Shown: positions 1-64,000, numbered from the stretch's first letter. The stretch is 64,000 nt of DNA from Halieaceae bacterium (GCA_902631395.1 CACOYM010000009.1:8502-72501); one strand, 5' to 3'. The notes: generated by a model from the sequence alone, not told the origin. Translations and numbers: made by a program.

Positions 1-118
1 CTGTTACGAGCAAGCCGCTCGAGCCCCATTGGCGTTGGTAAATCTCTGTTCATCACTCGCCCGCAGTGATGAGGCCGTGCTGCGGGCGGAGCAGTTTCTG
101 GCCTGCCACGGTGCCTGA
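1..118 (+). CDS. 3' end of a gene truncated by the window edge, product unknown
   Basis: Open frame from position 2 (CYEQAARAPLALVNL...FLACHGA) ending at TGA 116-118; too short to identify. Confidence 0.3.
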   Translation, partial: CYEQAARAPLALVNLCSSLARSDEAVLRAEQFLACHGA

Positions 119-151
119 CCGGCCTGGGTGCTGTATAGACAAGCGCGGGGT

Positions 152-490
152 TTAGACGAGTTTCAACCCATTGGCTATGAGCCGTTCCGGCTGAATCAAA
201 ACGACAGATCCATCAGCTTGCGAAAAACCGGTAATCAAACACTGGGATTGGATTGGGCCAATCTGCTTGGATGGGAGGTTCACCACCCCGATCACCTGCT
301 GACCCACCAAGTCTTCAGATTGGTAGAGGTCGGTAATCTGAGCACTTGACTTGAGCACGCCAATATCACCACCAAAATCCACGTGCAAAATGTAGGCTGG
401 GCAACGGGCCTCCACAAACTCTTCAGCAGTGACAATGGTGCCAACCCGCAGGTCTACCTGCTCAAAATCCTGCCAAGAAATAGTTCCCAT
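152..490 (-). CDS. csaA: tRNA-binding/export chaperone CsaA (Trbp111-like OB fold)
   Basis: ISWQDFEQVDLRVGTIV, SSAQIT, VVNLPSKQIGP..SQCLITGF are typical CsaA motifs; 112 aa. Confidence 0.88.
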   Translation of the reverse strand: MGTISWQDFEQVDLRVGTIVTAEEFVEARCPAYILHVDFGGDIGVLKSSAQITDLYQSEDLVGQQVIGVVNLPSKQIGPIQSQCLITGFSQADGSVVLIQPERLIANGLKLV

Positions 491-503
491 GTTGACTCAA
501 CCC

Positions 504-564
504 CCTCTAACATAACCAGTCACATTAGCCTCTCATATTTGCTCTGACATGACCTCTGACATTG
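504..564. repeat. Five imperfect ~12-bp direct repeats (consensus CCTCTnACATnA)
   Basis: cctctaacataa (504), ccagtcacatta (516), cctctcatattt (529), gctctgacatga (541), cctctgacattg (553). Confidence 0.55.
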
Positions 565-636
565 AGACAGTCCTGCGGTTCTCATCCAATAATCTTTTGG
601 GGTTGGTAATAGCAGTCGGCAACCGGTTTCCGTGAG

Positions 637-2044
637 CTACTGAGTAGCCTGGTACAGAAGCCAGATGGGTAGGCCAGTAGACGCTTCTTCTGGAGTGATC
701 GGATGGGTCGCCGTAGAGACTGAGCTTGTCCCGACTGAGTTCGTAGCAGTCACCGTACAGGTGTAGGCGACATCATTGGTTAATCCAGAGACTGTGATCG
801 GGGATGAGGTGCTTGTTCCTGTGAAGGCGTTGGTGCCGTCTGTGCAAGTCGCTTCGTATCCAGATATGTCCGTGCCGCCGTTATCACTTACCGAGACAGT
901 GAGGACAATCTTGCCGTCCTCATAGTCAGTTGAGGTGATGGTTGGAACTGAAGGCAGTTCAAGAGGCACAGATACGGTGCAAGGATCGGATACAGGGGTT
1001 GTTCCGAGCTTGCTTACTGGCGCTACGGTACAGGTGTAATCCCTGCCACGGGTCGCTCCAGAGACTTCAATAGGTGAGCTTGAGCCATTCCTAGCTAGTT
1101 CTTCAGTAATGCGCATCCCCCATGAGTTCAGCACGCCCTCTATCACTATCGGGCCGACATCAATATCCTCAATGGATAACACCCAGTCTCCGTCCATAGT
1201 TTGTCTAGTGACATCGTCGAGACTGTCCACTGATGTCAGAGTCGTCGGGAACGTACCGACCAAGTCCTCCCCTCCACTGCTTCCCTGATTCCACAGAATC
1301 AGTTCTGTTCCTTCTGGGGTCGCTATGGGTAATATCAACATCTATCTCGATAGAGGACAGCACAGATGTGGGATCGTACCCAGCGACCGTTAGCGTTTCT
1401 TCAATCGGCGTGTTATCGATTAGGTCAGTAACTGGGGCACCCGCAACATCAATATCAGACCCAAGGCAGCGAGCAGAATAGCCCGCGATGGGGAATGCCG
1501 TATCAGTGGTAGTTGATAGGTTGAATCCCAACGAGATGATGTTGCGCGAGGTAGGTGCTTGAGTGATGACGGGCTGCGTCCGCTCACCAGAGACCGATGC
1601 AAGCACTTGATCTACGGAATTGCACCCAGCTCCATTAGCATCTATGTCAATAACTCCTCCCACGCTGTCATCAGGAGGGCCACTGGGCCACCCTAACACT
1701 AAGGCCACAGCTTGACAGTTGGTCAGGGCGTCGTTGTTACTGATTTCCAGATAACCCCCAACACTGGTTAGGTTCACCAGGCCATCGAGGTTAATGATGG
1801 CGTCGTTCCCGACCAAGTACACATCACCCCCAACGCTGGTGATGTTGGCTAGGCCATCGAGGTTGGTGATGGTAGAGTGCCAGATGGCCAGGTTTCCCGA
1901 TATATTATCGCAACTCGCAGCACCCAGCGCATCAACTTCTGCCTGAATCCCTAGATTGTAGTCGGACTGCTGACAATCGACCGCCCAAATACCCTCCACC
2001 CAAAGCAGGGGCAACCAAACCAACAATCGCGAGACAATCCTCAT
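637..2044 (-). pseudogene. Frameshifted secreted/surface protein: signal peptide, Receptor-L/LRR-like repeats, proprotein-convertase P-domain inserted in FN3, second FN3, C-terminal GLPIWLLYQATQ tail
   Basis: ORF 1205..2044 has a signal peptide, xNLDGLxNxTSVGG repeats and a P-domain start (IEIDVDITHSDP). ORF 637..1341 continues the P-domain (TPEGTELILWN...GDWVLSIED...GVLNSWG) and FN3 (SPITVSGLTNDVAYTCTVTATNSVG). Frame switch is near 1316-1323. Confidence 0.75.
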
Positions 2045-2345
2045 ACCCGCGCTCTACCTAATAATCTGATCGAGATCAAAAAGTAGTTTCCCAGCTATGG
2101 AGCAAACGCTATTCGTGACGATTTGAAAACCATGGGCTAGAGGTAACAACCCTGCACATTGATTTCAATTTCTAATGCGTCTGGGCGGAAACCATCACAA
2201 TTACAACGGCAGTCATCGCCCTCCGGGGGGTGTTACTGGCTTGCAGTCAGCAAGAGCGGGTGCGTCTATCTCTGATAGCGCGCCCGATACAAAGCAGTCA
2301 AAACCTAGGCGCTATACCTGAGAAGATGGCGGGCCTTAGTTAAAA

Positions 2346-2368
2346 TTTGGGTAGTGGTTTTGGGGAGT
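2346..2368. repeat. Direct repeat TTTGGG(T/G)AGT x2 just downstream of the tRNA-Asn 3' end, possible integrase arm-type sites
   Basis: tttgggtagt at 2346-2355 and tttggggagt at 2359-2368. Confidence 0.35.
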
Positions 2369-2423
2369 GCCATGCATATCATCGCCATAGACGTTGATAT
2401 ACATGGGCTTAACTACCGGAATT

Positions 2424-2499
2424 TGGCTCCGCCTGCTGGGCTCGAACCAGCGACCCGCTGATTAACAGTCAGCTGCTCTACCAACTGAGCTAAGGCGGA
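2424..2499 (-). tRNA. tRNA-Asn (GTT)
   Basis: Reverse complement TCCGCCTTAGCTCAGTTGGTAGAGCAGCTGACTGTTAATCAGCGGGTCGCTGGTTCGAGCCCAGCAGGCGGAGCCA: 76-nt cloverleaf, anticodon GTT, CCA end. Confidence 0.97.
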
Positions 2500-2521
2500 A
2501 GAATTACTCAGGAAGCTAAGA

Positions 2522-2551
2522 AGTGTACACAGCCGCTTTTTGGCCAGTCAA
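2522..2551 (-). promoter_or_regulatory. Sigma70-like promoter for tRNA-Asn
   Basis: TTGACT-N18-TACACT on the minus strand, 22 nt upstream of the tRNA. Confidence 0.55.
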
Positions 2552-2622
2552 CCACGGATCAAGTGAATCTCGCCAAACCTTCAGATCCGTTATCCTACTG
2601 GTTTTAGCTGGTATTCTCTCCC

Positions 2623-4644
2623 GTGAGCCGACCCTTCGAACTCCAGTCTGATTATGCGCCTGCGGGCGACCAGCCGACAGCGATTGAGCAGTTGATTGCC
2701 GGGGTCCAGTCCGGTCTGGCCTCGCAGATCCTGCTTGGTGTTACCGGTTCAGGAAAAACCTTCACTATGGCCAATGTGGTGCAGGCGCTGCAGCGTCCGA
2801 CCATTGTTATGGCGCACAACAAAACATTGGCGGCGCAGCTTTATGGCGAGTTCAGAGAGTTCTTCCCGAACAACGCGGTGGAATACTTCGTGTCCTACTA
2901 TGATTACTATCAGCCTGAGGCTTATGTTCCGTCATCCGATACCTATATTGAGAAAGACGCGCAGGTTAATGACCATATCGAGCAGATGCGGCTCTCTGCT
3001 ACCAAGGCTTTACTGGAACGACAGGACTGCTTGGTAGTCTCTACTGTGTCATCGATTTATGGCCTGGGGGACCCGGAGTCATACTTTAAGATGGTCATGC
3101 ACCTCTCTAGAGGTGAGATCATCGATCAGCGGGGTATCCTTAGGCAGCTCGCTGAACTTCAGTACACCCGTAACGACATTGATTTCAAGCGAGGCACATA
3201 TCGCGTGCGTGGCGACGTGATCGATATTTTTCCGGCCGAATCTGATGAGCTGGCGATTCGGGTCGAGCTGTTTGATGAAGAAATCGAAAACATTTGCACG
3301 TTTGATCCACTTACCGGTGCAGTCGACGAGCGTCTCCCCCGCGTGACGATCTTCCCCAAGACGCACTACGTTGCATCGCGAGATACGATGCTCGGAGCTG
3401 TAGATTTGATTGAGGCTGAGCTTGAGGAGCGGGTCAAACAACTCAAGGATTTGGAGAAGCTACTCGAAGCTCAGCGATTGCAGCAGCGCACCCGGTATGA
3501 CGTAGAGATGATCCGCGAGCTTGGATATTGTCAGGGAATCGAGAACTATTCCCGCTACCTCTCTGGCCGTGCGCCAGGCGAGGCTCCTCCCACCTTGTTT
3601 GAATACATTCCCGACAATGCGCTGGTGTTGGTGGACGAGTCGCACGTGACGATTCCTCAGATTGGCGGCATGTATCGCGGTGACAGGAGCCGCAAGGAGA
3701 CACTGGTTGAATACGGTTTCCGCTTGCCATCAGCGCTGGATAATCGGCCCCTCAAATTTGAAGAGTGGGAACTACTCTGCCCTCAAGCCATCTATGTATC
3801 TGCAACGCCTGGACCTTATGAGAACGATCATGCCGGCAGAACGGTAGAACAGGTTGTGCGACCTACAGGTCTCGTCGACCCCGTAGTGGAGGTGCGTCCC
3901 GCGAGCACACAAGTAGATGACCTGCTTGCCGAGATACATACGACTGTGGAGGCTGGTGATCGGGTGTTGGTGACCACGCTGACCAAGCGTATGGCGGAGG
4001 ATCTAACCGAGTTTTTGGATGATCACAAAGTGCGCGTGCGCTATCTCCACTCCGATATCGATACCGTTGAGCGTGTTGAGATTATTCGTGATCTTCGCCT
4101 AGGGCACTTCGATGTCCTGGTAGGGATCAACTTGTTGCGCGAGGGCCTCGATATGCCCGAGGTATCTTTGGTCGCTATTCTCGATGCTGACAAGGAGGGC
4201 TTCCTGAGAAGTGATCGTTCTCTGATTCAGACCATTGGGCGCGCGGCGCGGCATATCAATGGACGGGCGATTCTCTATGCGGACAAAGAGACGGGTTCAA
4301 TGACTCGAGCGATGGCCGAGACCGAGCGCCGCAGAAATAAACAGCTGGCCTTTAACGAGGAAAACAACATCACTCCCAAAGGGATCCATAAGTCGGTGCA
4401 GGACATTCTTGAGGGTGCCCGGCGCATGCCCACGAAGGTCAAAGGCGGCAGGTCGCGCCCTGCCAAAGGTGATCGAGCATCGCTCTCTGCTGAGGTTAGC
4501 CACCTCACCCCTGCGGCGCTCGGTCGCAAGATCGCCGACATGGAGCAAAAAATGCTTGAACACGCTAAAAATCTGGAGTTCGAGGAGGCCGCCGCACTTC
4601 GAGATGAGGTGGCCGAGCTGAAGCAGGTGGCGTTCACGGGTTAA
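2623..4644 (+). CDS. uvrB: Excinuclease ABC subunit B
   Basis: [37 protein letters not shown]-terminal UVR domain [11 protein letters not shown]. Confidence 0.98.
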
Positions 4645-4922
4645 GAATATCCCTCGGGTGTGCCGTATTGGCCGCCGTCCGATCCGCCATATCTGGAGGC
4701 GAGCAATAGTTTTTCCTCGCGGTGTAAGATCAGGACTTCAGTGTGGATAGTTCCGGTAGATTTGATTCTGGCTTTTTTGGGTTTTTAAAAAACTTGCAGC
4801 TATAGAAGAGTGAGGCCTCAGCCCCGGTATCTTTTACTCTTTGCAATCTGATACTGCTCTGAGACACTTCATCTCCTCGTATGCGGCCTATGGTAGTGGT
4901 CGCCACTGGATAAGGAGCGTTT

Positions 4923-6860
4923 ATGCCCGTTGTTACCCTACCTGATGGATCCCAACGTATTTTTGACGCCCCCGTAACAGTGTTCGAGGTCGCCGCCGAT
5001 ATTGGCGCTGGGCTTGCAGCTGCGACAATAGCTGGGCAGGTCAACGGACAGCTAAGGGATGCGAGTGATTTAGTCAGTGACGACGCAAGCCTTCGGATAA
5101 TAACCTCAAGAGATAGCGAGGGAGTGGATATTATTCGACACTCCTGTGCGCACCTCGTTGGGCATGCCGTTAAGCAACTTTTTCCGGAAGCGAAAATGGT
5201 TATCGGCCCCGTGATTGAGGATGGCTTTTACTACGATATCGCAATAGAGCAGCCATTCCTCTCGTCTGATCTTGAAAAGATCGAGAATCGTATGCGGGAG
5301 CTCGCGGAGTCAAACTACGATGTTGTAAAGAAGACAATGTCACGTGACGCAGTTATAGATCAATTTGTTGATAGAGGCGAGGACTTTAAATTACGCCTGA
5401 TTGAGGAAATGCCAGATGAGCGCCAAATGGCTATGTACTTCCATGAGGAGTACGTTGACATGTGTCGTGGCCCACATGTCCCAAATACAAAATTCCTCCG
5501 GCACTTCAAGCTCACTAAAATCTCGGGGGCGTACTGGCGCGGCGACTCAAAAAATCAGCAACTGCAGCGCATTTATGGAACTGCTTGGGGTGATAAGAAG
5601 CAACTAAAGGTTTATTTAGACCGCGTTGCAGAGGCTGAAAAACGCGATCATCGAAAAATTGGCAAAAAGCTGGATTTATTTCATACGCAGGAGGAGGCCC
5701 CGGGGATGGTTTTTTGGCACCCGGCTGGCTGGAGTGTTTACCAAGTCATCGAGCGGTACATGCGTGAGAAGCAGAAAGCGCATGGATATCAAGAGATAAA
5801 AACACCACAGGTCGTAGATATCGATTTGTGGCAGCGATCTGGTCATGCTGAAAAATTTTCTGACGGCATGTTTACTCTTCACGCGGACGAGAGGCAATTC
5901 GCTGTAAAGCCAATGAACTGCCCCTGTCACGTGCAGGTATTTAATCAAGGACTGAAGTCTTACAGAGACCTGCCTCTGCGACTGGCTGAGTTTGGAAGTT
6001 GTCATCGGAATGAGCCTTCGGGGTCCCTCCACGGGATTATGCGGGTGCGAAGTTTTACCCAGGACGACGCGCATATTTTCTGTACGGAGGATCAAATTCA
6101 ATGGGAAGTGGCGCGGTTCATAGATATGTTGCACGAGGTGTACTTGGACTTTGGCTTCCGCGAGATAATATATCGACTTTCAACTAGACCAGTCGAGCGG
6201 GTAGGGTCAGACCATGATTGGGATCGCGCTGAAGCCGCGCTTGCAGAAGCACTAAGTGGTAAGGGTCTTCCTTGGGAAACGTTGCCGGGTGAGGGAGCTT
6301 TTTATGGACCAAAGATAGAGTTTTCACTGAAGGACTGTATCGGTCGCATATGGCAACTGGGAACGATTCAAGTGGACTTCTCGATGCCCGGGAGACTTAA
6401 CGCACAATACGTGGCTGAGGATGGCGCTAGGAGGGTGCCGGTTATGCTACATCGTGCAGTGTTGGGTTCTTTTGAGCGTTTCATCGGCATTTTGATAGAG
6501 CATTATGAGGGCGCATTTCCAGTATGGCTGGCGCCACGGCAAGCTGTAGTGGTAAATATTACTGACAGGCATGCTAAATACGCGACGGAAGTGGCGAAGC
6601 TTTTGCAAGCGGAGGGTTTTCGAGCCGAGACCGATCTCAGGAATGAAAAGATTGGTTTCAAAATCCGCGAGCTTGAGCTGGCCAAAGTGCCATATATTTT
6701 GGTGGTGGGTGATAAGGAGATGGAGTCAGGCAAGGCTTCGGTGCGCGCGCGGCATGGGCGAGATCTGGGGTCTCTGACTAACGCAGAGTTGCTTGAGGTC
6801 CTCAACCATGAAACGGGGCGCAAAGGCAGGTTGGACGCTGATAACCCATCCAGGACTTAG
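4923..6860 (+). CDS. thrS: Threonine--tRNA ligase
   Basis: TGS domain [42 protein letters not shown]; Shine-Dalgarno TAAGGAG upstream. Confidence 0.98.
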
Positions 6861-7006
6861 GAGTCGGGAAGCGTACCGATTCACTCATCTTCCCAAAGCG
6901 CGGCTTTTGGAGCAAAGCTTCGCTAGATGAGTGTAGGGCCTTTTAGAGTCCTTGCTCGGCACTTATCTGGAATTCGAGTTCACCCTAGCCCCCAGATACT
7001 TAGAGC

Positions 7007-7669
7007 TCAACTTCCGTCGCACAACATCGCTAACTGGGCTGGCGTTAGGGCCCGGTAAGCCTCGGGTGCGTCGATGTGTTGTGATTGTCGAGCCATCATG
7101 CAACGCCGTGCGGATGCCTCATCGACGGACCTTAAGTGCGTGATGATCTCATGATTAGCAATGTCGCAATAGCCGGCGTTAACTGTCCTGAGATTGGTGT
7201 AGTCCTCTGACCGTTCTATTGCGATGCACTTGCCTGGCCTTATTTTTGTCTTCACGCTAAGGATCATTTCCATCCCTCTATCGCCCAAATCCACAACATA
7301 CAAGATTGCTGGATCTGCAAAGTCCGGGTTGCCCTTAGACTCTTGAATTCGGCGTGAGCCTGACACGTTATCGTCATTCATGCTCATAACAATAGGCGCG
7401 GTATCAATGGGTGGTGGGGCGCCACGCGTCACCCCCGCAGGTAGAGCGGGATCTGACCAACTCGTTTTGTAGTGCTGCGCTACGCGACCATATTCGATTT
7501 GAATTCCTTGTTGCGCTCCAGTTACAGGCCGAAGTTCTGAGGAGCTCAAAGGCACCGATAGTGAAAGCAGTGTGAGAGCGATTGTCAGGCGAGGCACTGC
7601 GAGTCTTCCCGCCGTCGCTTTCCATACTCCGGTAGTTTGGCCTTTAGCCGGCAGACACAGCGAGAGCAT
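7007..7669 (-). CDS. Hypothetical exported Cys-containing protein between thrS and infC
   Basis: 220-aa ORF with hydrophobic signal-like segment (LTIALTLLSLSVPLSS) and four Cys in the C-terminal half; true start uncertain. Confidence 0.6.
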   Translation of the reverse strand: MLSLCLPAKGQTTGVWKATAGRLAVPRLTIALTLLSLSVPLSSSELRPVTGAQQGIQIEYGRVAQHYKTSWSDPALPAGVTRGAPPPIDTAPIVMSMNDDNVSGSRRIQESKGNPDFADPAILYVVDLGDRGMEMILSVKTKIRPGKCIAIERSEDYTNLRTVNAGYCDIANHEIITHLRSVDEASARRCMMARQSQHIDAPEAYRALTPAQLAMLCDGS

Positions 7670-8044
7670 TTAGCTAGATGCCATGGTAGTTGAAGGAACG
7701 AAAATCTTGAGGTTCGTCTCAAGCAGCATGTTTAGTATCCGTAAGGGCGGGTGGCCAGTATGCCAAAGTCTTGCGGCAATTCGCCGCCTCTTTTGTCCAT
7801 AAATGGCTAAAAATCCATAGGCAAGGCGAATCCCTCCTTTGCCCAGCAATATGCTGGCTCAAAACTGTAACCAATACCCAAAAAAGCAGGCAGTTCGGCC
7901 ATTTTCTGCAGTTCTTTTTGCTTGTGAATCCCTTGCGCGGCCAGTAAACTCGCGCGTCTGTTTGTAATGGAGGACGCGTCAGATTGTTCGCAGTAGCCCG
8001 GATGGCAGCTTCCTTCAAAGAAACCTTGATGGGAGAAAGGCAGT

Positions 8045-8575
8045 ATCAAGAGCGAAAGCAGCAGTAAAAAGGCGCTGACCAACGATCAGATTACGGCTAG
8101 CAATGTCCGCCTAATCAATGAAAATGGTGAGCAGGTTGGTATTGTGACCAATTCTGAGGCCCAAGCAGCCGCAGAAGCAGTTGGTATGGATTTGGTAATG
8201 ATGGCGGAGAACGACCCGCCAGTCTGCAAAATTATGGACTATGGTAAGCACGTCTTCGAGTCCAAGAAGCAGAAAGCGGCGCAGCGTAAGCGTGCCAAGC
8301 GCACTCAGGTCAAGGAAATGAAGTTTCGTCCGGGGACGGAGGAAGGAGACTATCAGGTAAAGCTGCGCAACCTGACGCGTTTCCTAGAAAATGGCGATAA
8401 AGCCAAAGTCACACTGCGTTATCGCGGTCGTGAAATGGCCCACCAAGAAATTGGCATGCAGCTACTCAAGCGGGTGGAGGCGGATCTGGCCGATTTGGGC
8501 AGCGTTGAGCAGTTTCCGAAAATGGAAGGCCGACAACTGACGATGGTTATCGCCCCGAGAAAAAAAGGGACTTAG
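8045..8575 (+). CDS. infC: Translation initiation factor IF-3, non-canonical ATC start
   Basis: Frame extends upstream of the track start 8144 as [34 protein letters not shown]; GGAG 9 nt before ATC at 8045; [11 protein letters not shown] and VKEMKFRP motifs. Confidence 0.95.
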
Positions 8576-8652
8576 TGGCCCTGAATGCCCTTAATCCCGA
8601 TGAACTTAACGACGGCTGAGCTATCAGTCTGTGCAAATGCGGAGTAGCAAAG

Positions 8653-8847
8653 ATGCCAAAAGCAAAAATTCACAGCGGGGCCGCCAAGCGGTTCAAGAAA
8701 ACGGCAGGTGGGTACAAGCGTAAGAGCGCTTATAAGAGTCACATCCTGACCAAAATGACGACCAAGCGTAAGCGGCAGTTACGTGCGACATCGATGATCC
8801 ATAAGTCGGACGCGGTGTTAGTCGATCGCATGCTGCGCGCCAAATAA
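8653..8847 (+). CDS. rpmI: 50S ribosomal protein L35
   Basis: [17 protein letters not shown]...[15 protein letters not shown]. Confidence 0.97.
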
Positions 8848-8874
8848 CGCTAACTGGATCAGGAGTACTGACTC

Positions 8875-9234
8875 ATGCCTCGCGTAAAACGTGGAGTGAC
8901 GGCGCATCGTCGCCACAAGAAGATTCTCAAGAAAGCCAAGGGCTATTACGGAGCGCGCTCACGCGTGTTTCGTGTCGCCAAGCAGGCTGTCACAAAAGCA
9001 GGGCAATACGCTTATCGCGATCGCCGACAACGTAAGCGCCAATTTCGCGCTCTGTGGATCACGCGTATCAACGCCCAGTCACGCGCTAACGGACTGACAT
9101 ACAGTCGATTTATCAACGGGCTCAAGCGTGCAGAGATTTCCCTTGATCGGCGTGTGCTGGCGGATCTTGCAGTGCACGACAAGGATGCTTTTGCTGCCGT
9201 CGTTGAGCGTGCTCGTACCGCTTTGGCGGCTTGA
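8875..9234 (+). CDS. rplT: 50S ribosomal protein L20
   Basis: MPRVKRGV...[10 protein letters not shown]...[23 protein letters not shown]. Confidence 0.98.
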
Positions 9235-9272
9235 TATCGGTCGAGACGATGTCTTCTGTTTAACGGAGTTAA

Positions 9273-10358
<1,086 letters not shown>

Positions 10359-10369
10359 GGTAGCGTATC

Positions 10370-12742
10370 GTGATTTTGTCTGAAAATTGGCTTCGTGAGT
10401 GGGTGTCTCCCGAACTGGATACCGAGGCTTTGGCTCATCTATTGACGATGGCGGGCCTTGAGGTTGACTCGATCACACCTTTGGCAGAGGGCTTAAGCGG
10501 AGTCGTGGTGGCGGAGATAGTCTCGTCTGAGCAGCACCCCGATGCTGACAAGTTGCGGGTGTGTACCGTCAAGACAGGTAAGGAGACGGTCCAGATCGTA
10601 TGCGGTGCTCCAAATGCGGCCGCGGGTCTGAAAGCACCGCTCGCGCAACCGGGCGGCAGCTTACCCGGCGGCACCAAGATAAAGAAAGCAAAGCTGAGAG
10701 GTGTAGAATCACAGGGCATGCTGTGCTCAGGTGCGGAATTAGCCCTGTCAGACGATCACGAAGGCCTGCTGCCCCTGATGGCCGACGCTCCAATTGGAAC
10801 GCCGATCGAGGAGTACCTGGACCTCAATGATCAATTGATTGAAATTGGTTTGACGCCCAACAGGGCCGATTGTCTAAGCGTGCTCGGGGTGGCGAGAGAT
10901 CTTGCGGTCATGACCGATCTGTCACTGAAAGTCTCCACCATTGAGCCTGTTGCCGCATCGATTGATGACAAAATCCCCATTGAAGTGACATCGTCGGAGA
11001 AGTGTCCACGCTACTTGGGTCGTGTGATCCGCAATGTGGACGTCTCGCGGCCGACACCTTTGACCATTGTCGAGCGGCTGCGGCGTGCCGGTATCCGGTC
11101 CATCGATGCCGTGGTAGACGTTACCAACTACGTCATGCTGGAGCTGGGCCAGCCGCTTCATGCATTCGATCTTGAAGCGCTGAACGGGGGCATCCGTGTC
11201 CGAGAAGCGGAGTCCGGGGAGACGATAACGCTGCTGGACGGCGAGGAGCGCACGCTCGAAGCCGGCACATTGCTTATCGCGGATCATGGAAAGCCGTTGG
11301 CTATAGCGGGTATCATGGGCGGCGAGGGAAGTGGGATCGGTTCCCAAACACGGCATCTTTTTTTGGAGGCAGCGTATTTCTCTCCCGAATTGATTGCGGG
11401 TCGTGCGCGTCAGTACGGCCTACACACCGATGCGTCGCATCGTTACGAGCGTGGCGTTGACCCCGAGCTGGCCTATCAGGCGATGGAGCGTGCTACGGCA
11501 CTATTGCTTGAGTGCGTCGATGGTGATGCTGGGCCCGTAGTGGATGTGACCTCTCCATCCGATCTGCCGAATCGCGAGCCTGTTCTGTTACGCAAGGACG
11601 CGGTGAGGAAAATATTGGGCATTGACGTAGCCGACGAAGAGATTGTTAGGATTTTCACTGGCCTCGGTTTTACGATTGTGCCGGGTGAAAAGTGCGACAC
11701 ATGGGAATGCACCGCACCGAGCTGGCGTTTTGACATGGGTCGCGAGGCAGATCTCATCGAAGAGATTGCACGTTTCGTGGGCTACAACAATATTCCATCG
11801 GCCTCGCTAAGCGGTGCGACATCGGTCGGATCATTGCCGGAAACGCAGTTATCGAAAGAAGCCATCAAGCAGCGCTTGGTGGGGCGAGGTTTTAGCGAGG
11901 CGATTACTTTCAGTTTTGTCAGCCCAGAGTTGCAGCAGTATTTTGATCCCAACCTGGTGCCGGTTCCACTGCAAAATCCTATTTCGAGCGATCTTGCGGT
12001 GATGCGCACTTCTCTCATGCCCGGGTTGGTCGCGGCCGCTGCCCATAACATTAAACGACAGCAGAGCAGGGTCAAGCTGTTTGAGACGGGCCTGAGGTTT
12101 ATGTCTGGAGATACCGTGACGCAACAGCCTATGTTGGCGATGATCATGTGTGGCACGCGTTTGCCCGAGGGGTGGTCAGCAAAAGCTGAGACTGTGGACT
12201 TTTACGATTTGAAAGGTGAGGTTGAGGCTCTTTTAGGGGGCGCCACTGGAGCGCTTTCTTTCCGCCCAACCGTACTTGCCGGTCTGCATGACGGACAGAC
12301 TGCTGAAATTCTCTTAAATAATTACGCGGTAGGCGTGATGGGTCGCGTGCATCCGGTTACCGCTGAGGCGTTGGATATTCCTAGCGGAACTTACGTAGCG
12401 GAGCTTAGTCTCGCTGAAATCTCGCAGGCACCAGTCCCAGACTTTCAGGAAATTTCGAAGTTCCCGGAGATTCGCCGTGACATCGCTGTGATCGTTACAA
12501 GAGAGACGCCAGCACAGGCTGTGTTGGATTGCGCGCAGCGGGCAGCGGGTAAGTCGTTGGCACAAGCACTCATTTTTGATGTGTATGAGGGAGAGGGCGT
12601 TGATCCGACAGCGAAAAGTCTCGCCATTGGTTTGACTTTTAGAGATCAAAGTCGCACCCTTACTGATGATGAGATCACAGCGTCTATGTCACAAGTTATT
12701 GAATCTTTGGAGGAAAAGCTCGGTGCCACGCTACGGCAATGA
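10370..12742 (+). CDS. pheT: Phenylalanine--tRNA ligase beta subunit
   Basis: [44 protein letters not shown]-terminal FDX-ACB domain. Confidence 0.97.
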
Positions 12743-13065
12743 GCGTCCAGATGACTGCGCTTACTAAATCCGAAATGGCTGACCGGTTGCATGAACGGCT
12801 TGGGCTGAACAAGCGCGAGGCAAAGGAACTGGTAGAACAATTTTTTGAAGAGATACGGATTTGCCTGGAGAACAACGAGCAAGTGAAGCTCTCAGGTTTC
12901 GGAAATTTTGATTTGCGCGATAAGCGTCAGCGGCCCGGCCGCAACCCAAAAACAGGAGAAGAAATCCCCATTTCCGCCAGACGGGTAGTGACTTTCAAGC
13001 CAGGCCAAAAACTGAAAGCTCGTGTTGACGTAAATATGGGAGAGGAGGGGATACTGGATGTTTGA
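12739..13065 (+). CDS. ihfA: Integration host factor alpha
   Basis: ALTKSEMA...[38 protein letters not shown]. Confidence 0.97.
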
Positions 13066-13417
13066 TCCTCGACATAACGATGAGTTACCCGCTATTCCGG
13101 GCAAACGGTATTTCACAATCGGTGAGGTAAGCGAGCTCTGTGCTGTCAAGCCTCACGTGCTTCGGTACTGGGAGCAGGAGTTTCCTCAGCTGAGTCCTGT
13201 TAAGCGCCGTGGCAACCGACGCTACTACCAACGCGAGGACGTCGAGCTTGTGCGAACGATTCGTAGCTTACTGTATTCGCAGGGCTATACGATTGGCGGC
13301 GCAAGAAAGCGCCTGAGTAATGAGCGACGGGAACTCACGCCAGTTGAGATTCAGGCGGGCATTCGCGAAAGCCTGCACGATCTGGAAAAAGCCCGCTCCT
13401 TGCTTTCCTCGGTTTAA
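13058..13417 (+). CDS. MerR-family HTH regulator (conserved ihfA neighbour)
   Basis: [33 protein letters not shown]. Confidence 0.92.
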
Positions 13418-13451
13418 TCCCTCACGAAATTTTGGTAATGTCCGCGCCTCT

Positions 13452-13528
13452 CGGGGCGTAGCGCAGTCTGGTAGCGCACCACACTGGGGGTGTGGTGGTC
13501 GCAGGTTCAAATCCTGCCGTCCCGACCA
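13452..13528 (+). tRNA. tRNA-Pro (GGG)
   Basis: CGGGGCGTAGCGCAGTCTGGTAGCGCACCACACTGGGGGTGTGGTGGTCGCAGGTTCAAATCCTGCCGTCCCGACCA: 77 nt, anticodon GGG. Confidence 0.97.
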
Positions 13529-13867
13529 TTTTTTCCCCATAAGTGATCCTCCTTTAGCGATACAGGTGCTTGCTTTGGGGAGATTTATAGTGTCCGCCAT
13601 ACCCCCCGATTTTTCTTGCTTCCCACCGTGTTCTTCGCAATTCTCTTACCCAGCGGGTATCAGCCAAATGTAAAAGATGAAGTTATCTAAGTCTTTGTCA
13701 GAGCGATTGGCGGCAAGTGGACCCGCTGAGAGCGGACTATCGAATCGGCCCACCCGGTTGTTGCCGTAAGGTCGGCCCATCTTCTATGTCGCTGGCAGTT
13801 TTGAAGCGTGACAATAACTATTAGTGCTCTTATAAGTATCAAGATTCTGCAGCCAAGGGGAGGCTTT

Positions 13868-14173
13868 TTACCGACAAACTAAGTTTCGCTCGGGAAGATT
13901 TGGAAAACTTATGACCTGTCCACACACGGCGCGCTTCACTGCCGTTGAGGGAATTTTGTCTACTGGCGGGTCCCCCAGCAATAGTGCCCCACCGCTTTGT
14001 ACTGTAATGGTGATGACCAAGCCGAGATCGGGCCTGCTTAATATGCCCACAGCGCCAATATATTCTCTGTCTGACGCGGCGTCATAGTCTGCTAGAGAGA
14101 AATAGGGTTCAGAGCTAGCATCCGAACCTTGCACCAGCGATAGAAAGAATATGTTTATTAGTAGTCTCAGCAC
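13868..14173 (-). CDS. Small hypothetical exported protein divergent from cpaB
   Basis: GTG at 14173 with GAGG upstream; signal-like LRLLINIFFLSLVQGSDA; two C-terminal Cys. Confidence 0.4.
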   Translation of the reverse strand: MLRLLINIFFLSLVQGSDASSEPYFSLADYDAASDREYIGAVGILSRPDLGLVITITVQSGGALLLGDPPVDKIPSTAVKRAVCGQVISFPNLPERNLVCR

Positions 14174-14420
14174 AATAAAAACGGCCTCACAGTCGATTCC
14201 ACGAGGACTCCCCGCCAAAAGAACACAAATGGATCAAATAGGTACCTTCTTTTTAGTTAAAGACGTTTCCGTCCTTGTCTAATGCTGATAGCTTACTAAT
14301 AGAGATGACGATTACAACAAGGTATTCTTGAATTGCGATCGGCTGGTATCAGTTCGATGCAATAAATCTCTTTGCAATGACTCTGAAATATACGCGGTGA
14401 CCGCGATCGAGAGGTGGTGA

Positions 14421-17111
14421 ATGTCGAAAATTTCAACGCTACGTTTATTGCCGATTGCGTTGATCGCAGGAATTATCGGCGCAGTTAGCGTAGTCATTTT
14501 CTTGAACAGTATCGAAGAGAAATACCGATTAGCTGCTGAGCCTGAGCCGGTCAAAATGATAAGAGTGATTGTGCCTCGCCAGAATATGCGCGCCGGCGAT
14601 CGAATTCTGGAGGAAAACCTAGCGGCACGGCAGATCCCTGAAAAATTTGCCCCAGCGTATGTGCTTCTGGCAAAAGATGTGAAGTCAATTGTTGACAGAA
14701 CCTTGCTTACAGACGTCCAGCGCGGCAGACCTATGACTCAGTATGCTGTCACGCAGACGAAGTCTACCCGGTTTTCTGACACGATCGAGCTTGGCAAGCG
14801 AGCAAGGAGTGTGAAGGTCTCGAAGGTAGAGTCATTTGATGGATTGCTGAGACCCGGGGATACAATTGACCTCATGGGTACTTATCAGATGCAAAACTTG
14901 TTCCAGACTTTTTCCAGCAGTACGCCAGCCAAAGGCCTCGCGGAGACGGTGTCCACGCGAGCTGTAATGCCGGTTCTTCAGAATGTTTTGGTGATCGAAG
15001 TTGCGAGAGTTGACAGGAATGGTCGCCGTTATGAGAAGAACATCGACAAGGACTCTCGCGATGGTGTAGATCTGGACTTCACCCTAATCACGCTTGAGTT
15101 AACACCTCAACAGGTCGCGCGCGTGGAGCTTGCGGAAAATACAGGGGATGTATTTGCAATACTCCGCAATATGGAAGACACGAGTGTCGCCAATTTCTCT
15201 ATGCTCGGAACTGAGACCCTTCTTCTTCCTGAAACAGCTCCAAAGATAGATCTAGTTTTAGATGCTAATGGCACACCCATTGGTTCGATCGTTGGCGATA
15301 AGGTTTTGGACGACGCGGGAAATGTAATCGGAAAGGTCGTCGAAGGTCAGCCAGTTGGACTGGACGGCAAGCGCTTGGGTCGAATTGTGACTGGAGTTAG
15401 CGAGGAAGATCCAATTAATCGTGTTGCTGAAGTTGCAGATGTTATAAGAGACGCTAACGGAGACATCGTTGGCAGGGTCGTAAATGGCACGGTGATCGAC
15501 CGTGCGGGCAATATCATTGGATCAGTTGAAGACGGTGTGCCCGTCGGGACAAATGGCCAACCACTGGGGAATATAGACCGTGGTGTTAAATTGGATGCTG
15601 ACGGCAACGAGGTCGAGTTGTCAGGGAGTTCAGTTCGCCAAGATATCGTGCTTGATGCTCAAGGGAAGCCCATTGGGCGCGTGGTTGGCGATAACGTGGT
15701 AAACCAGCGTGGAGAAGTAGTTGGCAAAATCGTAGACGGCCAGGCAATAAGCCTGAGTGGCAGGCAGCTGGGACGTGTTGTTAGGGACGTTGCCGCAGAC
15801 GACCCAGTAATGAGCGTTGCTGAAATTGCTGACGTTGTAAGAGATGCCGAGGGAAACATTGTCGGGAAAATTGTTGGCGATCAGATTCTAGATCGAAGTG
15901 GAAAGGTCATTGGGGAGGTGGTTGACGGAAAGCCATTGGGCTTAGCCGGAGAATCACTTGGGTCAATAGATAAACGCGTGGCGCTGAACGCTGCGGGCAC
16001 AGAGGTTGCTCTGGATGAATCAGTATTATCTGACCGTGCTGTGCGTCGAGAAACGGTTGTCCGTGATAGCAATGGAGCAGTCGTAGGTAGGGTTATCGAC
16101 GGCAAGGTAGTAGATAGTGAAGGCAATGTGGTTGGATCTGTAGACAGTCGCGGCATCGTGCGAGATCTGAACGGAAAGACTTTAGGTCGACCAGAGGAAG
16201 TAAACGTCAACGGCTCTGGTGAAATAGTTGACGGACCGTCCACGATCGTCCGTGACTCACAGGGAAATGTAGTGGGACGTGTGCATGAGGGAAAGGTTTA
16301 CGACGCGTCCGGCAATGTTATCGGCAGAGTAAACGACCGAGGAGATGCGATAGGGGCTGATGGAACGTCGCTAGGTTCTGTTGAATCAGTACTCACCGAT
16401 GCAACCGGAAGAGTAGTGGCGACTGCGGCTGAAGTCGTCAGAGATGCTGATGGCAAGGTAGTTGGTCGCGTGTCTAATGGCAAAGTGGTCGATGCCGACG
16501 GAAAGGTAATTGGTGAGATAAACGACCGCGGTGAACCCGTGAGCTCCACCGGTGAGACCCTTGGGACCATTGAGAAAGTGATGGTAGACGATCAAGGAGA
16601 GGTAGTAGCGACTGCGACAAGCGTTGTCCGCGACGCCAACGGCAACGTCATAGGGCAGATACAGGCAGGGCGAGTTATCGATGCAAATGGGAATCTCATC
16701 GGAACAATAAATGAATCCGGGCGGGCTGTGGATTTAGCTGGAAACGTAATTGGCGATGTCGGTACAGTTATGACAGATCAGAATGGCGATGCAGTGCTAA
16801 CCGAACCTCCAGACAGCATCGCGGTAGTTCGAGATGCCGACGGCCAAATTATTGGAAAGCTTGTTGACGGCAAAGTGTATGACGAGTCTGGCCAAGAAAT
16901 CGGGGAATTGAGGGGTGGAGCAATAGTCTCAAGCACTGGGGAAATCATTGCGGCTGGAGTAACGATCGGCAACACAGACGCGGCGACAGTGGATAGAGAG
17001 CTACTGCAGGGTCCTGACACGCAGTACATCGTTCCAAGAATCGTAGATTTCATCGGTGGCGGAACAGGAAAAGATGGAATTATCTCAGTGCAAAAGGTGC
17101 CGCTCCAGTGA
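14421..17111 (+). CDS. cpaB: Flp pilus assembly protein CpaB/RcpC with a ~570-aa inserted repeat region
   Basis: N-terminal TM helix, SAF domain (RVIVPRQNMRAGDRI), RcpC motifs (GKRARSV, GLLRPGDTIDL, VLQNVLVI, ITLELTPQQ, LRN..D), then repeats, then VDFIGGG tail. Confidence 0.88.
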   Translation: MSKISTLRLLPIALIAGIIGAVSVVIFLNSIEEKYRLAAEPEPVKMIRVIVPRQNMRAGDRILEENLAARQIPEKFAPAYVLLAKDVKSIVDRTLLTDVQRGRPMTQYAVTQTKSTRFSDTIELGKRARSVKVSKVESFDGLLRPGDTIDLMGTYQMQNLFQTFSSSTPAKGLAETVSTRAVMPVLQNVLVIEVARVDRNGRRYEKNIDKDSRDGVDLDFTLITLELTPQQVARVELAENTGDVFAILRNMEDTSVANFSMLGTETLLLPETAPKIDLVLDANGTPIGSIVGDKVLDDAGNVIGKVVEGQPVGLDGKRLGRIVTGVSEEDPINRVAEVADVIRDANGDIVGRVVNGTVIDRAGNIIGSVEDGVPVGTNGQPLGNIDRGVKLDADGNEVELSGSSVRQDIVLDAQGKPIGRVVGDNVVNQRGEVVGKIVDGQAISLSGRQLGRVVRDVAADDPVMSVAEIADVVRDAEGNIVGKIVGDQILDRSGKVIGEVVDGKPLGLAGESLGSIDKRVALNAAGTEVALDESVLSDRAVRRETVVRDSNGAVVGRVIDGKVVDSEGNVVGSVDSRGIVRDLNGKTLGRPEEVNVNGSGEIVDGPSTIVRDSQGNVVGRVHEGKVYDASGNVIGRVNDRGDAIGADGTSLGSVESVLTDATGRVVATAAEVVRDADGKVVGRVSNGKVVDADGKVIGEINDRGEPVSSTGETLGTIEKVMVDDQGEVVATATSVVRDANGNVIGQIQAGRVIDANGNLIGTINESGRAVDLAGNVIGDVGTVMTDQNGDAVLTEPPDSIAVVRDADGQIIGKLVDGKVYDESGQEIGELRGGAIVSSTGEIIAAGVTIGNTDAATVDRELLQGPDTQYIVPRIVDFIGGGTGKDGIISVQKVPLQ
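15249..16964 (+). repeat. Nine tandem ~63-74-aa modules of VxDxxGxxxGxV beta-hairpin motifs inside CpaB
   Basis: Modules begin DLVLDANG, DVIRDANG, DIVLDAQG, DVVRDAEG, TVVRDSNG, TIVRDSQG, EVVRDADG, SVVRDANG, AVVRDADG. Confidence 0.9.
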
Positions 17112-18592
17112 GTAATCTAGCTTTTGTTAAAAGGACGCGGATAGCAGGTGACTTGACGCTTCTTAAAGTATTTCTAATTGTCATGGGTCTTTTGAGTGGA
17201 AGCATTAGTCATGCACTGCAGGCGCCACTTCCAAAGGTGCTAACTCTTTATGACGGTCAGTCCAGAGCGTATGGCGTATCAGGTGCAATCAGAGTTACCG
17301 TCGGTGATACATCGCTCATCAGCGCAACAATGCTAAAAACTGGAGACATCGTTTTAGTCGCCGAGGGACAGGGCGAGACCAATCTCCTAGTTTGGTATGA
17401 AGATGGGTCGGCTACTGAAACTTCGGTCATCATTGTTGAAGAGGACGGATACAGACAATCCAAAGAAGTGGCCAGTCTGCTGGAGCAAATCAATGGTATT
17501 GATGTCTCTCTTGTGGGCAGGCGAATCGTCGTTGACGGTCAAATTGATTCGCGCGACCTAGCAAGAGTGAAAGCCGTTCAGCAGCGCTACGGCGACATAC
17601 TTATTTTGGCGAGGGAAATATCAACCTTCGAACAAAAGATGTTGCACTTCGACGTAAAAATCACCGAGATAAGTCGTGACGTGACTGAGGAGTTAGGAAT
17701 CAATTGGTCCACAAGTTTCGCAGGGCCTACACTTAATTATGAGCGAGCATGGAACCAAGGGTCTAATCTTGCTATCCCGCAGACAAACGAAAACGCTTCT
17801 TACTTATTCGGAAATAATTTCACTGACGTGGGCTCTATGGATCTCGCACTTGGGGAGGTTGTATCGGGCGCCGGCGCTGGTTTAACGCTGGACCAACAGC
17901 AGAGACTAGTGGATGCGCAAGAGCGCAGTTACACGTATTGGGGAATCGGCACATCGATAATTTCAATGATAAACCTTCTTGAGTCCAACGGCGCCGCGAC
18001 CACACTCACTCAACCCAGGATAAGCGCGAGGAGCGGAGGTATGGCCGAGCTTGTAGTGGGCGGAGAGATTCCTGTTGTAACAAGTTCAATAAACGGTCCC
18101 ACTGTCACCTATAAGAATTACGGTATTCAATTAGAAATATCGCCAGAAGTCGATCAGTACGACAACATCATGGGGCAGGTTTCAGTAGAAGTCTCAGCAC
18201 TTGACTTATCTAATGCAGTAGACGGTCAACCAGCGTTTCGCAAACGATCAAGTAAAAACGACATTCGGCTTGCGCCCGGCGAAACCTTGGCGCTAGCTGG
18301 CCTGATCCAACAAGAGGAGCAGATTGCTTACTCTGGTCTCAAGTGGCTGCAAGATATCCCTCTGCTCGGCAATTTGTTCCGCAACAAATCCTTCACGTCC
18401 GGAGAGACAGAACTTGTGATACTCATCACTCCTACCGAAATTGAAGATCTTTCGGCGGGGGAAAACCAAAGGATTATTGATCGTGCACAAGATATTCGAT
18501 CGGACTTTGAGGAAATAAAGTACGAGTTATCGCAATACCCCAAGACAAGAAAGACTGAGGAACCCTCTGGACCAGAGGATACGGATCCCTGA
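17108..18592 (+). CDS. cpaC: Tad secretin CpaC/RcpA
   Basis: N-domain (RVTVGD...GETNLLVW), BON-like region, secretin motifs ELGINW, GGEIPV, YGIQLEISP, GETLALAGL, LQDIPLLGNLFR, ETELVILITP. Confidence 0.9.
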   Translation: MSNLAFVKRTRIAGDLTLLKVFLIVMGLLSGSISHALQAPLPKVLTLYDGQSRAYGVSGAIRVTVGDTSLISATMLKTGDIVLVAEGQGETNLLVWYEDGSATETSVIIVEEDGYRQSKEVASLLEQINGIDVSLVGRRIVVDGQIDSRDLARVKAVQQRYGDILILAREISTFEQKMLHFDVKITEISRDVTEELGINWSTSFAGPTLNYERAWNQGSNLAIPQTNENASYLFGNNFTDVGSMDLALGEVVSGAGAGLTLDQQQRLVDAQERSYTYWGIGTSIISMINLLESNGAATTLTQPRISARSGGMAELVVGGEIPVVTSSINGPTVTYKNYGIQLEISPEVDQYDNIMGQVSVEVSALDLSNAVDGQPAFRKRSSKNDIRLAPGETLALAGLIQQEEQIAYSGLKWLQDIPLLGNLFRNKSFTSGETELVILITPTEIEDLSAGENQRIIDRAQDIRSDFEEIKYELSQYPKTRKTEEPSGPEDTDP

Positions 18593-18629
18593 TTCCCCCT
18601 CAACTTTCATGTGTTAAAGCAGGCGTTTC

Positions 18630-20357
18630 ATGTTCACCATCCGAATTACAAATAAGTCTGGAGACTTCGATCAGACCGCCACCTGCAGAAGTGCAAGCTG
18701 TCAGATAGGCAAGTCCAAAGAAGCGCTTGTGCGAACCAAGGGCTGGTCGGTAGCGCCTCGGCACCTCCGACTGGAGCAAAACCTTGCTGGCGTTTACGTC
18801 GAGGATACGAGTAGAGGTTTTGGCATTCGAATCAATGGCAAAACTGAGGAGCGCTATGGGCCCCTTTCGACCTCTGACGTCGTATCCTTTGGGTCCTACA
18901 CTCTCTCGATAACGGAGTCTGCTCCTTTCGGAACCGCTGACGACCGAGGGGACGTGCCGATCGTCACTGGTGAGGAAAAAGAAGCCACCAAAACACTGAG
19001 CTCCCGACTTGAAGAGTCAGCTCCGACGGTGGCAGCGATTGATCCGAAACAGAACGATATCTCTGAGTCGACACCTAACCCTGAGGATCCTCAACGATAT
19101 ATGGAGTGGGCCAAACTCTGTCACAAGGAGCTCTTGAGGCAGCTGGATTTCGGCAGGGTCGAAATGGATGGACTCTCGGATATCCAACTCAGGGAGTTGA
19201 TGGATAGCTTGATAACGCGAGCAATGGGTGCACTCGATAGCGGGATACCAGAGGATATTTCGCGCGATTTACTAAAAAAAATCGTACTGGATGAGTCCAT
19301 TGGTTTAGGAGCGATCGAGGATCTCTTGGCCGATCCTGACGTGACGGAAGTCATGGTGAATAACTATGACGATATCTATATAGAAAAAGCAGGCAAGCTC
19401 AGTAGAACTCAGGTTCGCTTCAGCAGCCCTGAGGCAGTGCTTGCGACAATTGAAAGGATAATCTCTCCCTTAGGGCGGCGAATTGATGAGAGCTCCCCCA
19501 TGGTTGACGCTAGGTTAAAGGATGGCTCTCGGGTAAATGCGATCATACCGCCTTTGGCTCTAAGGGGGCCCTGCATAACAATACGAAAGTTTGCGCAGAA
19601 GCGGCTGACAGCGGCTGACCTTGTTAATTTTGGAGCTCTAAGCGAACCCATGGTGGAGTTCTTGGAGGCGGCAGTAGTTCACCGAATGAATATTGTAGTT
19701 TCTGGCGGCACGGGATCTGGTAAAACAACATTGCTAAACGTGCTCTCTAACTTCATACCCTTGGAGGAGAGAGTAGTTACAGTTGAAGACGCAGCAGAAT
19801 TGAAGCTTGTGCAGCCACACGTCGTAACACTTGAGGCAAGGCCTGCAAATTTAGAGGGTCGCGGTGCAATAACTATTAGGGACCTAGTTCGAAACTGCCT
19901 CCGTATGCGTCCGGACCGAATAGTAGTTGGTGAGTGCAGAGGGGGGGAGGCACTCGATATGCTGCAGGCAATGAATACAGGCCATGATGGGTCGCTTACC
20001 ACTGGTCACGCAAATAGCCCCAGAGACATGCTGAGTCGCCTAGAGGTGATGGTTTTAATGGCCGGGATGGATCTCCCAAGCCAAGCAATTCGGGAGCAAA
20101 TATCGTCAGCTGTTGACATCATCATCCAACAATCTCGATTTGCAGATGGTTCCAGAAGGGTCACCAGTATCAACGAGGTGACTGGGATTGAGCGAAGCAC
20201 CGTGCAGATGTCGGAAATTTTTCGCTTCTCACAAGAAGGCTACGATGCAAATGGCAGGGTAATGGGTAAGTACGTCGCGACTGGAGTGGTACCGCAGTTG
20301 TGGGAGGAGTTCGCCGAACGTGGTATTAACATGAATCGAGACATTTTCAAGCCGTGA
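18630..20357 (+). CDS. cpaF: Tad ATPase CpaF/TadA with N-terminal FHA-like domain
   Basis: GRRIDESSPMVDARL, Walker A GGTGSGKTT, EDAAEL, LRMRPDRIVVGECRG, AMNTGHDGSLTTGHANS. Confidence 0.93.
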   Translation: MFTIRITNKSGDFDQTATCRSASCQIGKSKEALVRTKGWSVAPRHLRLEQNLAGVYVEDTSRGFGIRINGKTEERYGPLSTSDVVSFGSYTLSITESAPFGTADDRGDVPIVTGEEKEATKTLSSRLEESAPTVAAIDPKQNDISESTPNPEDPQRYMEWAKLCHKELLRQLDFGRVEMDGLSDIQLRELMDSLITRAMGALDSGIPEDISRDLLKKIVLDESIGLGAIEDLLADPDVTEVMVNNYDDIYIEKAGKLSRTQVRFSSPEAVLATIERIISPLGRRIDESSPMVDARLKDGSRVNAIIPPLALRGPCITIRKFAQKRLTAADLVNFGALSEPMVEFLEAAVVHRMNIVVSGGTGSGKTTLLNVLSNFIPLEERVVTVEDAAELKLVQPHVVTLEARPANLEGRGAITIRDLVRNCLRMRPDRIVVGECRGGEALDMLQAMNTGHDGSLTTGHANSPRDMLSRLEVMVLMAGMDLPSQAIREQISSAVDIIIQQSRFADGSRRVTSINEVTGIERSTVQMSEIFRFSQEGYDANGRVMGKYVATGVVPQLWEEFAERGINMNRDIFKP

Positions 20358-21226
20358 GTCTGCAAGCGACAGTCGTCTTCACCCAGATCTTGACCGTGGT
20401 GAGTTTCGCCATCGTATTCGCTTGCGGTGCTGTACTTCTATCTGGAACTGTGAAGACTGCTGGCCAGCTTTTTTACAGACGGCGAGTAGTGGAAACGGAG
20501 ATGAACAGAAAGGATATGTTCGTCACAGCTAACCCAGTTCTACTTTTCTGGGCAAATATGTTTGCCTTTTGTGTATTCACAGCCCTAGCGCAAATCGCAG
20601 TAGGCTCGTGGATATTGACTGGATTGGTAGCAACCGGAGCATTGACGGCTCCAGCTTGGTACTGGAACAGGCTCCGCAAGCAACGTTTCAGAAAAATTGA
20701 AGAGCAGCTCCCCGACGCCTTTATGATGATCGCCAGCAGCCTGCAAGCTGGGGCAAGTATCAACATGGCCTTTCAAAGTGCCTCCACGCAGGCTCCACCT
20801 CCGCTCTCACAGGAGTTACAACTGGTAGTACGAAAAGTGCAATTAGGGGTTAATCTTGATGTGGCGTTGCTCGAAATGGAGAAGCGGGCGCCCATAGATA
20901 GCCTCATCATGGCTAGCTCTGCTGTTCGAATTAGTAGAGAGGTCGGCGGTAATCTTGTCGAGACAATCAAGAGTATGGCTGACACCCTGAGACGGAAATT
21001 TTCCATGGAGGGAAAGATTGTTAGCCTCACTGCTCAGGGTAAGGCACAAGGCAGGTTTATGGCGTTTTTGCCTCTTCTAGTGGGCGGAGGGCTAGCGTTG
21101 CTGGACCCTGACTCAATGTCAAAGCTCATTACTACACCGGTCGGCTATGCCGTTTCCATCGTGATGGTTGTCATGCAAGTGCTTGGCTACGTTTTTATCA
21201 ATAAAACGATCAGTATTGATACTTAA
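20354..21226 (+). CDS. tadB: Tad inner-membrane platform protein TadB (T2SSF family)
   Basis: EQLPDAFMMIASSLQAG, PLSQEL, EVGGNL, SLTAQGK; TM helices. Confidence 0.9.
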   Translation: MSLQATVVFTQILTVVSFAIVFACGAVLLSGTVKTAGQLFYRRRVVETEMNRKDMFVTANPVLLFWANMFAFCVFTALAQIAVGSWILTGLVATGALTAPAWYWNRLRKQRFRKIEEQLPDAFMMIASSLQAGASINMAFQSASTQAPPPLSQELQLVVRKVQLGVNLDVALLEMEKRAPIDSLIMASSAVRISREVGGNLVETIKSMADTLRRKFSMEGKIVSLTAQGKAQGRFMAFLPLLVGGGLALLDPDSMSKLITTPVGYAVSIVMVVMQVLGYVFINKTISIDT

Positions 21227-21240
21227 TCGAGAGCCATATT

Positions 21241-22125
21241 TTGACTCCATTCATCGCTTCAATCTTCTCAGCCGTCATGATCGGCGCCTGCGCTAGCATC
21301 ATCATAGTTATCCTCATGAGAGTGTTAACGATGGTGTCGGATAGGGGTAGGGATAATCTGGACCCGCCTCCTGCTATTTTTTCACCCTTCATGCCACTCA
21401 TAAAGTTTGTAGCGTTTTACGGTACGTCAAATATGAGCGACGAGAGGCTGGACAAGGTAGATGAGGCATTGGCATTACATGGCGTGAGTTTCATGGTAAC
21501 TGCAGAGGAGTTTATCGCCGGCCAGATTGTCCTGTCGTTAGTAGGTGCATTAACTATCCTGGTCCTCGGGCTATCCTCGGGTGGTATCAATCTAGCTCTA
21601 CTTATCTTGTTCTCTGCAGTAGCTTGGTTTTTACCTAGCCTCTGGATAAAAGATTTTAAGCGTCGCAGAGACACCGAAGTCATGCGGACGTTGCCTATCT
21701 ATTTAGAGTATCTAACCATGTGTGTCGACGCCGGACTAGACTTGCCCGGCGCTATGAAACAAGCAGTGGACAAAGGCCCGCGCGGCGCGATGCGGAACGA
21801 GTTCAGAGTGATATTGAGAGATATTTCCTCTGGTTATACCCGGGCAGATGCGTTGGCCCGATTTGACGAGCGGATGGCGCTGCCAGAGGTCACCTCATTG
21901 GTTTCTGCGGTAACTCAGGCTAACAAGATGGGGTCGAGCTTATTTGACACCCTACAGTCTCAGGCCGAGCAACGTCTGGACGAACGATTTCGTCGCGCCG
22001 AAAAGATGGCAATGGAGGCTCCAGTTAAACTTATAGTGCCCCTCGTCGTTTTTATTTTTCCATTAACTTTTATCATCCTTCTGTTTCCCATCGTAACTCG
22101 TTTTTACGACGGCGGATCGCTCTGA
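21241..22125 (+). CDS. tadC: Tad inner-membrane platform protein TadC
   Basis: LPIYLEYLTMCVDAGL, AEKMAMEAPVKLIVPLVVFIFP. Confidence 0.9.
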   Translation: MTPFIASIFSAVMIGACASIIIVILMRVLTMVSDRGRDNLDPPPAIFSPFMPLIKFVAFYGTSNMSDERLDKVDEALALHGVSFMVTAEEFIAGQIVLSLVGALTILVLGLSSGGINLALLILFSAVAWFLPSLWIKDFKRRRDTEVMRTLPIYLEYLTMCVDAGLDLPGAMKQAVDKGPRGAMRNEFRVILRDISSGYTRADALARFDERMALPEVTSLVSAVTQANKMGSSLFDTLQSQAEQRLDERFRRAEKMAMEAPVKLIVPLVVFIFPLTFIILLFPIVTRFYDGGSL

Positions 22126-22135
22126 GAGAGTCGGT

Positions 22136-22483
22136 TTGACGCCCTTAACTGGAAAGTACTTGGCGCCAGAGGGATATTGCCGAGACTTTGTTATTTGCAC
22201 GGCTGACAATTTCATTTCCCGCGCTATCGGCTTAATGGGCCGAAAGAAATTTGGCTCCAGCGACGCCTTACACATTGCCCCTTGTTCGGCAATCCATACG
22301 TTTTTTATGCGAATGAACATAGACCTAATATTCCTGGATTCAAGCAGACGGGCGATCAGCATTCACAGTTCGGTCCGCCCATGGACGTTCCGGCATTGCT
22401 GGGGCGCCGCGTCAGTTCTGGAGATGCCAGACGGTAGGGCGAAGGAGCTTGGTATCTCTCTGGGGGGCTCGTTTACATGGTGA
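22136..22483 (+). CDS. DUF192-family protein
   Basis: ADNFISRAIGLMGR, PCSAIHTFFMRMNIDLIFLD, SVLEMPDG. Confidence 0.82.
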   Translation: MTPLTGKYLAPEGYCRDFVICTADNFISRAIGLMGRKKFGSSDALHIAPCSAIHTFFMRMNIDLIFLDSSRRAISIHSSVRPWTFRHCWGAASVLEMPDGRAKELGISLGGSFTW

Positions 22484-22956
22484 AGGTGATCTTTATTATT
22501 CTCGGGATGCTGGCAGGATGCGCTGAGACCTCTTACCGGTCCAGCAATCCATCGATTCCTGATGCAGCCCATTTATTGCGCGAGGCCGGCAAGGCTTACG
22601 CCAGAGGAGACTGTAAAAACGCTATCGAGCTGTTCTCGTCGCTTTTGGAAATCGCCCCCCAAGATGTCGATACAATGTTGAAGATCGCCAGATGCAGTTA
22701 TTTACTTGGTAACCCCGATAGCGCTCTCGCACAGTACAGGGCTGTTCTGAGAATAGATCCTAAGTCTCGAGCAGCGCACTACAATATCTTGTTTATTCAG
22801 ATCGAATCTCTGGTCGAGACATCTGGCGCTATCATCGAAAATGTACCTCCGAGAATGGATGATGAGGAAGCGCTTCTGGCTGTCGCAAAAGGCATCATCG
22901 GATCAGTAAAGGTGAACTTAATTCAACCGCCCAAGGACGGGAGTAGTGGCCCCTAA
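22477..22956 (+). CDS. TPR lipoprotein, TadD/pilotin-like
   Basis: Lipobox LAGC followed by TPR-like helices; located in the Tad operon. Confidence 0.7.
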   Translation: MVKVIFIILGMLAGCAETSYRSSNPSIPDAAHLLREAGKAYARGDCKNAIELFSSLLEIAPQDVDTMLKIARCSYLLGNPDSALAQYRAVLRIDPKSRAAHYNILFIQIESLVETSGAIIENVPPRMDDEEALLAVAKGIIGSVKVNLIQPPKDGSSGP

Positions 22957-23809
22957 GTTAGGCAGAAGGAAGCACCATGTCAGGTCAGCTCAGCTGGCGC
23001 AAGCTATGGTCGAGTTTTTAGTCGTTGCTCCCGTTTTTATACTCATCATCTTTGGTGCAATCCAGACAGCACTGATTTTCTCTGCAAAAACTTCCCTGAA
23101 CTATGCGGTTTTCCAAGCCGCCCGGGTAGGAGCAGTGAACAACGCCACGTACTCCGGTATCCGGAGCGGGTTGATCAGAGGACTCGCACCCTTGTACACC
23201 TACTCTAATACAAGGCGAGGTCCTGACGTTGCCGAGGATATTGATGACGGGATAGCTGAGGCTGCCCTTGAGGTGGATGCGTATACCAGAATCATCAGGC
23301 TGAACCCTATGTCTGCAGATTTTCGGACAGGTAACACTGGGCATGGTATCAGCGTAGATGGGATGAATCAGATACCGAATGACCTTCTTATGTACCGAGA
23401 CCCCGATCCTAGGGGACGCGTAAACATTCAGGATGCCAATTTACTCAAGATCAGAGTTCAATATTGTTATGCCCTGATAGTACCAATCGTTAACAAAGTC
23501 ATCGGCTCTTTGAGTGAACTGAATGATCTTAGGCAGCCTGCTAACGCCTATGAAACACCAAATGATCCAAGATTTGCAGATCAGAATAGGGGTTTCGCCA
23601 ATGAGGCTGCGGCAGCAAACGCGTCTCTAGCAACCTATACGGGGTTGTGTTCCGGGCGCAATCTAGGTGAAGATAGAGCCAACGAGTCGACTGGTTTTCT
23701 CATTGCTGCAGAAGCGACTGTTCGAATGCAGAGTCCTGCGTTTGAGTCAGATTCAGAGGAAGATACTGGCGGCTACATGTGCGATGGAGTCAGAATGGCG
23801 TGCCCTTGA
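22946..23809 (+). CDS. tadE: TadE-family minor pilin
   Basis: QAMVEFLVVAPVFILIIFGAIQ...LNYAVFQAARVGA; NIQDANLLKI. Confidence 0.82.
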   Translation: MAPKLGRRKHHVRSAQLAQAMVEFLVVAPVFILIIFGAIQTALIFSAKTSLNYAVFQAARVGAVNNATYSGIRSGLIRGLAPLYTYSNTRRGPDVAEDIDDGIAEAALEVDAYTRIIRLNPMSADFRTGNTGHGISVDGMNQIPNDLLMYRDPDPRGRVNIQDANLLKIRVQYCYALIVPIVNKVIGSLSELNDLRQPANAYETPNDPRFADQNRGFANEAAAANASLATYTGLCSGRNLGEDRANESTGFLIAAEATVRMQSPAFESDSEEDTGGYMCDGVRMACP

Positions 23810-23830
23810 TGGTGGCCAATAGTCTAGAAA

Positions 23831-24259
23831 ATGGGGGAAACAGTGGCCGGTAGCGAAGACCAAATTGATGGAGAAAAACCAGAGCAGTCCTCTGCGGAAA
23901 GTGAGGAGAAAGCGGTAGACGCTTTGGATTCAGAGAATGCCGAGTCAGAGCCAGAGACTGATGAGCCCAATGCAGTTGAGGACACCACTGCTGGAGATCT
24001 GAAAGAGAAACTTCTCCGTGTGGGTATGGTAGTGGCCTTTAGCGTGCTCTTGTACTTTGAAGTCGTTTACGGAGTCTTCATTGGTGTGCTCATATGTTCA
24101 GTAGCCTACCTGCTCAAAGGAGAGGTTCCTGATCAGGTAGCGGCGTTTGTTTCCGCCGCTCTAAGAGTGGTACACAGCACTATCGCGTTTGTGCTGTTTC
24201 AGACTGATGAAAAACCATGGCCTTTGCGATCATGGCCATCGGAACCCCAAGAAGATTAG
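23831..24259 (+). CDS. Hypothetical membrane protein with acidic N-terminus
   Basis: 142 aa; ~55-aa D/E-rich segment followed by hydrophobic helices; last gene of the plus-strand Tad operon. Confidence 0.55.
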   Translation: MGETVAGSEDQIDGEKPEQSSAESEEKAVDALDSENAESEPETDEPNAVEDTTAGDLKEKLLRVGMVVAFSVLLYFEVVYGVFIGVLICSVAYLLKGEVPDQVAAFVSAALRVVHSTIAFVLFQTDEKPWPLRSWPSEPQED

Positions 24260-24288
24260 GTTAGTAGACAGCCCGGGTTCGGCTCGGG

Positions 24289-25254
24289 TTAATCGGGCCC
24301 AGTAACGCTCCTTAAGGATGGACAAAAGCCCTCCGCAGAACCGATAAATTGGGGGGGCTCAGCGCTTAAAGCATCAAGTATTGCATCCAGGTCGGACTTA
24401 CTTGGGTCAGAGTCCCATCTCGCGGGCATCACTAAACACAGATCTAGAGTCTGGCCAGCGTAGTCTCCGTATTCCCCTGGCTCATTCGGCACTGCGAGCT
24501 GAACCAAAATAACCTCGCCAGCGGCATTAGGTGTACCAAGATAACTTGGATAGTAATAACCGGCATAGAGCACTGCAAAAGGGTCGGGTGTTCCATCTGA
24601 AGATAACATTTTAAAGTAACCTTCAGTCTGACAACCCCGGAACTCGTCATCACCGATCGGTTTCAACTCCACGGTATCATATAGCCGACCATCGACTTGG
24701 CTCTGATATGCAAAAGCTGTGACTTCACCATCACAGATCACCACTCTCGGTTTTAAAATATTTCCCTCCTCATCAAGAACTTGGATGCCCATGGTGGCGC
24801 CTATAGGCGGCCCCTCTACCGGATAAAAAACTCCATCTGCGTATGTGCCGACAATCTCCCCGTTATCGTTAATTAGATTGCCATCCGCGTCCATTTGGAA
24901 GGAATCTCCGTCCTCAGTGGTTACTACGGTCTGATTTGTAAGGCCCACTTGAGACTCAATATCTGCACTACCCCCGCCTTCATCATTACTGTCGTCGTCC
25001 CCCGTGGCAGAACTAGTTGAGAGAGAGGCTGGGAACGAGGGCAAAAACTTGTGCACCGCAGTGATCGAGTTGCTGAAACCTTGGTATTGGTTGTGGAACG
25101 AGGCTGAGACAGCACTGATGCAATCGTCATATCCGGGACACTCGACATTTGTGCGCCACCACTCGCTATCCACCAGCATAAATGAGAAAACTAAAGCGGA
25201 TACGACTACCACATATTCAGGCATCGCCTGGCCAGCTTCATTTCGCCGATTCAA
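24289..25254 (-). CDS. Pilin-like protein (type III signal) with Cys-rich C-terminal domain
   Basis: MNRRNEAG-QAMPEYVVVVSALV leader; six Cys; start overlaps the upstream stop. Confidence 0.7.
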   Translation of the reverse strand: MNRRNEAGQAMPEYVVVVSALVFSFMLVDSEWWRTNVECPGYDDCISAVSASFHNQYQGFSNSITAVHKFLPSFPASLSTSSATGDDDSNDEGGGSADIESQVGLTNQTVVTTEDGDSFQMDADGNLINDNGEIVGTYADGVFYPVEGPPIGATMGIQVLDEEGNILKPRVVICDGEVTAFAYQSQVDGRLYDTVELKPIGDDEFRGCQTEGYFKMLSSDGTPDPFAVLYAGYYYPSYLGTPNAAGEVILVQLAVPNEPGEYGDYAGQTLDLCLVMPARWDSDPSKSDLDAILDALSAEPPQFIGSAEGFCPSLRSVTGPD

Positions 25255-25931
25255 TTGGGTATCTCGGTATTGATCAATACTTGCGTGATATCCGGGGCTG
25301 GAATTACCAAAACGTTCACGAGAGCTGGGCCGTCTCTGAAGATCATGACATGGGCCTCTTGCTCATTAAATTGGTGCTCAAGCTCCCAGCCTTGTCGACG
25401 CAGACCACCAATGTAAAACCTAGCTACCTCATCTGGACTCATACTAGTGGCTATCAATGTAACCCTTCCGGACTTAAGTTCGTCATCCATTAAGGTATCT
25501 GAGGCTACAATTGCATCATCCGGTAAAAGCAACCCCTCGCCGAGAGAATCGCCGGCAGCATTCGCAGAAAATTCGGACATCACCAGCCTTCCTGCGGCAC
25601 CAGTATCGGTGACTTGATACTGGACAGTGGCGAAACATGTATCCGTGATCATTTTTGAAAGTTGTTTCCATGGCGCCACCGCACTGGGGACTGGTGCCTC
25701 CCACTTCCGCCAGTAAAATCGCTCTAAGGCCTCTACGGAGTCGGGGGTTCTGAACTCTTTGACGGCGAGGGTTTGCCGGTTATGAGTAGCATTATTCAGA
25801 ACGGGAGCCAGAGACATGGATTTCATCACAGGAAATTCATCCCAATCGCAAGAGGCATTGCATGGCAGACTCAGTGCGGCCAACAAAGCACCGGCTAAGA
25901 TTTTAGTTAGCCTATTAGTCCTCGAACTCAC
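25251..25931 (-). CDS. Hypothetical periplasmic protein of the Tad operon (two-lobe internal duplication)
   Basis: Signal-like ILAGALLAALSLPCNA; repeated S(V/P)(E/D)xxxRFY...W motif; likely GTG start 25931 (track start 26012). Confidence 0.6.
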   Translation of the reverse strand: MSSRTNRLTKILAGALLAALSLPCNASCDWDEFPVMKSMSLAPVLNNATHNRQTLAVKEFRTPDSVEALERFYWRKWEAPVPSAVAPWKQLSKMITDTCFATVQYQVTDTGAAGRLVMSEFSANAAGDSLGEGLLLPDDAIVASDTLMDDELKSGRVTLIATSMSPDEVARFYIGGLRRQGWELEHQFNEQEAHVMIFRDGPALVNVLVIPAPDITQVLINTEIPN

Positions 25932-26904
25932 AAATACCGCGCTTGCACTCGATGGGGGCAACACCATTTGTGTCAGGATCAACGGGAATTGGCGCGATGG
26001 AAGGCTCCCCAAACTCTAATTTGTTAATCGCACTTATCGCTGGCCCTCCCTCAAGGTAAGAGACGAGGTCGATGACTGCGTCAAAGAATTTATTATCAAA
26101 AACATCAGATGGGACGTAATCATCCACTCGGTCCTTGTAATGATTAACACTTTGCGCGCTCCATCCATCGGACAAGATCCCGCCCCTGGCTGTCATTGAG
26201 CCATTCCAACTTTGGAAAATGGCGCTCTCGATTCCCGGCGTCCATTCTCCATCCTCCCGATCCCAAACTGTCTCACCAGATCCCCAGGCATTTTTGAGAT
26301 TCAATCGGGTCACAACCTCTGGAGTGAAATAACCCTTTGGGCTGGAAAAAAATGGGAAACCAAATAAATCTTCATTCTCGTTGCCTACCGCCCGCAACAA
26401 AAAGTCAATCGGGCTTTTAATTGTATCTATGGCGCTGGCAAAGAATTCGGTCACGCCGTAAGCTAAACCAGGCGTTTGCAGTTCACGGAAATTATTGACG
26501 CTCACATCTCTGAGCATTGGTTCCTCGCTCTGAACGTAGCTCCATTGACTTGAAGGCGACTTCGTACCCAAATCCCCTGAGGTGATTAAGTCGATGGGGC
26601 CGTTAGAGTATGTTTGAAAAAAACGATTTTGCATGGACGCGGTGACAGAGGAGGCACTCCGTAGCGCCACGTGCTCCCAGTCATTACCCGATCGCGAGAA
26701 GTCATCACGATTCTCCCCAGATAGGTTGTCAAACCAAACGGTCCGTTCCCACGTGACATATCTAGCAGCTAATTGGTTCTCATGCTGGATATCCGCCAGC
26801 TTGCCAAGGGTCGGCACAAGCACGAATAAGGGGAGGAATACGAAAGCGACAGACACTACGAACTCTGCCATCGCCTGCCCTCGCTGACGGCGCTCGCTCA
26901 CCAC
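25915..26904 (-). CDS. TadE/TadF-like minor pilin
   Basis: RRQRG-QAMAEFVVSVAFVFLPLF...AARYVTWERTVW; start approximate. Confidence 0.75.
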   Translation of the reverse strand: MVSERRQRGQAMAEFVVSVAFVFLPLFVLVPTLGKLADIQHENQLAARYVTWERTVWFDNLSGENRDDFSRSGNDWEHVALRSASSVTASMQNRFFQTYSNGPIDLITSGDLGTKSPSSQWSYVQSEEPMLRDVSVNNFRELQTPGLAYGVTEFFASAIDTIKSPIDFLLRAVGNENEDLFGFPFFSSPKGYFTPEVVTRLNLKNAWGSGETVWDREDGEWTPGIESAIFQSWNGSMTARGGILSDGWSAQSVNHYKDRVDDYVPSDVFDNKFFDAVIDLVSYLEGGPAISAINKLEFGEPSIAPIPVDPDTNGVAPIECKRGICEFED

Positions 26905-26920
26905 AGAAAGGGCACCGTAA

Positions 26921-29059
26921 TCACCCCGCACATTTCGATTTCCCAACCATCCCAACGAAGTCTGTGAGCCCGTCAGTCATCTTGTCAATGACGTTCTCTG
27001 AGGCCTCATAGGCCCTGTTTCCCACCATTCTGATAGGCGGCTCAGCTACGCTGTCCCAAGGGCTGTCTATTTGCGAAACCACGTAGTCAACCTGCTCCTC
27101 GATCAACCTCTCGGCCATTCTATCTAAAGTCCAGTTAATTACGCCAATTGCATCGTCTGGTGCGCCCGGCAAAAAGGTACTCCACTCAATCTCACCCGTT
27201 GCAACTGCTGTAGGCAGGAGCGAATTGGGTTTCAGGCGTGCATCCCAAAAAGGACTGAACAGACTTGCCGGTTCGTTACCGTCTTGCATGGGATTCGAAA
27301 AATAGGCTTCCGCCGAGCTGATGGTCGACATTGGCCTTCTAGAAGTGAAAACCACTTGCTGATACAGGCCCTCCAAGCTTGCCTCCTCCGATCTCGAGCA
27401 TGTATCGAGATCGAAGCGGTCGTAAGTTACCTCATCTTCGCGACCCTCAAGCCAAGTTTCCGCAGGCGTGGCGTCTCCATTGCCCATATCAAAAGTATCA
27501 CTATCGGACGTCTCTACATCACCCAAATCAATAGCAAGGGCAACTATGTATTCGCGGCTTTGTCGCGATTGTCTATGAGAGTCATCCAGCGAGGCAAAGA
27601 TTGGTACACCAGTATAGGATGTGGTTACGTTTGTGGGGCCGCCATAAATCGGTGGTGGCACAGATTGTCCCCACAACAAATTCTGAGTATGAAACGGTTC
27701 GAGGGGCCCCTCGTTGACGGGGTCATCAGGGTCTCCACCATAGGGCCCATCGATCTGACCCAGTTTCCCCCAATCGGTAAGGATCTTGAGAGCATGCCTT
27801 TGCTCTGCGACGAGTTGATGTGTCGCGCCTCCCAAGGGAAAACCTATGGGCAGCTCGAAATTAAGGTCAATTAAAGTCCACCCCTCGCACCCAACAATAG
27901 GTAGGCAGACCTCTATTCTGACGAACAACCCCACTTCGATTTCTACGCCGATGCTAAGTACATCGATAGCGGCCCATCCAAGTTTCGAGATATCCTCAGC
28001 CTTTTTTAGCCCGCCGTGTGCCTGAAAAGCGGCACCTCCATCATTCCTTACACCAAACCAGAGACCAAAATCGAGGTCGATGATTAGTTTTACGATCCCA
28101 GCATCCAGTGTCAGTCTCGGGATAAGGTCAGGGATGGTATCCGCCGCTGGCCATTGCCAATGCCTGTCCTCGGTGAAAGGATCTCTGTTCTCGTTTACAA
28201 GCGCCGCATAGTATTTATAGGCATCAAGCGTAGCGTCCTTGACGTCATCATCATCTTTTTTCGAGACGTTAGGGGAATTGAGGCCAATCATCGCAGTCGT
28301 AGGGAAAAAGTCCTGCAGTTGCTCCGAAGCATCCCTAATCGCGTCTTCTGAATCAGGGTTGCTTTCCGCTAGATCCTCCATAACCCCCTCCATGTCAGAC
28401 TGACCAAAATCTATCGGGGAATAGGTCTCAAGGATGTTCTTCGTTAAAAAAAGGAAGCTCAAAAACGAGGGATAAATATCAGCATTGTCGTCCTCCAGCT
28501 GGTTTGCCTGAATGACGTCTTGGTGAGTCTCAAATTGCGCCACCATTGTCGAAAGCGCGAACGCGGATTGGAATACACCCAGTGCGCTGTTGAAATGAGA
28601 AACCACAGTCGGCCAGAAGTTGCCGATTCTAGAGGCGGCAGCATCGACCCCGTAACCGACAGCCTGATAGGGAATCGTTATCGTATTCAAGACCATTGAA
28701 TAGGTCACTGGCGACGGCGGTGCAATCGGAGTTTGATATAGAGGGTATGAGGTGAATTTTCGAATATCTCGGTAGTGCTTGGCCCACGAGATTAATGCTG
28801 CAATCTGCCCCACTGACACCTCATTGGCAACCATTGCCCGGTTCGTATACGCGACAAAATTGTGGTTACGGGCAGCCAGTTTCGCAATGGAGTAGGCCGT
28901 GGCGTCAGCCGCATTCTCTAATTGAACTCTGTGGCGGACGAGTTGTGACTGATTGTATAAAGCTATGATGGCCACCAAGCTGATGGCCAAGAACATAAGG
29001 CCAAGCACTATTGCTTGACCTCTTTGTCTCCGATATACGCGGGTACCACACACGCGCAT
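26921..29059 (-). CDS. tadG: TadG-like large minor pilin/adhesin
   Basis: RRQRG-QAIVLGLMFL...QLENAADATAYS...ARNHNFVAYTNRAMVANEV; C-terminal SLFSPFWDARL; ATG at 29059. Confidence 0.78.
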   Translation of the reverse strand: MRVCGTRVYRRQRGQAIVLGLMFLAISLVAIIALYNQSQLVRHRVQLENAADATAYSIAKLAARNHNFVAYTNRAMVANEVSVGQIAALISWAKHYRDIRKFTSYPLYQTPIAPPSPVTYSMVLNTITIPYQAVGYGVDAAASRIGNFWPTVVSHFNSALGVFQSAFALSTMVAQFETHQDVIQANQLEDDNADIYPSFLSFLFLTKNILETYSPIDFGQSDMEGVMEDLAESNPDSEDAIRDASEQLQDFFPTTAMIGLNSPNVSKKDDDDVKDATLDAYKYYAALVNENRDPFTEDRHWQWPAADTIPDLIPRLTLDAGIVKLIIDLDFGLWFGVRNDGGAAFQAHGGLKKAEDISKLGWAAIDVLSIGVEIEVGLFVRIEVCLPIVGCEGWTLIDLNFELPIGFPLGGATHQLVAEQRHALKILTDWGKLGQIDGPYGGDPDDPVNEGPLEPFHTQNLLWGQSVPPPIYGGPTNVTTSYTGVPIFASLDDSHRQSRQSREYIVALAIDLGDVETSDSDTFDMGNGDATPAETWLEGREDEVTYDRFDLDTCSRSEEASLEGLYQQVVFTSRRPMSTISSAEAYFSNPMQDGNEPASLFSPFWDARLKPNSLLPTAVATGEIEWSTFLPGAPDDAIGVINWTLDRMAERLIEEQVDYVVSQIDSPWDSVAEPPIRMVGNRAYEASENVIDKMTDGLTDFVGMVGKSKCAG

Positions 29060-29078
29060 GCTGGTAGCTGTGGTTGGC

Positions 29079-29339
29079 TTACCCTTCGTCCTGAGCGAAG
29101 TCCGTGAGGTCGTATTCTTCGGCGCCCTCAGACTGGGCATCATCAGCAGCCGTTCTTCCGAGCTGTTGACTGGTTCCGCCCCCTAACTCGGCTGCAAGGT
29201 CACCAACTTGCCCCCGGACAGTATCGCCAAAAAAGTTATAGACACTTATTGCTGCCACCGCCACCAAAGCGACAATGATGATGTACTCGGTCATACCCTG
29301 ACCGCGCTGACCAAATCGAGATTTTCGTGCCAGATTCAT
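29079..29339 (-). CDS. flp: Flp-type major pilin
   Basis: MNLARKSRFGQRG-QGMTEYIIIVALVAVAAISVYNFFG; AAGGGGAG upstream of ATG 29339; first gene of the minus-strand operon. Confidence 0.8.
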   Translation of the reverse strand: MNLARKSRFGQRGQGMTEYIIIVALVAVAAISVYNFFGDTVRGQVGDLAAELGGGTSQQLGRTAADDAQSEGAEEYDLTDFAQDEG

Positions 29340-29809
29340 ATCTACGCTGCTCCCCTTAATTTCAACTTTGTGCAGTTGTTTGGACTGAACGTCCAACAAA
29401 TTCCATAGCTATCATACCCGACTAAAGGAGCATTGCTACGGGTTGATTAGGGAGAATTGGCTCTGTGGTCCGCTTTTCTCGAGTCTGGCAGGAGTCTCAA
29501 CACCACTAGCGACCTCGAACACGATCTTAAGTCGCCGAGGTTGAAAGCTATCAATGGCCATCAATGTAGGTATTGCGAGTGAATGGGCTTGCAGGGCGGA
29601 GGCCATGGCTATTGCATAATGACAGCGCACTAGGCGTTTTTCTGAGACGAAAATTGCATCCGGCGCAGCTTGTAGGCCCGATTGTAGACGGGTATTTTAC
29701 TCAAGGGTTTGCGGCTAGAACCGATATATTATTTTATGACGAGATAGACGCAGATGTACTGCATTACAATACTTTAGGTTTTGCGTATCTTGTCGGAGGA
29801 GCTGAGCGA

Positions 29810-30019
29810 ATGAAAACAATTATCGTTATAGCATCTGTAGGTCTTGCCTATTTGCTTTTGATAAGCCCAGATGCTTGGGCTTGCTGGCCGTGGAGTAAAG
29901 TTGACGAGCAAACAAAGCCAGGGGGTCAAGTCGTTTGTACCTGGAAGTGCGGCACCTATCCAAACTTTAAATACACTACTACTACTGGAACGGGTAAGTG
30001 CCCAGAACCAAGCGACTAA
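29810..30019 (+). CDS. Small secreted cysteine-rich peptide (69 aa)
   Basis: GGAGG before ATG 29810; signal MKTIIVIASVGLAYLLLISPDAWA; mature part CWPWSK...CTWKCG...KCPEPSD with four Cys. Confidence 0.7.
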   Translation: MKTIIVIASVGLAYLLLISPDAWACWPWSKVDEQTKPGGQVVCTWKCGTYPNFKYTTTTGTGKCPEPSD

Positions 30020-30715
30020 AGCGCTGTCCAGCTATCTCTAAAACCAGCCAGCGACCGCATTCAAGGTACTAAATCGTAGGCTCACTCCGTAGCAAGTTTT
30101 TACAAAACTTTGATCTCCTATCTGCCGCTTAAAATTCCAGCGTAGCACGATAGATTTGGGTTATCACACTGATCACCCCGGATGAAACACCGCAAGATAG
30201 CTGGAGACCCCGGAATAATTTTTAAAGCAGAAACCACAAGTCATCTGTGACCGGCCGAGTTTTTTCGTGACGCTCAAGACTGATCCGCAACAGCTCGGAG
30301 CCTTTATCGAGGAATCGTCGCGCTTACGAGCGTCTACTCAAGGTCTCTCTGCCCAGTTTACCAGTCACAAGGAGGAATTTTGGGGTCTGATCATTCCTAA
30401 AAGTTCGGCTCTACACTTGCGATGGGCTGCTGAGAACATTGATACTGGGCCTCTAGGTTGCCCGATAGATCTGCATCTCGATCACAGGGCAGCGAGCCGA
30501 CATCTTCACTTTGCTGCGCGTCCCAGAGAGTGTCCCGGTGCGAGTATGTCACTACTGGAACAGCAGATTGCTTGGACCAGAGTGGTGGAGTGACTCGATT
30601 CCGCGTGTTAGGTGTCTCCCAACACCTTTTTGCACCAGGCCGGCGCTATGCTGGGTACCTTGCGGCTCAATCTCGATATGGATAAACGCAGCTTAGTAAA
30701 CAGGAGTCATCAACT

Positions 30716-31114
30716 ATGGCTACGATCCTCGCACATCTAGAGGTCTATCCCGGTAAGGAAGTCGAATGGGAGGCCATCATGGCCGACATGGTGCGTCAAA
30801 CCCTTGAGCGGGAGGAGAAGGTTTTGCGCTATGAGTACTTCAAAGGTCAAAAACCCCTGCACTACTACTGCCTTTTATCCTTTGAGGATAAGTGGGCGTT
30901 TTATCTGCATCAGGCCTCCGATTATCACGAGGGTCACGACTTCGAGAGCGTGCTCTCCAATGTGGCGCTCGAGTATCTTGATCCCGTGACCGGCGCGAAT
31001 GCGCTACCGCCTACCGAAAATCCACCTCTGCCCGACGACGCCAGTGAAGTACTTCGGAACACCGAACTACTGTTCCCGATTCTAATTCCCGAGTGGTGGG
31101 CAGGCAGGGAGTGA
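30716..31114 (+). CDS. Antibiotic-biosynthesis-monooxygenase (dimeric alpha/beta barrel) family protein
   Basis: ILAHLEVYPGKE...LRYEYF...AFYLHQASDYH; AGGAG upstream. Confidence 0.72.
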   Translation: MATILAHLEVYPGKEVEWEAIMADMVRQTLEREEKVLRYEYFKGQKPLHYYCLLSFEDKWAFYLHQASDYHEGHDFESVLSNVALEYLDPVTGANALPPTENPPLPDDASEVLRNTELLFPILIPEWWAGRE

Positions 31115-31252
31115 GGCTGTGCCTCGGTAGTTGATGCCGCCTGCAAAAAAAAACCGCCAACGACCCCTAAATATTTCTTGGAGTCCATGTCCTGCATTTG
31201 GCAACGGTCTTTGAGCCTGAACGGCACACCTCGTCGCCGGTAGCGCGCGACG

Positions 31253-32248
31253 CTACATTGGCTGATGGCCCGGTCGCTCAGGTGCGGCTTGATCACCGCG
31301 TGCGGTTGAGTTGTCATGGTAGTCGGCGACCGGCTGAGTATGCGAGGGTGCTTGTCGACGCAAGATTTCAGAGCGCTTGTCCTCGCCGTCGTGGCTCCAG
31401 CCCGGGGCCAGAAATAAGTAGCGAAGGGCGTTCTGCCAACCGCCTGCGCGACTCAGGTCCCGTGCGATGCAGGTGTATTCACCAAATGCCACCTTCACTG
31501 GGTGGTGAGTGGCGATATTGTTCGTGAGGCCATAACGGACAGGGTCATACGCGACCTCAGGACTGAAAGTGCCGAATAGGCGATCCCAGATAATCAGCAC
31601 TCCCGCGTGGTTACGGTCTAGATACCTGACATTTGAGCCGTGATGAACGCGATGATGACTTGGTGTGTTAAAGAGCCACTCAAACCACCTAGGCATTCTT
31701 TCAATGGTCTCCGTGTGTAACCAAAACTGGTAGATAAGACTCACACTCATCATAGTAACAATCATCACGGGGTCGAATCCCAGCAATGCCAGTGGACACC
31801 AGAAGAGGTATTTGATCACTCGTTCACCGACCCCCTGGCGAAGCGCCGTGCCGTAGTTGTAGCACTGCGAGTTATGGTGAGACACATGGCCCGCCCATAA
31901 AAAACGCACTTCATGATTGGCGCGGTGGAAGAGGTAGTAGGTGAGATCATCCAAAAAAAATAGCGCTACCCACCACAGCGGCGCACGACCGACGAGCTCT
32001 TTGAATGGCGAGAATTCCCAGCATGCAAACATCAGCAGCACACCGCCGAATTTGGGTAACACATCGACCACCACCGTCAGCAACATGACGCCCATCGAAG
32101 CAAGAAAATCCTGTCTCTCATAAAGGGCAAGTGATTTCCGCCATGCGAAGGCCCACTCCATTAGCAGAGCGGTAAAGAAGAGTGGTAGGGCATAAATGAC
32201 CCAGTCATCCTGAAGCAGCGAAATGACTTGTGGAAACAGGTTATCCAT
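31253..32248 (-). CDS. Sterol desaturase/fatty acid hydroxylase family protein (alkylglycerol monooxygenase-like)
   Basis: His boxes YYLFHRANH, WAGHVSHH, QFWLHTE, TPSHHRVHH, IIWDRLFGTF. Confidence 0.88.
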   Translation of the reverse strand: MDNLFPQVISLLQDDWVIYALPLFFTALLMEWAFAWRKSLALYERQDFLASMGVMLLTVVVDVLPKFGGVLLMFACWEFSPFKELVGRAPLWWVALFFLDDLTYYLFHRANHEVRFLWAGHVSHHNSQCYNYGTALRQGVGERVIKYLFWCPLALLGFDPVMIVTMMSVSLIYQFWLHTETIERMPRWFEWLFNTPSHHRVHHGSNVRYLDRNHAGVLIIWDRLFGTFSPEVAYDPVRYGLTNNIATHHPVKVAFGEYTCIARDLSRAGGWQNALRYLFLAPGWSHDGEDKRSEILRRQAPSHTQPVADYHDNSTARGDQAAPERPGHQPM

Positions 32249-32276
32249 CTCTAGTCCTCACGCGGCGATTCGCTGC

Positions 32277-33245
32277 TCAAGCATCCCGGGCCCTGCTGGG
32301 GGCCTCGCGCCGCAGTTGCGTGAGCTCAGCCATTATGGAGACCGCAATTTCCATGGCGGTTTTGGAGCCAATAGAAATACCCACCGGCGCATGCAGTCTG
32401 GCGAGTGAATCATCATTAAGCTCCAGCTGAGAAAGTCGCTGCAGTCGTTTTGCTGTTGTACGCACCGAACCCAGTGCGCCAACATACCAACAGGCTGAAT
32501 CCAATGCCTCCATCAGAGCCATGTCATCGACTCGGGGATCATGACTCAAAGTGATTACCGCACAGTGCTCGTCTGCAGCGTGCTCCCGCACTACATCGTC
32601 GGGCAAACCCAAAATTTTCTCAACCTCGGGCCCTTGCCACTGGGCTAGAGCCCACTCCCTCGAATCGGTCAGCAACACCTCGTAATCCATGGCTAGCGCC
32701 AATGCGCTGAGACTGGCAGCCAACTGTCCGGCTCCGACCAACAATAGCCGGTGTCGCGGTCCGAAGCAGTGCGTCATTGCATTGTCACGTCTCTCAAGAG
32801 GCGCAAACTTCGAGGCAGGAGTGATCTCAGTTTCTCCCGCTGTCAGGGTGACAGTACGACTTAACGTTTGCCGCACTAACATCGCTTGGTAGGCGCTAGT
32901 CACCCATTGAAGATCTTTGTTTCCGAGCTGTTGAATGGCCAGCCCCATCCGGCCACCGCAGGGCAGGCCCCACTTTTCATTGTCCTCGGCGCTGACCCCG
33001 TACTCCGTCAGGAAGACCTGCGGACCATTGAATTCCCCTGCCAGCAGGCGCGCGACTAAATCCTCTTCCACGCAGCCACCCGAAACGCTACCCACCTGAG
33101 AACCGTCAGCACGAAAGGCCACCAGTGAGCCCACGGGTCGTGGGGACGAACCAATGGTCTCCACGACCGTTACCAGCCAGGGTTGTTCACCCTCAGTCAG
33201 TGAGGCCAACAGGCACCTGAGAATGGTCTCATCAGTGGAGTTCAT
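32277..33245 (-). CDS. XdhC/CoxI-family molybdoenzyme accessory protein
   Basis: GSSPRPVGS, GSVSGGCVE, GLPCGG, LSHDPRVDD, YVGALGS, LHAPVGISIG. Confidence 0.9.
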   Translation of the reverse strand: MNSTDETILRCLLASLTEGEQPWLVTVVETIGSSPRPVGSLVAFRADGSQVGSVSGGCVEEDLVARLLAGEFNGPQVFLTEYGVSAEDNEKWGLPCGGRMGLAIQQLGNKDLQWVTSAYQAMLVRQTLSRTVTLTAGETEITPASKFAPLERRDNAMTHCFGPRHRLLLVGAGQLAASLSALALAMDYEVLLTDSREWALAQWQGPEVEKILGLPDDVVREHAADEHCAVITLSHDPRVDDMALMEALDSACWYVGALGSVRTTAKRLQRLSQLELNDDSLARLHAPVGISIGSKTAMEIAVSIMAELTQLRREAPSRARDA

Positions 33246-33472
33246 GAGTCATAAAGTTGGAGGCGTATCCATTCAAATCCAGCTTCTCCAATTGGATTGC
33301 CTTGTATGAGATTGGCTCTAATATCAGGCCAAGGCTGGTTGTCTTGCCGAAATTCATCACCTAAGTTTAGGCGACTCAGCGGCGAGCTGGGAGGGTTTAT
33401 GCCAAACATCGCTGGAGCGCTCGGGGTAACGCCACAAGGCCGTATTCGTTGCGCCGGCAGTTGGGAAAGTTA

Positions 33473-33487
33473 TGGCATAAAGGTTGC
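33473..33487 (+). promoter_or_regulatory. Sigma54 (-24/-12)-like promoter upstream of the thiolase operon
   Basis: TGGCATAAAGGTTGC: GG-N10-GC spacing, 55 nt before ATG 33543. Confidence 0.45.
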
Positions 33488-33542
33488 CGATACCGCATCA
33501 TATGTGAGACCAATACCAATTATCCGAGACAGGTAGCGAATA

Positions 33543-34751
33543 ATGCCCAATCCCGTCTACATCTTTGATGCGGTGCGCACACCGCGAAGCAAAGGTAAGT
33601 CCACCGGCACTCTCCACGAAGTAAAACCCATCGATCTCGCAGCAGGCCTGCTGGTCGAATTACAGAAGCGTCACGATCTGGATACCAGCTACGTCGACGA
33701 CGTGGTCATGGGCTGTGTTTCGCCTGTTGGTGAGCAGGGTTCCGATGTCGCAAAAATGGTTGTTCAGAACGCCGAGTGGGATGAATCTGTGCCGGGCGTG
33801 CAGTTGGATCGCTTTTGTGCCTCTGGACTCGAGGCCGTCAATATCGCGGCACAGAAGATTGCTTCCGGCTGGGAAGACCTCGTCGTCGCGGGCGGTGTGG
33901 AGTCGATGTCCAGAGTGCCAATGGGTTCCAATGGGGGCGCCATGGCAGGAGACCCCGAATTCGCCGTCAAAACGGGTTTTGTACCGCAGGGCATCGGCGC
34001 CGACACAATAGCCACGCTGGCAGGTTGGTCTCGTTGTGATGTCGACCAGTATGCGGTGACTTCGCAGCAGCGTGCAGCGAACGCTAGAGATAACGGTTGG
34101 TTCGATCGCTCCGTAGTGCCAGTAAAAGACAGCAGTGGCGTGACGATTTTGGAGCGTGATGACTTCATCAAGCCTGACACGAGTGTCGAGGGCCTTGCCG
34201 GCCTGAAGCCCTCCTTCGAGGCGCCGGGCGGCATGGGTTTCGATGACATCATTCTGGCCAAGTACAACACGCTCGATCGCATCGAACACGTCCATACGCC
34301 AGGGAACTCGTCTGGCATTGTGGACGGTGCCAGTGCCGTGATGATCGGCAGTGAGAAAGCTGGTAGCGACCAGAATCTGAAGCCACGAGGACGTATTTTA
34401 GCAACAGCCGTTCTGGCGACCGACCCCATCATTATGCTGACAGGACCTGGGCCCGCAGCAAAAAAATGTCTGCATAAGGCCGGTTTGACGGCTGCCGATA
34501 TTGACCTCTGGGAAATCAACGAAGCTTTTGCCGCGGTAGTGCTTCGTTACATGAAAGATTTGGATCTCAATTTGGAGATTACCAACGTCAACGGAGGCGC
34601 TATCGCCATGGGCCACCCGCTAGGCGCGACTGGCGGTTGTTTGGTGAGCACCGTGCTCGATGAGCTTGAGCGTCGAGACGCCAAGCGCGCCATGCTCTCG
34701 CTGTGCGTCGGTGGTGGCATGGGTATCTCAACGATTATCGAACGCGTTTGA
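33543..34751 (+). CDS. fadA: Acetyl-CoA C-acyltransferase (thiolase)
   Basis: [54 protein letters not shown]. Confidence 0.92.
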
Positions 34752-34780
34752 GCGGTGTTGGCAAAGGGAACGACAGCAGT

Positions 34781-36928
34781 ATGAGCGGATTTAATTACGA
34801 GAGAGATGCTAACGGCGTCGTGATTGTCACCATGGATATGGACGGCCCGGTTAACTCAATGTCTGAGGCATTTCTGCCCGCACTCCGCGAGACAGTCGAC
34901 AAGCTTGAGGCGGAAAGTGATCTCAGGGGTGTGGTGTTGGCATCGGCAAAGAAGACTTTTTTTGCGGGCGGCGACCTCAACTCACTGTGCCAGGTGACCG
35001 AGGAGAATGCCGAGACCTTCTTCAACGAAGCTCAGAACATTAAGGCGGAGTTCCGTCGGCTTGAGAAGCTGGGCAAACCGACCGTCGCTGCCATCAATGG
35101 TGCGGCGTTGGGTGGCGGCTTGGAGTTGGCATTGGCCTGCCACTACCGCATCGCCTGGGACAATAAATCGGTGCAGTTGGGATTCCCAGAGGTCACTCTA
35201 GGACTGCTGCCCGGTGGTGGTGGCGTTGTCAAAGCCATTTATTTGATGGGGCTGATGGCCTCGAACGAATACCTGATCGAGGGCAAGCGAGTGGTGCCGA
35301 CTAAGGCTAGGGAAGCGGGCCTAATAAATGAGACCGTCGACAGCCTCGACGAATTGATTCCCCGGGCTAAAGCGTGGATTGCCGAGAATCAGGATAACGA
35401 GGCCGCCTGCACACAGCCGTGGGACACTCAGGGGTACAAAATTCCGGGCGGCAACGCGAACCATCCCACAGTAGCGCAGATGTTACCAGTGGCGTCGGCG
35501 ATGATTGCGCAAAAGACGCGCGGCCTGCTGCCGGCTCCCGTCAAGATTTTGGATGTGGCGGTATCGGCAATGCGCGTGGACTTTGAGACTGCCATGCGCA
35601 TCGAAAGCCGCGGTTTGACTGAACTGGCGCTCACGCCGGTGGCGAAAAACATGATCAACACGTTCTTCTTCAATCTTAATCAAATAAATGGCGGCGCCTC
35701 ACGTCCCAAAGACATCGAACCCCAAACCACGCAGAAGGTCGGCGTGTTGGGTGCGGGTATGATGGGGCAGGGTATCGCCTATGTCTCTGCAATGGCGGGC
35801 ATTGAGGTGGTCCTCAAGGACATCTCGCAGGAGGCAGCAGACAAGGGTAAAGCGTACTCCGAAGGCTTGCTAAAAAAGCGCGTTGAGCGTGGCCGCCTAA
35901 ACGAAGAGAGGGCGCAGCAGGTGCTGAGTCTGATCAAGCCTACTGCTGAGGATAGCGATCTCGACGGCTGTGATCTAATCATTGAGGCGGTGTTCGAGAA
36001 CATGGCGCTCAAGCATGAGATCACCAAGGAGTTTGAGCCTCGTTTGGCAGAGAGTGGCGTTTGGGGGTCCAACACATCTACATTGCCGATTACCCAATTG
36101 GCTGAAGCCAGCGCCAGCGCCGAAAATTTCATTGGTATCCACTTCTTCTCACCCGTCGACAAAATGCCGCTGGTCGAGATCATCATGGGCGAGAACACCA
36201 GTGATCTGGCCCTCGCGAAGGCCTACGATTACACCAAGCAAATCCGCAAGACGCCGATTGTCGTGAACGACTCACTGGGCTTCTTCACCTCGCGCACATT
36301 CGGCACCTATCTTGATGAAGGCGTTCGACTGCTGACCGAGGGAGTTCATCCGATCCAGATCGATAACCTCGGTAAGGCGATTGGCATGCCCGTTGGCCCA
36401 CTGACGGTCTATGACGAGGTCAGCCTAGAACTATCCCGCAAGGCGTGGACGACTTGGAGAGACATGGGCGTGCTTGATAAATGGGGTGATAGCAAGGTTA
36501 CCCGTGGCGTCATCGATACGATGGTGGGCGAACATGGTCGGGGTGGTCGTTATCACGGTGGTGGCTTCTATGAGTACGGCGAGGACGGTAGCAAGACCAT
36601 CTGGCCCGGCCTGATGGATCTTTACTACAATGCCGAGGCCGCGGTGGCTGAGGGTGACATCAAAGACCGGCTTCTTTTCCGTCAGGTCATCGAGGCTCTG
36701 AAGTGTCTGGAAACCAACGTGCTACGTACCGTTGCAGACGGAAACATTGGCTCCATCATGGGCATCGGCGCTCCGGCCTGGACTGGTGGTCTGATTCAGT
36801 TCGTTAACACCTATGGGCTCGAGCGATTCAGGACACGCTGTGCGGAGCTCGCGAGCCACTACGGCGATCGGTTCGATCCACCGGCCATCGTTAGTGAAAA
36901 AATCACGGCGGGGGAATCCTTCGTCTGA
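34781..36928 (+). CDS. fadB: Multifunctional enoyl-CoA hydratase/3-hydroxyacyl-CoA dehydrogenase (FadB/FadJ family)
   Basis: [50 protein letters not shown]; ATG at 34781. Confidence 0.9.
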
Positions 36929-37309
36929 CAAATTCGCATCGCCCCACTCATGCACTTAGGCTGATTTGTGCGGGTGACTCTTCTCTTGGCTGCTTTCTTG
37001 ATTTGTGCACCCGATCGGGGTTGTCACTCAGTGCGGTTGCTTTGGTATTTGTGGAGTCTGCCCTTTAGACTTACCTCGAACAAGCAGAGCCCCCTGTCGC
37101 CCATATCACCTGCATTGGCTTGATCAAGTCCCGACACTGTCTAGACTGCGTAGAGTGATTCAGCGCTGTTCAGAGTGACAATCTCGTGGTTAAGATTAGC
37201 TCGGGAGCTTTCGGATAAAGCCCCTGTTGAGTGAGCAGTATTCTCGTGCGAAGTATGAATGATAATTGGATGCGATATTATATCCGGGACCGAAGACTGG
37301 CGAAAATCG

Positions 37310-37996
37310 ATGATCTGGAACAACGCTATTCTCTTTATTCATGCCCCAAAGACTGCGGGCATGAGTATGACTACTTTGTTGTGTCAATCGCTCGAGGGAC
37401 CAATCAACGTAACCGGCCCTTACGAACAACAGCATTCGGAAGGCAAGGTCACGTATATCCCCGGCAAACGGCACGAGACACTCATCGATGCAGCTTCGTT
37501 TTTAACCTATCGCAATATGTGCCTCGAGCAGTTCGAAAAAATCTTCGTCGTAATGCGAAATCCATATGAGCTGGAGCTGTCGCGATATGCCTATTTAAAG
37601 AAGAACCTACCCCAAGATCGTGGTATGGCACAGAACATCGCGCTAGAGGGCGATTTTCGCAACTATCTCTCCAAGGCGCCTTTTTTTGGTATGAATCCGC
37701 CCCGTCTGGATCTTTACTATCACTTTAATGGCGCGATGCCAGACAACTTGGTGATACTGCGCCATGAGCGTTTGTTATTAGATCTTGAATTGCATCTGGC
37801 TCTCTATCTGGAGGCCGGTTACGCCTTACCTCGCGAAAATCAGAGCAAGCATAAAGGAGTGAATGAAATGTATGACGCTGAGATGGAGGCATTGTGTTAC
37901 GACCGCCACCGATGGTTCTTTGATAAGGCATTTTACCCCCGAGCGTTTGGTGACAGCTTCTGTGGCGAGGGTGCTTCGAGTCGAGCAACGACGTGA
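37310..37996 (+). CDS. Sulfotransferase family 2 protein
   Basis: 5'-PSB-like LFIHAPKTAGMS and 3'-PB-like FVVMRNPY..ELSRY. Confidence 0.75.
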   Translation: MIWNNAILFIHAPKTAGMSMTTLLCQSLEGPINVTGPYEQQHSEGKVTYIPGKRHETLIDAASFLTYRNMCLEQFEKIFVVMRNPYELELSRYAYLKKNLPQDRGMAQNIALEGDFRNYLSKAPFFGMNPPRLDLYYHFNGAMPDNLVILRHERLLLDLELHLALYLEAGYALPRENQSKHKGVNEMYDAEMEALCYDRHRWFFDKAFYPRAFGDSFCGEGASSRATT

Positions 37997-38008
37997 AGTG
38001 TGATCACC

Positions 38009-38170
38009 TCAGCGGGTCTCCTCGCCGCCACTGACATTCAACTCCGCCCCGGTAATTAACGTAGCGTTAACTGACGCCCGGGAAGCAACGGCTACAGCGG
38101 TATCTTCGGGCCGGCCGTGGGTGATTGCAGGGCGCCACGCTCCATGATTGCGCCAACCCGCGAGGCCTAT
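38009..38170 (-). pseudogene. Remnant C-terminus of an SDR oxidoreductase
   Basis: Minus frame reads GRPEDTAVAVASRASVNATLITGAELNVSGGEETR*, matching the SDR tail GxPEDIAxAVxFLAS...ITGxxLNVxGG; no N-terminal part. Confidence 0.65.
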
Positions 38171-38277
38171 GAAGTAGCGAGCCGTCCGTAAGGCCTCAGA
38201 ATTCGAGTTCGCTGAGACAGGGTGTTAGCAGGTGACGTGGAGAAGATCGCTTAGGGGGTCTCGGACGGGCGCACTCT

Positions 38278-40392
38278 TCAGCGATCCGACACCTGATATG
38301 TCCTGGAGCGCGCGCTTCGGTTTTTAAGCTGAAACCCAGAAGGCCTCATTGTCTCTGCCGCAAACGCCTCAGCTTGATCCAGATAATGTGGTGATGTGGG
38401 GTCGGTCATCTGACTGCCGTACTGGTGTGTACCGTAAATCATTTGCTTGCCGTCCGCCGTCCACTCGATGAGGTAGTAGAGGCCGTCGCCAGCGACAACC
38501 GTCATGAAGTCATCTTCCTCGTTCAGTTGCTCTGCATACATGGCGCGGAGGGTATCGGGTCCGCCTGCCGCAGGCCATGTCCGATTATCGCGCCCATGGC
38601 GTTGAATGGCGCCCCACTCGGGATCCAGGCGCCCAGCCACCTTACGCACTGATGCTATGCATTTGTGGAGCGTTTCACGCGCATCGGGGAGCGGGTCGTT
38701 CGCGCGCTCGGCTTGCCACTCTTCGAGTAAAACGCAGACGCCAAGGGCTGCATGGCGATTAGCAATGTCTGTGTGCAAGTCCCATTTTCGTATCAATTCA
38801 ATCGCTTGGGTCTCCTCGTCATCACGGGCCTCAAGGTTGGCGATTAGCGATAAGTACTTGTGACCTCGATAGCGTGGCGAGTAGGCGTTGTCGTGCTTGA
38901 TAGCACTGAAGTCATCGAAGGAAATAGCGGGATTGGCATCTAGTAGTTCAAGTCCTCGCACTGCGCGGTTGGTCATCCGTGTGGGCCAGCCACTCTCTTT
39001 TCGATAGTTCGCCTGATCAGGGTTGCTGCCTGCACTAGTCACCTGAAAGGGCGATTGGTTCGCGCTATGCACGAAGCCGGAGGGTGGGTTCGTGACGCTC
39101 GGTAACTCGGTAATGGATAGGTAGCGCTGCCAGATCAGATCGCTCCTGTCGCCCGGCAGATACTGATCCCAGCGCCAGCCTTCGGCGCGCTCCGGCATCA
39201 TGGCGTTGTGAATAAAGTGAATATCTCCGTCTGCGTTGGCGTAAACAAAATTGAAGCTCGCGATGTGCTGCAACGCGATCGCCGCCTGCCACTCTGAGAA
39301 CGACGTGGCGGCGCTCATTGCCAGCCACTGTTCGACTTGCCGAATCTCGTCCATGCCGGCATAACGCACGGCGTAGGTGCCATGGTTTGTCTTCATCACC
39401 GGGCCGTGAATGGAGCGGTAGCCTCTCTCCCTTACGGTCCAAGGGAGCCAACCCCAGAGCAACACCCTAATGGGTATATCGAATGCCTCCAACTCCAGCC
39501 ATTCGCCATCCACCCGATACCGATTATCGTCCTCGGGATCGATATCGAGGAGGTAAACATCAACCAGATCGGGTTGATTGACTGTTGCACCCCAGCCGTG
39601 GTGCTGGTTAAACCCCACCCCGAGTGTGGGTGCGCCAATAAATAAACCGCCCATGACATTGAGCCCTTCACCGCTCTCCAGATGTGCCTCGTACCATGAG
39701 ACCGGTCCGGTAAGAGGTTGATGTGAGTTGATCATCAGCATCGTTGAGCCGTCGCGACTCCTTGACGGTGCTATTGCGGTCGCGTTGGAGCCCAGCGTAA
39801 TCCCGACATTGGGCAGCATGGGTGCGTCACTTATTTCAAACTGACGAGTTTCAGCGCGCAGATCCGTGAGAGTTTTCTCAAACCCATAGAAGAGTAGGTG
39901 ACGGAACATGTGCGCTGCAATTACGTCCTGCGGTAATACAGGTAGAACGTCTAGCGAGATGCGATCGGGATGTTGAGCAGCGAACGCATTGAACCCCGCC
40001 GCGAAGGCTTCGAGGTAGGCGCGTGTCGCAGGTTTCAGCAAGGCGTCATAGTCACGCTCGATGACGTCCCAGAATCCCAGCCACTGAATAAGATAATCCG
40101 TTACCGCGGCATCACGTCCAAAAAAACTGGCGGCATTGCCACGGTAGTATGGGAGAGTCTCCTCGAGAATTTCCCAACCGTCTTCAGCTTGCGCCCAGGC
40201 TAGACCAAAGGCCATATCCGCATCGGTTTCGCCATAAATATGGGGCACACCCAAGGTGTCGCGTTCGATGCTGGCTTCCCAGGCGTGGCTAATTGAGCCA
40301 AACAGCAACAATGAAAGGCCCCAGAAGTAATTGATCAGGCCTAGGGTTTTGCTAGGCGGTCGTATCTCAAAGGTTGGTCGCAGGTGGCGCAT
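38278..40392 (-). CDS. Penicillin acylase family (Ntn-hydrolase) acylase, exported
   Basis: IERDTLGVPHIYG, FGLAWAQAED, G-SNATAIAPSRS nucleophile, INSHQP, WYEAHL. Confidence 0.88.
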   Translation of the reverse strand: MRHLRPTFEIRPPSKTLGLINYFWGLSLLLFGSISHAWEASIERDTLGVPHIYGETDADMAFGLAWAQAEDGWEILEETLPYYRGNAASFFGRDAAVTDYLIQWLGFWDVIERDYDALLKPATRAYLEAFAAGFNAFAAQHPDRISLDVLPVLPQDVIAAHMFRHLLFYGFEKTLTDLRAETRQFEISDAPMLPNVGITLGSNATAIAPSRSRDGSTMLMINSHQPLTGPVSWYEAHLESGEGLNVMGGLFIGAPTLGVGFNQHHGWGATVNQPDLVDVYLLDIDPEDDNRYRVDGEWLELEAFDIPIRVLLWGWLPWTVRERGYRSIHGPVMKTNHGTYAVRYAGMDEIRQVEQWLAMSAATSFSEWQAAIALQHIASFNFVYANADGDIHFIHNAMMPERAEGWRWDQYLPGDRSDLIWQRYLSITELPSVTNPPSGFVHSANQSPFQVTSAGSNPDQANYRKESGWPTRMTNRAVRGLELLDANPAISFDDFSAIKHDNAYSPRYRGHKYLSLIANLEARDDEETQAIELIRKWDLHTDIANRHAALGVCVLLEEWQAERANDPLPDARETLHKCIASVRKVAGRLDPEWGAIQRHGRDNRTWPAAGGPDTLRAMYAEQLNEEDDFMTVVAGDGLYYLIEWTADGKQMIYGTHQYGSQMTDPTSPHYLDQAEAFAAETMRPSGFQLKNRSARSRTYQVSDR

Positions 40393-40502
40393 AAATGGAG
40401 CCCTGAGCTAATAGGCTAATCGTAACGGACCCGCAGCCTTTGCCTGTGAGTCTAGTGTGTGGGTTTAGTCCCTCAGGCGCGATCCAACGCGCCGAGCAGT
40501 CA

Positions 40503-40940
40503 TTACAATCCTGATACGAACGCCGCGAGGTTCTCGATGTCTGCGTCGGTCATTGGCTTGGCAACGGGGTACATCATCGCCGATTGCGCGCCTCGCTCCT
40601 CGCCCGCTCTATACGCTGTAAGCTTCGCAACAATATCGTCGCTGGCTTGACCGGCTAGCATGGGACCAATGCCGCCCTGACCGCGATTACCATGGCATGC
40701 TATGCATTGCCCGTAGTACTTTTCTCCAAGTGCAGCAGGTGATGCAGCTGCGAGCGCCATCTGCTTAGCGCCCTCCACCTCAGCAATTCCCCCGCCGTGG
40801 GCAGCTTTCCATTCTTCATAGCACTCTCCAACACACTGATTGCGGTTGCCTGTCCAGTCAGCGTTGTTGCTCTGGGTCCCTACCCATATCAAGCCCGATA
40901 CAACGACAACGAAGGCAACGATTACAGAGGAGGTGTTCAT
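40503..40940 (-). CDS. Membrane-anchored monoheme cytochrome c (c553-like)
   Basis: N-terminal TM helix, CIACH heme motif, GPMLAGQ, SAMM axial-Met region. Confidence 0.85.
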   Translation of the reverse strand: MNTSSVIVAFVVVVSGLIWVGTQSNNADWTGNRNQCVGECYEEWKAAHGGGIAEVEGAKQMALAAASPAALGEKYYGQCIACHGNRGQGGIGPMLAGQASDDIVAKLTAYRAGEERGAQSAMMYPVAKPMTDADIENLAAFVSGL

Positions 40941-41157
40941 TAAGCGATTCCTGTCCTGACTTCTTTAGGCAATAGGGCATCTATCAGAAAGCGCAGAATG
41001 ATAAGGCTTCTCACAGGCCAATGACAGGTTGAAACTAGCGCTCGTAACTTTTTGTCATAGCAGCTTGGGACTGCCTCGCCTGATGACCTGTTCTAGTATC
41101 GCGGGCATAATCCGCAGCATGGCTTAGCCGCAAACTGGGATAGTAGGAGTTACCACC

Positions 41158-41580
41158 ATGTCAGAACCTTTTCGCGGCACGATCAAGGTGCGTTTCGCCG
41201 ATACCGACGCCAACGGCCACGCGTTTTTTGGCAGTTATTTTGTTTTCGCGGATGAAGTGCTGGGCGAGTATTGGAAAGAGCTGGGCCTCGATGTATCAGA
41301 TGTAGTGGGGCCTGATTTTTTAACTTTTACCGTTAACGCCAACATAGACTTTTTGGGAGAGAGTTTGGCGGGTGACACGCTGGCGGTTGAGATCAAATCG
41401 GAGAGAGTTGGGAACTCCAGCGTCGTCATGGGTTTCACAATGCATAACCTGCGCACCAGAGAGATTGTAGGTCGTGGCAGTTTCACCTACGTGTTCGTGG
41501 ATAAAAGTACACGAAAGAGCTGCTCTATTCCCGCCGAATTCAAAGCATCGATTTTAGCGCGCCATCCCGAATTGGCCTGA
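41158..41580 (+). CDS. Acyl-CoA thioesterase (hotdog, 4HBT family)
   Basis: VRFADTDANGH, RVGNSS, YVFVD. Confidence 0.85.
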   Translation: MSEPFRGTIKVRFADTDANGHAFFGSYFVFADEVLGEYWKELGLDVSDVVGPDFLTFTVNANIDFLGESLAGDTLAVEIKSERVGNSSVVMGFTMHNLRTREIVGRGSFTYVFVDKSTRKSCSIPAEFKASILARHPELA

Positions 41581-41652
41581 TTACGCTGCGATCGCGCTTT
41601 GATTCATTAGATCAATCCACCACACTTTGTCGTGGCTAATGGGTAGCGAGAA

Positions 41653-42231
41653 ATGAACGTTCGCACAAAAAATACACATCAGGACAAAGGCCTGGTGCTT
41701 GTGCTGCAGGATTTGCATGCTTCGGCGCCAGTGCAACTGCAAGCCAAGTCCAGCTATGAGGCGGCCCACGACTACTGTTGGTCGGCATTGGTATTATCTG
41801 CTGCTTTTGGCTTTCGGGTGTCCCCCGGGCATCAATACTATCTGTACTGGGTAGAGTCTCGGTGGAAGCTATCCCTGATATCTCCTGAGGAGTGGGGTCG
41901 ACGTCAGCCTGGCGCATTCGTAGCACGTTGTGAATTGCGTCACGATATGACCTGGGCTCTGGCGTTTGACAAAACCGTTACGGAAGGTTCCGAGGCTCAC
42001 GGTGCGTTACTGCGGTACCTCGAAGGCATTCGCTCGCAGCTAGAGTCTTTGGGCAGTTGGAGTGCGTTACTGCGACAAGGAGAACGTCACTTGCCCTACC
42101 AGCAACGGGTTTTGACAACGGCACTGTCGTCGTCATTACGTCAATCATTGGTGCTCAGCGGCCAAACGGGGGCTCCGCTCAGTGTACCCCTGCTCACGGA
42201 GTCGTTAAGCGTACCGAACGACCCGTCCTAA
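41653..42231 (+). CDS. Hypothetical protein, DUF2452-like
   Basis: SAAFGFRVSPGHQYYLY...LSLISPEEW...L..DMTW pattern. Confidence 0.6.
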   Translation: MNVRTKNTHQDKGLVLVLQDLHASAPVQLQAKSSYEAAHDYCWSALVLSAAFGFRVSPGHQYYLYWVESRWKLSLISPEEWGRRQPGAFVARCELRHDMTWALAFDKTVTEGSEAHGALLRYLEGIRSQLESLGSWSALLRQGERHLPYQQRVLTTALSSSLRQSLVLSGQTGAPLSVPLLTESLSVPNDPS

Positions 42232-42302
42232 TTTGAATTTTCGCCTGGTCCAGATTTCGCCCGCAGTCGATTGCGGCACCCCCTAGAGCCCTGATCGCCC
42301 AG

Positions 42303-43475
42303 TCATTGAGAGTCGGCATACAATTCTCTACCCACCAACATGCGCCTGATCTCGGAAGTACCCGCGCCTATCTCATAAAGCTTGGCATCGCGAAGTAGCC
42401 TCCCTGTCGGGTATTCGTTGATATACCCGTTGCCGCCGAGCAATTGAATGGCATCAAGTGCCGATTGCGTAGCAGCTTCTGCGGTATAAAGGATGACGGC
42501 GGCGGCATCCTTGCGACTATTTTCGCCACGGTCTAGGGCCTCGCAAACTGCATATAAATAGGCGCGACTTGCGGAGCATCGTGCGTACATATCTGCCAAC
42601 TTGCCCTGCACGAGCTGAAACTCACCAATGGGTTGCCCGAACTGCTCCCGGTTATGCACGTAGGGCAACACGGTATCTAGGCAGGCCTGTAAAATGCCAA
42701 CTGGGCCACCTGACAAGACGGCGCGCTCGTAATCCAGACCTGACATCAAGACCTTGACGCCGCTTCCTATGCCCCCCAAGACCTGGCTTCCATGCACCTT
42801 GCAGTTCTCAAACACTAGTTCACAGGTATTGGATCCCCGCATACCCAACTTGTCGAGCTTGGGCGAGCGTGAGAACCCTGTTGTGTTGCGCTCTACGATA
42901 AAAGCGGTAATGCCCTTGGAGCCCGCGGCCGCCTCAGTTTTTGCGTAGATGACATAGACGTCCGCATCCGGCCCGTTAGTGATCCACATTTTATTGCCGG
43001 TGAGAACCCAATGTTCACCTTCGCGCGTTGCCTGCAGACGCATGCTGACGACGTCTGAGCCGGCATTGGGTTCAGACATGGCTAGGGCTCCAATGTGTTC
43101 TCCGCTGCAAAGCTTCGGAAGGTAGTGCTGTTTTTGTTCTTCGTTACCATTAAGCCGTATTTGGTTCAGGCAAAGGTTGGAATGGGCGCCATAGGACAGC
43201 CCTACCGAAGCACTAGCGCGGGATATTTCCTCCATTGCGATGGCATGGGCGAGATAGCCCATGCCGCTGCCACCGTAAGTGTCAGGTATGGTGATGCCCA
43301 GCAAGCCAAGGCTTCCCATTTTTTCCCACAGGTCGCGCGGAAATTCATTATCGCGATCAATATCCGCGGCACGTGGCGCGATCTCGTCGGTGGCGAATTG
43401 TTGGACGCTCTCGCGGAGAAGGCCTATTTCCTCCGAGTGGCCGTATTGTAGGGTGGGATAGGGTGTGAACATCAT
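42303..43475 (-). CDS. ivd: Isovaleryl-CoA dehydrogenase
   Basis: [58 protein letters not shown]. Confidence 0.92.
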
Positions 43476-43770
43476 TGTGACATCTCTAGAAAACAGTTTG
43501 CGCTGCCTCGCTACGGTAGAAGGTGATCAGTATATACGGAGCCGTCTTGCCAGTTGGAGCTTGAATCTTGACGGCGCTTTGCACATTAATGCTTGCGATA
43601 CGGGTTGAGCTCACGGTGCGCTGATTGCGGCACTTGCGTATGGTGCAGAGATCAACAACTCGGGATGGTATGCGAGATAAATCAATCTATCAAAACTACG
43701 CCTTTTCGACTACAGACCGGGAGGGAAACTCCGGGGGCAAAGGTTCCGATCTATTAAGGTGGGTGATGTG

Positions 43771-44259
43771 ATGACGACACGAAAAATTTTGAAGTTTGGT
43801 CACACCGTGACGGGGATGGCGTTTCTTGGAGCCATCATCGTACTGTGGATATTCCATCAGCATCTGGCAGCACCGGGCGACTCCCTCGATATCTACATTG
43901 CCCAGCGCCAGTTGATGGAGCGCATTTCAACGCTCGTGCTGATGCCCTCATTGTTGATGAGTTTGCTGTTTGGGCTTTTATCGATGGCAATGGTGCAGCG
44001 TTTTCACGGTGCCCCTTGGGTATGGGGCAAGCTCTTGACGACCGTCCTGATGCTGGAGGGAAGCTTGCTGGGTATTCAGAGTCCGACCAAAAAAGAAGCT
44101 GCGCTTGCTGCATCGGCGCTTTCCGATGAGAGCTTGGTCGCGGGGCTAGCCCTGAAGGTCGATGCGGAGCAGTGGTCGCTGATTATGATTGGGTTCGTGG
44201 CAACCGCGAATGTCGCACTAGGAGTGTGGCGGCCGCGATTTCGTTCGAAAGCTAGTTGA
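43771..44259 (+). CDS. Integral membrane protein (DUF2269-like)
   Basis: Four hydrophobic segments, LKFGH, PWVWGKL, ends LGVWRPR. Confidence 0.6.
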   Translation: MTTRKILKFGHTVTGMAFLGAIIVLWIFHQHLAAPGDSLDIYIAQRQLMERISTLVLMPSLLMSLLFGLLSMAMVQRFHGAPWVWGKLLTTVLMLEGSLLGIQSPTKKEAALAASALSDESLVAGLALKVDAEQWSLIMIGFVATANVALGVWRPRFRSKAS

Positions 44260-44743
44260 GCGTTCGGAACATAAGAGCTAGTCGCTTACCGCGACTCAAA
44301 TTCTCAAGAAATTCGCGCGGTTGGGCATCGCGGTTGAGGAAATTTGAAAAGCCGATAAGCGTCTCTACTTCAATATCGTCAAGGTTCATAAACCCCATCT
44401 GCCAATCGGAAAACTCGCGCTCGTCGGTAGCACCGTCGAACAATATTTGCACGGAATGATGGCGGGGATCACGCTCGATCTCAGCGAAGGTTCTTTTGAC
44501 ATCTGCTTCACTGCCTTCCAATATCTGGAAGAAGGAGCCCTCCCTATACAACAGCAACCCCGTTACGTTACGTTCGCTATTTACGCGACGGGCGTTTTCC
44601 AGGAGCTCAACGAGATTGGCGCTTGAGAACGGATTAGTCTCCGTACTGACGTAACCTAGATGATAGAGCGTCTCGGCGGCGACCCTTAGATCTGCTGCGT
44701 CGGTTTGCTGGGCGTCAGCGGTTGAGGGGTTCTGCTCTGTCAT
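44252..44743 (-). CDS. Short BLUF blue-light photoreceptor
   Basis: YVS...ARRVN...VTGLLL...FFQILEG...DPRH...REFSDWQMG with conserved Tyr, Gln and Trp/Met. Confidence 0.92.
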   Translation of the reverse strand: MTEQNPSTADAQQTDAADLRVAAETLYHLGYVSTETNPFSSANLVELLENARRVNSERNVTGLLLYREGSFFQILEGSEADVKRTFAEIERDPRHHSVQILFDGATDEREFSDWQMGFMNLDDIEVETLIGFSNFLNRDAQPREFLENLSRGKRLALMFRTLN

Positions 44744-44780
44744 GCCCGAGGTATCCCTTTAAGAAACCGTTGCTGGCTAA

Positions 44781-44865
44781 CGTTATGCCCCCTTGACACC
44801 AGCTTGCTTGCTAGCGCCTTGATAGTCAAATAAAATTGACATAAGTTTGCTAAAAAGAATAGACA
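44781..44865. promoter_or_regulatory. Cluster of PpsR/CrtJ-like boxes (TGT-N12-ACA) between BLUF and acsF
   Basis: AGTCAAATAAAATTGACA 44824-44841, TGCTAAAAAGAATAGACA 44848-44865, CGTTATGCCCCCTTGACA 44781-44798; each one mismatch from TGT-N12-ACA. Confidence 0.55.
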
Positions 44866-44955
44866 GCTTTGCGTTAAAGCGGCCACGGTTCGATTAGTGA
44901 AGAAGTATCGCAGGTGCTGGTATAAGTCTTTTTGATGATCTTCCGGGGGGAAGCC

Positions 44956-46023
44956 ATGAACCAAGCAACAGACTCCGAGGCGGCAGTGAATCTCACGACG
45001 CAGCAGGCACTCGAGAGCCAGCCGCTGGCACCTCGGTTTTACCGTACCGATTACGCGGCGATGGAGCACATCGACGTTGAGCCCGTGCGCGGTGAGTGGG
45101 AGCTCATGATGCGCGATTTCGAGATGGACAAGAACCGGGGCCATTTCAAAAAAAACTATGACTATGATCCAAATGTTCTGGAATCCGATCCCGAACTGAA
45201 AGAGGAATTCCTCGACCTCTTGGTATCTTCGATCACTGCAGAGTATTCGGGGTGTGTCCTGTATCAGGAAATTGAAAAAAACGTTAGTAACCCCGACATT
45301 GCCAACCTGATGCGCTACATGGCACGCGATGAGTCGCGTCATGCGGGCTTCATTAACAAAGCATTGAAGAAGTTGGGTGTTGCAGTGGATCTGGGCGTCT
45401 TGAAGCGCGAGAAGGAATATACCTACTTCAAACCTAAATACATTTACTATGCGACGTATCTGTCCGAAAAAATTGGCTATGCGCGTTACATCACAATTTA
45501 CCGTCATCTGGAGCGGCATCCCGAAAAGCGTTTTCATCCCATATTCAAATGGTTTTTAGAGTGGTGTAACGATGAATTTGCGCACGGCGAGGCCCTCGCA
45601 TTGATAATGCGCTCCGACCCAAAGCTGCTCAGCGGCGTCAACAAGTTATGGATACGTTTTTTCCTCCTAGCCGTTTACTCGACCATGTATGTAAGAGACC
45701 ATTCCAGACCCAAGCTTTATGAAGCCTTCGGGATGGATGTCACTGAGTTCGATTACACCGTATTTGATATCACCACCGAAATTTCTCGGCAGGTCTTCCC
45801 CCTCACGCTGAATACCGACGACTCGCGCTTCCGCACAGGGTTGGAAAAGATGCGGAGGCTTCAGCTCGCCCGCAATGCACTTGAAGAGCAGCGAGGTCCG
45901 CTGGTCACGCTTAAGAAGTTGGTTTACATGGTGGGTTCAGGACTGACCTTCGCTCGACTTTTTCTGCTGCCGACGCAACCCAATGTGATTCCCGATCAGG
46001 TCAGGATGCAACCTGCCTGGTGA
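44956..46023 (+). CDS. acsF: Mg-protoporphyrin IX monomethyl ester oxidative cyclase
   Basis: LAPRFYRTD, TAEYSGCVLY, MARDESRHAGF, YATYLSEKIGYARYITIYRHL, WCNDE..HG. Confidence 0.96.
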   Translation: MNQATDSEAAVNLTTQQALESQPLAPRFYRTDYAAMEHIDVEPVRGEWELMMRDFEMDKNRGHFKKNYDYDPNVLESDPELKEEFLDLLVSSITAEYSGCVLYQEIEKNVSNPDIANLMRYMARDESRHAGFINKALKKLGVAVDLGVLKREKEYTYFKPKYIYYATYLSEKIGYARYITIYRHLERHPEKRFHPIFKWFLEWCNDEFAHGEALALIMRSDPKLLSGVNKLWIRFFLLAVYSTMYVRDHSRPKLYEAFGMDVTEFDYTVFDITTEISRQVFPLTLNTDDSRFRTGLEKMRRLQLARNALEEQRGPLVTLKKLVYMVGSGLTFARLFLLPTQPNVIPDQVRMQPAW

Positions 46024-46153
46024 TGAACTGACTTACGCCGCGCTTCTTGTGCGGCCCACAGTGCCGGACTTTCCCAGAGTCAGATGACTTGATTCGACAG
46101 GCTTGTTCTCATTCATCCGGGTCTGATACGTTGCACCCACTCATCAATAAGGA

Positions 46154-46933
46154 TTGCTCGTGTCTGTTATTGAAGTCCGCGAAAAGGCGGGTGTTGCCCT
46201 AGTTACCTTGAATCGCCCTAGCGCCAACAATGCGCTAAATCGCGAGTTGACGGCGGCCATTATTGCGACGTTTACTGCGCTTGCTGCATCGGAGACGATC
46301 AGAGCTATCGTGCTGACCGGAGCAGGCCGAGCTTTTTGCGCGGGCGTTGACCTTAAGGCACTGACTGACGAGCCAGAGTTGCTGTCGAGGGGGCTGGGAT
46401 TAGGTCCGCAATCGCCGATTGTGGTGGCCGTGGAGCAGTGTCCTCAACCGATAATTGGTGCGGTCAACGGCGCCGCCGTGACCGGCGGGTTCGAGTTAGC
46501 ACTGGCCTGTGATTTCCTGTTTGCGAGTGAGCATGCGCGATTCGCTGATACGCACGCACGTGTTGGTATTCTGCCGGGCTGGGGCCTGTCGCAAAAGCTG
46601 TCGCGTCTTATTGGCATCAACCGTGCTCGTGAAATAAGTCTTACAGGCAACTTTGTTGACGCGCATCGTGCGGAAGCCTGGGGTTTGGTCAATCGGGTCT
46701 GTTCCGCCGAAGAATTGGTAGAAGAAGCATTGGCGAGCGCTGCGCAGATTGCCGAGGCCGACCCTGACACGGTTGTTGCGCTGAAATCGCTCATGAATGA
46801 TGGCGCTAAAGAGTCGTTAGGAGAAGCACTGGAGATAGAGGGTGACCGGGGTAACGCGTTTGCCAAAACTGTCGATTACAGTCAGATGGCCGGTCGTTTG
46901 GCCTCGTTACGGCAGCGCGCAGCCAAACAATAA
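46154..46933 (+). CDS. Enoyl-CoA hydratase/isomerase
   Basis: TLNRP, AFCAGVDL, AVTGGFELALACD, FADTHARVG. Confidence 0.9.
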   Translation: MLVSVIEVREKAGVALVTLNRPSANNALNRELTAAIIATFTALAASETIRAIVLTGAGRAFCAGVDLKALTDEPELLSRGLGLGPQSPIVVAVEQCPQPIIGAVNGAAVTGGFELALACDFLFASEHARFADTHARVGILPGWGLSQKLSRLIGINRAREISLTGNFVDAHRAEAWGLVNRVCSAEELVEEALASAAQIAEADPDTVVALKSLMNDGAKESLGEALEIEGDRGNAFAKTVDYSQMAGRLASLRQRAAKQ

Positions 46934-47044
46934 TTTTTTTATGCTTGAATGACGCGTAGCCTTGTCTGCTACCTCGATTATCCAATGACGATCTGGAACA
47001 TGACGCGGCTGCATGGTTGTCCGGTGCATGGTTGAAGGAGATCA

Positions 47045-47683
47045 ATGGCCGTGAGCGTCCGTTTTCGACTAACAGACAAGGCGATTAAAAAGTCCCTCGA
47101 CGCGCTTTCAGTTCAATCCGACGAGATTGCGAGTGCGCTGACAGCGGTGGGCTACCCCTCGTCCCGCCGCCGAGAACACTCTTTTGGATCGCTTGCCCGC
47201 ATTGTTGTTGGGCAGCAGCTTTCTACAAAAGCGGCGGCGACCATCAGCCATAGAACGGTTAATGCGCTGGGTGGTGCGTGGCGCCCTGAAGCGGTGCTCA
47301 GTGCCGCATCCGAGACACTGCGTGCTGCCGGTTTGTCGCAACAGAAAGCGGGCTACTTGCAATCGCTTGCCGATGCAGTCCTCTCTGGATCTCTCTCCCT
47401 AGATGTCCTCGCACAACAATCGGATCAGGAGGTGGAAGCTGCTATCACGGCGATTCGTGGGTTCGGTCGCTGGTCAGCGCACATGTATATGATGTTCGCC
47501 TTGGGTCGACCCGATATCTGGCCCAGCGGTGACCTTGCTGTGCGCGTTGGATTTGGGCGCATCATGGGTTGGCCTGATCGACCCACAGAACGAACTGTGA
47601 TCATCGAAGGCGCCGCTTTTGCGCCACACCGGAGTGCGCTAGCGCTGCTCTGTTGGCATTACTACACCGAGGCGCGGTTGTGA
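47045..47683 (+). CDS. DNA-3-methyladenine glycosylase II family (AlkA-like)
   Basis: IVVGQQLSTKAA, GLSQQK, HhH IRGFGRWSA, RPDIWPSGDL. Confidence 0.88.
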   Translation: MAVSVRFRLTDKAIKKSLDALSVQSDEIASALTAVGYPSSRRREHSFGSLARIVVGQQLSTKAAATISHRTVNALGGAWRPEAVLSAASETLRAAGLSQQKAGYLQSLADAVLSGSLSLDVLAQQSDQEVEAAITAIRGFGRWSAHMYMMFALGRPDIWPSGDLAVRVGFGRIMGWPDRPTERTVIIEGAAFAPHRSALALLCWHYYTEARL

Positions 47684-48168
47684 GCTTTACCGATTGGGAT
47701 GAGCGTTGCATGGCGCTGGCGCTCCGAGAGGCGATGTGGGCTGCTGATCGAGGCGAGGTGCCGGTTGGCGCGGTCTTGAGCCGGGGATCAGATGTGCTAG
47801 CGCACTGCGGTAACGCGCAAATTGACCTGAGTGATCCGACGGCTCACGCTGAAATCCGCGTGCTAAGAGAGGCGGGGGTCCGCGAGGGAAATTACCGACT
47901 GCCCGAGACAACTCTATACGTCACGCTTGAGCCTTGCACAATGTGCTGTGGAGCGTTGGTGCACGCGCGTGTCAGTAACATCATTTTTGCTGCTCGAGAG
48001 CCTCGCGCTGGCGCAGTGGTCAGTTCGGCCGCCATCTTGGATCACCCTGCCCTGAATCATACGGTCGCCTGGCAAGAAGGGTTGCTATCAGACGAGAGTG
48101 CCGCCTTATTGCAGAATTTTTTCAGGGAACGGCGCGTCGCGCACTGTCTTGATAAGCCGCTGGCCTAG
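47680..48168 (+). CDS. tadA: tRNA adenosine(34) deaminase
   Basis: GEVPVGAV, DPTAHAEI, NYRL, LYVTLEPCTMC; next to mltF-purL. Confidence 0.93.
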   Translation: MSFTDWDERCMALALREAMWAADRGEVPVGAVLSRGSDVLAHCGNAQIDLSDPTAHAEIRVLREAGVREGNYRLPETTLYVTLEPCTMCCGALVHARVSNIIFAAREPRAGAVVSSAAILDHPALNHTVAWQEGLLSDESAALLQNFFRERRVAHCLDKPLA

Positions 48169-48226
48169 GAAGCGCGCGAAAAGCATCGCAATAGCCTCGC
48201 CCTAGGCAGTGTTGCAGTATTAGTCA

Positions 48227-49666
48227 CTAGAGGACAGGTGATGTCGTGTCGCTGAGTGATGCTGGTAAAAGGGTGTTCAACTGGATCGGCGGTGCTATGC
48301 GTTGGTTGGGCAATCCCTGTAGGGCCAGCATTCCTTCATAGTGTCGGATATTGTCGACGTACGTGACGGCCGTGGCGCCGTCTGCAAACCCGAACTTGGT
48401 TCTGGGAAAAAAATCAGGGTTCTGTAGCTTAGGGAGATGAGCGCGGACATCTGGCCACATATGGGGGTCTCCACCAGAGCGCTCGGTGAGCACCCGCGCA
48501 TCCTCCAAATGACCCATACCAATATTGTAGGCGGCCAGTGCCATAGAGGTCCGGTTGGGCTCTTCGATATCAGCCGGTAGCCGGCGCAACAAATCTTTAA
48601 AAAACCGCGCGCCGCCGCGCAAACTTTGCTGTGCGTCTGTGCGGTCATCGATGCCCAGCTCTGCCGCGGTAACCCGGGTCAGCATCATCATCCCGCGTAC
48701 ACCAGTGTGTGAGCGCGCCTCAGGATTCCAATGGGATTCCTGATAGGCCATGGCTGCCAGCAAGCGCCAGTCCATCTGGTATTCGATGGCGACTTCCTCA
48801 AGCAGTGCCTGCCACTCAGGAAGGTTGTCACGCATTTTGCGCTGGAAGGTCAACGACGCGACGCGCGACACGTTATCATAACGTTCAAAGTGCTCCCGTT
48901 CTAATTGTGCAAGAAAGCCGGAGGCTTTCTTGTCAGCGATGAACGCATTCACTATTGCCAATGTTTTTTCGGCGTGAATAGAAGGAGGAAGATACCAGAC
49001 GACGGGCGTCACGTCGCCGATTTCCATCGCTGATACCACTCGTGGGAAAAGAGTTTGCTGCAGCTTAAATTCCGTCGAATCTACAATGGCTAGGTCTGCC
49101 TCCTCGTCCGTAATAAGTTGCATAAGTTCTAATGAGTCAGCGGCATGGATTTCCCGCCAAGACAGAGTCGGAAAGTCCTGTCTCAAGGCGCTGAGTATTT
49201 CCACGTGGGCACTACCTGCAACAACAATAATGTCTCTCGCGAGCAGATCATCGAGGGCTCTGGGACGGTGGGTTCCTGATTTGTAGACAACCAGGGGTTG
49301 TTGCTCCAGATAGGCCGTCGTCGATAGAAATTTTGCGTCTCGCGAAGGGCTCCGGCTCAGGGCGGCCGCTGCAAGATGCGCTTCACCCGTCGCTAGCATC
49401 CTAAACAGTTCTGGCAGACTGAATGCGACCTTGATGCGGAGCGACAGCTCTTGCTCAAGCGCGAACTGCCGGATCAGGGCATAGTCGAAACCCGAGGCAC
49501 GGTCACCCTTAAAATAATAACTTGTGGGGGTGTTGCGAGTCACTACCACCAATTCGTCAGTTGTCTCAAGAGGAGCCAATTTTGAGGAATCGGTGCATCC
49601 AAGCAGTAGTGCTATGAGCATGCCGATCGGGGGTGCGAGGCGGAGAACTGTTGCTGACCATGCCAT
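48227..49666 (-). CDS. mltF: Membrane-bound lytic murein transglycosylase F
   Basis: SBP domain plus SLT motifs LAAMAYQESHW, GVRGMMMLT, ALAAYNIG; start near 49666 (track start 50089 overlaps purL). Confidence 0.9.
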   Translation of the reverse strand: MAWSATVLRLAPPIGMLIALLLGCTDSSKLAPLETTDELVVVTRNTPTSYYFKGDRASGFDYALIRQFALEQELSLRIKVAFSLPELFRMLATGEAHLAAAALSRSPSRDAKFLSTTAYLEQQPLVVYKSGTHRPRALDDLLARDIIVVAGSAHVEILSALRQDFPTLSWREIHAADSLELMQLITDEEADLAIVDSTEFKLQQTLFPRVVSAMEIGDVTPVVWYLPPSIHAEKTLAIVNAFIADKKASGFLAQLEREHFERYDNVSRVASLTFQRKMRDNLPEWQALLEEVAIEYQMDWRLLAAMAYQESHWNPEARSHTGVRGMMMLTRVTAAELGIDDRTDAQQSLRGGARFFKDLLRRLPADIEEPNRTSMALAAYNIGMGHLEDARVLTERSGGDPHMWPDVRAHLPKLQNPDFFPRTKFGFADGATAVTYVDNIRHYEGMLALQGLPNQRIAPPIQLNTLLPASLSDTTSPVL

Positions 49667-49821
49667 CGGCTGATTGTAGGCCGACATAAGCCGGGGCGAT
49701 AGATGGGTCACCGGATGTGTGGGTGTCGGAGCAGTGTTTTTTGTCACTGTTTTTGCGTCAAGCATGCATGCCGGACAGTTGCCGCGGTATACTGCTTTCG
49801 CGCTTATTTCAGGAATTTCAG

Positions 49822-52800
49822 ATGCTTGTCTTGCCGGGCTCTTCCGCTCTGTCTGACGCACGTTTCGATTTGCTAGCGGCAGAGATTTCTGCGGTCGGAC
49901 AAGCCTATCAGTTACGCGAGGCGTTCTATGCGTACGCAATTGATATAAAAGAATCTGCCTCATTGAATACCGACCGTCTTGCGGCTTTGCTTCACTCTGG
50001 CACTGCTTTGGAAATGGACATCGACGCGTTGAATCGACCCGGCCTGCGCATCGTAGCACCTCGCTTTGGCACGATCTCGCCGTGGTCAAGCAAGGCCACC
50101 GATATCGCCCGAAATTGTGGCTTTGACGCGATTAATCGCATCGAACGCATTGTCGTTATTGGTATAGACGGACTGCCTGCTGATCAGCCTCTGCCCGCGC
50201 TGGATGCACTTTTGCACGATCGTATGGTTGATACCGTCGTCAGTTCTCTCGATGCGCTTGCGCCACTTTTTGAGCAATCTTCTCCTCAGAGTTATGAAGA
50301 AGTCGATATCCTTGCCGGGGGTGCCGCTGCGCTTGTTGCCGCGAACGAAGAACTGGGACTGGCATTGGCTAATGACGAAATTACGTATTTGGTCACCGCT
50401 TTTACCGAGCTGGGTCGTAACCCGCGAGACATTGAGTTAATGATGTTTGCGCAGGCCAACTCCGAGCACTGTCGGCACAAGATCTTTAATGCCAGTTGGG
50501 AAATTGATGAACAGCAAAAGTCGCATTCCTTATTTGGCATGATTCGGCATACCAACGAAGTGGGCGGAGAGAACGTGCTGTCTGCCTATTCCGATAACGC
50601 GGCGGTGGTCATGGGACACAGAGCGGGCCGATTTTCACCCGGTGTGTCCGATCGGGTCTGGCGTTTTCATGACGAGTTTGTACATCTGCTGATGAAGGTG
50701 GAAACGCACAATCACCCGACTGCCATCTCGCCTTTTGCGGGGGCCGGCACGGGGGCTGGAGGTGAGATTCGTGATGAAGGCGCCGTTGGCCGTGGCTCCA
50801 GACCCAAGGCAAGCTTGGTAGGCTTCACAGTTTCTCACCTAGAGATTCCGGAGCAACCGCGACCCTGGGAGTTGCATTACGGTAGGCCAGGCCGCATTGT
50901 CTCGCCACTGCAGATCATGACCGAGGGTCCTATCGGTGCGGCAGCCTTTAACAACGAGTTTGGACGGCCCAACCTCGCGGGCTACTTCCGCACATTTGAA
51001 GCGGTAACAGATGGCGGGGTGCGCGGCTATCACAAGCCCATCATGATCGCGGGTGGCTTCGGCAACATTCGCGAGGCTCACGTCGAGAAAGGAGCCTTCT
51101 CAGTTGGTGCAAAGCTGATCGTGCTGGGTGGGCCCGCCATGCTGATCGGTTTGGGTGGCGGAGCCGCGTCGTCCATGGCCAGCGGTGATAGCGCAGAGGA
51201 TCTGGATTTTGCCTCAGTACAGAGGCAGAACCCAGAGATACAGCGTCGCTGTCAGGAAGTCATTGATAGCTGCTGGAGCCTCGGTGATCAGAATCCGATT
51301 GCGTTTATTCACGACGTTGGCGCAGGCGGCCTCAGCAACGCGTTACCAGAGCTTGTTAAAGACGGTGGTCGTGGCGGGTGCTTCGAATTGCGGGATGTGC
51401 CGAATGATGAGTCTAGTATGACGCCGCTCGAGATCTGGTGCAATGAATCTCAGGAGCGATATGTGTTGGCAGTAGAGCCCGAATCGCTCCCTGAATTCGA
51501 AGCGATCTGCGAGCGAGAGCGATGCCCTTATGCCGTAGTTGGCGAAGCAACCGATTCGCAACACTTATTGGTCAATGACCGAGATTTTGGCAACGCGCCC
51601 ATCGATCTGCCTATGTCTGTTCTGTTCGGTAAACCACCGAAAATGCATCGACAAGCTCGCCGTCACCCCGCGGTGGCTGACGATTTTGAAGCGAGTACCG
51701 TGTCATTGTCTACGTCATTGGAGCGCGTGCTGACCTTCCCCGCGGTCGCTTCCAAAAGCTTTCTGATCACCATTGGCGACCGCAGTGTTACCGGCATGGT
51801 CTCCCGAGATCAAATGGTCGGCCCGTGGCAGGTGCCCGTCGCCGACTGCGCCATCACAACCGTCTCGCTGGATTCTCACCTAGGCGAGGCGATGTCCATG
51901 GGTGAGCGCACGCCGGTGGCACTGCTCAATGGCCCCGCATCCGGTCGTTTGGCAGTCGCAGAGGCTATTACCAATATTCTGGCAGCGCCGGTTGCAGCGC
52001 TGAATGATATCAAGCTGTCAGCCAACTGGATGTGCGCCGCTGGTCACGAGGGAGACGACGCCGTGCTCTATGACACGGTGGAAGCGGTCGGCATGGGCTT
52101 TTGTCCTGCATTGGGCGTCACGATTCCCGTGGGTAAGGATTCTATGTCCATGCGTACCGTATGGGAGAGTGCAGAGGGGAATCGAGCCGTCACGGCGCCA
52201 GTGTCACTGATCGTCTCGGGCTTCGCGCCCTGTGGTGATGTTCGGGACGCACTAACACCTACCCTCTCGGCAGATGAGCACACCGCTTTGTTGTTGGTGG
52301 ATTTGGGCCGTGGTCAGGATCGGATCGGTGGATCTGTGTTAGCTCAGGTCTGGCAGAAAATGGGGGCAACGCCCCCTGACGTGACCCCTGAAGACGTCGT
52401 TGCGCTGTTCAATTTCATCACTGAGCTCAAAGCGCAAAATCGCATTCTGGCTTATCACGATCGTTCAGATGGCGGCCTGCTGGTGACGCTCCTCGAAATG
52501 GCGTTTGCTGGCCGTTGTGGCCTCAATATTGATTTAGATATCTCACTGGAATGCGCCAACGCCCGTCTTTTCTCCGAGGAGATCGGGGCGGTCATACAAG
52601 TAAAGGCTGATCAAATTGATGAGACAATGCGTTTAGCGGTAGCCCATGGCCTGGCTGACGCAGTCAGTTTGGTGGCCACGCCTCGCAAGGACGAACGTAT
52701 CGTTGTTAATACTCCCCAGTTCGAGTTGATTGACAGTAACCGCGGTGCGCTGCAGTCCCTGTGGGCACAAACCAGCTATGCGATAGCTAGACGTCGAGAT

Positions 52801-53694
52801 AACTCGGCCTGCGCCGATCAGGAGTTCGCTCGTATTCACTCGGATGATGCTGGTTTGTCAGCCTCGCTGACCTTTGACTGCGATGAGGATATTGCTGCGC
52901 CCTACCTTGCTTCGGGCGCACGCCCTCGCGTGGCGATTTTGCGAGAGCAGGGTGTTAATGGGCAAATGGAGATGGCAGCCGCCTTTGATCGAGCGGGGTT
53001 CACTGCGGTCGATGTACATATGAGCGACATAATGTCAGGTCGGCAGCGTCTGCAGGACGTCCACGGTCTCGTGGCTTGTGGCGGTTTCTCTTATGGCGAT
53101 GTATTGGGGGCAGGAGAAGGCTGGGCAAAGAGCATTTTGTTCAATGACGCTGTCCGGCAGGAGTTTGGAAGCTTTTTTGAGCGCAGTGATACCTTCGCTC
53201 TCGGCGTGTGCAATGGCTGTCAAATGCTGTCAGCGCTGCAAGCTGTCATTCCCGGTACCGAGCACTGGCCGCGTTTCGCCCGCAATCTCTCCGAACAGTA
53301 CGAAGCGCGTCTCTCTCTGGTCAAGATTGAATCATCAGCCTCGATCTTGCTTGCTGGTATGGAAGGATCTCACCTTCCCATCGTTGTGGCACATGGTGAG
53401 GGTCGCGCACAATTCGCCGATGAGGCGCAGCGCGATGCGCTGGAGTCAGCAGGGCAGGTCGCGATTCGGTTTATCGATAACGACTTGCAGACGGCGACGG
53501 CCTACCCGTTGAATCCCAACGGTTCGCCCGCGGGCATCACGGGGCTGTGTAATGCTGACGGTCGGGTAACGATCATGATGCCGCATCCCGAGCGGGTCTA
53601 TCGCGCCGCGCAATTATCGTGGTGTCCGCCGGATTGGCATACCGACTCAGGGTGGATGCGTCTGTTCCGGAATGGCCGCGTGTGGCTTGGCTAA
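49822..53694 (+). CDS. purL: Phosphoribosylformylglycinamidine synthase (large type)
   Basis: [46 protein letters not shown]; ATG at 49822. Confidence 0.97.
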
Positions 53695-53784
53695 CGATGA
53701 CATGGTGTTGGCATGGCTGACTCGTTAAACTCCGCGCCTATCTGTAAATCTGGGTCCCAACAAAGTGTCGCAAGCTACTAACTG

Positions 53785-55692
53785 ATGAACAATCGATATC
53801 CTCTCTGGAAAAACCTGCTGATACTGACTGTTGCGCTTTGCGGATTTTATTACGCGGCGCCAAATATGTATGCGCCCGACCCGGCGTTGCAAATCGCAGG
53901 TGCCAGTAGCTCACTGCAGATTGACGAGCGCATCCTCAGTCGTGCTGAGACTGCGCTGGATGAGGTAGGCATTGGCTTTTTCGGTCCAGAGCTTCAGGAC
54001 GGAGGCAAATCGGCCCTAATCCGATTGAACGACCGGGAGCAGCAGTTGAGGGCGCAAGCCATCCTAGCCCGCGAATTAGGTGACAGTTTTATCGTGGCGC
54101 TCAATCTCGCACCCACCACACCCGATTGGCTGTTGGAGGGCGGCGCGACACCCATGAAGCTGGGCCTCGACTTAAGTGGTGGTGTGCACTTCAAGCTCGA
54201 AGTCGATGTCGACGCAGCGGCGGAGCGCAAGCTCATCCAATACGAGACAGGTATCAAAAAGCGATTGCGCGAGAGGCGTATCCGCGGCCGTATTAGCATT
54301 GATGGCGAAAAGGTCGCGATGCAGTTCCGCACCGAAGTGGATCGCGAGGCCGCCCGCCGCGAGGTAGTCGATCTCTACCCTGAGCTATTTCTTGACCGGC
54401 TTGATGCAGAAGAGACTTGGTCGTTATCCGCAGAAGTTACTGAGCAGACTGTAAAAGAGGTGGTTGATTACGCTGTGACACAGAACCTCACGACGATCCG
54501 TAATCGTGTGAACGAGCTCGGCGTATCCGAGCCATTGGTGCAGCGCCAGGGCGGCAATCGGATCGTGGTCGAGCTGCCCGGCATTCAGGACACGGCCGAG
54601 GCAAAGCGAATTTTGGGCAAGGTCGCGAATCTGGAGTTTCGGCTGGTTGCCGAAGTGAACGCGCCGGTTTCACAGCGGCAGCGCTTTGAATATCGTAGTC
54701 CTGACCGAGGTGGCATGACCGAGTGGCTCGAGCGCGATGTTATTATCACCGGGGAAAGCGTCTCAAACGCTCAAGCTGGTTTTGATCAGAACGGTCAGCC
54801 CAATGTGACCATCAGTCTTGATGGTGAGGGCGGCATGCTCATGTCGCGTGCGACGCGGGCCAATATCAAGCGCCGTATGGGTGTGCTATTCATAGAGCGC
54901 AAAAACCGAACGCGTTATGAGCAGGATGAAAACGGTGAGGAGCAGGTCACTCGGATTCCATATGACGAGAAAAAACTGCTGACCGCCCCCGTCATTCAAT
55001 CCGCATTAGGCGCGCAATTTCAAATCACGGGCTTGGACAACCCGGCAGAGGCGTCCGAGTTGGCGCTGATGCTCCGCGCAGGTGCATTGGCTGCTCCGAT
55101 TACATTTGTCGAGGAGCGAACAGTCGGGCCTTCATTGGGGGCCGAGAATATTCGCTTGGGTATGAAGTCCATGCAGGCAGGCTTGGCGCTAGTTGTGGTC
55201 TTCATGATGCTCTATTACCGCGTATTTGGCATAGCTGCGGTCGTGGCGTTGGCCGGTAATCTTGTTCTACTGGTCGGGGTCATGTCGCTGTTGGGCGCAA
55301 CGCTGACGCTTCCCGGTATTGCTGGTATCGTGCTGACCGTCGGTATGGCAGTTGATGCCAATGTGCTGATTTTTGCCCGCATCCGAGAGGAAATTCGCGG
55401 CGGCGCCTCGCCTCAAACCGCTATTTCTACGGGATTTGATCGCGCCATCGTGACAATTCTTGATGCCAACATCACTACCTTGATTGTTGCGATCATATTA
55501 TACGCGATTGGTACCGGGCCCATTAAAGGCTTCGCCGTAACGCTGTCGGTGGGTATCCTGACTTCTATGTTGTCTTCTATTATCGGGACTCGAGCGCTGA
55601 TCAACCTGATATATGGCGGGCGCCGCGTGGAGAGCTTGTCCATCGGCGGCGTGGGTCGCGCTGGCGCAAAACCCGCGGGAATAGCACAGTGA
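53785..55692 (+). CDS. secD: Protein translocase subunit SecD
   Basis: MNNRYPLWK, KLGLDLSGG, RVNELGVSEP, TLPGIAGIVLTVGMAVDANVLI. Confidence 0.97.
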   Translation: MNNRYPLWKNLLILTVALCGFYYAAPNMYAPDPALQIAGASSSLQIDERILSRAETALDEVGIGFFGPELQDGGKSALIRLNDREQQLRAQAILARELGDSFIVALNLAPTTPDWLLEGGATPMKLGLDLSGGVHFKLEVDVDAAAERKLIQYETGIKKRLRERRIRGRISIDGEKVAMQFRTEVDREAARREVVDLYPELFLDRLDAEETWSLSAEVTEQTVKEVVDYAVTQNLTTIRNRVNELGVSEPLVQRQGGNRIVVELPGIQDTAEAKRILGKVANLEFRLVAEVNAPVSQRQRFEYRSPDRGGMTEWLERDVIITGESVSNAQAGFDQNGQPNVTISLDGEGGMLMSRATRANIKRRMGVLFIERKNRTRYEQDENGEEQVTRIPYDEKKLLTAPVIQSALGAQFQITGLDNPAEASELALMLRAGALAAPITFVEERTVGPSLGAENIRLGMKSMQAGLALVVVFMMLYYRVFGIAAVVALAGNLVLLVGVMSLLGATLTLPGIAGIVLTVGMAVDANVLIFARIREEIRGGASPQTAISTGFDRAIVTILDANITTLIVAIILYAIGTGPIKGFAVTLSVGILTSMLSSIIGTRALINLIYGGRRVESLSIGGVGRAGAKPAGIAQ

Positions 55693-56603
55693 ATGCCATA
55701 CCTTTCATGAAATGGCGCTGGCTTGCCGTTGCGCTATCCGCCACTGCCATGCTGGCAGCCATTGCCTCCCTAAGTTTGAGGCAGCTTCACTGGGGCCTTG
55801 ATTTTACCGGGGGTACCCTGATCGAGGTCGAATACAGTGACAGCGCAGATTTGATCGCTATTCGCTCTTTCCTTGATCAGGAAGGTTACCAGGGTGCGGT
55901 TGTGGTCAGCTTCGGCACAGATCGCGACGTATTGGTTCGTTTACCAGACAGTTATTCTGACGATCAGGGCGCGCTGATGGTCGACAGGCTGCGAGCGGCG
56001 ACCGATACCAGTATCGAGTTGCGTAGAATTGAATTCGTCGGCCCGCAGGTAGGTGCTGAGCTTCGCGACGATGGTGGCATAGCCATGCTTACCGCGCTGG
56101 GGCTGGTCATGCTGTACGTCGCCTTCCGATTCCAGATCAAATTTGCGCTGGGCGCTGTGATTGCGCTGGCCCATGACGTGCTGTTCACCCTTGGTTTCTT
56201 TTCGCTGACGGGTTTGGAGTTCGATCTTACTGTGCTGGCCGCGTTGTTGGCGGTTGTTGGCTATTCGCTAAATGACACGATCGTTGTTTCCGACCGGATC
56301 CGGGAAAATCTACGTAAAGTCAGGCGCTCTAGCCCAAGCGAGGTAATTGACATATCGCTTACCGAGACATTGGGTCGCACACTGGTGACGTCACTGACGA
56401 CCTTGTTGGTGCTGGCAGCGCTCGCTTTATTCGGTGGTGAGATGATCTTTGGCTTCGCAGTGGCGCTGTTGGTCGGTGTAGCGGTCGGGACGTACTCGTC
56501 AATGTATGTGGCGGCCACAACTCTCCTGCAACTGGGGGTCAATAAAGAAGATGTTATGGTCCCTGAAAAAGAAGGTGCCGATCAGGAAGGCTTACTTCCC
56601 TGA
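55689..56603 (+). CDS. secF: Protein translocase subunit SecF
   Basis: GLDFTGG, FVGPQVG, GYSLNDTIVVSDRIREN, GTYSS. Confidence 0.97.
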   Translation: MNAIPFMKWRWLAVALSATAMLAAIASLSLRQLHWGLDFTGGTLIEVEYSDSADLIAIRSFLDQEGYQGAVVVSFGTDRDVLVRLPDSYSDDQGALMVDRLRAATDTSIELRRIEFVGPQVGAELRDDGGIAMLTALGLVMLYVAFRFQIKFALGAVIALAHDVLFTLGFFSLTGLEFDLTVLAALLAVVGYSLNDTIVVSDRIRENLRKVRRSSPSEVIDISLTETLGRTLVTSLTTLLVLAALALFGGEMIFGFAVALLVGVAVGTYSSMYVAATTLLQLGVNKEDVMVPEKEGADQEGLLP

Positions 56604-56636
56604 CAAGGGCTCCACTTTGCCGTTCTGCTGCCTACC

Positions 56637-57431
56637 TCAGCACGACGGAACTTTTATCAAGGGCAGTAGCTGACGCATCAGCTTGCCATTGCTACACACG
56701 ACATTGCCACTCTCGTACCAATCATCGCCCCCTGACAGATCGATAATGAGGCCACCGGCCTCTCGCACTAGCAGTGCCCCGGCTGCAATATCCCATCGAT
56801 TCAGCCCCATTTCCCAAAATCCGTCGAGTCGTCCAGCCGCCACGTACGCTAAATCCAATGCTGCGGAGCCTGCTCTGCGAACACCCATACAGCGGCCGGC
56901 GACGTTGCCCATAGAGGCGGTATACCAGTCGAGTCTGTCGTCGTAGTGCCCTAAAAACGGTATACCCGTGCCGATCAGAGACTCCTTTAGTTCTTTACGG
57001 TCACCCACGCGAATACGATGCCCGTTAAGCTGTGCGCCACGGCCACGTGAGGCAATAAATTCCTCGCGACGGATCGGATCGTATACAACGGCGTGCTCTA
57101 TTTTGTTCCGATGTAAACAGGCGATACTGATTGCGTAATGTGGGATGCCTCGCAAAAAATTACTGGTGCCATCTAGGGGGTCGATGACCCAGGTGTACTC
57201 GGATTCTACTTTGCCCGAAAACCCGCTCTCCTCGCATTCAAAACGATGCTCAGGGTAGGTTCTGCTAAGGTAATAAAGAATTTCTTTCTCTGCCGCGATA
57301 TCGACTTCACTCACGAAATCTGCTGCAGCCTTAGCCTGATACCCGACGCGGTCCATATCATCCGATGCGCGCACAATCAGATCTCCCGCTTTGCGAGCGG
57401 CGCGCAGTGCCATGGATGCGGTGGGTTCCAT
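56637..57431 (-). CDS. suhB: Inositol-1-monophosphatase/Nus factor SuhB
   Basis: MEP...ALRAARKAG, WVIDPLDGTSNF, RRAGSAALDLAYVAAGR, WDIAAG; ATG at 57431. Confidence 0.93.
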   Translation of the reverse strand: MEPTASMALRAARKAGDLIVRASDDMDRVGYQAKAAADFVSEVDIAAEKEILYYLSRTYPEHRFECEESGFSGKVESEYTWVIDPLDGTSNFLRGIPHYAISIACLHRNKIEHAVVYDPIRREEFIASRGRGAQLNGHRIRVGDRKELKESLIGTGIPFLGHYDDRLDWYTASMGNVAGRCMGVRRAGSAALDLAYVAAGRLDGFWEMGLNRWDIAAGALLVREAGGLIIDLSGGDDWYESGNVVCSNGKLMRQLLPLIKVPSC

Positions 57432-57530
57432 TGCCAACTCCTGTACTCGAAGGCGGCGCATCATAACAGGGCGGGGGGGGGCGCGGATACGGTTTTGATA
57501 AACTGTGCTCCCCTTCAAGATCCTAGTCTT

Positions 57531-58271
57531 ATGAATCCCAACAACATCGACATCGTTCTGGTGCACACAACGCATAGCGGCAACATTGGTGGCGTGGCGC
57601 GTGCGATGAAGAACATGAGCTTACATCGCTTAACGCTAGTCTCGCCGCTAGAGTTCCCCTCGCGCGAGGCAACCTGGCGGGCCGCCTCGGCTGCTGACGT
57701 GATGGAGCATGCGCGTGTAGTCGACACCCTGGAGGAGGCCATTGCTGATTGTCAGTTTGTAGTTGGTACCAGCGCGCGTGAACGGCGTATCCCTTGGCCT
57801 GTTCAGGACGCGCGCAGATGCGCAGAGCGTATCGCCTCGCATTCCTCAAATGAGCGTGTTGCGGTGTTGTTTGGTAGAGAGGACAGAGGCTTGCTTAATG
57901 AGGAGCTTCAGCGCTGCCACTTACATTGCCATATTCCAACGCATGAGGGTTACGCGAGCCTGAATCTGGCCATGGCAGTGCAAATTGTGGCGTATGAGCT
58001 GCGCATGGCGCAGCTGGGCGAGACGACCAATCTTGCGGAGGACGCGCAGTGGGATAGCCCCTTTGTCACGACTGAGGATATGGATCGTTTCTACGTGCAC
58101 CTCGAGGCCACGCTCGTCGATATTGAATTTTTGAAGCCCGAGGCGCCACGCCAGTTAATGCGCCGATTAAAGCGGCTTTACAACCGGGTCAGACTTGATG
58201 AGATGGAGCTAAATATTTTGCGTGGCATCCTTAGTGAAACGCAAAAAAAAGCCCGGAAGTCGGACCCGTGA
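57531..58271 (+). CDS. trmJ: tRNA (C32/U32) 2'-O-methyltransferase TrmJ
   Basis: IVLV..THSGNIG..ARAMKNM, GTSAR, FGREDRGL.NEEL, SLNLAMAVQ; ATG at 57531. Confidence 0.92.
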   Translation: MNPNNIDIVLVHTTHSGNIGGVARAMKNMSLHRLTLVSPLEFPSREATWRAASAADVMEHARVVDTLEEAIADCQFVVGTSARERRIPWPVQDARRCAERIASHSSNERVAVLFGREDRGLLNEELQRCHLHCHIPTHEGYASLNLAMAVQIVAYELRMAQLGETTNLAEDAQWDSPFVTTEDMDRFYVHLEATLVDIEFLKPEAPRQLMRRLKRLYNRVRLDEMELNILRGILSETQKKARKSDP

Positions 58272-58285
58272 TACCAGCCATGCTT

Positions 58286-58310
58286 ATTCTTGACTAAAAT
58301 AGTCGGGAAT
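58286..58310 (+). promoter_or_regulatory. IscR type-1 operator
   Basis: ATTCTTGACTAAAATAGTCGGGAAT is close to ATASYYGACTRwwwYAGTCRRSTAT and lies directly upstream of iscR. Confidence 0.8.
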
Positions 58311-58324
58311 AAGACAATGTGTGC

Positions 58325-58783
58325 ATGAAACTGACGACTCGCGGACGCTATGCCGTCACTGCCATGCTTGATTTGGCCATTAACGAGGGTAAAAGGCCGA
58401 TATCTTTGGCAGATATCTCGGGTAGGCAGGAAATTTCCTTGTCCTATCTCGAGCAGCTTTTTGCCAAGCTGCGGCGTGAGGAATTGGTGACCAGTGCCCG
58501 TGGGCCGGGTGGGGGGTACCGCCTCGCCAGAAGTGGTTCGGAAATATTTGTCGCCGAAATCATCGATGCGGTCGATGAATCAGTCGACGTGACTAACTGC
58601 CAGGGCAAGGGCAATTGTCATCATGGAGAGACCTGTTTGACTCATCACTTGTGGGAGGATCTTTCAGGTCAGATCCACGATTTTCTCAGCCAGATCAGCC
58701 TTGGTGATTTGATGGAAGGCCGAGGCCGTCGAGTTACTGCACATCAAAGCGATGGGGTATTGCAGACCCTGTCACTAAGGTAG
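58325..58783 (+). CDS. iscR: Fe-S cluster regulator IscR
   Basis: [35 protein letters not shown], three Cys and CLTHHLW. Confidence 0.96.
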
Positions 58784-58834
58784 ACACCACTGTCGGCGCT
58801 TAATCGGCGGTGTTAAAAGAGAGGTGAATCGACA

Positions 58835-60067
58835 ATGAACGCACCGGTGACTGTACAAACGCCGATATATCTAGACTACCTGTCGACTACGCCTGTCGAT
58901 CCAAGAGTCGTGGAGGTTATGTCCGCTTGTTTGTCCAATGAGGGCGTATTTGGTAACCCAGCTTCTCGATCCCATGTTTTCGGTTGGAAGGCTGAAGAGG
59001 CAGTGGAGAACGCGCGCAATCAGGTCGCCGAGCTGATCAATGCTGATCCGCGTGAGATTGTTTGGACCTCGGGCGCGACAGAGTCTGACAATCTCGCCAT
59101 TAAAGGTGTTGCTCACTTCTATCATAAGAGGGGCAAACACATCGTGACATCCAAAATTGAACACAAGGCTGTCTTGGATACGTGCCGTCAGTTGGAAAGA
59201 GAGGGTTACGAAGTTACTTACCTCGATCCGGACGAACAGGGTTTGACCACACCCGACATGGTCAAGGCGGCGCTACGGGAAGACACCATATTGGTGAGCA
59301 TTATGCATGCCAACAACGAGATTGGTGTGGTGAACGACGTTGCGGGTATCGGCGAGATGTGTCGTGACGCGGGCGTGTTGCTGCATGTCGATGCGGCGCA
59401 GGGAGCAGGCAAGGTCGCCCTAGATATGGAAGCGATGAAAGTGGACTTGCTGTCTATGTCGGCGCACAAAATGTATGGCCCGAAAGGTGTTGGCGCACTG
59501 TACGTTCGCCGTAAGCCTCGTGTCCGGCTTGAAGCGCAGATGCACGGTGGTGGCCACGAGCGTGGGATGCGATCGGGCACATTGGCAACCCATCAGCTTG
59601 TGGGATTTGGCGAAGCGGCGCGCATTGCTCGCGAGGAAATGCAGGTGGAGGCCTATCGCTTGGCGGCACTCCGGCAGCGGTTCTGGGATGCCATTAGTGA
59701 CATTCCAGAGGTTCATATCAACGGCGACCGCGACCAGCGATTGCCGGGCGCGCTGAATGTCAGCTTTGCCTTTGTAGAGGGTGAGTCTCTGATCATGTCG
59801 CTGCGTGACCTCGCGATTTCAAGCGGTTCGGCTTGCACCTCTGCAAGTCTCGAGCCGTCCTACGTCTTACGAGCTCTGGGGCTCAACGATGAGCTGGCGC
59901 ACAGCTCATTGCGATTCAGCTTTGGGCGTTTCACGACTGACGTTGAGGTGGATCATGCCGCAAAGTGTGTGCGCAATGCAGTAGAGAAGCTCCGCGAGTT
60001 GTCGCCGTTGTGGGACATGTATCAGGACGGCGTTGATCTGAACACGATTGAATGGGCGGCGCACTGA
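58835..60067 (+). CDS. iscS: Cysteine desulfurase
   Basis: [36 protein letters not shown], ends IEWAAH. Confidence 0.97.
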
Positions 60068-60097
60068 CGTTGCCGCAAATGCCTTTGGGAGAGCACC

Positions 60098-60481
60098 ATG
60101 GCTTATAGCGATAAAGTTATTGACCACTACGAGAACCCGCGCAACGTGGGTAAGTTAGATGACGCTGATGAGAATGTGGGCACTGGCATGGTGGGTGCGC
60201 CGGCTTGCGGCGACGTCATGCGCTTACAGATTCAGGTCAATGACGAGGGCGTTATAGAAGACGCCAAGTTCAAGACCTATGGGTGCGGATCCGCGATCGC
60301 CTCCGGTTCATTACTGACCGAATGGGTGAAGGGCAAGAAGCTGGACGAAGCAGCGTCAATTAAAAATACGGAGATCGCGCAGGAACTTTCTTTGCCTCCG
60401 GTAAAGATACATTGCTCGGTTTTGGCCGAAGACGCCATCAAGGCGGCGGTTAAGAACTATCGCGATAAGCGGGAAGGCTGA
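60098..60481 (+). CDS. iscU: Fe-S scaffold IscU
   Basis: MAYSDKVIDHYENPRNVG, GAPACGD, LPPVKIHCS. Confidence 0.97.
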   Translation: MAYSDKVIDHYENPRNVGKLDDADENVGTGMVGAPACGDVMRLQIQVNDEGVIEDAKFKTYGCGSAIASGSLLTEWVKGKKLDEAASIKNTEIAQELSLPPVKIHCSVLAEDAIKAAVKNYRDKREG

Positions 60482-60805
60482 GTGGCCATTAGTTTGACAT
60501 CTGAGGCCGCCAAGCATGTGGGCCGTCAGTTGCAAAGCCGCGGCAAGGGCGAGGGTATCCGCATCGGGGTGAAAACCTCTGGATGCTCTGGTTTGGCTTA
60601 CGTACTCGAATTTGTCGATCAACCGGAACCAGAGGATGCTGCTTTCGAGTCTGATGGTGTGAAGGTGTTTGTTGATCCGAAGAGCTTGATCTACCTGGAC
60701 GGCACCATCGTTGATTACTCCCGTGAGGGGCTGAACGAGGGTTTGGAGTTCCGGAACCCCAATGTTGCCGGGGAGTGCGGCTGCGGCGAGAGTTTCACGG
60801 TCTGA
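60482..60805 (+). CDS. iscA: Fe-S carrier IscA
   Basis: GCSGLAY, NPN...ECGCGESF. Confidence 0.95.
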
Positions 60806-60807
60806 TC

Positions 60808-61332
60808 GTGAGCGCCAACCCGGGCGTGCCCGCACGCGACTACTTTTCGTTATTCAACATTGAACCGGGCATGTCTCTCGACGAGAAGGCGCTCGAGCGC
60901 ACATACCACACGCTCTTATCTCAATTTCACCCTGACCGGTACGCTGGAAAGTCGGCGGTAGAGCAGCGAGTGGCGGCGCAGTTTTGCGCAGACGTAAATA
61001 GTGGTTACCGCACCTTGCGAAATGAGGTCACGCGTGCGGAATACTTGCTAAAAAGCGTGGGCGTAGATCTTCACGCCGCCGAGCGTGAGGGCGTTGACGC
61101 TGGCTTTTTAATGACGCAAATCACGCTAAGAGAGCGACTTGAGGATACGCCAGCGACTGACAAGGAAAGCCGGCGAGCGTTAACTGAAGAAATCACTGAG
61201 CACTATCATTGCAGCCGTGATCGGTGTGCCCGCTCTATTGCCGCGTCCGATTGGTCTGAGGCCGCTCGCGCCTGGCAGGAAATGTGCTTTCTATGGAAAT
61301 TGTTGGATGCCGCGCAGCCTGCGGAGCACTGA
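60808..61332 (+). CDS. hscB: Co-chaperone HscB
   Basis: DYFSLF...FHPD J-domain, RAEYLL; GTG at 60808. Confidence 0.9.
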
Positions 61333-61334
61333 GT

Positions 61335-63206
61335 ATGGCATTGCTTCAAATAAATGAACCTGGGGCCGTCGGTGAACGGCACCGCGAGCGCCGTATTGGT
61401 GTTGGGATTGATTTGGGTACCACTAACAGTCTCATAGCCCACTTCGATGGAGAACAGTTGTGTGTGATCGCAGACGATTTAGGCGAGACCTCAATGCCCT
61501 CTGTTGTGCATTATGGGGCAAGTGAAACGCTTGTCGGGCGGTCCGCCCTCGCGGCGGCTCAGCGCGGTTCATGCGACACGCTTGCGTCAACGAAGAGAAT
61601 GCTGGGTCGATCACGGCAAGAATTTGAGGATGACCCCTATGTTTCGCTCGCCTCTGGCGAAGCGCTGGCCTTAGAGACCGAAATCGGACCTAAAACACCG
61701 GTAGAGGTATCAGCATCGATTTTGGCGGCGCTAAAAGAGCGAGCCGAGCCCGGATTGGATGGACCGATTTATGGTGCGGTCATAACGGTTCCAGCTTACT
61801 TTGACGACGCACAGCGTCAGGCGACGCGACAGGCAGCTGAACTAGCCGGTATCAAGGTGCTGCGGTTGTTGAACGAACCGACTGCTGCAGCTGTCGCCTA
61901 TGGATTGGATGAACAGTCAGAGGAATCGTCACTTCTTGGGGTCTATGATCTTGGTGGCGGAACTTTTGATATCTCCATACTTAAGATGCGCGAGGGGCTA
62001 TTCGAGGTATTAGCGACGGGAGGCAATAGTGCGCTGGGCGGTGATGATTTCGATCGAGCGCTGGCGGACTATGTGTTGAGTAAGACGGGGCTTTCTGATC
62101 CATCCTCGGCACAGCGTCGAGTCGCATTGCGACTCGCCCGCAATATCAAAGAGGCACTGACGACCAGTGAGGCAGTCACCGAAGAACTGTCTCAATTGGG
62201 GGGCAGTCTTCCTGAGATAACGATAACCCGGGAGTCGCTTGAGATACTCATTGCGCCCTTTATCGAGCAAACCCTGCAAGCGTGCCGTCAGTCACTGCGC
62301 GATGCAGGCACTGACACTGTGGATCGCGTGGTGCTGGTAGGTGGCTCTACCAGGATGCCGGCAGTTCAGAAAGCGGTAGCGGACTGCTTTCATTTGGCAC
62401 CTTTGTGCAGTCTCGACCCGGACGAGGTCGTGGCTATGGGTGCCGCCAAGCAGGCAAACATTCTGGTGGGCAACCACGGTGACAATGAGGCTCTGCTTCT
62501 GGATGTGATCCCGCTCTCGCTTGGGCTTGAAACCTATGGTGGCCTGGTCGAGCGCGTGATTGAGCGTAACAGCACGATACCGGTTGCCCGCGCCCAGGAA
62601 TTTACTACTGCCCGTGATGGCCAGACCGGGTTGGTGGTTCATGTCGTTCAAGGCGAGCGCGAGCGTGTTGAGGACTGCCGCTCTCTGGCTCAGTTTGAAC
62701 TGACCGGCATTCCGCCCATGGTCGCGGGTGCTGCCAGAGTTGAGGTGACTTTTAGAGTGGATGCAGACGGTATCCTAGAGGTAGCAGCGATGGAGCAGGA
62801 AACTGGCGCTCGCGCTGAAGTCATAGTGAAACCCGCTTTTGGTCTCGAGGAAGGGCAGATTGCTGACATGTTAAAAGCCGGTTACGAGCATGCGGGTGAG
62901 GACATGCTAGCCAGAAAACTGGGTGAGGCGCGGGTCGAGGCTGAAGCACTGATTGCTGGTATTCATAGCGCGCTGGCCGCCGATCGGGATCTGTTGTCTG
63001 ACACCGAGTTGGCTGATTTGCAGGGTGAGATTGGGTTGCTTGAGGTTGCCATCGATAACAATGATCCCGACCGCATCCGTGAGTCGACTGAGCGTTTGGG
63101 GCGCTCCAGTGAGGTGTTTGCGGCGCGCCGTATGGACCGAAGCATTCAGGTTGCACTTCAAGGTGTGGCGCTCACAGATCTCGAAGCGGAGGAAAACGCA
63201 TCGTGA
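61335..63206 (+). CDS. hscA: Chaperone HscA (Hsp70)
   Basis: [50 protein letters not shown]. Confidence 0.95.
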
Positions 63207-63541
63207 CAGAAATAGTTGTACTACCCCATCACGAGATGTGCCCCGATGGCGCCGTGATTGAGGCCGATGTGGGTGAAAGTATTTGCAAGGCGTTGTTGCG
63301 TAACGACATTGATATTGAGCATGCCTGCGAGATGTCCTGTGCCTGTACGACCTGTCACGTCATCGTTCGCGAGGGCTATGCGTCGTTGAGCGAGGCCGAT
63401 GAGCTGGAGGAAGATTACCTCGATAAAGCTTGGGGGCTGGAACCTGAATCCCGTTTGTCGTGTCAGGCGCAGGTAGGAGATACCAATCTCGTCGTCGAAA
63501 TCCCTAGATACACTATCAATCACGCTTCGGAACACCACTGA
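63203..63541 (+). CDS. fdx: ISC [2Fe-2S] ferredoxin
   Basis: [31 protein letters not shown]. Confidence 0.96.
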
Positions 63542-63675
63542 GAGTGTTATCGCCATGGCGCGAAATACCCTAGCCCAGCATGAAAATGTTGCAATGACAC
63601 CGTAGTCAAAAACGCCTTATACTCCGCGCCCGTGGGTCGAGAGCGTTGCTCTCTCTACTGAACTCGGAGACAGAC

Positions 63676-64000
63676 ATGGCTGTAGAACGCACCTTATCGA
63701 TTATCAAGCCGGATGCGGTGGGGAAGAATGTGGTTGGTCAAATCATTAGTCGCTTCGAGGAAGCGGGCCTAAGGGTCGTAGCAGCGAAAATGCTGCATTT
63801 ATCCGACGATGTTGCAGGAGGATTCTACTCCGAGCACAAGGGGCGTTCTTTTTATCCGGATCTCGTGGCCTTTATGACTTCTGGCCCTGTCGTTGTCCAG
63901 GTGCTTGAGGGAGAAGGCGCGATTGCTCGCAACAGGCAGCTGATGGGCGCGACCAATCCGCAGGAAGCGGACGCGGGCACTATTCGAGCCGATTTTGCTC
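63676..64000 (+). CDS. ndk: Nucleoside-diphosphate kinase (truncated by window end)
   Basis: [15 protein letters not shown]...FYSEHKG...FMTSGP...MGATNP...GTIRADFA; absent from the ORF track. Confidence 0.95.

Follow-up and report, generated by a model that had tools for sequence, protein, structure and literature searches.

How should one read a CpaB/RcpC protein of 896 aa in which most of the chain is a tandem array of small modules, set between a recognisable core and a conserved C-terminal tail? The question is raised by a gene in a 64,000-nucleotide stretch of DNA from Halieaceae bacterium (GCA_902631395.1 CACOYM010000009.1:8502-72501), hereafter the window, from whose first letter all coordinates are counted. 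The Tad alignment ring was reportedly identified only in 2024-25 and is said to be regarded as a compact 300-aa part.

Architecture of the protein and its tad locus

The ORF starts with ATG, occupies exactly 14421-17111 on the plus strand and encodes a product of 896 aa that scores 110 bits against TIGR03177, the CpaB equivalog (cut-off 71), and 59.2 bits against PF16976 (cut-off 28.8). It is the only RcpC carrier and the only Bflower_2 carrier found in the source genome (an assembly of 2.3 Mb, 89% complete), and is composed as follows.

14421..17111, plus strand: cpaB/rcpC, encoding 896 aa and opening the main tad operon (ORF, Pfam/TIGRFAM)
14436..14507, plus strand: predicted inner-membrane anchor helix, about aa 6-29 (hydropathy; modelled helix 6-39)
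14562..14738, plus strand: SAF (D1) domain, aa 48-106 (PF08666, E 1.2e-4; FlgA/SAF structural matches, Z 9-11)
14772..15167, plus strand: RcpC (D2) domain, aa 118-249 (PF16976, E 4.6e-16; 9gzr_A, Z 12.0)
15204..15230, plus strand: predicted short helix, about aa 262-270, putative equivalent of the ring-closing L3 of P. aeruginosa RcpC (modelled helix 264-268; end of the 9gzr_A alignment; hydrophobic motif ahead of module 1 in 11 homologues)
15246..15638, plus strand: modules 1-2, aa 276-406, most conserved pair, with D-P linker (module cutting, conservation)
15639..16049, plus strand: modules 3-4, aa 407-543, copy of modules 1-2 (51% and 53% identity)
16050..16817, plus strand: modules 5-8, aa 544-799, regular 63-aa series with predicted connector hairpins between them (period; models)
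16818..16973, plus strand: module 9, aa 800-851 (module cutting, profile)
17040..17111, plus strand: conserved C-terminal predicted beta-hairpin (VDFIGGG...), aa 874-896, putative secretin-binding element (model, alignment)

An N-terminal membrane helix followed by SAF and RcpC domains places the protein in the CpaB/RcpC family, with the order TM-SAF/D1-RcpC/D2-L3-C-terminal hairpin that the accessible accounts give for P. aeruginosa RcpC (PDB 9gzr; PMC12307814) and Caulobacter CpaB (PMC12637624; bioRxiv 2025.11.05.686773), next to whose genes, as here, the secretin adjoins in the tad operon; in contrast to the 303 aa of P. aeruginosa RcpC, the protein described here holds about 575 aa of modules between L3 and the hairpin. 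Foldseek matched the core to the RcpC fold (E 2.9e-10), and superposition on 9gzr_A paired model residues 47-269 with chain residues 56-268 (Z 12.0, 178 aligned, rmsd 13.7). A helix is predicted at 264-268 and the 9gzr alignment, given as a range alone, stops at chain residue 268; since this corresponds to model residue 269, the array would begin just past the L3 element. The AlphaFold2 full-length model (pLDDT 78, pTM 0.48) comprises a helix at 6-39, two core domains and the helix at 264-268, and distally nine modules that are all-beta, a linker with little order and a terminal hairpin.

At the other end of the array, VDFIGGG occupies aa 875-881 and is followed by a second predicted strand, the two tail strands being predicted at 874-878 and 890-894 with low pLDDT (55-63). 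The tail pattern is present in 119 of 121 proteins and all 37 aligned tails are conserved, with one I and three G residues invariant; short CpaBs of related loci finish in like motifs, such as VEIIIGG and IEIIRGG, a resemblance that the original prediction had noted. As far as the accessible texts go, L3 of P. aeruginosa RcpC is needed for the dodecamer and its C-terminal hairpin, modelled on the secretin N-domain, is needed for function (PMC12307814), and the C-terminal strands of Caulobacter CpaB are modelled on an Ig-like partner (PMC12637624; bioRxiv 2025.11.05.686773). The array can thus be said to lie between two elements of known role, L3 for the ring and the hairpin for the secretin. 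By analogy with P. aeruginosa RcpC (PMC12307814) the protein would form a ring, a 12-13-mer as expected of CpaB/RcpC, through D2 and L3 and would bind the secretin N-domain through its tail. The domains, the 9gzr_A match and the tail together bear out the claim, made beforehand, of an intact TM-SAF-RcpC CpaB with an insertion ahead of a conserved tail.

The rest of the locus is laid out as follows.

13452..13528, plus strand: tRNA-Pro(GGG), just upstream of the tad region, possible integration site (tRNA prediction; GC dip to about 50%)
17108..18592, plus strand: secretin CpaC/RcpA with T2SS-T3SS_pil_N domain (domain search)
18630..20357, plus strand: TadA/CpaF ATPase with N-terminal FHA domain (domain search)
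20354..22125, plus strand: TadB and TadC platform proteins (T2SSF matches)
22136..23809, plus strand: DUF192 protein, TPR protein (probably TadD-like) and TadE-like pilin (domain search)
24289..25254, minus strand: 321-aa minor-pilin-like protein with one degenerate module copy (16.7 bits, reversed controls reaching 2.6 at most; alignment)
25251..29399, minus strand: 253-aa conserved unknown protein, TadE/F-like pilin, 740-aa TadG and Flp pilin (domain search, synteny)

The operon thus runs cpaB, secretin, FHA-fused tadA, tadB, tadC, DUF192, TPR and tadE, with the flp-tadG pilin block convergent to it, and differs from those of P. aeruginosa and Caulobacter in the FHA-fused TadA, the DUF192 protein and the module-bearing pilin. 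In relatives the pilin block lies upstream of cpaB; in the window it is inverted and downstream. GC content is about 50% in the tad region against 52-56% around it, and the 3' end of tRNA-Pro occurs once in the window, so that there is no attR-like repeat. Since the long-form CpaB was absent from all 24 genomes of the same genus and all 16 of the same order that were searched, we infer patchy acquisition; one same-genus genome has a CpaB of 272 aa.

A three-hairpin module akin to DUF3659 and beta-flower repeats

The array covers aa 276-851, between the predicted L3 helix and the conserved C-terminal hairpin, and is built of modules of about 63 aa with three hairpins each, starting near aa 276, 339, 407, 470, 544, 607, 670, 733 and 800. 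With a module profile derived from the family, single modules score 50-75 bits, compared with 6.9 for the best of 200 shuffles, and the motif G-x-x-[ILV]-G-x-[VIL] is found 25 times, whereas shuffled sequences have it 1.2 times on average and at most 4 times. Modules 1 and 3 are 51% identical and modules 2 and 4 are 53% identical, with a D-P...VAE.AD linker in both pairs, so that the duplicated pair is real; modules 5-8 follow a strict 63-aa period, seen as 189-nt spacings at the DNA level. The nine modules, the duplicated pair and the regular second series had all been proposed in the original prediction and stand, as do three of the 'three or four hairpins' that it had assigned to each module: by DSSP on the models a module has three core hairpins, each 16-17 aa long, and what had been read as a fourth one connects neighbouring modules. 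Pairwise, the copies are 31-54% identical as protein and 60-83% alike as DNA. The two-module model reaches a pLDDT of 87 and a pTM of 0.60; this high confidence in modules, set against low pTM (0.48 at full length, 0.60 for two modules), suggests beads on a string, and continuous strands are predicted to link modules 5-8.

Conservation is uneven along the array. Modules 1-2 are conserved above the others, with D297, D330 and R343 invariant, and a hydrophobic motif precedes module 1 in the 11 homologues aligned, whereas the positions of the middle modules are not kept between relatives. Most of the invariant module positions are turn glycines, and a V-R-D at the module start is also conserved (R 78%, D 91%). 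In the window's array the net charge is -39 and 2 of 587 residues are aromatic; over the 119 inserts compared, the aromatic share is 0.3%, and the motif Dx[DN]x[DN]G has no match. The related pattern Dx[DN]xDG, a motif of calcium-binding repeats, is likewise absent from the array. Classical binding of glycan or calcium is disfavoured on account of these two features of the 119 inserts.

A likeness to DUF3659 and beta-flower families, which had been anticipated, is supported by profile scores above the cut-offs of all three Pfam families, Bflower_2, Bflower and DUF3659. The beta-flower entries PF21784/PF21785 (clan CL0395) give 153 bits against a cut-off of 38 and 112.8 against 25, the 153 bits of Bflower_2 being spread over 9 stretches, and DUF3659 (PF12396) gives 95.6 bits against 24.8 in 8 stretches that cover model positions 1-58 of 61. 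The module matches the 61-position DUF3659 model in length, both occur in tandem copies, and the column profile has [DNEQ]xxG at the hairpin tips, as in the beta-flower families. Beta-flowers, in the accessible part of their description, consist of fourfold to sixfold units and are aromatic-lined, often around an enclosed helix (PMC10584680); compared with those, the module found here is smaller, packing three hairpins into about 60 aa where they have four to six, has neither aromatic lining nor enclosed helix, and stands in a tandem array inside a machine subunit. Each module has six core strands, the best beta-flower profile stretch covers 62 of 112 positions, and the aromatic counts in the window's array and in the 119 inserts leave no aromatic barrel lining of the beta-flower type. 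The module is accordingly beta-flower-like and not a beta-flower, and two neighbouring modules may share one barrel. Among solved folds the best match, to a sialidase segment, had Z 4.0, with none at Z >= 5; Foldseek returned no match to the module at E 0.001 in PDB or BFVD, and sequence searches against PDB returned nothing usable. Structural matches to Rhs, Tc and teneurin proteins were discounted as generic hairpin likeness (TM-scores < 0.1).

Distribution and history of the family

The 896-aa protein is not a one-off: it is a member of a widespread family found in gammaproteobacteria that are mostly marine. All 120 homologues listed, the best 120 of 155 from the search, combine RcpC with the repeat families at lengths of 500-924 aa, and the survey of module number that the original prediction had called for gives about 2 to 13 (3-13 among 121 proteins, with 8-11 in Gilvimarinus, and 2-3 in loci L032 and L033; counts are approximate, with partial modules included). 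Of 71 GTDB loci, 41 contain the array, in Cellvibrionaceae, Halieaceae, Methylophagaceae, Pseudomonadaceae, Motiliproteus, Litorivivens and others, with a conserved order wherever contigs allow: flp-tadG-tadF-unknown-pilin-cpaB-secretin-tadA-tadB-tadC-DUF192-TPR-tadE. The secretin follows cpaB in 39 of the 41, the remaining 2 being cut by contig ends, and neither TadZ nor a prepilin peptidase family was among the conserved neighbours of module-bearing loci.

In a quick tree of 68 rows, from which L023, L070 and the 5'-cut L040 and L041 were omitted, 39 module-bearing cores form one clade (SH-aLRT 99); when distant members were included in a quick tree, support was 81 for all insert-bearing CpaBs and 55 for module-bearing CpaBs. 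Because the module-bearing CpaBs form one clade, the many members of the family count as roughly one evolutionary event. No module-free member was found within the clade (39 of 39 are module-bearing); a search for short module-free relatives of the core yielded 9 matches, apparently fragments or shorter module-bearing forms, and related operons also encode ordinary CpaBs of 257-341 aa. With the array in 41 of 71 loci, in a conserved operon and in one clade, the earlier suggestion of a distinct Tad subtype is supported. In loci L042 and L045 the site of the array is taken by another hairpin-rich insert, about 250 aa long, and the tail is the same, so the site tolerates more than one type of repeat.

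An assembly fusion of two genes, which would have undone the original reading, is rejected on several grounds besides the 120 homologues: a protein from another assembly (P0002) has 897 aa and 93% identity, the repeat copies are 60-83% alike as DNA, and contigs from four runs in four studies together cover the gene and show neither joints nor indels. Single contigs cross the core/array and the array/tail/secretin junctions, none covering the whole gene. Databases already name homologues CpaB and show the Pfam matches; the literature searched, largely outside subscription journals, held no account of a repeat-expanded CpaB or of the module in DotG/VirB10, and the accessible parts of papers on the Myxococcus and Bdellovibrio Tad systems make no mention of a repeat-expanded CpaB.

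One degenerate module was detected in 28 of 36 long neighbouring pilins and in 0 of 36 reversed sequences; this pilin has 309-405 aa in module-bearing loci compared with 50-56 aa in short-CpaB loci where found, and 114 aa in L042 and L045. The coupling of a module-bearing CpaB with a module-bearing pilin is not strict, as L032 and L033 have a module-bearing CpaB, yet a pilin of 62-63 aa without a module. TadG is 666-745 aa in module-bearing loci against about 400-590 aa in short-CpaB loci.

The same module in DotG/VirB10 scaffolds and a proposed role for the array

A search with a module-pair profile among 1.84 billion proteins found 551 at E 0.001, of which 150 were listed and 95 of these were scanned, a set without the two top matches, already known as CpaB, and without short fragments, and with few of the longest proteins and only part of the weakest matches. 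Among the 95, at least 53 carry TrbI, 11 RcpC and 11 mainly DUF3659, the rest being mostly repeat-only, and VirB10/DotG is thus the commonest other host of the module among scanned matches; module matches of at least 30 bits numbered 120 in forward sequences and 0 in the reversed control. The modules stop ahead of the TrbI domain in 53 of 53 proteins, 31 of which have an N-terminal hydrophobic segment. When 20 TrbI carriers were scanned for kinship, 8 were nearest to DotG/IcmE and 12 to VirB10/ComB10, though no score reached the curated cut-offs, and an Atlas cluster of 68 members (TrbI 100%, Bflower_2 99%) adjoins clusters with the decapeptide repeat.

We found 81 DotG-like loci, of which 21 were cut and dropped. 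The 60 complete ORFs contain modules only in 23 cases, the decapeptide repeat only in 27, neither in 10 and both in 0, proportions that are biased because the query was a module-bearing alignment; the module-only and decapeptide-only groups are probably clades. These counts suggest that in Dot/Icm loci the module replaces the Legionella-type decapeptide repeat of DotG. In two DotG-like loci checked, the neighbours are homologues of DotI, DotF and DotN. A match to a Teredinibacter DotG on a plasmid (E 5e-6) was not counted as a carrier, having 0 modules at 15 bits.

According to the accessible parts of the sources, the middle region of Legionella DotG varies in repeat number (PMC6761968), an earlier study placed the repeat in the channel wall (bioRxiv 312009), and Dutka et al. 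proposed that it forms a collar and not the channel because its length varies (bioRxiv 2023.03.22.533729; PMC13244404); the collar is absent without DotG, and the repeat region is still not resolved in Dot/Icm structures (bioRxiv 2025.06.23.660953). Like the CpaB described here, DotG/IcmE and VirB10/TrbI are membrane-anchored periplasmic proteins with variable repeats ahead of a part that contacts the outer-membrane complex. Their core domains are unrelated to CpaB, however, and the Legionella DotG that was studied has the decapeptide repeat and not this module. Since the array lies past the ring-forming core, whereas the DotG repeats lie between membrane anchor and outer-membrane domain, the analogy is topological rather than exact.

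On these models and this analogy we propose, at what we judge an even chance, that the array is a flexible, length-tolerant periplasmic collar or tether, looped out after the ring-closing helix, with the core ring and the grip on the secretin kept. The CpaB core would likely still assemble a ring on the inner membrane and the C-terminal hairpin would likely still grip the secretin, and the modules would likely loop outward, free to vary in length, providing slack and bracing between inner- and outer-membrane parts as supposed for DotG. Were the ring a dodecamer, as it is in P. aeruginosa, it would carry about 108 modules, an estimated 0.7 MDa. The proposal is weakened in that the DotG collar is itself a proposal, and in that the extra conservation of modules 1-2 and the module in the pilin hint at some specific contact, for which a passive collar has no need.

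One competing reading, which we think unlikely, is that the array forms an axial spacer or chamber wall and holds the secretin away from the ring, for a wider periplasm or a larger pilus-tip complex. In the models the array stands in series between ring and tail, the continuous strands across modules 5-8 could be semi-rigid, and the larger TadG and minor pilin of module-bearing loci would suit a bigger tip, although that link is confounded by shared ancestry. Length speaks against a spacer. Close relatives differ in module number at an unchanged secretin (3-6 modules and inserts of 195-379 aa in Methylophagaceae-like loci), and among 15 loci whose secretin periplasmic part is 118-119 aa the insert ranges over 119-496 aa, so that a fixed axial spacer or ruler, as the original prediction had allowed in the form of an extended ring, is not supported. 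Insert length and secretin periplasmic length give a Spearman coefficient of 0.06 over 34 of 39 loci, which are related and so not independent (L042 and L045 are in the set, and the 5 loci missed by the pattern include the window). Nine modules in line would moreover add an estimated 20-25 nm to an RcpA:RcpC assembly modelled, in the accessible text, at 21 nm where the periplasm measures about 24 nm (PMC12307814). The varying module number, together with the same module at the matching position of some type IV secretion scaffolds, makes a flexible collar likelier than a spacer of fixed length.

Nor do we expect, giving it a similarly low chance, that the array serves chiefly as a binding platform, whether for the module-bearing minor pilin, which would dock there, or for peptidoglycan or cations. 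The degenerate module in the long pilins, the conserved V-R-D start, the charge of the window's array and one profile match, P0199, in which the repeat is fused to an OmpA domain, would all fit such a platform; the module-free pilins of L032 and L033, the scarcity of aromatics, the missing Dx[DN]x[DN]G and the predominance of turn glycines among invariant positions speak against it, as do the fetched DotG-type loci, in which no second module-bearing ORF was found. The outer ring of ligand-binding modules first imagined is therefore kept in part: an outer ring fits, more likely as a structural collar, and it is the classical glycan or calcium ligand that is disfavoured. A tolerated expansion of a permissive linker, with little function, seems very improbable to us. 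Copy number is free to vary, the middle modules shift position between relatives and related operons manage with ordinary CpaBs of 257-341 aa, but no module-free member was found in the clade, copies as old as 31-54% identity implies retain the fold pattern, and the 60-kDa addition has been retained in a marine bacterium with a small assembly.

More tentatively, and with somewhat less than an even chance in our estimation, the three-hairpin module may be a portable periplasmic-collar block recruited independently into CpaB and into type IVA/IVB scaffolds (VirB10, DotG), where it would stand in for the decapeptide repeat. If so, it would provide the first confidently folded model for the function of variable repeat regions in trans-envelope scaffolds and the first cellular role of DUF3659/beta-flower-like repeats. 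The Tad alignment ring can in any case bear 60 kDa of extra periplasmic structure. A confidently predicted module and a natural copy-number series in two unrelated machines make the choice between collar and spacer directly testable, and cultured environmental carriers of the expanded CpaB occur in Gilvimarinus, Methylophaga and environmental pseudomonads.

Gene content of the Tad subtype

In the Tad subtype of the window, TadA is fused to an FHA domain and a DUF192 gene is present; the flp-tadG-tadF-unknown-pilin block is inverted and downstream of the main operon:

18630-22483, (+): FHA-fused TadA and DUF192 gene
24289-29399, (-): flp-tadG-tadF-unknown-pilin block
25251-26012, (-): 253-aa ORF, member of a conserved family

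In related loci whose contigs extend that far, this block lies upstream of cpaB. The 253-aa ORF matched nothing in Pfam or NCBIfam, and its family occurs in 38 of 42 module-bearing loci and in certain loci with a short CpaB; this family is a conserved Tad component without a name. No TadZ or prepilin peptidase family was seen among the conserved neighbours of module-bearing loci, and the single A24 peptidase of the source genome, encoded on a different contig from the window, may be shared.

Variation among related loci

Two related tad loci, L042 and L045, encode CpaBs with another hairpin-rich, cysteine-containing insert, for which Pfam gives no clear match:

L042 5645-7291: 548-aa CpaB
L045 2673-4319: 548-aa CpaB

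Among the secretins of loci L004-L039, the periplasmic part spans 177-185 aa in Methylophagaceae-like and Pseudomonadaceae loci, compared with 118-119, and the additional ~60 aa possibly form a further domain. In a quick tree, the CpaB of L033, a locus from a MAG labelled Paracoccaceae, is sister to the Litorivivens CpaB, reflecting either misbinning or recent transfer.

Giant VirB10-like and DotG-like proteins and a possible frameshift

Among the matches listed (the best 150 of 551), giant VirB10-like proteins of 1900-2400 aa carry 13-29 module matches each (P0131, P0133, P0136, P0139, P0144, P0150-P0153), and one cluster has 141 members. A Teredinibacter purpureus plasmid also encodes a large protein:

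L078 9817-16212: 2131-aa DotG-like protein

Its middle contains neither the module nor the decapeptide repeat, and the protein has weak FlgF-like matches.

Near the window's start, two ORFs look like parts of a single secreted protein:

637-2044, (-): two overlapping ORFs

This protein would contain repeats and, at its C-terminus, a 'PIWLLYQA' tail, and a frameshift possibly separates its two parts.
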